DNA from: a virus
Taxonomy: Duplodnaviria > Caudoviricetes
DNA length: 29,416 nt
Virus record (IMG/VR): IMGVR_UViG_3300032259_000014
Span: 1 to 29,416 of that record
Direction: 5' to 3' (one strand)
The notes beneath the pieces were generated by a model, which worked only from the letters and a program-made list of their open reading frames with translations, was not told the DNA's origin and did not search any database. The translations under genes and the position numbers were made by a program. This document shows, in pieces, positions 1 to 29,416 of the stretch (the first letter of the stretch is position 1; each line of letters begins with the position of its first letter).

Positions 1-23
1 GAACGCGGTTACCCAACAACTTA

Positions 24-710
24 GCTCTCGATAGCTGGGTCGCACGGCTGCTTTGTGCCCGCGTGCCGTTTCGCGTGCCTGCGCTTCGCAGGTCCCATCT
101 GAGTGCGGGTCGCACCGCTTCGGTGCGGGGACCCGCCCAGATGGCACGTGAAATGGCGCGTGGAATAGTACAAAGCTAGCGAGTGCGGGGCCCCAGCTTG
201 CGCGAGCAGTCAAGGTGGAGATGTGAAGGACGAAGGACTGAGCATACTACCTTGACGGCTCGGTAGGATGCGCGGGACCAGAGAGAGAGATTGTCCGTAG
301 ACCGTAATACCGCACGTGGCGTGACGGGCGGTCCCGAGTCGGGTAGTACGCTGCTTCAGCGTACTGGGACCCGACATTCTCCGCTTCGGAGGATGGGGCC
401 GCACGTCGCGGTTACGAGGGTCCACTTTGTCAGCTGTAGGGCTCCAAGCCCTGCAGGTGGCAAGCGCCTTGCGGGTAGCACGTGCTTCACGTGCTGGGCC
501 CCGCTGGCGCATCGTGGACCGTTTCTTTCTAAGTACAGCTTTGCTGTACTGCGGACGCTGCGAGTAGCAGCGTACAGGATACAACACATAGATACTCTGT
601 CCACAGCTGATAGGCTGTGACCCACTGCTTAAGCTTAAACATAGTAGCAGCAGCGAAGGCAGCAGGCTGTTAGGAGCATGTAGCACTATGTAGGGAGAAC
701 AACAAGCAGT
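24..710 (+). ncRNA. Large, highly structured non-coding element (candidate ncRNA or folded ssDNA) of unknown family
   Basis: Nested helices read directly. Domain 1: 33-39/192-198, 41-45/183-187, 50-58/168-176, 59-77/145-163 (19 bp, 4 G.U), 78-92, 95-101/138-144, 105-136. Hairpin 204-261. Closing helices 275-283/595-602 and 293-300/549-556. Domain 3: 320-326/404-410, 328-335/395-402, 338-375, 377-393. Domain 4: 419-425/514-520, 427-463, 464-510. Later hairpins: 532-550, 555-573, 602-619, 624-630/704-710, 639-645/685-691. Non-Watson-Crick positions are G.U on the + strand. The ORFs here have no RBS and no protein-like composition. Confidence 0.7.
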
Positions 711-798
711 TGCGAAGACCCATGAAGGTAAGTCGGCGACGAGCGTAGCGAGGAGACATACGTACAGGAAATTCCCAGAAACCCCAAAATCCCAGCTA

Positions 799-927
799 AT
801 GATACATTTTCGGGTCCATATGTATCATCTAGACGGAAATACAGTAGGTAACCCCCTATATGGTAACTAGTTACCGGAAAGGAAAGGACCCCCTATATAT
901 AGGGGGGTCCTTTCCGGTTTCCTCCGG
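799..927. promoter_or_regulatory. Cluster of palindromes and inverted repeats; candidate replication origin or protein-binding region
   Basis: Inverted repeat ATGATACAT(799-807)/ATGTATCAT(820-828). Perfect palindrome GGTAACTAGTTACC (862-875). Near-perfect palindrome GGAAAGGACCCCC-TATATATA-GGGGGGTCCTTTCC (881-915). Direct repeat ACCCCCTATAT (851-861, 888-898). Locally AT-rich and upstream of the helicase operon. Confidence 0.45.
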
Positions 928-1019
928 CCGTTCTTTTCTTACCAGAAATCTTTTCCGGAAAGGGAATAAACCGCAGGTCAGGGGCGTTATACTAGTTGAA
1001 ATCTACTGGAGAGAGAGAT

Positions 1020-1169
1020 ATGACTTTTCTTGAAAACGCCAAGTACTTCTTCGCTGAGGCACAGCAACATTTCCGGTCCGGTGAGTGGAGAGAGGCTGAG
1101 GTGGCTACGCAGCTCAGTATGGTGGCGCTGCATATACATCAGGACCTTGCGGGGCACGAGGTGACATGA
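1020..1169 (+). CDS. Small hypothetical protein, 49 aa (MTFLENAKYFFAEAQQHFRSGEWREAEVATQLSMVALHIHQDLAGHEVT); not in the ORF track
   Basis: Purine-rich GGAGAGAGAG before the ATG, TATACT at 988-993 upstream, and a stop overlapping the next start (ATGA at 1166-1169). Confidence 0.6.
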   Translation: MTFLENAKYFFAEAQQHFRSGEWREAEVATQLSMVALHIHQDLAGHEVT

Positions 1170-1327
1170 CTGATACACCAACCATCACCTACGAATGGAA
1201 ACCTTGGCGGTGGCGATGGCAAACCTTCGTGTCACCGTCGGGGCAGTTCATTATGAAATGGAGGGGGCCGTTCGTGTGGTCAGTGTGGACGGGTCGCAGC
1301 AAATACAAAGAGGTGACCGATGTCTGA
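1166..1327 (+). CDS. Small Trp-rich hypothetical protein, 53 aa (MTDTPTITYEWKPWRWRWQTFVSPSGQFIMKWRGPFVWSVWTGRSKYKEVTDV); not in the ORF track
   Basis: ATGA coupling with the upstream ORF and GAGGTGAC immediately upstream. Its N-terminus is nearly identical to that of the next gene, and its stop overlaps the next gene start. Confidence 0.55.
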   Translation: MTDTPTITYEWKPWRWRWQTFVSPSGQFIMKWRGPFVWSVWTGRSKYKEVTDV

Positions 1328-1727
1328 TACACCAACCCTCACCCTGTACGAGAAATGCAAACACGGGTTCTTGGTAGCACACAAGCTATGGGCACCAGAG
1401 GACGTTGAGGAATGGGAAGAGATGGGCATGTACGAAGTGAAGTGCGCCCGTCCAGATTGTGGGTTAGAGATTGTGCGTCCTGGCAAGACCCAATGTCACC
1501 TTGATCCCGACTGCTCCCTTGAACTCCGTACTCCAATTATTGATTGTCCTGGTGGGCGGGAACGCACCTTCCAACAAGGACACATCCAATGCCTGTCGTG
1601 TGGCGAGAAATGGTCTGCCTTGAAATACGGCAACGACTACGACCCAACAGGGCACCAATGCGCTCCTGGCGAGCAACCCGAGAATCGGTTCGAGCGTGTG
1701 TGGTTGGAGGTGACGCGTGCCTCTTAA
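1320..1727 (+). CDS. Cys-rich putative zinc-binding protein
   Basis: Strong RBS GAGGTGA at 1310. Contains CKH, CARPDC, CHLDPDC, CLSC and HQC motifs. Overlaps the helicase start. Confidence 0.7.
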   Translation: MSDTPTLTLYEKCKHGFLVAHKLWAPEDVEEWEEMGMYEVKCARPDCGLEIVRPGKTQCHLDPDCSLELRTPIIDCPGGRERTFQQGHIQCLSCGEKWSALKYGNDYDPTGHQCAPGEQPENRFERVWLEVTRAS

Positions 1728-2694
1728 CTGGCAGGCTGTATCGGAGCTACTACTTGAGCCCTACGTTGAGCCGCACTGGGCGATTGATGAGTGGCTGGTT
1801 GAGGGTGAGAGTGGACTGGTCATCGGTGAGCCGAAGACGTACAAGTCCACGCTGGCGCTGGACATGGCGGTGAGCTTGGCCACAGGTACGGACTTCATGG
1901 GCATTTATCCGGTAAGAACTGTGAGTCCGGTTCTCTTCATTCAGGAGGAGAACAATATGTCGATTCTCATGCCTCAGCTCTACCAGCTGATGGAGAGGGC
2001 CGGGCACGGGCACCAAGCTCTGCGGGCTGTGGACACGGGGTTCGAGAAAGTGTGGGTGCCGCTTGAGGACGCGCCGGAGCTGCCGCTCTATATGTCGGTG
2101 CGCGCGGGCTGGCAGGCCGACAAGGCCAGCATGGGTATGGTGGTCAACAAGGCCAACGAGATCGGGGCGGGGTACGTGTTCATCGATCCGCTCTACAAGA
2201 TCAACCCTTCCGGGTTCACACAGCCGGACGATGTGGCGCCTGTGCTCCACACGCTGAGTACGATTGAGAATGAGACAGATGCGAGCGTGGTGCTAGTGCA
2301 CCACGCTAACAAGGGTAACACTGCCGGGGGCAAACGAATTCTAGGGTCACAGCTGATCTGGGCCTGGGGCGCCAACAACATCTACATCGAGAAGAAGACA
2401 AAGACCAACGGGCAGAAGTACTTGTACGTACAGCGTGAGTTTCGTGGTAAGCCGGAGCCGGACGATATTCATGTTCGCTTTGAGGAAGACTTTCACTGGG
2501 ACGTCGAGGAAGCAGTTGTAGACGCTACGGGTAAGGCGGTCGGTGGTCGGGCGTCGACGGGGTTCGGGCTCTGGATGGACCTTATGCGTTCTGACGATGA
2601 TTTCCGTAACAGTTCGCAGACCGAGCAGGCAGCCCGTATCAACGTCACCCCAAAGACGATTTACAACTGGCGTCAGAAGTCGGGAATAAAATAA
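1717..2694 (+). CDS. AAA_25 / RSF1010 RepA-like SF4 helicase with C-terminal HTH
   Basis: Walker A GEPKTYKS, VLFIQEE, Walker B VFIDP and LVHHANK motif. C-terminal SQTEQAARINVTPKTIYNWRQK looks like an HTH. RBS GGAGGTGA precedes the GTG. Confidence 0.85.
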   Translation: MPLNWQAVSELLLEPYVEPHWAIDEWLVEGESGLVIGEPKTYKSTLALDMAVSLATGTDFMGIYPVRTVSPVLFIQEENNMSILMPQLYQLMERAGHGHQALRAVDTGFEKVWVPLEDAPELPLYMSVRAGWQADKASMGMVVNKANEIGAGYVFIDPLYKINPSGFTQPDDVAPVLHTLSTIENETDASVVLVHHANKGNTAGGKRILGSQLIWAWGANNIYIEKKTKTNGQKYLYVQREFRGKPEPDDIHVRFEEDFHWDVEEAVVDATGKAVGGRASTGFGLWMDLMRSDDDFRNSSQTEQAARINVTPKTIYNWRQKSGIK

Positions 2695-2891
2695 TGTCTA
2701 ACTATGTTATACTATGTATGAACGCCGTAGACAACCTCGAAAAGGTCCGCAGGTTAATAGGTGCTGTCCTCCTAGGATACCCATGTACTCTGACCGAAGC
2801 GGTGCGGCTGCAAGAGGCACTACTAAAAATTGAGCTAGCCCTGGAGAGTATCAGTGGTAAAAACAACAACGACAGGAAAGGTCCGGGCTAA
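2694..2891 (+). CDS. Small hypothetical protein (possibly a leaderless start at ATG 2718)
   Basis: Helical-looking ORF filling the gap between helicase and terminase. TGnTATACT at 2705-2713 lies just before ATG 2718. Confidence 0.4.
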   Translation: MSNYVILCMNAVDNLEKVRRLIGAVLLGYPCTLTEAVRLQEALLKIELALESISGKNNNDRKGPG

Positions 2892-4716
2892 ATCCTTCAA
2901 GGTTGTCCGTGACCTTCCTGACGTCTACCTCCCGCCGCCCAAAGGGAACAAGGGCACAGCCGCCTGGAAGGTGTGGGCGAAGGAGGCCTTCGTTGAGCTG
3001 CTGCGTAATGGGTACAACATCCAGGACGCGGTGGACTTCCTTGGTGTGTCGCGCGGCTGGTATGAGAAGAATGCTGAGCGGGACGAGGACTGGGGGGAGC
3101 TGACGCGGCAGGTCCGCAGCGGTGACGACCCCGACCGGGACGAGCAGGCCCGCGACTACCCGGACATCTCGTATATGTCGTACCGGGAGTTCGCGCTAGA
3201 CTACCTCGACCTGTCGGTCTACCCTCACCAGGAGCCCATCGTTGAGGCACTGGAAGATGGTAACATCAACAAGCTAATTGTTACGGGCTTCCCGGAGAGC
3301 GGGAAGTCAACGCACATCAGTCTGGGGTACATCCTGTATCGCATCTGCCTCAACCCTGACCTGCGTGTGGCCCTGGTTTCAAAGTCGCAGACCAAGGCTG
3401 AGGACCTCCTGCGACGCCTTAAGCGGTACATGACCGAGGAGCATTTATACGATGAGACTAAGCGCAACCTCATTCAAGACTTCAAGGGGTTTAGGCCGGG
3501 GTCTCACACTGCACACAGATGGGATCAAGAACAGATCACTATTCGTCAGCGTCGTTCCGGGGAAAGGGACCCAACCGTCCAGGCCCTGGGTGTTGGGGCG
3601 CAAATATATGGAGCCCGGATTGACCTTCTGGTTCTGGACGATGCGCTTACCTTGGAGAACCAGCTCACGCCTGAGCGTCGTTCTAAGATCGACTCATGGT
3701 TCCTCCAGGAAGCCTCCTCTCGCGCCCACAAGGGAGAGATAATCGTAGCAGGCACGCGAGTCCACCCGGAAGATAACTTCAAGTCGTGGACCAAGGCCTG
3801 GGAGGGTGACCCCCACACCTCCTTCGTCAAGATTCCCGCCATTCTCGGTGAGGAGTCCGGCGAGGAGACAAGTGTGTGGCCCGAGTACTGGCCGCTCGAC
3901 GGTGAGACGCTCTGGGACGAGTTCAACAAAATGGAGCGCTACCAGAAAGGTATGCGTGACATCCGCAAGGAGATGGAAGCATTAGGAGCATGGAGATGGC
4001 GCCTCGTTTATCAGCAGGAGGACGTCTCCCTAGACGCTTCCGTCTTTTCGCAAGAAGTTATAGATCGGGCCCTGGAGATGGGTGCGCACAGAAGTCTCGG
4101 TCAGGTATTCCCCCAAGAAATCTTGATCCTTGGTGTGGACCCTGCGACGACGGGCCGAGCTGCTGCCGTACTCATGGCCTACGACCCACGGTCCCGTGTT
4201 CGTACCGTCGTAGACCTGTGGGTAGGCGACCGGCTCGGCGCTCAGGGCGTCCGTGACAAGCTGCTCTATCACTTCTGGGAAAAATACAGGCCACAACGAA
4301 CATTAGTGGAGGTTAACTATGCTCCGACGCTCTTGGCTGACGAGGTTCTTCGAAGCCGTGCAGAGGCGGCTGGTACCATCCTTCTCGGACATACAACTAC
4401 CGGGCGAGGACACAAGCGTGGAAACATTAACGATGAAGAGTATGGAATTGGCGCTATGGCCCCACTGTTTGCTGGCGGACTATTCAGCCTTCCCTCCGCT
4501 ACGCCTGGAGACATCAATCGCCTGCAGCCGCTACTTGATGATCTTGCCGCTTTCCCCTATGGTGAGGCGAAAGACGCACTAGTTGGTTTGTGGGTGGCCG
4601 AGGGGGAGACGCGCCTGGTTGCAGCTGCTCAGCCAACCACAGAACAGATCGTGTCTGGTCGTAATTTACCACCCATCCTGGCGAGGCGACTACGGAACCG
4701 GCGTAGTTTATCTTGA
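2854..4716 (+). CDS. terL: Terminase large subunit with N-terminal HTH (small-subunit-like) extension
   Basis: Adenine-binding region YPHQ, Walker A GFPESGKST, Walker B LLVLDD, motif C GTR, RNase H-like LGVDPA and terminal KDALVGLW. Directly upstream of the portal. Confidence 0.92.
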   Translation: MVKTTTTGKVRAKSFKVVRDLPDVYLPPPKGNKGTAAWKVWAKEAFVELLRNGYNIQDAVDFLGVSRGWYEKNAERDEDWGELTRQVRSGDDPDRDEQARDYPDISYMSYREFALDYLDLSVYPHQEPIVEALEDGNINKLIVTGFPESGKSTHISLGYILYRICLNPDLRVALVSKSQTKAEDLLRRLKRYMTEEHLYDETKRNLIQDFKGFRPGSHTAHRWDQEQITIRQRRSGERDPTVQALGVGAQIYGARIDLLVLDDALTLENQLTPERRSKIDSWFLQEASSRAHKGEIIVAGTRVHPEDNFKSWTKAWEGDPHTSFVKIPAILGEESGEETSVWPEYWPLDGETLWDEFNKMERYQKGMRDIRKEMEALGAWRWRLVYQQEDVSLDASVFSQEVIDRALEMGAHRSLGQVFPQEILILGVDPATTGRAAAVLMAYDPRSRVRTVVDLWVGDRLGAQGVRDKLLYHFWEKYRPQRTLVEVNYAPTLLADEVLRSRAEAAGTILLGHTTTGRGHKRGNINDEEYGIGAMAPLFAGGLFSLPSATPGDINRLQPLLDDLAAFPYGEAKDALVGLWVAEGETRLVAAAQPTTEQIVSGRNLPPILARRLRNRRSLS

Positions 4717-4741
4717 CAAACGTAAACCAATGTGGTATACT
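4713..4741 (+). promoter_or_regulatory. sigma70/SigA-type promoter upstream of portal
   Basis: TTGACA (4713-4718), 17-nt spacer, extended TG, TATACT (4736-4741). RBS GGAGGT lies downstream. Confidence 0.8.
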
Positions 4742-4776
4742 ACTGAGGTAATTCCTTCCTCGGAGGTCTTTAGTCC

Positions 4777-6654
4777 GTGAGCACTATGCCCGGAACACTC
4801 GCCACACTGGCGAATGTCACCCCCCACTCTTCGCTATTCCAGCACTCTGATGTAGATAAAAGCTACGAGACGAGCGGCGGTGCCATGCGCTTGGCGGAAG
4901 CCGGGCTCTGGGCCCGTAGGGATATCCTCATTCAAGCCCACCAGTCCTGGAAGGACCGCGTGGCGAACATCACGTCTATTGTTAATGGAGACTGGTATCG
5001 TGTATGGCCTGATCTTACTCGCGAGCCCTCTGCTCCCACTGTCGCGAACACAATTGAGATGGGTATTTCTCACTTTGCTGCTATTGGCGGCAGTATCATA
5101 CCTTCGGTTAGAATCCCCGTCCCACACGCGGAGGGCGGACCCGAAGGATCAAGAGGAGCCGCTAAACGAGAACGACGACTCCGAGAGCTAGAAGCTACCT
5201 CTAACATTTCTAATCTCCTTTCCATGTGGTTTGGAGATTACGCAGGTTCCGGTGCGGTGGCAGGGTTCGTTTGGGCCGATTTTTCGAAGCCCGCCGAGGA
5301 GCGCAACCCTGTCATCCACCGGCTCGACCCCCGACACTACTACCCCGTCAACGACGAGAATGGCAACATCATAGAGTGCCTGGTGGCCCGCAAGGTCAAC
5401 GGGTACGAGCTAGTGCGTCGATTCCCAGAGATAGCTTCTGTCATTCCTATTGACGAAGCCGACATCGAGGAATGGTTCTGGTTTGACGCGGAACGTGTAC
5501 GCCATATCATCGCTGACGTGAGCCCCACGGGCAGGAAGCTGTCCCGTGGCCTGGTTCTTGTCGATGAGGAGAATGAGCTGGGCGTCGTCCCAGTTGTAGA
5601 GCTCAAGCGACCCACCTTCGACGGTGAGCGCCGCGGGATGCATGACCAAACTGTCCACATCCTGCGTGTTCAGCACCACCTGATGTCGCTCACCGTCGAA
5701 AAGACTGAGGAAGAGGTCTACCCCGGCATCGCCTACTATGATGTAGATGGTGCAGAGACCTTCGGCCCCGGCACGGTCATGCGCTACCGGAGCCCCGACG
5801 CGCGGTTCGACCGCTTCACTTCACAGTCCAGTTTTGACGTCAAAGACCTCATTGCCCGCCTGGAGGACCAGGCACGGCAGCAATCCATCTATCCACAGCA
5901 GCTTGGTGGCGAGCCGGGGGCATCGATCGCTTCTGGTAGGGCCATTGGAGCTGCCCAGGGGGCCCTAAACGCCCGCCTGGCTGTGGCCCACAAGCAGTTT
6001 GAGTGGTTCCTAGAGAGGCTGGATGGCCTCGTACTGCGCTTTGATGAGACCTATTGTGATGGAAAGAAGACCATTTATGGGGATCGTCATGACCGATCCA
6101 AGCCCGAAAGCTTCCTTCCATCGAGGGACATCGCCGGAGCTTACGAGGTTACTCGAAGCTACGGTCTGGGCGCAGGCTCTGACCCGACTAACCGAGAAAC
6201 CCGTCTCCAGATGCACCTTGCTGCTGGACTTATTTCACGTTCCCGTTCTCGCGAGGAGCTGGACTTCCTTGAAGACCCGCTGGACGAAGAGAAGCAGATT
6301 TCCAAAGAACAGATGATCGATGCTGTGAACCAAGGTATGCTAGCTGCCGCCTCCCAGGGGGATACGCAGAGCGCCTTGCTGTACTTTAAGCTCCTAAATG
6401 ATCCCGACTTGACCATGGAGGAAGTCCTTATCAAGCTGTTTGAGGAGCAAGAGAAGGCCGCACAAGCGGCGGCATCCGGTGCAGTAGGTGGTGGCGCTCC
6501 CCCTGGAGGAGGTGGAAACCCCCTCGATGCTCTGGTAGGAGCCGAATCTATGGCCTCTGGTGGTGGTCCCGACGCAGCCGGACAACGGCCAGGAGCCTCT
6601 CTCCCCGCACTAAGCGGTATACTTGGCGAAGGCGCCCCAAAGAAGGTAATATAA
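4777..6654 (+). CDS. Portal protein (podovirus/P22-like) with Gly/Pro-rich C-terminal tail
   Basis: Position after terL and size of 625 aa. Portal-like segments include IHRLDPRHYYP, NELGVVPVV and ASIASGRAIGA. Confidence 0.8.
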   Translation: MSTMPGTLATLANVTPHSSLFQHSDVDKSYETSGGAMRLAEAGLWARRDILIQAHQSWKDRVANITSIVNGDWYRVWPDLTREPSAPTVANTIEMGISHFAAIGGSIIPSVRIPVPHAEGGPEGSRGAAKRERRLRELEATSNISNLLSMWFGDYAGSGAVAGFVWADFSKPAEERNPVIHRLDPRHYYPVNDENGNIIECLVARKVNGYELVRRFPEIASVIPIDEADIEEWFWFDAERVRHIIADVSPTGRKLSRGLVLVDEENELGVVPVVELKRPTFDGERRGMHDQTVHILRVQHHLMSLTVEKTEEEVYPGIAYYDVDGAETFGPGTVMRYRSPDARFDRFTSQSSFDVKDLIARLEDQARQQSIYPQQLGGEPGASIASGRAIGAAQGALNARLAVAHKQFEWFLERLDGLVLRFDETYCDGKKTIYGDRHDRSKPESFLPSRDIAGAYEVTRSYGLGAGSDPTNRETRLQMHLAAGLISRSRSREELDFLEDPLDEEKQISKEQMIDAVNQGMLAAASQGDTQSALLYFKLLNDPDLTMEEVLIKLFEEQEKAAQAAASGAVGGGAPPGGGGNPLDALVGAESMASGGGPDAAGQRPGASLPALSGILGEGAPKKVI

Positions 6655-7041
6655 ATGCCCAGCGCAAGTGATATCTCTAGCACAATCGAACCAGGAAGTT
6701 TGGAGTACGGCGACCGCCAGGTGGTGGCCAACCGACTTCAGCAAGCTATTCCATCTCTCCAGGGAGGGGCTACCCCGTCCGGCCCTGCCCCTGGAGCCCC
6801 GGCACCGGGAGCTCCGCAAGACCCCCTAGCTCGCCTTCTGGGGGGAGCCTACAGTTCCGACTTACCGCCAACTGATGGCCTCTCTGTGGGCCCCGGTGCC
6901 GGGCCACCTTCTACGGGGGCGGGGATTGCCTCCAGCCCGCTCATCGAAAAGCTGCGCCTCATCGCTACCGAGGCTAGCAGTCCCCTCCTCCGTACTTATG
7001 CCCGCGCGTCTCTGCGCCGTGAAATACTGAAGAGCGTGTAA
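6655..7041 (+). CDS. Pro/Gly-rich small protein, probable virion component
   Basis: Coupled to the portal stop and to the giant ORF start (TAATG). Contains the motif PPTDGLSVGPGAGP. Confidence 0.65.
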   Translation: MPSASDISSTIEPGSLEYGDRQVVANRLQQAIPSLQGGATPSGPAPGAPAPGAPQDPLARLLGGAYSSDLPPTDGLSVGPGAGPPSTGAGIASSPLIEKLRLIATEASSPLLRTYARASLRREILKSV

Positions 7042-10000
7042 TGGCAGTCACTATTGACGGCGCAGACGCACAGAAGACGGTAGATGATGCAAGGGTCCTT
7101 GAGGAACGCAAGCGGCGTGTAGTTAGACTCGATCCAAGGATCGGGCCCGAGGACGTGCTGTCGTATGACGAGGCGATGTCCCTCCATATCTGGAACCTCA
7201 CCACGGCACAGCCTCGGGACATCCCCCAGCAGCTCAACAACAAGTTCTCCCCCACCATCGAGTTTGATACAGCAGCGGAGATCGGCCAGGTGTTGGGAAC
7301 CAGCGTCGAGCAGTCCATTCGTGACGCCCGCGCTCGCGTCAACTTAGGCACCTACGAGGGACTCAAATCCCCCGCGCAGAAGAGGCACGAGGACGAGTTC
7401 CTCCTAGCATATGAGGCTGCTTGGCACAACACCCGTGGCCGTGTCGATCCGATGTTCTACATTATGAACTCAGAGGACCTCCACCTGCTTGGCTGGGATG
7501 CCGAGGCTACAACCCGTTTGGCCAGTACCGAGCGCCTTTGGATCGCCATAGACAAGGCTAAGGCTGCTCGTGACTTCGCCCAGTCGGCGCGGATCGATGT
7601 GGTCATGGCCAACTACAACGTGGGCCGGGAGAAGGCCGCGGAGCTGCTGGTCAAGTACGACGCTGCCCTGCAGCAAGGTGACCAGGCTGTGGCTGCCATG
7701 ACCGACGTAGAGATTCTCAAGTATGCGGGCTATAAGACAGCCTCCGAGATGGGTGTAGGGTTTGCTGCGGACGACGCTGCCGAGGAGGAGCGTCGGGCAC
7801 AGTACCTCGCCCGCGGTAAGGGCCAGATATGGAACGAGGCTGTGGCCACCTTCGCCAAGGACACCTTACCACAAGGATACCAAGGTCGCGACTTCCACAA
7901 CATTATGATGGGCAAGGACTACACCCCGGCGGGCCTCGCCAAGATGGGTGTCGAAAGCGCCTTCGGTGTTGTCGGAGCGGGCATCACCGGCATGGTTAAT
8001 GTGTCCGGCTGGCTGCTAGAGGCAGGCGGTGTGACACTGGATGGGGCCGCGTTTCAGCGGGGTTTTGAGATGCTATTTGGTGGCTCCGATACTGTAGAAG
8101 CCATGCGCGCCAGGGAAGACTGGCTGGTGGCTGAGTCCGGACGGGCGCACGAAGACATCGTGGCCCAGTTCGCCGCCGAGGGGTTGCTCAATGGGTGGGA
8201 GCTGATGAAGAAGGACGCCCCAGATGAGGCAGCTCTGTACATCAATATGGCTGGTGGGAAAGAGAACGTGGCGCGCGCTATGTGGTCTCAGGACGCCCAG
8301 TACTTTGGTATCACCATGGAGGATGGTAAAGAAACCAACATCCGAGAGATGGCAGAGGCCCAAGCCAAGATGTACGAGGATGAGACGCGCTACAACCTGG
8401 ACCAGCTAGAGGATGAGAACTTCGGCGTGTCCGATGCTCTTCTCAACCTCCTCGCCATCTGGGGGGAAGGCGTGGAGAACCTCGCTACCGTGGCCACCCT
8501 TGGCGCTAAGCAGCTGTGGGACGACGGCGCTGACCTTCTTTTCACCGGTAGCGTCAATCGCCCGAAGAATAGCTGGTCCCTCAAGCAGCTCTACAATGAT
8601 GTCCAGAAGGCGGATACGCCTGCTGGCGCTCTGGGTATCGAGGGGACCCTCACGGGGCTGGCCTTTAACCTAGGCAGCATGGCCCTGATGGACCCCATGA
8701 CGTGGATTTTCGGCCCCCGCCTGGCGAAGGCCGGGCGAGCCGGGGTCTTATCAGCTGAGCAGGCTGCTGCTGTCATCGAGTCACGGGTGCAGGATATCAG
8801 TCGCCAGCAGATGATCGATGTGGCCCGCAGCTCTACCCGTGGAGCGACGGCCTTCTCAACGCTGCTTCATACGTATGGCGAGACCGGCCTGGCCTCGCGG
8901 ATGATGGGTGCTATGCGCGGGTTCAAGAATCCCCTGACCACCTTCTGGAAGGGGATGGAGAAGTGGGGCAAGGCGGCAGATGATATTTATGTCCCCACCC
9001 TACGAGGCATGATGCCCAAGGGGGCCTCATACACCAATGATGTCCTAGAGGCAGCGTACAAGCGGATGCAGGCAGGCGAGCACGCCCCTGTGGTCGTTGA
9101 GTACAACCCCGCTACAGGGGCACGGCAGGTTGTGGAGGGCGGCGAGTATGTCGCTGCCGCTGAGAGGTATGGGGTCGACTCCCTCCAGACGACCATGCGG
9201 CGGAACGAAGCGTTCGGGACGTTCTACCCACCGGCAACCTTCAAGGAAATGCGGGATGCAGTCAAAGAGTACATAGGCATGACTCCCGAAGGGACCATGA
9301 CTCCCAACCAGCTGGCGGATTACTTGGAGCTTGATTACCGCTCGCCCAACGCCTCGGCCTCTCAGCGCACCAACCTAGACCGCATGAAGGACGCGATGGG
9401 GGATACACCGGAGTCGGCGCTCGAATTCCTCGATGAGGTTGAGTCGATTCCAATCGCTGGGGACGTGCTTTACGACAAGGTTGAACTCACCTTCTTCGGG
9501 CCCGAGCGTACCGTCATGGTTACAGATGGTAACACGCGTGTTGCGGCCATGATCGAGAAGGGGTTTGGTGACACCCCGATCAATGTTGACTTTGTGCCTT
9601 CTACCAGGGGTATGGATGGCCTGACCAAGCTTGTGGAAAAGCGTCCGGCTGCACCCCCGCGCCACGTGATCCCGGAGGAGATTGGTCGTTTGCCAGACCC
9701 CGACGTTGGAACTGGGGAATGGGTTAACAGGGCGGGGGATGGCCGGATCGTTACCATTGACGGCGTAGACTACGTGTCCCCTCGCAACATCATGCCTGAC
9801 GAGATTCGCTGGGGCGATACCATCGACATTGAAGCGATCAAGAAGATTGAGTTCGAGCACCTCATGCGCGGCGGCGATCCGATGAACGCCAATCGCACCG
9901 CCATGAGTGTGGCAATGGGTTGGGCTTTTAGGGACACCCTCGCCGCGTCCGGCGTTGGGAGGCGCCTTGAGTCGTTCTTCACCGCAGTTAACAACAACCT

Positions 10001-13000
10001 TCTCCTGTCCCACACCGGCCCGACCGGCATGTCGAACACTGCGAACGTGCTGTCGCGTATCTTTGGTTCTGTGGATGACATGGAGGGCTTGGAGCTGGCC
10101 AACCGCCGGATCATGAACTGGTGGAACGAGCACGGCCAGCTGACCCGGCAGTCCGATGAGCTGACGGCCCGGTTTGCTGCCATCCAGGCACAGATGGACG
10201 GAATAGAGCAGGCCATGGGAGGCAGCCGCTACGCATCCCAGATGGACCTCATGGACCCGACCACCCAGTACTACGAGCTGGCAAACCCCAACGAGGCACA
10301 GCTCAACCTCTTCCAGTCCATCGACCGCCTCAAGCCAGAGCAGGGCCCTGTGCCCCCCGGCACCGAGACGGTCAAGCAGGTGGGTAGGGAGGCTGACCCC
10401 TCCGTCACCAGTATGGAGCTGCAGAAACCGGCGAACTACGAGCCGGGAACGGAGCCGGTCCTCCCTCAGGAGAACCTGTTCCAGGCAGAGCAGCCAGTCC
10501 CCGGTAGTTCGCAGCATATAGATACTCCTTACCACAACCCAGAGGACGTCATTACTTCCCAGCTGGTGGATGACGGTTCGGGCACAGGCTACCAGAAGCG
10601 AATCGTGCTTGACAAGCCTGACCCAGCCACCTTTGGGAAGTCGGACTACAAGGCCGTGGACTACCCGGCTCTGCCCGACATTACCCGAGAGATCAATCAG
10701 TCACTCGCCTCAGCTGCTGAGCGCAACCGCCCCGTAGAGAGCGCCCTTCGCACTGAGATTCGTGCCCTGGATAAGCAGCGCACAGAGATTCGCCGCCAGC
10801 AGCAGGCTGTGGCCGCGGCCCTCAAGAACTTCGACGGCCTGAATGCAATCTTAGACGATGTCTTCGATGAGTTCATACAGAAGCACATTGCTAGCAACCC
10901 CGCCTTCAAGGAGCTTCTGGATGAGGAGGGACGGATCGATCCGGCCAAGGTGTCCACTCGCTCCAGCACCCCCCTGGGGATGGCTGAACGTTCTCTAACG
11001 AGAGCGCGCGCCGATGGCATCAGGCTCGGGCAGGCCACCATGAAGGAGCTGGGGTACATCCCAGAGTTCATGAAGTCCATCATTGACGTGGTGGATGAGG
11101 GGCAGTTCGACCTGCTGATGCAGTTCCTCGAAGAGGTCAACCACGGCGGCAAGAGTTCCGGCGGCTACGCCATGTCCATGTCCCCACTGGAGCTGATGGC
11201 TGCGGCCAACGGCACACCGCAGGTTATGAGACAGCTGGGTCGGGCCCAGATCAATACGCAGCTCAGGCAGTTCGCTCACCTCGCCCAGAACTACTGGATG
11301 ATTGACAAGGTGCTGACCCCGCGTACCGCGGTCGTTGTCACCCTTGATGAGCTGATGCGTGCGTGGCACACCGGCGGTATCTACAGCACGTTCCAGTACT
11401 TCGAAGACAAGATCATGAACGCTACCCGCCTGGTAAATCGCCAGATGCAGCTGCCCGGCTTTCAGAAGCTGGAGTTGCGCTGGCAGCAGCGTATCCAGGC
11501 GCTCCAAGAGTACCCAGATTTCTTCAAGCAGATGCAGGGTTCTATCTTGGATAACAAGGGGTACGGCTTCGATACCATCCCCTTCCGCAAGAACCACCCC
11601 AACTATGAGTACTACGCTGCTGCGCAGGAGACCGCTCAGCAGCGCATCTCTTCCCCCGGTTGGCAGAACTACTTCAAGGGCCGCGAGAGCTTCAGGGAGT
11701 GGTTTGAGACTTCGACCGAGGCTGAGCTGCTTCGCTCCAGCGACTACTGGGACGCCTCCTCCAACCTGAGGAAGGCGGGGCTCAAGTGGGAAGAGGTGTA
11801 CCAGGGCTACGAGACTCTCTACGAACTCTCCACTAAGAACATAAAGGCCGGGAAGGAGGGAGCTGCTAAAGAGGCGTGGGCCACAGCAGCTGAGAACGCC
11901 GCCACATCCGAGAAGGCTGTGACCCTCCCTAACTGGGTCCTTGAGGGCTTTGGGGAAGTGCATGGCGCTGCCAAGATTCCGAGCGCCACCATACCCCGAC
12001 CTGTGGAGTGGGTGTCCGATGCTCTCTTCCAGCGCCCCATGAACTACCGGCAGGGCTTCTTGGCCGAGCTGGTTCGCAAGTCTGAGATGGCTCGCCTGGA
12101 GACACTCTTCAGCTCGCAGGGTGCCAAGATCGTCACTGATGAGGAGATTCTCTCCCTGCTCCGCAACAAGTATCCGGGGCTGCATGAGCGCTTCCTTCGG
12201 GAGGGCATTGATGGCATTGCCATGGAGCTTATGGACACCGAGCATATCATCTCCCAGCGTGCTGTGCGCCGGATGGTGGAGTCGAAGGTTGTGGCAGAGA
12301 TGGAGAACCAGCTCTATGGCTTCCACATGCAGAGCGCCGCTGGCCGCAAGGCCCGTGCCGTCGTGCCGTTCGGCAAGCCGTGGGCTGATATGTGGGGCTT
12401 CTGGGGCCGAGAAATGCTGGGACGCCCCCAGCTCCGTGGTCTGCTCAACAGTGAGAACTATGGGAAGCTGTCTCAAATCGCAAATGCGGCAGTAGACACG
12501 TCACCTGTCAACCCGAAGACAGCTGCCTTTATGAGCCGCCTCGCTGCGACTGACTTCACCATGGACAACATCGGTGACGACCCCCTCTTTGGGGGTGCGG
12601 CCCGATCCTTAGGTATTGACCGGATGGATGTGGGCAACGCCCTCTTCCTCCCGACTGGTGGCGAGTCTCCGTGGCTCGTACTCCTGCCGGGGCTCGGGGC
12701 TATCCCTGGAGCCCTGGTCGAATCTGCTCTGTTGAAGATTGCGCCGGACCCCCTTGAGGACCCCACAGGCTACCAGATGTTCACCGACCAGTGGAGTAAG
12801 GTCTTCCCCGGCATCGGCTACAATCGTCAGACGAGCCTCACCGGTCTGGCCAAGGAGGCTACCATCGGTGGCGGTGTGATCGGTCGTGGCCTTGCTATGA
12901 TGGACAACCTTGGAATGATTACCGGCTCCGACGTCAACCTCAGCGCCAATAGCATCACCGCTGACTGGAAGATGGGCATGGCCTACGACCGTGAGGTCAA

Positions 13001-14795
13001 GCTGGCATTCACCGACTCCCAAATCTGGGCCGAGCTGGCAGGCCTACCTCCCGACCAGGCAACGATTGCGCTAGAGGCTTACATCAACGACGTACTCCGG
13101 GGTGTTCAAAAGGACGCCGCTAGGTCTGTCGGCTGGGACCTGGCCAAGGAAGGCATGATGGAGCTGATGGCTCCTGCCCGCATCAACACCCTCACCCAAC
13201 GGGATGACCTGCGGGATGTGTGGCTCGATGGGCTGAATTTCTTTGATGTCACCCCCGAGTTCAAGAACCGTCTCAACCTCGATACTGAGAAGGGCCGGGA
13301 CGAAGCTGCTGATGCCATCAGTTCTTGGTTCTTCAGTCTCTCTCCTGACGAGAAGGACAATTATATCGCTGCTCACCCCGAGCTGGCGGTCAACACCATC
13401 AGCATGTGGACGTGGTCAGACCACGCTATCTCCAACCAGATTCAGGGTTCCGGAATCCCCTACCGCTCTGGTGGGTCTACGGAGGAACGAAACCGTCACG
13501 AGACTCTGATCGAGGAGGGCTACCTGCGGGTGCTAACTCCACGAGAATTAGCAGTTAGGATCATTGGCACGGTCTACACTGCCAAGTCGGGTACCGCCCG
13601 CAGGGTGTATGAGCACGCGGCCAAGGCCGTCAACGATCAGCGCTGGGCCGAGCTACCGCCGGACTACCTCACTTGGTTTGAGAGCCTCCGCTCCCAGCTC
13701 AAGGACGTGGCTGAGGTTCCGTGGGACGACCCCCGCACGCTCTGGGAAAATTTCGACAAGGTACGGGACATCGTCTGGGAAGTCAACGGTCGGCCCATGA
13801 AAGACGTCAAGAAGGATGGCAAGGTAGTTGGTGAAGAACCCGACAAGATCAGCCTGCCGCAGAAGAGGGCTCCGTGGGGCGAGACGCTGCCTAGCGATTT
13901 CTCAAGCCTACGAGACGACTACGAGAACGGCTACCCTGTCCCCACGGTAACACCAGAGCTGGCCAAAGCTGCTGCCGCAGCGGGGATTGATGTCACGGCT
14001 GGGATGGAGATGTCCGGCATCTACCAGGCTGTGGCCAATGTGCGGTCGGCGCTCCTGACCGACAACCCCGTCTTCAGCATCGTTGGTCCCGAGTACTTAG
14101 CGTACCTGTCCCCGCGCTCCGCTGGACACGAGGATGTGATTGCCAAGCTCAACACAGCGCTCGACGCTGAGGGTGTGGATGAGGATACCCGGCATGAATA
14201 CCGCAAAATCTTCATCTATTTGGAGGATGCCATCGAGCGCCGCCACGCAGGTGACCAGAGTTGGCTGCAGGTACGTGATCAGGCGGCAACGCTCTACAAG
14301 GGACTCAAGTACGACGACATTATGGGCAAGTTACCACTGGACTTCTATTGGAACCAGGCTTACGGCAGCCAGCTCGGCTCCCTCGACTGGACCCCAGACG
14401 AGCCCGCGCCCCTGTTCCGTGACGATGGTACTTTCAACCCCGAGGCTCAGCGCATTCTGGTGCGGAAGGTCTATGATGGTGACACCATCCAGTTCTCAAC
14501 CGGCCCGAACGATCGCCTCTTCGGAGAACTCGGCGGTCCAAAGATTCCGCCGAAAGTCTACTCCGTCCGTATGCTTGGCGTCAATGCCAGGGAGATGGGT
14601 CAGGAGGGAGGCGATGAGGACCGGCTTCGTCTGTCTGACAAGATTGAGGAAGCCATCGACAATGGTGTGCCGATCTACCTCGTCAAGGACCCGAAGCGGT
14701 ATGGCTACACGGACTTCTATGGCCGGTTGTTCGGATGGGTGTACATTGGAGATGAGGCCTTCTCCTTCCCTGAGACTCAATACCCGACGAGGTAA
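7041..14795 (+). CDS. Giant (2584 aa) polyvalent / internal-virion ejection-type protein with two ParB-like motifs and a C-terminal SNase-like nuclease domain
   Basis: One continuous ORF with phage-like codon usage. ParB/Srx-like segments are PVVV...VVEGGEYVAAAERYG (about 9081-9190) and VMVTDGNTRVAAMIEKG (DGNTR at 9525-9539). Thermonuclease motifs VRKVYDGDT, VRMLGVNARE and DFYGRLFGWVY lie at about 14460-14760. Confidence 0.75.
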   Translation: MAVTIDGADAQKTVDDARVLEERKRRVVRLDPRIGPEDVLSYDEAMSLHIWNLTTAQPRDIPQQLNNKFSPTIEFDTAAEIGQVLGTSVEQSIRDARARVNLGTYEGLKSPAQKRHEDEFLLAYEAAWHNTRGRVDPMFYIMNSEDLHLLGWDAEATTRLASTERLWIAIDKAKAARDFAQSARIDVVMANYNVGREKAAELLVKYDAALQQGDQAVAAMTDVEILKYAGYKTASEMGVGFAADDAAEEERRAQYLARGKGQIWNEAVATFAKDTLPQGYQGRDFHNIMMGKDYTPAGLAKMGVESAFGVVGAGITGMVNVSGWLLEAGGVTLDGAAFQRGFEMLFGGSDTVEAMRAREDWLVAESGRAHEDIVAQFAAEGLLNGWELMKKDAPDEAALYINMAGGKENVARAMWSQDAQYFGITMEDGKETNIREMAEAQAKMYEDETRYNLDQLEDENFGVSDALLNLLAIWGEGVENLATVATLGAKQLWDDGADLLFTGSVNRPKNSWSLKQLYNDVQKADTPAGALGIEGTLTGLAFNLGSMALMDPMTWIFGPRLAKAGRAGVLSAEQAAAVIESRVQDISRQQMIDVARSSTRGATAFSTLLHTYGETGLASRMMGAMRGFKNPLTTFWKGMEKWGKAADDIYVPTLRGMMPKGASYTNDVLEAAYKRMQAGEHAPVVVEYNPATGARQVVEGGEYVAAAERYGVDSLQTTMRRNEAFGTFYPPATFKEMRDAVKEYIGMTPEGTMTPNQLADYLELDYRSPNASASQRTNLDRMKDAMGDTPESALEFLDEVESIPIAGDVLYDKVELTFFGPERTVMVTDGNTRVAAMIEKGFGDTPINVDFVPSTRGMDGLTKLVEKRPAAPPRHVIPEEIGRLPDPDVGTGEWVNRAGDGRIVTIDGVDYVSPRNIMPDEIRWGDTIDIEAIKKIEFEHLMRGGDPMNANRTAMSVAMGWAFRDTLAASGVGRRLESFFTAVNNNLLLSHTGPTGMSNTANVLSRIFGSVDDMEGLELANRRIMNWWNEHGQLTRQSDELTARFAAIQAQMDGIEQAMGGSRYASQMDLMDPTTQYYELANPNEAQLNLFQSIDRLKPEQGPVPPGTETVKQVGREADPSVTSMELQKPANYEPGTEPVLPQENLFQAEQPVPGSSQHIDTPYHNPEDVITSQLVDDGSGTGYQKRIVLDKPDPATFGKSDYKAVDYPALPDITREINQSLASAAERNRPVESALRTEIRALDKQRTEIRRQQQAVAAALKNFDGLNAILDDVFDEFIQKHIASNPAFKELLDEEGRIDPAKVSTRSSTPLGMAERSLTRARADGIRLGQATMKELGYIPEFMKSIIDVVDEGQFDLLMQFLEEVNHGGKSSGGYAMSMSPLELMAAANGTPQVMRQLGRAQINTQLRQFAHLAQNYWMIDKVLTPRTAVVVTLDELMRAWHTGGIYSTFQYFEDKIMNATRLVNRQMQLPGFQKLELRWQQRIQALQEYPDFFKQMQGSILDNKGYGFDTIPFRKNHPNYEYYAAAQETAQQRISSPGWQNYFKGRESFREWFETSTEAELLRSSDYWDASSNLRKAGLKWEEVYQGYETLYELSTKNIKAGKEGAAKEAWATAAENAATSEKAVTLPNWVLEGFGEVHGAAKIPSATIPRPVEWVSDALFQRPMNYRQGFLAELVRKSEMARLETLFSSQGAKIVTDEEILSLLRNKYPGLHERFLREGIDGIAMELMDTEHIISQRAVRRMVESKVVAEMENQLYGFHMQSAAGRKARAVVPFGKPWADMWGFWGREMLGRPQLRGLLNSENYGKLSQIANAAVDTSPVNPKTAAFMSRLAATDFTMDNIGDDPLFGGAARSLGIDRMDVGNALFLPTGGESPWLVLLPGLGAIPGALVESALLKIAPDPLEDPTGYQMFTDQWSKVFPGIGYNRQTSLTGLAKEATIGGGVIGRGLAMMDNLGMITGSDVNLSANSITADWKMGMAYDREVKLAFTDSQIWAELAGLPPDQATIALEAYINDVLRGVQKDAARSVGWDLAKEGMMELMAPARINTLTQRDDLRDVWLDGLNFFDVTPEFKNRLNLDTEKGRDEAADAISSWFFSLSPDEKDNYIAAHPELAVNTISMWTWSDHAISNQIQGSGIPYRSGGSTEERNRHETLIEEGYLRVLTPRELAVRIIGTVYTAKSGTARRVYEHAAKAVNDQRWAELPPDYLTWFESLRSQLKDVAEVPWDDPRTLWENFDKVRDIVWEVNGRPMKDVKKDGKVVGEEPDKISLPQKRAPWGETLPSDFSSLRDDYENGYPVPTVTPELAKAAAAAGIDVTAGMEMSGIYQAVANVRSALLTDNPVFSIVGPEYLAYLSPRSAGHEDVIAKLNTALDAEGVDEDTRHEYRKIFIYLEDAIERRHAGDQSWLQVRDQAATLYKGLKYDDIMGKLPLDFYWNQAYGSQLGSLDWTPDEPAPLFRDDGTFNPEAQRILVRKVYDGDTIQFSTGPNDRLFGELGGPKIPPKVYSVRMLGVNAREMGQEGGDEDRLRLSDKIEEAIDNGVPIYLVKDPKRYGYTDFYGRLFGWVYIGDEAFSFPETQYPTR

Positions 14796-14798
14796 TCA

Positions 14799-15728
14799 AT
14801 GCAGATCATCAACACAGGTGGCCAACCCAGCGAATCTCAGGCGACGCCTGTCACACAGGCGGAAGCGCCTAAAAAGGAGCCCTGGCAAACGGACATGACG
14901 AACCAGCTCGTCAAGGACGCTAAGGCCTGGGCCGAAGACCGCGGTATACCGGCATGGGAGATAGGCCGCTGGGTCCGCGACCAGATGGATACCTACTACG
15001 CCTGGGTTATGCCCTATGTGCTGACAGATGAAGCCTTTCGCACCCAGAGAGACGCGATCCCAGAGGGGATGTCAGCGGCTACGCCTAAGGGGACAACCGG
15101 GACATTCATAAATGGGCTGGCTAACCCCTATACGTGGCGGGGTATAGACGCAATCTACAATCTCCTTAAGAGCAAGATTGATATGTCCCTCCCTGGCTTT
15201 GCTGGGGGCCCCACTCCTTCCCCGAGCGGCGGCGGATATGGGGGAGGCTACCGCGCTCCAACCGCCGGAGAGATTCGGCAGCAATTTGACATGGACAAGC
15301 TGACAGAGGATGCCCAGAAGCTTGCCCGCGCCTATCTGGTGGAGGACCTCCCCGACCCGAGGGGAATCGCTAGCGCCTATGTCAACGCAATTGTGGCAAG
15401 CGGGGGGAAGCAGAACATTGACTATCAGACGTTCGTGATCGAGCGACTGAAGAAGACCGCTCGCTGGACACAAATACAGCGAGGCAACTCCGAGGGTATT
15501 GACCCGTTGGAGTATGTCTCACAATACGCCACGGCTGCTCTAGCGGCTTTAGGCGGTAACCGCGGCGAGGGTATCAGCGATGTTGTCGGTGAGGGAGCGG
15601 CTCTAGGGGCGGCGCCCGGCGCCTTTAACGATCGTCTCATGAGAGAGGACGCAGTCCGTAACCAGACGGGGTTCATCAATGGGCTGGAGCAGCGGCTCGG
15701 CGCAGTCAACAAGGTTCTGAGAGGTTAA
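14799..15728 (+). CDS. Hypothetical protein, probable internal virion / ejection protein
   Basis: Co-oriented, RBS GAGGT, mainly helical with a Gly-rich linker, inside the structural operon. Confidence 0.6.
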   Translation: MQIINTGGQPSESQATPVTQAEAPKKEPWQTDMTNQLVKDAKAWAEDRGIPAWEIGRWVRDQMDTYYAWVMPYVLTDEAFRTQRDAIPEGMSAATPKGTTGTFINGLANPYTWRGIDAIYNLLKSKIDMSLPGFAGGPTPSPSGGGYGGGYRAPTAGEIRQQFDMDKLTEDAQKLARAYLVEDLPDPRGIASAYVNAIVASGGKQNIDYQTFVIERLKKTARWTQIQRGNSEGIDPLEYVSQYATAALAALGGNRGEGISDVVGEGAALGAAPGAFNDRLMREDAVRNQTGFINGLEQRLGAVNKVLRG

Positions 15729-15729
15729 C

Positions 15730-17247
15730 ATGGCTATCAGTAGAGCACGAATCAATTCTATCTTCAGAACGTTCGGTATTGATCCGGCTGCCCATGCTGC
15801 CAAAAACGGCGAGACGCTAGACGTGATGTACGCCCGCATGGAGACCCAGCATGACCAGGACACTCTGACCCGTAGCCTGCTGCGGGCTTACCCAGAGCAG
15901 GGGACACAGTTCGTCACTGGCCTGTTTGACAACCGGGGCCTGGACATCGCTACCAGTACCGAGACAGAGGACGAGCGTGTGGCCCGCATCGTCGGGGAGA
16001 TTTCGGGTGGCCGCACATTTACTGATCTCCAGCGGTCCTTGGACCGGTTGGCCAATCCGCCGAAGCCTCCCTCGCAGACCGGGGGCACAGAGCCCAGTAC
16101 CATCCGTGTATTAGGTTCCTCCTCCTTGCAGTGGTCTTACGACAAGGACAAGAACCGCTGGTTCGCCAGCTACAAGCTGCCAAACTCAAACCGCCGCGTG
16201 TTCTTCGAGGCAACCTCCTCACAGATGGACGCAATCTTTGGTAGTGGGAAGCGCCCAACGAGCTATCAGAACTCCTCGTTTGAGACGCTGACCAAGAGTC
16301 AGACCTTCTCTGGTGATATCATGGAGATGTCGGGGGAGGGGACATTCGAGGCTGAGGTGCAGCGGGTGACCGCCCTCGCCCTGGATGAGGGCATCCTCCC
16401 AAAGTGGGCTCAAGACGACCCCGCAGTTATGGACATCATCTACGTTGCGGCCTCGGAGAACAAGTCCACCGAGTGGGTGATTGAGCAGATTTCCAAGCTC
16501 TCCTCGTTCAAGACCCGGTTCCCTGGGATCGAGACGTACAAGAGCATGGGCCTCAGCACCGAGGATGCTGTCACCGGATGGCTGGAGGTTGAGGGGGCCA
16601 TCAAGGAGAACATGGTGCGCCAGGGGATCAACCCCTCTTCCCTCAGCAACGAAGTGGTGGGCGACATCATCAAGCGGGGCCACTCTGTGACGGACATCCA
16701 GTTCGTGTACGATAGCTTCGAGCGCTTCAACTCCAACGCCAGCGCACTGGCGGCATTTAACGAGGTACTAGCTGAGCATGGCCTGGACCCGCTGAGCGCC
16801 GAGGATCAGATGGCCTTCCTGGAGGGTAATGCTCCAGCCGAGCTGTACCGTTTGTGGGAGGAGGCGAGTTTCAACCAGGCAGCCAATGACGCCGGTCTCA
16901 ACATCGGGGTCAAGGATGCCATCGAGTTGGCCTCAGCCACAGAAGGCTTCACTAACTACGATGAAGCCTACGCTGGTCTGAGTAAGGCAGCAGTCAGTCT
17001 GCTGCGCTTCCGCGGTGATCTCAATGCAGGTCGTTACGGATTGGACTCGGAAGACCTGATCGACCTGGCCATCGGTATTGCCCCGAGGTCTGGCCGATCC
17101 GCAGCAGAGATCGGTAACGGTATGGAGCGGGCGCTCAGCGCTGCTCGTGCCGGGATTGATGGTCCGCGCGCACAGCGCTTCCGTCAGTACGGAAAAGAAG
17201 GACAGCCGCAAGCTGTCTCTACTAGTCGTGCACGAGCACAGGAGTAA
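15730..17247 (+). CDS. Hypothetical protein, probable internal virion / ejection protein
   Basis: Co-oriented 505-aa ORF with RBS GAGGT and helical composition, between the giant protein and the scaffold. Confidence 0.6.
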   Translation: MAISRARINSIFRTFGIDPAAHAAKNGETLDVMYARMETQHDQDTLTRSLLRAYPEQGTQFVTGLFDNRGLDIATSTETEDERVARIVGEISGGRTFTDLQRSLDRLANPPKPPSQTGGTEPSTIRVLGSSSLQWSYDKDKNRWFASYKLPNSNRRVFFEATSSQMDAIFGSGKRPTSYQNSSFETLTKSQTFSGDIMEMSGEGTFEAEVQRVTALALDEGILPKWAQDDPAVMDIIYVAASENKSTEWVIEQISKLSSFKTRFPGIETYKSMGLSTEDAVTGWLEVEGAIKENMVRQGINPSSLSNEVVGDIIKRGHSVTDIQFVYDSFERFNSNASALAAFNEVLAEHGLDPLSAEDQMAFLEGNAPAELYRLWEEASFNQAANDAGLNIGVKDAIELASATEGFTNYDEAYAGLSKAAVSLLRFRGDLNAGRYGLDSEDLIDLAIGIAPRSGRSAAEIGNGMERALSAARAGIDGPRAQRFRQYGKEGQPQAVSTSRARAQE

Positions 17248-17249
17248 CA

Positions 17250-17531
17250 ATGACTAAGTCAAGATCAAGGTCCACCGGCAGTAAGGCAAGTAGTGGCAAC
17301 TACCGCAGCGCTGCCAATACGAGGAACCGTGTGGCCAAGAGCCGCAAGGCGCGGGCTACCAAGTCTGCAGCCAACAAGGCGTACAGGTCGCCCACTGCCA
17401 CCAAGCACCGCGTCAGTACTAGCCGCGTAAATGGCTCTGGCAAGAGCGGTCCTAAAATTGCCAACAAGGAGCATATCGGCACCACCATTGGTAAGGCAGC
17501 CTCTTCATACTCGAAGAGCAGGAAAAGATAA
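17250..17531 (+). CDS. Very basic low-complexity protein (K/R/S/A-rich), candidate nucleic-acid-binding or condensing protein
   Basis: RBS AGGAG. 25 K+R and a single acidic residue in 93 aa. Confidence 0.65.
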   Translation: MTKSRSRSTGSKASSGNYRSAANTRNRVAKSRKARATKSAANKAYRSPTATKHRVSTSRVNGSGKSGPKIANKEHIGTTIGKAASSYSKSRKR

Positions 17532-17542
17532 CCACATCCGCC

Positions 17543-17571
17543 TTGACAATCGTTAACCAATATGGTATAAT
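17543..17571 (+). promoter_or_regulatory. Consensus sigma70/SigA promoter for the scaffold-capsid operon
   Basis: TTGACA (17543-17548), 17 nt, TG-extended TATAAT (17566-17571), in an intergenic gap. Confidence 0.88.
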
Positions 17572-17697
17572 GTATTCTAGCTGGCACATACCCTGAGATG
17601 TGCCCACGCCCTTTGGGAGTTGCTTCAGGAGTTGCAAACTGAAAAACCCGTGGCTGAGCCCCTCGCCAGTCATGTAGCGTAAGAGGAGTAATAGCGC

Positions 17698-18249
17698 ATG
17701 AGCGACACTGATACGAGCATGGAACCAAAGGAACTTCGAGAAGCTTACGACCGTCAGGTGGCCGAAAACAAATCTCTACAGAGTGAGTTTCGGACGTTCA
17801 AGACGAGTGTGTTTTTCAAGGAACAGGGTCTCACACCAAAGCATGCTGAGCTATATCTAGCTGCGAACCCCAACGGGGAGATCAGCCCAGAAGCAGTTCA
17901 GACCTTTGCTGCCGAGTACGGACTGCAGCCTGCAGCTGCGCCCACTCCAGTAAAAGAAGCTGAGGATGAGCACTACGATTCTGAAGGAAACACCCCACCT
18001 CTTGAGACAACGCTGTCCACCGGACCGAAAACTGCCAACTCGGCACTGGCCTCCCTACAAGGAGCAGCCGGTACGCCACAGGCAGCCTTCGCGTCTGCGA
18101 ATCCAGCAGTTATGACAGGCGCAGAGTTTCAGAAGCTCCTGCAAACGAATCCTGCAGAGGCAGCCAAGGCTTACGCCGAAGGCCGAGCCCCGAGGAACGA
18201 GCAAAACGTCCAAGCCGATCAGCTAGTTGCTAAAGGAATCATCCGCTAA
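17698..18249 (+). CDS. Capsid scaffolding protein
   Basis: Directly upstream of the capsid gene. N-terminal coiled coil (ELREAYDRQVAENKSLQSE) and acidic/Ala-Pro-rich remainder. RBS GAGGAG. Confidence 0.7.
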   Translation: MSDTDTSMEPKELREAYDRQVAENKSLQSEFRTFKTSVFFKEQGLTPKHAELYLAANPNGEISPEAVQTFAAEYGLQPAAAPTPVKEAEDEHYDSEGNTPPLETTLSTGPKTANSALASLQGAAGTPQAAFASANPAVMTGAEFQKLLQTNPAEAAKAYAEGRAPRNEQNVQADQLVAKGIIR

Positions 18250-18270
18250 CAACTATCCCGGAGATAATCC

Positions 18271-19152
18271 ATGGCTACAGTTGACTTTCAGGTCAACCCA
18301 TCGACTACCACCACGTACAACGATACGGTCTACTCGGCCATTATCGCTGACATGGTGCTGGATGCTCTCATGGCTACGGTTGTGACTCCCCCCCTGCTCC
18401 GTCATTTCGACCTGCGGAACCAGGCATCGCTTACTGTGAATGTTCCGATTGCTGACAGCTTCACCGCTGCGGCTCTCTCGGAAGGTACTGAGGTAGCCAA
18501 CACGGCCCTCACCACCACAGTTGCGTCTGGTACTGCTGCCGAAGTCGGCATCATGGCTACCGTCACAGACGTCCTTGAAGTATCCGATATTCCCGCTGCG
18601 CATGGCGCTCGCCTGACGCAGCTAGGCCGATCCATGGGTGACAAACTCGACGTGGACATTTGCGCACTGCTCGCTGGCTTCAGCTCCAGCGTTGGGACCA
18701 CTACTGTGGACCTGTCTGTGGCAAACATCCTCGAAGTGATCTACACGCTTGAGGTGGCTAACGCCCCCAAGCCGTATGTAGGCGTCATCCATCCTGCTCA
18801 GTTGAACGACCTTCGTATCGCTCTTGAAGCGAACGCCAACGCTCCATTCCAGTCTCAGGGTATCCGTGCGGGTACTAACGAACTGGGTCCTGCGGGCAAC
18901 GGCTACGCCGGTGAGTGGTTCGGAATTCCGTTCTACTTCTCTACCAACGTCCCGACTGCTAACGCAGCTGCGGACCGTGCTGGTGGCGTGTTTTCTAAGA
19001 ACTACGCTCTCGGTATGGTTGAGAAATGGGCCGCGAAGATCGTCCCCATGTACTGGCCCCCAATCCGCGGCTGGGTCTTGGTCTCGACTGCCAACTATGG
19101 CGTGTTCGAAATCGTGGACGCTGCTGGTGTCGAACTAACGACCGACGCATAA
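18271..19152 (+). CDS. Major capsid protein (HK97 fold)
   Basis: 293 aa after the scaffold. Typical segments LSEGTEV, VIHPAQLNDLR, GEWFGIPFYFSTNVP and YGVFEI. RBS GGAG. Confidence 0.85.
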   Translation: MATVDFQVNPSTTTTYNDTVYSAIIADMVLDALMATVVTPPLLRHFDLRNQASLTVNVPIADSFTAAALSEGTEVANTALTTTVASGTAAEVGIMATVTDVLEVSDIPAAHGARLTQLGRSMGDKLDVDICALLAGFSSSVGTTTVDLSVANILEVIYTLEVANAPKPYVGVIHPAQLNDLRIALEANANAPFQSQGIRAGTNELGPAGNGYAGEWFGIPFYFSTNVPTANAAADRAGGVFSKNYALGMVEKWAAKIVPMYWPPIRGWVLVSTANYGVFEIVDAAGVELTTDA

Positions 19153-19164
19153 GGAGGTTGACAC

Positions 19165-20145
19165 ATGGCCTCACGACTGATTGATCGCTCGAAGAAGAGT
19201 GGAAAACTGGGGGGTTCCCCCGGATCACCCGCTGTCGATTTCGGCAGCGATGGCGTCAGCGAGGGTAGCTTGACGGCTGCTCAGATTGCTGCCGTGCTTC
19301 TTCGGCATCCGTCCATTAGCGAGGTCGGGCAACCCGGTCTTGACGAAGTAGAAGGCACGGCTGGCAACGCTACGCATACCATTACAGTCCCTTCGGGGAA
19401 GTATTGGCGCCTCATCAGCCTGTTCCACTTGCTGGTAACAGATGCAAACGTTGCTAACCGTGCTGTCGTTGTCACTGTACGTGACTCGGCAGATGCGACT
19501 ATCGAAGCAATCACTCACGCCAACGTTGCCGCGAGCACTACAGCAAAGAGGGTTACCCTCTTCGGCCAGGACGATTACGTCCGGGGCGATCGAGCTGTGG
19601 CTGCACAAGGCACGCTGTCAATGGCTACCAAGCCGACTGATACGGATACCATGACCATCAACGGTGTGGAGTTCACTTGGGTGGCTGCCCTTACCGGCGC
19701 CGTCAATGAACTGCTCATCGGTGCGGCTGTAGCTAACTCACAGGCTGCGGCTAACGCCGCGTTTGTGTCGGCCAATCGTGCAACTGCCAGCTCACTGCAT
19801 AGTGTCTCTGACGCTGTGTTTGAGAGCATTGGATGTACTGCGATTGACTTCGCCGCCCACGATATGGTGTTCACTGCGAACGTGAAGGGCACAGCGGGCA
19901 ACTCGATTGCCACGACTGAGACCTTTACCGCAGGCGGTAACATCTTTGATGCAGGCACTCTCGGCACGACAACTGCCGGATTGGATGCTGCTGACAAGGT
20001 GTCAGCCACGCTGGACTACCCCGACGCCGGGAACCTTCTCGGTCCGGGTGAGGACATCCTCATCTCAGTCACCAACGGTGTGGCAGGCGACTCGCTTGAC
20101 ACGTATCTGTTCTACGTTGAGTACGACGCAGACCCGACCCCATAA
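19165..20145 (+). CDS. Capsid decoration / head-fibre-like structural protein
   Basis: Follows the capsid gene with strong RBS AAGGAGG, upstream of the same terminator hairpin. Beta-rich Ala/Thr/Val composition. Confidence 0.6.
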   Translation: MASRLIDRSKKSGKLGGSPGSPAVDFGSDGVSEGSLTAAQIAAVLLRHPSISEVGQPGLDEVEGTAGNATHTITVPSGKYWRLISLFHLLVTDANVANRAVVVTVRDSADATIEAITHANVAASTTAKRVTLFGQDDYVRGDRAVAAQGTLSMATKPTDTDTMTINGVEFTWVAALTGAVNELLIGAAVANSQAAANAAFVSANRATASSLHSVSDAVFESIGCTAIDFAAHDMVFTANVKGTAGNSIATTETFTAGGNIFDAGTLGTTTAGLDAADKVSATLDYPDAGNLLGPGEDILISVTNGVAGDSLDTYLFYVEYDADPTP

Positions 20146-20151
20146 CTGTAT

Positions 20152-20180
20152 GAGGGGGCAGGCTAAAATCCTGCCCCCTC
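20152..20180 (+). terminator. Strong hairpin, probable intrinsic terminator lacking a U-tract
   Basis: GAGGGGGCAGG-ctaaaat-CCTGCCCCCTC, a perfect 11-bp stem right after the capsid/decoration genes. Confidence 0.7.
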
Positions 20181-20203
20181 CTACCTAACACTGGAGATAA
20201 TAA

Positions 20204-20704
20204 GTGGCTACCTGGAAAGTAATTACGAGAGACGGCCAGCGGGGCATCGTCCTGCCTGACGTCGACCTTGAAGCAATGGGTGATAAAGACCCGACATCGG
20301 CTTATGGTTCCATTGTTGAAGATGGTATATGGGTCGGTGTACCGACTGACCGCTTCGTACCCTTCTCAAAGGCAGGCAAGAAGATTGAACAGAAGGCGAT
20401 CTATACCGTCAAGGCTATGTCGCCTGATGGTGTGCTTCGTCAGCTGCCAATGGAAGGTCAGATCAACAATCATGTGCAGAGCAAGGACACCGGCCTTGGC
20501 TTGCAGCCGTACATCCGCAAGGGGTATATTGTATTCTGGGACCCGACTGATGGCCGCACCGCCTTCTGTCCTACTTGGGGCTGCTTTGCTGAGCCTGTTA
20601 AGCAGTTTGGTAATTTTTGTTCTAACGACCACAAGAATATCACTGCACCAGATCAGGAACGCTCCACCTTTAGCACCAACGCTACGACCACTCATCGATA
20701 TTAA
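20204..20704 (+). CDS. Hypothetical protein with C-terminal Cys/His cluster (CPTWGC...FCSNDH)
   Basis: RBS GGAG before the GTG. Coupled to the next gene (TAATG). Confidence 0.6.
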   Translation: MATWKVITRDGQRGIVLPDVDLEAMGDKDPTSAYGSIVEDGIWVGVPTDRFVPFSKAGKKIEQKAIYTVKAMSPDGVLRQLPMEGQINNHVQSKDTGLGLQPYIRKGYIVFWDPTDGRTAFCPTWGCFAEPVKQFGNFCSNDHKNITAPDQERSTFSTNATTTHRY

Positions 20705-21171
20705 TGGCTAATCAAGGTACTCTCTTCGAAGACGTAAAAGAATACGTTGAGAGTGGCAAGGCTGATGAGAAGGCGATTCACTTTGACATGCCTTGGTCAA
20801 AGAACGCCGAAAAGCAGCTGCCCGATCTTGAAAAAGAGAAGCTGACTCCGAAAACGCGGAGTCAGCGAGAAGAGGCAGCTGGAGCCCTGGCTGCACAGCT
20901 CATGGATACGTTCATCAGTAGCCTAGATGATCTACACACCCTCAACCCTATCCGGGATGGCATCCCACAATGTAAGAACCACCCATTCGTACCGCCCCGA
21001 CAGATCGGCTGCATCCACAGCTGTGCCAAGCGTGACCCCAACCTCGCTATGCCCGTCGTCCGTGATTATACACTGGGCGACGTGTTCAACTGGGTAAAAG
21101 AAATCGTCACGCTAGCTGTGGCCACTGCTGACAAGAAGAAGGGCTGGTATGCTCCAGACCTAGCGAGGTAA
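20704..21171 (+). CDS. Hypothetical protein (CKNH...CIHSC possible metal site)
   Basis: Translationally coupled ORF in the structural operon. Confidence 0.6.
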   Translation: MANQGTLFEDVKEYVESGKADEKAIHFDMPWSKNAEKQLPDLEKEKLTPKTRSQREEAAGALAAQLMDTFISSLDDLHTLNPIRDGIPQCKNHPFVPPRQIGCIHSCAKRDPNLAMPVVRDYTLGDVFNWVKEIVTLAVATADKKKGWYAPDLAR

Positions 21172-21172
21172 C

Positions 21173-22075
21173 ATGGCCATCACCGCCGCTGCGATGCGGA
21201 CAGCCATTCGTAACGAGTTGTATGGGGCAGATGTAACCACTCGCCCATATGAGACTGTTCTGGTGTATTCGATTGACACCGATACTCAGGTTCTCTTAAC
21301 TGTGCCTGATGGTGCTGCCTGGGCGGCGGGTGATATTCTTGAAATCGATTCAGAAGGTGAACTCTGCCTTGTCACATCTGTTGCTGGTGCAGTTCTCACC
21401 GTTACACGTGGTTATGGTGGCACAACGGCTTCTGCATATGTAGCTCTTGGTAGTCTAGTCCGTAAGAGCCCTAAGTATTCCATCCCTCAAATGGATCAAG
21501 CTGTTCAGCATGTGCTACAAGACCTAGCTCCGGAAATCTACCTGCCCTACACCATCACTTTGACCTTTGACGCCACAACCACTTGGTACCCCTTCACCAC
21601 TGCGGGGGATGACCAAGTGTTCGAGGTTGTCACAGTCTACTACGACCCAACCAGCGGAGATCAGCCGCAAGCTGCCCCCGTCTGGGAATTCCTACGTGAC
21701 GTACCCTCGGCGGGCTTCACAAAAACTCTTGGCCTTGTTATCCCGGCAAGCATCAACCTAGCTGCTGGTGCCTCCATCTATGTGAATACTAAGAAGGAGA
21801 TGCTTCTAGTTACAGAGCTGCCTGATCGTATGAAGTCCATGGTTGTCATGGGTGCGGTGTATCAGCTCCTTGGTGGAGGTGACATCCGGCGTATCCATGA
21901 CCCCGGCAAGCGCACAGACCGTACAGTGCAACCTGGGTCTGAGGCACGCACAAGCATCTGGTACCTCCGTGAGTACACGCGACGCTATCAAAAGATCGCC
22001 GCAGACCTCCGGGCGTGGGAGGGCAAATCCCCCCTTAGCCGGGTTGCTCAGCGTGCTCGGAGGTTCCGTGTCTAG
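21173..22075 (+). CDS. Head-tail adaptor / tail tubular protein A-like
   Basis: Position before the nozzle gene. Helical ends around a beta insert (GDILEIDSEGELCLVTSV...TVTRGYGGTTA). RBS GAGGT. Confidence 0.6.
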   Translation: MAITAAAMRTAIRNELYGADVTTRPYETVLVYSIDTDTQVLLTVPDGAAWAAGDILEIDSEGELCLVTSVAGAVLTVTRGYGGTTASAYVALGSLVRKSPKYSIPQMDQAVQHVLQDLAPEIYLPYTITLTFDATTTWYPFTTAGDDQVFEVVTVYYDPTSGDQPQAAPVWEFLRDVPSAGFTKTLGLVIPASINLAAGASIYVNTKKEMLLVTELPDRMKSMVVMGAVYQLLGGGDIRRIHDPGKRTDRTVQPGSEARTSIWYLREYTRRYQKIAADLRAWEGKSPLSRVAQRARRFRV

Positions 22076-23994
22076 TGATTACCACAGAGTTCCATGTCAC
22101 AATCAACGGTGTCAACTACCGGCTAGCTGAAGACGCCGAGGGGCAGCACTACATTCACGTCAAGGAGGCGCTGCGCCCACCTAACAGTCAGATCGTTCAG
22201 GGTGAGTCGAGCAACAAGTTCAACGTCCGGTCCGACCTGCTGCTGTGGACCTGGACGGACTGGACTGAGGGCGAAGGACAGATCAAGTTCAATGCAAGCC
22301 TGCCGGGGCGCTCTCTGATCCTAGAGGGGGTCAACTTCTTTGGTCGACCGGGTAACCTGTTCCTTGGGTACACGGCTACCGCTGTCCTCAACTCTGCTGC
22401 CTCTGCCTTCAATGTCCAGACTGGCCTGGTTGTGGCCAAGGGAGGCCTCTATGCCGTAGGCGTGGGTGCTGGTCAGGACGACTACTACGCTTGGGACACT
22501 GGCGACAACATCAGCTGGCAGGCTGGGATCAGCATGTCTCTTACAGACGGGGCTATCAGTGAGCAGGCGATCTGCGGAGACGCGGCTCGCTTCTACTTTG
22601 TAAAGCACGGCACTGATAGTGTATACCATGTAGTGCCTGCGGGTGCTGTTACGCTGCTCAATGACCAGACCAATGCGGTGGCTGCACAGCTGATCGAGAT
22701 GGGTGACTACCTCTACAAGTACGACGTGAGTGGGTACGTGTATGAGCTATCAAAGACAACGGTCAACACGACCACACCCGAGGTTGCTGTCTGGGATTTC
22801 GCTTCTTCGGGCGGCTGTGATGCTGCTCACTTTATTGGTAACAAGATCGTAGCCGGTGACAACCGTGTCTACGCTATGGCGGTCCAGGGTGAGACCACCA
22901 TAATCTTCGAAATCGTCCCCTCCTCCTCGGCGGGCACTGGTTTCGGTAGGGAGCTGACCCGCATCGAGGGGCTCGTAGGGGAGTCCATGTGGTGGCATGG
23001 GGGCTTCCTCTTCTGGACCGGGCGGGACTCTGAGCCGGATGCCACTCAGGGTCCCAACCGCTCCATCTACTACTACCAGCCGGGTCAGTCGTGGGGTACG
23101 CTTGGTGAGGTACGATCCTTTCAGCCTGCTCAGCCCATCACTGGTTCTAGGGTTGCGGCCCAGGCCGGACGACTGCACACCAGCGCCTTCGTTGGTGTGG
23201 GTACCTACGACGGTCGCACCGCGGCGCAAGCTGCATTGAGTTTGTTCGAGGTGGATGCCGTCAAGGGCTCCTTCGGACAGAGTGGACGTCCGCTTGCTGC
23301 GCTGGCTGCCGAGCAGGTGCCGCTGGACGTTGTGTACTGGAATGGCCTGTACGTGGCTTCCTACAAGGACCTCGCCACCGGCGCAGTCTTCGGCCAGACT
23401 GTGTGGGACACATCCACATACAGCACCGTCTCCGGTGTGGCCATCAGCCCAGAGGTTGACTTTGACATTACCTCTGAGAAGGTACTTCACTCTATCGAGA
23501 TCATCACTGAGCCTCTTCCTGCTAGCACTTCCGTCACTGTCTCGTATAGCTTGGACGGTGCTGCCTGGGTGGCTACCACTGCCTTCGACACTGATGGGTC
23601 TGACGGTGGCATCGTCACCATCTCCTCCAGTTCTAGCACCAAGGCCTTCCGTTCTCTGCGCCTGAAGGTGCAGCTCGACGGTACCTCCAGCGCCACACCA
23701 GTACTGAAGGCCGTGAACGTGCGGGCCGGACTCGACACACGGGTCAATGTCTGGTCCCTGATTGTGGACTGCACCGATGAGTCGGCTCCGCGCGGCTATG
23801 ACGGCGCCAAGCTCATCTCTAACTTGACGGGCATCACGGACAACACCGTGATCGCTTTTGTGGACGGATACCCGAACCGCGGCCAGCTGGCTGCGAACAA
23901 CTCTACTTACAGCGTCATAATTGATGGCCTTAGTGTCCAGCTCTCCCAGCCCGGTGAGGGTGTGGCACAGATCGTGCTGCGTGAGGTGTTCTAG
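22075..23994 (+). CDS. Tail nozzle / tail tubular protein B-like (beta-propeller)
   Basis: 639 aa with aromatic-rich beta strands and an N-terminal WTDWTEGEGQ motif. Position matches podoviral nozzle genes. Confidence 0.6.
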   Translation: MITTEFHVTINGVNYRLAEDAEGQHYIHVKEALRPPNSQIVQGESSNKFNVRSDLLLWTWTDWTEGEGQIKFNASLPGRSLILEGVNFFGRPGNLFLGYTATAVLNSAASAFNVQTGLVVAKGGLYAVGVGAGQDDYYAWDTGDNISWQAGISMSLTDGAISEQAICGDAARFYFVKHGTDSVYHVVPAGAVTLLNDQTNAVAAQLIEMGDYLYKYDVSGYVYELSKTTVNTTTPEVAVWDFASSGGCDAAHFIGNKIVAGDNRVYAMAVQGETTIIFEIVPSSSAGTGFGRELTRIEGLVGESMWWHGGFLFWTGRDSEPDATQGPNRSIYYYQPGQSWGTLGEVRSFQPAQPITGSRVAAQAGRLHTSAFVGVGTYDGRTAAQAALSLFEVDAVKGSFGQSGRPLAALAAEQVPLDVVYWNGLYVASYKDLATGAVFGQTVWDTSTYSTVSGVAISPEVDFDITSEKVLHSIEIITEPLPASTSVTVSYSLDGAAWVATTAFDTDGSDGGIVTISSSSSTKAFRSLRLKVQLDGTSSATPVLKAVNVRAGLDTRVNVWSLIVDCTDESAPRGYDGAKLISNLTGITDNTVIAFVDGYPNRGQLAANNSTYSVIIDGLSVQLSQPGEGVAQIVLREVF

Positions 23995-25568
23995 TGGGCT
24001 TCCAGCCATATGGTTCCTTCGTTGGTGCTGATGTCCCCGCTAATAGGTACAAGGACCTCTATGCAGATACTTTCTACCTGAGCCGTGAGATGCTTCTCAT
24101 GGATCAGGCTGTCATCAGGTCACATAACTACTCGCCAGGCACAGCGGGGTTCATCCTTCGGCAGGATGGCACTGTCGAGATCAACGGTCTGACGGTAGCC
24201 GAGGACATTCAGTCCAGCAACTTCGTGACTGGTGAGTCCGGGTACTTCCTGGACTACAGTACAGGAGACGCTGAGTTCAACTCAACGCTGGCACGCGGAA
24301 CCTTTGCGACTGGTGCAGCCACCGGTACTCGCGACCCATACATCGTGATTGGTGAGTCTGGCGCATCACAGTATATGAAGTTCTACAGCGATGAGCCAGG
24401 CGAGAACTATCCTGGCGCTGTCTACCACGCCTACTTTGATGGGTCTGGCGGTGGCTTTCCAGACTATCTTGTGATGTCTTTGGTCAGTGGATCAATCAAC
24501 GCGACCTACCCAGACATGGCGACCATTGCACTTGGCTCGCAGAACGATGATGGCACCCTGCCGACTATCCAGCCATATGTCTATCTCCAAGCGGCTGGCG
24601 CGAACTCAAGTTTCACTGGCGGCGCTGGTGCCACCTCACTTGATCTGCGAGTCTCAAAGTGGACGCTGAGTGCGGAAACAACCTCAAATGGTTTCGTTGT
24701 GATGGCGGCTGACGCTGGCGCGAATCAGCACATTCTTTGGACAACTGCGTCTACTGACCGCTGGTATTTTCCAAGCGGCCAAGGGCACATCGTGGCGGTA
24801 GGTGACTACCACGTTCAGGCTGGTGGCGGGAGCGCAACCGCACCGAGCTTCTCTTTCTACAACGACACCGACACGGGGATGTTCCGCCTTGGTTCTGACG
24901 TACTCGGTTGGTCTGCTGGTGGAACCGAGCGGTTCCGTATGTCAACGGCTGGCTTCTACCACAACACATCAGGTGGGCCGTACCTAAAGGCTGGGGCCAG
25001 CGCTGTGGGCTCTGTTGCCTATGCTTTCACCGGCGACGGGAATACCGGGATGCACTGGGAGGGTGCCGACGATGGACGGCTTGTGGCAGGCGGAAGCTCC
25101 ATCGCCCAGTTCACCACTGGACACTTTGGCCCCGGTGCCGACGATGCCCGGACGCTGGGCAACTCATCGTTTCGGTGGTCCCAGATGCACGCTGTCCTCA
25201 TCTACAGCACAGGGTCGTATTCCAACACTACCGCCAACGCTGCCAACGTCTACATCAACTCCCTTGGTCGGCTGTATCGTTCCACCTCTGGTAGCAAATA
25301 CAAGAGGAACATCAAGCCTGTGGACTTGGCCGACATCGTCTTGCGTCCGGTACGCTATCAGCACACGGGGGACCGCAGGGTCCACTATGGGTTCGTAGCT
25401 GAGGATTTGGCAGAGCAAGATAAGCGGCTCGCCGTCATCGAGGATGGTGAGGTCGAGAGCTACGACGACCGTGCCCTCGCTGCGGTACTGGCCGCTAAGA
25501 TTAACCGCCTCGAAGAGCGCTTGACAGCGCTAGAACAACGTGGTATACTAGAGACCCCGGAGGTCTAA
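23994..25568 (+). CDS. Tail fibre / receptor-binding protein with C-terminal peptidase S74 intramolecular chaperone
   Basis: Two IxSxNY/FxxGxxG(F/Y)xLxxxG repeats at the N-terminus and GSATAPSFSFYNDTDTGMFR-type repeats. C-terminal STSGSKYKRNIKP...LRPVRY...GFVAEDL followed by a coiled coil. Confidence 0.8.
   Translation: MGFQPYGSFVGADVPANRYKDLYADTFYLSREMLLMDQAVIRSHNYSPGTAGFILRQDGTVEINGLTVAEDIQSSNFVTGESGYFLDYSTGDAEFNSTLARGTFATGAATGTRDPYIVIGESGASQYMKFYSDEPGENYPGAVYHAYFDGSGGGFPDYLVMSLVSGSINATYPDMATIALGSQNDDGTLPTIQPYVYLQAAGANSSFTGGAGATSLDLRVSKWTLSAETTSNGFVVMAADAGANQHILWTTASTDRWYFPSGQGHIVAVGDYHVQAGGGSATAPSFSFYNDTDTGMFRLGSDVLGWSAGGTERFRMSTAGFYHNTSGGPYLKAGASAVGSVAYAFTGDGNTGMHWEGADDGRLVAGGSSIAQFTTGHFGPGADDARTLGNSSFRWSQMHAVLIYSTGSYSNTTANAANVYINSLGRLYRSTSGSKYKRNIKPVDLADIVLRPVRYQHTGDRRVHYGFVAEDLAEQDKRLAVIEDGEVESYDDRALAAVLAAKINRLEERLTALEQRGILETPEV
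25521..25549 (+). promoter_or_regulatory. sigma70/SigA promoter for the lysis cassette, embedded in the 3' end of the tail fibre gene
   Basis: TTGACA (25521-25526), 17 nt, TG-extended TATACT (25544-25549). RBS GGAGGT precedes the holin ATG. Confidence 0.72.
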
Positions 25569-25570
25569 TC

Positions 25571-25771
25571 ATGAACTGGAAGAATATCATTGAGCGAGCC
25601 GCGTGGACGTTCGCCCAGGCATTCATCGGTGCGTTCAGCATTGGTGTGACTGCGTGGGCGGATGGTGACTGGAGTGCGTTGAAGACTGCTGCTCTGTCTG
25701 GTGCTGTGGCCGGTGCTGCTGCAGTGCTGTCGCTTATCAAGACCATAGCACAAGAAAAGCTGGCCTTGTAA
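25571..25771 (+). CDS. Holin, r1t family
   Basis: WKNIIERAAWTFAQAFIG signature, two hydrophobic segments, near the amidase. Confidence 0.85.
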   Translation: MNWKNIIERAAWTFAQAFIGAFSIGVTAWADGDWSALKTAALSGAVAGAAAVLSLIKTIAQEKLAL

Positions 25772-26181
25772 TGACAGACTGGGTAGATTGGACAGCTTTG
25801 GGCGTCGCTCTGACGGCGGTGGCTGGGATGATTAAGGCGCTGGTAACACAGCGCACACAGACCAGCAATCAAGAGACGATAATGACCCGTACCGCGGTCG
25901 TTGATGCCCCTGTCCTTGCCCAGTTTCGCGAGCTCTTTGATCGCATCACTGCCTTGGAGAAGGACCTTGGAGAAGCACGAATCGAACTGAAGCAGGCACT
26001 TCTCGCTATCGATGAGATGAAAAAGATTGAGGAGTTCCTTGAGGCCAAGGTACATGAACGCGAAAAGAGCATTGGGGCCTTGAGAATAGAGCTGGCAGCC
26101 GCCAAACTTCGCATCAAGCATCTCGAAGAAGTATGTAAGCGAGCGGGTATCAATGGCAAGGATATAGGAGACGGTGAATGA
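25771..26181 (+). CDS. Membrane-anchored coiled-coil protein (lysis accessory)
   Basis: N-terminal hydrophobic helix and long heptad-rich region, between holin and amidase. Confidence 0.6.
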   Translation: MTDWVDWTALGVALTAVAGMIKALVTQRTQTSNQETIMTRTAVVDAPVLAQFRELFDRITALEKDLGEARIELKQALLAIDEMKKIEEFLEAKVHEREKSIGALRIELAAAKLRIKHLEEVCKRAGINGKDIGDGE

Positions 26182-26879
26182 GCTTTTATCTTTTAGATCA
26201 TCCTAATCCTAACGGATTGTCTTACTCCTTGACCCGTGGTGAGCCTATCCGCGGCATCGTGCTGCACACCGCCGAGAACGTGGCCGATACTATCGGTCCA
26301 GACGGTGGCGCTGAGCGTGTGGCCAGCTATGGAGCTACCACTAGGCGTGCATCGTGGCACGTTACTGTGGACAAGGACTCCATCATTTACATGCTGCCTG
26401 ACCGAATGCAGGCGTGGCACGTCGTTGGTTATAACTCGTCCACGCTCGGCATCGAACAGGCGTGCCAGGCAAGTAAGTGGAAGGAGTATCCTGCCGACTG
26501 GGTTGATGCAACCATAACCAACACCGCCACTGTAGTCAAGCAGTGGTGTGAGTTGTATGACATTCCTATGAAGCGCATCTCTAGGGACGAGTACGATTCA
26601 GGTAAGCGCGGTATCTTGGCACACGCTGACTTGGACCCAAGTAGACGTTCTGATCCTGGTAAAGACTATCCATGGGACCTATTGTTTGAAAAGATGGAGA
26701 CTGATATGACTGAGTTTTACATTGAGCTGGAGAAGCTCGTCACAGAGTCTGGGGGCAACGCTCGCAGCCTCTTCTACACACTGGAGCTACTGCGTGGCCT
26801 GGCTGAAGGCGTATCAATTCCCGCCAACGTACCTCGGGCGGTAGCCGAAGCTGTGCTGAGCCCGAAGCACACTTACTAA
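26178..26879 (+). CDS. Endolysin, N-acetylmuramoyl-L-alanine amidase (Amidase_2)
   Basis: Motifs IVLHTAE, ASWH, AWH, NSSTLGIE, LAHAD and RSDPG. Confidence 0.9.
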   Translation: MSFYLLDHPNPNGLSYSLTRGEPIRGIVLHTAENVADTIGPDGGAERVASYGATTRRASWHVTVDKDSIIYMLPDRMQAWHVVGYNSSTLGIEQACQASKWKEYPADWVDATITNTATVVKQWCELYDIPMKRISRDEYDSGKRGILAHADLDPSRRSDPGKDYPWDLLFEKMETDMTEFYIELEKLVTESGGNARSLFYTLELLRGLAEGVSIPANVPRAVAEAVLSPKHTY

Positions 26880-26880
26880 T

Positions 26881-27612
26881 ATGGCTGCGCCAACTGTCCG
26901 CTCCGTTAACAGCGCTGACGCTGGTGCTGGTGACTTCACTTTGGTGGAGCCTGCTGGCGCTGCTGAGGACGACATACTGCTCATCATTTTGGAGTACGAT
27001 CCCAACACCCATGTCTCTCCTGGCTATGACCCTCCCACGGGCTGGACGCAGCTCTACCACCACGAGAACATTGTCGATAACTGCTATGCCTGGGCCGCAT
27101 GGATTCGGCGTGGGGCGAGCGCTCCTGACCTGAGTTTGGTGCGTACTGCTGGCGGTTCGATGAACCACGCCATCGTGGCTATGGCAGCCATCAGTGGAGT
27201 TGACCCAACACTAGAAGACCCTTGGGTCGATCTCACGCACACCTATCAGGGTGGCCCCAAGACCCAGGTAGATCACGATAGCATTACCACCACATACGAT
27301 GATGCTCTGATACTTTTCCTGGCTTCGCTGCAAGGCAGGGGCTTTGACTATTCGGTGCCGGTCAATGCCAACCTGACAAACCTCACGGTACATTTTACTC
27401 TCTATGAGAGCAACTGGGGGACCGATGGGTCGCTTCACTTTGCTACTGGTGAACTGGCAACGGCAGGAGACACTGGTGTTACAACCTTTGGGACTCTCGC
27501 CAGCAATGTTGCTGCACAAGGAACATGGCACCAGACGATAGGGCTGCTCAGCACTGGCGGCGCTAGCGAAACCAACAAATTTGGCTCACTAAGTACTTAC
27601 TATAACACCTAG
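26881..27612 (+). CDS. Beta-rich virion-associated protein (tail-fibre / carbohydrate-binding-like)
   Basis: PAGAAEDDILLIIL...PPTGWTQL pattern of the kind seen in phage fibre accessory domains. Coupled to the amidase stop. Confidence 0.5.
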   Translation: MAAPTVRSVNSADAGAGDFTLVEPAGAAEDDILLIILEYDPNTHVSPGYDPPTGWTQLYHHENIVDNCYAWAAWIRRGASAPDLSLVRTAGGSMNHAIVAMAAISGVDPTLEDPWVDLTHTYQGGPKTQVDHDSITTTYDDALILFLASLQGRGFDYSVPVNANLTNLTVHFTLYESNWGTDGSLHFATGELATAGDTGVTTFGTLASNVAAQGTWHQTIGLLSTGGASETNKFGSLSTYYNT

Positions 27613-27624
27613 CCCGGAGGGCAC

Positions 27625-27987
27625 ATGAATAAGAAGAACAAAACTATTCTTGCCTCGGCAGCCCGAACGGCTACCGCGACAGCGAGTGGAATCGATACGG
27701 GTGATGCGCCAGCAGCGTACTTCGTATTGGATGTCACGGTTGATGGCGCCGCCGCATCGATCACTTGGAAGGTTGATTACCTGGACGAAACGTCCGGGAA
27801 GTACGTCAACCTGCTTACAGGTGCTGCCGTTGCTGATGTAGGAACTACTGTCTACAAGATCAGCCCTGCGCTGACCGCAGTGGCCAACTCGGTTGCTGCA
27901 GAGCATCTCCCGCCAACACTAAAGGTGACTGTGACCCACGCGGACACAGATTCAATCACCTATAGTGTGGGGATGATTTTACTCTAG
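27625..27987 (+). CDS. Small beta-sandwich virion-like protein
   Basis: RBS GGAGG. Ala/Thr/Val-rich with alternating strands. Confidence 0.55.
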   Translation: MNKKNKTILASAARTATATASGIDTGDAPAAYFVLDVTVDGAAASITWKVDYLDETSGKYVNLLTGAAVADVGTTVYKISPALTAVANSVAAEHLPPTLKVTVTHADTDSITYSVGMILL

Positions 27988-28274
27988 TACCACAGGTCGA
28001 GCTCATCGAGAAGGTCTTCAACCTCTTGGGCTGAGACAACGACGCGACCTCTGCCGCGTGCCTTGTTGATGAGCTTGAGCTGTGCTAGCTGTCGAGCTGT
28101 AGTAGTGTGCGATGTCTCGGGTGTCTTAACCTCTAGTCCGAGGAAGAACCCTTTGTAGCACGCAATGATGTCTGGGTAGCCCGCAGACAACGGGGAGCCG
28201 TGGGTCTTATAGGCCCAGGCTCCCCGCTTTTTCAGCAGGCTCATGATCTTCCGAACGATGAGCTGCTCACTCAT
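27984..28274 (-). CDS. VRR-NUC domain (PD-(D/E)xK) nuclease / Holliday junction resolvase-like
   Basis: GYPDIIACYKGFFLGLEVK motif plus the Q...GGR-like tail typical of VRR-NUC. Confidence 0.88.
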   Translation of the reverse strand: MSEQLIVRKIMSLLKKRGAWAYKTHGSPLSAGYPDIIACYKGFFLGLEVKTPETSHTTTARQLAQLKLINKARGRGRVVVSAQEVEDLLDELDLWY

Positions 28275-28699
28275 TAGAGGTCGCTGAAGTCCGGCACGCT
28301 CTCGGTGACGAGGGGTGTGTGGCGACTGATGTTGGTGTAGTTCTTGGACGGGTCCTTCTTGCCTGGTTCCTTTTTGATGGTCACGACACAGCGACGACCG
28401 ACCAGGACATTGGGGTTGAGCTTACTGGTGTCAGTTCCGGGAACGATGGGAGCGCCGAGAGCATTGAATACCTCACGCACCTTCCAGCCACCACCGCCCT
28501 TGAGCCACACGGAGCTCTTGATCTTCAGGCCCTTGACCACGAAGACAAAGCCCCACCCGTAGTTGTCGGTGCTGGATGCTTCGATGTCCTCGACGTCGAC
28601 AAGGTCAGCGATGTAGTCACCGTCTTCCAAGTCGTCGTATGAAATCCTCTCTTCGAAGTCGGAGTCGGTCAGGGGGACGTTGCGAACTGTTGCTGGCAT
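28274..28699 (-). CDS. DUF669-like ssDNA-binding protein (partner of Sak4)
   Basis: LEDGDYIADLVDVE start, LVGRRCVVTIK...YTNI and acidic C-terminal tip VPDFSDL. Directly downstream of the Sak4-like gene. Confidence 0.7.
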   Translation of the reverse strand: MPATVRNVPLTDSDFEERISYDDLEDGDYIADLVDVEDIEASSTDNYGWGFVFVVKGLKIKSSVWLKGGGGWKVREVFNALGAPIVPGTDTSKLNPNVLVGRRCVVTIKKEPGKKDPSKNYTNISRHTPLVTESVPDFSDL

Positions 28700-28700
28700 G

Positions 28701-29408
28701 TTACTTTACCTCTTTCGTCATTGCGATCAGTTTGGGAATGGTGAGGCCTTTAACCTCTTTCGGTAGAGCCAGGTCTCTGTGACCCACCTGGCTTAGGGAC
28801 TCGGGTCCGAACCGCACGCGGTATTCCACGTCGGTTGACAGCGCACCCGTCTGCGTGATTAGGGTCCTTCCAATTACATCCGGCGCAGCCATAAGTGTTC
28901 GCAAGATAGCGGGCGTAACGTCTGGCGTCAGTGGGTACTGCCCGCTCTCCATATCCTGCTGGTCTCGCTCTCTTAGCTGAGCCGTGAAGATCACGTTCAT
29001 GGGCAGTGCGTTGAACTGTAGAATCTTGTGCCGGATCATGGCTCCGACCCCGCCATACGCTCGTCGGGGATCGTCCCCCGCCACTATTGCAGCATTGAGA
29101 CCAGCCACCTCGCCTGCTACTTCTTGTAGCATCGTTACGCTGTCGATTACAACACTCTTCCACTCATGCTTCTCCAACGTGAGGGTCTTGAGGGCGTCCT
29201 CAACATCAGCCCATATTCTGATCGGAAACACGTCCACGTCTTTGCCACGCAGAGACATGGTGCCGCCTTCGGCATCAAGGAACAGAACCTTCGGTGCTGT
29301 GCCTGCAAGTGTGGTCTTACCGCTCTTGCTGGGCCCAAAGAACAGACCCTTAAGCGGTCGGGTGTCTACAGCCTTACCGGTACGTCCAATAATGCTACTC
29401 ATCAGCAC
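28701..29408 (-). CDS. Sak4-like AAA_24 ATPase / ssDNA-annealing recombinase
   Basis: Walker A GPSKSGKTT, LFLDAEGG, Walker B VVIDSVT and NVIFTAQ. Confidence 0.85.
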   Translation of the reverse strand: MLMSSIIGRTGKAVDTRPLKGLFFGPSKSGKTTLAGTAPKVLFLDAEGGTMSLRGKDVDVFPIRIWADVEDALKTLTLEKHEWKSVVIDSVTMLQEVAGEVAGLNAAIVAGDDPRRAYGGVGAMIRHKILQFNALPMNVIFTAQLRERDQQDMESGQYPLTPDVTPAILRTLMAAPDVIGRTLITQTGALSTDVEYRVRFGPESLSQVGHRDLALPKEVKGLTIPKLIAMTKEVK

Positions 29409-29416
29409 TCACCGTA

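What the first reader, a model, noticed from the sequence alone, without database searches (positions are those of the whole stretch)
24..710. About 700-nt multi-domain folded element beside the phage replication module: candidate new large ncRNA or structured ssDNA
Seen in sequence: nearly all of 24-710 pairs in nested helices. It contains three three-way-junction domains (33-198, 303-416, 419-520). Long-range helices 293-300/549-556 and 275-283/595-602 enclose the last two. The non-Watson-Crick pairs inside helices are G.U on the + strand; the 19-bp helix 59-77/145-163 has four. On the - strand these would be A.C mismatches, which points to selection for single-stranded folding of the + strand rather than for dsDNA palindromes. 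There is no credible ORF. Established: phages carry large structured RNAs (GOLLD, ROOL, phi29 pRNA), but I do not recognise this as any of them. Inference: it could be a new large phage ncRNA (scaffold, protein decoy/anti-defence, or packaging RNA) or a folded single-strand origin. It may continue beyond the left window edge.
Basis: partly seen in the sequence, partly recalled or inferred. Interest (0 to 1): 0.85.

Follow-up and report, generated by a model that had tools for sequence, protein, structure and literature searches.

The report
Folded single-stranded DNA at phage end
A non-coding stretch near the likely end of an uncultured phage's chromosome is predicted to fold into a large branched structure on one strand, and its hairpin loops suggest it likely works as single-stranded DNA that would prime copying of the second strand, rather than as an RNA.

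Summary
The fold is real at 24-620 on the + strand (24-530: z -12.4, against -6.2 for the other strand; 21 G·T pairs against 2). Strain variants include a compensatory pair change and a shortened helix re-capped with the same G[CTT]C loop. There is no Rfam match.

Related phages (terminase 45-84% identical) carry a folded, sequence-variable stretch in the same slot, beside a genome end marked by 9 of 64 contigs starting at the same homologous base (±1), inferred here at about 734. Across 17 slots the + strand has 15 C[GNA]G triloop hairpins (other strand 0, shuffles 4.1), one GNRA loop and no C(UUCG)G loop. These are DNA-type caps, and one sits inside this element (227-239). Relatives encode a RepB'-type primase and a RepA-type helicase.

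Best reading: a strand-specific single-stranded DNA priming signal, like plasmid sso/ssi elements, in a tailed phage (0.45). Folded DNA in any role is about 0.7. An abundant end-of-genome RNA like that of mycobacteriophage L5 is about 0.25. No RNA or ssDNA data were available.

The parts
24..207 (+). Domain 1: long stem with a three-way junction, two G[CTT]C-capped arms, a 19-bp helix with 4 G·T, and module copies 1 and 2
   Evidence: z -9.4. In run X1 a variant replaces the 40 nt between 99 and 140 by 7 letters, which rebuilds a shorter stem with the same G[CTT]C loop
209..256 (+). Hairpin 2, capped at 227-239 by two tandem G·A mismatches and a C[GAA]G triloop (a DNA-type minihairpin)
   Evidence: Stem p 0.98-1.0. 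16 of 17 nt identical on the same strand in the slot of L118. Variant T224C turns G·T into G-C
315..416 (+). Domain 2: three-way junction with two G[CTT]C hairpins and module copy 3
   Evidence: z -6.1 for 303-416. Compensatory T347C plus A363G on one contig of X1: -2.0 kcal/mol together, +4.7 for T347C alone
419..520 (+). Domain 3: three-way junction with T[CCA]A and G[CTT]C hairpins and module copy 4, followed by a pyrimidine tract at 521-530
   Evidence: z -8.2 for 417-523; base helix p 0.77. An X1 variant diverges after 527
37..502 (+). Four-copy module GGGT-MGYAC / GTRCK-GGG-MCCC (37-45/183-194, 107-115/123-134, 341-349/361-372, 473-481/491-502): a helix with a GGG bulge whose stem letters covary between copies; candidate repeated protein-binding site (inferred)
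   Evidence: 4 copies of each half; 0 in the rest of the window; at most 1 in 5000 shuffles (pattern defined after seeing the copies)
532..619 (+). Three short hairpins with C[TTT]G, C[GAGTA]G and T[GATA]G loops
   Evidence: p 0.98-0.99; z -3.6 on + and -3.7 on -, so no strand bias
718..799 (+). Family-conserved terminus motif; inferred physical left end of the genome at about 734-735, just after a conserved TAAG
   Evidence: 88% identical to L096 over 82 nt. 9 of 64 related loci begin 43-44 nt before the homologous anchor and 3 more begin 40 nt before it
799..965 (.). Nested palindromes (e.g. 881-893/903-915), origin-like region (inferred); in the low-GC clade the same place holds repeated GGACTAA words
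1717..2694 (+). AAA_25 ATPase (RSF1010 RepA family)
   Evidence: PF13481 E 9e-23; the only PDB match of the family profile is RepA 1g8y, weak, E 0.004
2854..4716 (+). Terminase large subunit, used to collect relatives
   Evidence: phrog_38 E 5e-57

Best explanation
The 24-620 stretch folds strongly on the + strand and likely acts as single-stranded DNA: a strand-specific priming signal (sso/ssi-like) that would let the phage's primase start the second strand. Shown: the fold, its strand bias, structure-keeping variants, the same folded slot in relatives, and DNA-type loop caps on the + strand. Inferred: the genome's left end is at about 734, so the element is the last ~0.7 kb of unique sequence of the right arm, on the strand whose 3' end lies there. 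Inferred: a fork starting at the palindromes at 800-965, driven by the RepA-type helicase and phage polymerase A, displaces or lags on the + strand. That strand folds; the repeated GGG-bulge helices and CTT or GNA caps bind the RepB'-type primase or a partner; and a primer laid here is extended leftwards along the genome. The arrangement would parallel sso-before-dso in rolling-circle plasmids and ssi-beside-iterons in RSF1010 (both recalled).
For: Loop census over 17 slots, 13,763 nt, + against - strand: C[GNA]G 15 vs 0 (shuffle mean 4.1, max 10 of 200); tandem-GA modules 47 vs 9 (mean 7.2, max 17); G[CTTG]C 10 vs 0; G[CTT]C 6 vs 0; C[GNRA]G 1 vs 1 (mean 2.2); C[UUCG]G 0 vs 0. The full module GA-stem-C[GNA]G-stem-GA occurs 8 times on + and 0 on - in 18 slots (shuffle mean 0.12, max 2 of 300); one copy is inside this element at 227-239. 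d(GNA) triloops closed by C:G are exceptionally stable in DNA (PMC3201870, passages) and cap the folded 3' overhangs of Streptomyces telomeres (PMC5449611, passages). In L013 against L014/L124, 34 of 226 predicted pairs change on both sides; 4 of 6 pairs of one C[GAA]G hairpin covary around a fixed loop; orthologous caps swap between C[GTA]G, C[TT]G and C[GCA]G. Fixed contig starts. RepB_primase above the curated cut-off in 3 low-GC relatives, polymerase A in G001, AAA_25 in every clade tested.
Against: No experiment shows ssDNA or priming. This element's own main caps are G[CTT]C, which is not a DNA-specific loop, and it has no C[GNA]G hairpin under the stricter definition; 8 of 17 slots have none. 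Patterns were chosen after viewing the sequences, and slots are not independent (L013/L014, L020/L141). Tandem GA pairs and G(CUUG)C loops are also RNA motifs (recalled). Strand bias is uneven in relatives: RNA z favours + in 4 of 12 low-GC slots and DNA z in 8 of 12 (6 shuffles only); L089 has more G·T on -. No primase gene is in the window itself, and the G001 candidate had no Pfam hit. The origin and the fork direction are inferred. No sequence similarity to a known sso was found.
Confidence: 0.45

Rival explanations
1. It is a ~500-nt non-coding RNA transcribed rightwards from a promoter left of the contig edge, ending at the U-rich tract at 521-530 and acting as a multi-site protein decoy or scaffold through four GGG-bulge modules.
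For: G·U makes up 12% of confident pairs. A U-tract follows the last domain, and an X1 variant diverges after 527. L5, D29 and StarStuff make a very abundant, sequence-divergent ~500-nt RNA at the right end, part of which could not be deleted (PMC5712189, passages and section 11). In L5 the better-folding strand is the transcribed one (z -4.0 against -1.3). L089 has a 10/12 promoter match pointing into its slot.
Against: One C[GNRA]G and no C[UUCG]G hairpin on + in 13,763 nt of slots, against 15 C[GNA]G. L5's RNA runs toward the early genes, which here would be the - strand, the weaker fold. L5's transcribed strand shows no such cap bias. No sigma-70-like promoter was found in L003, L096 or L001, but the same scans also miss their early promoters, so this is weak.
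Confidence: 0.25
2. It is folded + strand DNA with a non-priming role at the genome end: it shields or limits the exposed 3' end during exonuclease and Sak4-type annealing, or marks the junction for terminal-repeat duplication and packaging, or decoys host ssDNA sensors.
For: Same loop census and end position. The window encodes a Sak4-like annealing protein and a Holliday-junction-resolvase-like nuclease. GNA loops are proposed to resist single-strand nucleases in Streptomyces telomeres (PMC5449611). One L003 hairpin matches the 3'-end strand of a linear Streptomyces plasmid record (35 nt, 91%, E 0.8, not significant). Rapid sequence turnover of the slot suits a decoy.
Against: No Tap, Tpg or other terminal-protein family was hit among the proteins scanned, and the phage has a terminase. 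The end type was not resolved. A RepB'-type primase, which needs a structured ssDNA site (recalled), offers a more direct partner.
Confidence: 0.22
3. The palindromes act in double-stranded DNA (operators, cruciforms, single-strand-type promoters) or are by-products of repeat expansion near the end.
For: The - strand also folds (z -6.2). L089's first hairpin holds two convergent promoter-like sites. Conserved letters inside stems could be protein sites in duplex DNA.
Against: 21 against 2 G·T pairs; a compensatory pair change and a re-capped helix in variants; three-way junctions; loop motifs confined to one strand.
Confidence: 0.08

Closest known systems
Single-strand origins and initiation signals: rolling-circle plasmid sso, RSF1010 ssiA/ssiB with RepA helicase and RepB' primase, phiX174 and ColE1 primosome assembly sites
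   Same: Strand-specific fold beside an origin-like region. The same helicase and primase families occur in relatives. The phiX174 F-G gap has two CGAAG loops, and ColE1 position 1332 has the 12-mer GAGCGTAGCGAG found at window 741-752 (that these places are assembly sites is recalled).
   Different: It lies in a tailed dsDNA phage; it is 0.5-1 kb and branched, against tens to ~300 nt (recalled); it turns over between close relatives; it has no sequence similarity to plasmid records. The window's 12-mer lies just right of the inferred end, outside the element.
Pleft non-coding RNA of cluster A mycobacteriophages (L5, D29, StarStuff; PMC5712189) and the end ncRNAs of Rhodococcus phage WC1 (PMC10986025, passages)
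   Same: Non-coding ~500 nt at the right end between divergent arms of an actinobacterial phage; divergent in sequence.
   Different: L5 folds at z -4.0 on the early-gene strand. This element folds at z -12.4 on the opposite strand, with triloop caps. No sequence match in the phage collection.
Streptomyces telomere 3' overhangs (PMC5449611)
   Same: Branched ssDNA on the strand with the 3' end, GNA caps, conserved palindromes as protein sites; the partner there, Tap, is a primase.
   Different: The phage packages with a terminase; no terminal-protein family was hit; the element stops about 110 nt short of the inferred junction.
GOLLD, ROOL, raiA, OLE, and plasmid motifs GEBRO, ARRPOF and PAGEV (PMC5737381, passages)
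   Same: Large folded intergenic elements. GEBRO lies between single- and double-strand origins and was suggested to act as ssDNA; the authors note that RNA and ssDNA motifs are hard to tell apart.
   Different: No Rfam hit at E up to 1 over the element or in 8 relatives' loci. No conserved ornate tertiary core; no tRNA family was hit in the window.

Membership tests
sso/ssi single-strand initiation signal | Non-coding, strand-specific extensive secondary structure | tested here: met
sso/ssi single-strand initiation signal | Lies beside the replication origin on the strand that becomes single-stranded | tested here: inconclusive
   Palindromes at 799-965 and AAA_25 are adjacent; the origin and fork direction are inferred, not mapped
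sso/ssi single-strand initiation signal | Cognate priming enzyme available | tested here: inconclusive
   PF16793 above cut-off in 3 of 3 low-GC candidates; no hit for the partial G001 candidate; the gene is outside this contig
sso/ssi single-strand initiation signal | Sequence similarity to a described sso/ssi | tested here: not met
   Only short chance-level plasmid hits
sso/ssi single-strand initiation signal | Orientation-dependent priming of ssDNA | not testable with these tools
   needs a priming or ssDNA-conversion assay
Rfam large ncRNAs (GOLLD, ROOL, OLE, raiA, GEBRO, ARRPOF, PAGEV, pRNA) | Covariance-model match | tested here: not met
   Only hit in the window is P10 at 5838, E 0.32; two miRNA-family chance hits in relatives; none
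Cluster A Pleft ncRNA | Right-end non-coding position | tested here: met
   inferred end at about 734
Cluster A Pleft ncRNA | Folds best on the early-gene strand | tested here: not met
   L5 does; this element folds best on the opposite strand
Cluster A Pleft ncRNA | Abundant transcript | not testable with these tools
   no RNA run could be laid on the element
Streptomyces-type telomere | Terminal protein genes and terminal palindrome I | tested here: not met
   No such family among 31 window proteins; terminase present; the left arm is missing from the contig
N4-type hairpin promoter | Virion RNA polymerase and short C[GNA]G template hairpins | tested here: inconclusive
   The 2584-aa protein has no Pfam or PDB sequence hit and I saw no polymerase motif in its translation; its structure was not predicted
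Retron or DRT non-coding RNA | Adjacent reverse transcriptase | tested here: not met
   None among window proteins or the flanking genes of relatives that were scanned

The most novel reading that the evidence does not exclude
A family of tailed actinobacterial phages carries at its genome end a swappable, 0.5-1 kb branched ssDNA device built from repeated protein-binding modules (GGG-bulge helices, tandem-GA GNA or TT minihairpins). It is a natural multi-domain DNA structure that recruits a RepB'-type primase and whose sequence is replaced wholesale between close relatives while its fold and strand are kept.
Probability: 0.3. Interest if true: 0.82.

Novelty: new variant of a known kind. Interest (0 to 1): 0.63.

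Why it matters
Natural folded ssDNA elements of this size are few, and those I know come from plasmids, ssDNA phages and Streptomyces telomeres (recalled). One in tailed dsDNA phages would imply a long-lived single-stranded replication intermediate and show how a plasmid-type RepA/RepB' system copies a linear phage genome. The loop census is also a usable test for telling ssDNA from RNA among predicted 'structured RNAs' in viral genomes, a problem noted in PMC5737381. If it is an RNA instead, it is an unusually stable, modular counterpart of the still unexplained L5 end RNA. My searches listed no paper on such an element in this phage group; they cover open-access text only.

Tried and rejected
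No sequence homolog of the element body was found. blastn of phages gave none and of plasmids only chance hits. The four-copy module pattern gave 0 hits in viral contigs; the element matched none of the fetched loci except the window's own record L095, apart from the 17-nt cap shared with L118. Searching with the window's AAA_25 gave no close locus; its 8 close protein relatives have no DNA context available. Covariation of the element itself therefore rests on the variants of one run.

No RNA holder was listed for the stretch; this is no evidence either way. A finer view of X1 variants over the element was not obtained, so the partner of G436A (position 454) is unknown.

The end type (cohesive, short repeat or pac) stayed unresolved: one contig ends 28 nt past the junction. 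FlowerPower, a distant relative with terminal repeats, folds better on the - strand, so it does not share the pattern.

Motif look-up in paper text gave no paper on the motif in the 30 listed of 45. Five motifs were absent from the 6 searched supplements of PMC10690425; 3 files, including two very large ones that may hold its RNA lists, were not searched. Supplements of PMC5737381 were not read. The RepB' structure paper was not held, so RepB'-ssi recognition is recalled. Earlier scan notes had nothing on this genome.

Full report
Setting. The window is a whole 29,416-nt viral contig. From 1320 to 27987 it runs rightwards through an AAA_25 ATPase, terminase, a 2584-aa protein, capsid, tail, holin and amidase genes. 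Leftward Hjc-like, polymerase-like and Sak4-like genes follow. The closest cultured terminases are those of Streptomyces phages such as FlowerPower at 28%, and relative L096 encodes a WhiB protein, so the host is probably actinobacterial (inference).

Observation. The + strand of 1-760 folds at -385 kcal/mol (z -9.96) and the - strand at -326 (z -6.38). For 24-530 the figures are z -12.4 and -6.2, with 21 G·T of 178 confident pairs against 2 of 153. The three junction domains and the 19-bp helix with four G·T are as described. The two long-range helices have probabilities of 0.003 or less, and 600-720 is at z -1.2. The overlapping ORFs show no codon-position GC pattern. Rfam has no match.

Seven of the nine short-loop hairpins found in 24-720 by a simple stem scan are long-stemmed triloops: G[CTT]C five times, C[TTT]G and T[CCA]A. 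A helix with a GGG bulge recurs four times, its stem letters covarying between copies (pattern defined afterwards). Hairpin 209-256 ends in AG-GA-C[GAA]G-GA-CT, and 16 of 17 of these letters recur on the same strand in the slot of L118, whose terminase is only 45% identical.

Variation within the population. One DNA run, X1, holds 86% of the stretch's words and may be the source sample. One search lists six substitutions in the element; 80 rows for the 6-kb stretch were hidden. T347C with A363G is compensatory. T224C and T437C turn G·T into G-C. G411T is neutral. G436A costs 6.5 kcal/mol unless its partner at 454, too near the piece end to be listed, also changed. For comparison, 29% of 150 random substitutions were neutral or better. 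One contig replaces the 40 nt between 99 and 140 by seven letters that rebuild a shorter stem with the same G[CTT]C loop.

The family. Terminase searches gave 169 loci. No locus other than the window's own record matches the element body. All four close relatives with the region in view (70-84% terminase identity) have a non-coding folded slot in the same place, between the first leftward gene and a conserved ~80-nt motif. On + the slots fold at z -7.7 (L003), -4.8 (L096), -3.5 (L001), and -6.8 and -4.5 (two halves of L089). G·T excess is on + in three of them and on - in L089. A low-GC clade (51-53% identity) has the same slot. All 12 tested fold better than shuffles and have more G·T on +, although z favours + in only 4 of 12 with RNA and 8 of 12 with DNA parameters (6 shuffles, noisy). 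In L013 against L014/L124, 34 of 226 predicted pairs change on both sides (in effect two lineages).

Where the genome ends. Of 64 family loci examined, 18 have the conserved anchor within their first 140 nt. Nine begin 43-44 nt before it and three begin 40 nt before it, across both GC clades, just after a conserved TAAG or TAA. This points to a fixed physical left end, at window position 734-735. The element is then the end of the right arm, read through the junction, and the + strand is the strand with its 3' end there. Whether the end is cohesive, a short repeat or a pac cut was not resolved. FlowerPower's record begins with a stretch that recurs at its right end and has the same arm layout. 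Palindromes at 799-965 and the AAA_25 gene follow the end; I infer an origin there.

RNA or DNA. G·T bias does not decide this, as PMC5737381 notes (passages). Loop caps are more telling. Over 17 slots the + strand has 15 C[GNA]G hairpins and the - strand none (shuffle mean 4.1, max 10). It has 47 tandem-GA modules against 9 (mean 7.2), 10 G[CTTG]C against 0, one C[GNRA]G and no C[UUCG]G. A 49,862-nt coding control showed no such bias, with C[GNA]G 7 against 13. The complete GA-stem-C[GNA]G-stem-GA module occurs 8 times on + and never on - in 18 slots (shuffle mean 0.12). It occurs in 6 slots, one copy lying just right of the inferred end. At orthologous positions the caps swap among C[GTA]G, C[TT]G and C[GCA]G, and a GC-TT-GC tip becomes GT-TT-AC. 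d(C-GNA-G) loops are known as unusually stable in DNA (PMC3201870, passages). cGNNAg, cCNNGg and gCNNGc are stable DNA tetraloops (title seen in the reference list of PMC10085684). GNA loops cap Streptomyces telomere overhangs (PMC5449611). That GNRA and UUCG dominate structured RNAs is recalled. Against this: the patterns were picked after inspection; slots are related; 8 of 17 lack C[GNA]G; and this element's main cap, G[CTT]C, is not diagnostic.

Mechanism. The helicase family is that of RSF1010 RepA (PF13481; weak PDB match to 1g8y). Three low-GC relatives encode a RepB_primase above the Pfam cut-off, and G001 encodes polymerase A. RSF1010 replicates by strand displacement, with RepB' priming at folded ssi sites, and rolling-circle plasmids place a folded sso just upstream of the origin on the displaced strand (both recalled). 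A rightward fork from the left-end palindromes would expose the + strand, and its 3'-most unique segment, this element, is where second-strand synthesis must begin. I give this 0.45, and another ssDNA role at the end (protection, annealing, repeat duplication, decoy) 0.22.

The RNA rival (0.25) has a real precedent. L5-like phages make a very abundant, divergent ~500-nt RNA at the right end (PMC5712189, passages and section 11; bioRxiv 10.1101/2025.11.21.689395, passages; WC1, PMC10986025, passages). In L5 the better-folding strand is the transcribed one. Here that rule would give a rightward RNA, opposite to L5's, ending near the U-tract at 521-530. Its promoter would lie off the contig.

Verdict. 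A real, selected, strand-specific fold belonging to a family-wide, sequence-variable slot at a phage genome end. It works most like an sso/ssi but is not a member of any described family by sequence, and the defining priming activity is untested. It is best rated a new variant of a known kind, interest 0.63. Papers PMC10690425 (abstract, outline, 6 supplements searched), PMC4129139 and bioRxiv 10.1101/2025.10.14.682034 (passages) were also consulted and changed nothing.

Noticed in passing
window 7041-14795: The 2584-aa probable virion protein has no Pfam or PDB sequence hit. Its last ~80 residues match phrog_452 (endonuclease) and look like a staphylococcal-nuclease fold (motif recalled); possibly an injected nuclease.
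   Followed up: partly
window 1717-2694: The AAA_25 protein is only 19-26% identical to that of relatives whose terminase is 70-76% identical, so the replication gene is swapped between close phages, as is the folded slot.
   Followed up: partly
window 17543-17571 and 25521-25549: Near-perfect sigma-70-type promoters (12/12 and 11/12, both with extended -10) before the head genes and the holin.
   Followed up: no
window 720-733; L118, L003, L014 junctions: The 10-12 nt just left of the inferred end are conserved and end in TAA or TAAG, resembling actinophage 3' cohesive overhangs (recalled); L096 has an HNH gene before terL.
   Followed up: partly
L001:2944-3910; L006:2297-2740; L003:7158-7604: Relatives carry DUF4406, dATP/dGTP diphosphohydrolase or DUF1599 genes between helicase and terminase, hinting at modified DNA bases; the window has no such hit.
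   Followed up: no
L089:770-922: A 150-nt hairpin whose two arms each hold a promoter-like -35/-10 pair, facing each other.
   Followed up: partly
L168 and L169: Two low-GC members of this phage family sit in genome bins labelled Gammaproteobacteria and Pelagibacter; probably mis-binned phage contigs.
   Followed up: no
window 1189-1545: Run X1 shows several different joints skipping 150-360 nt here, so the small genes before AAA_25 vary between strains.
   Followed up: no
L020:3319-5705 (- strand): Early-arm genes that look like a class II glutamine amidotransferase and an amidoligase (by eye, not scanned).
   Followed up: no
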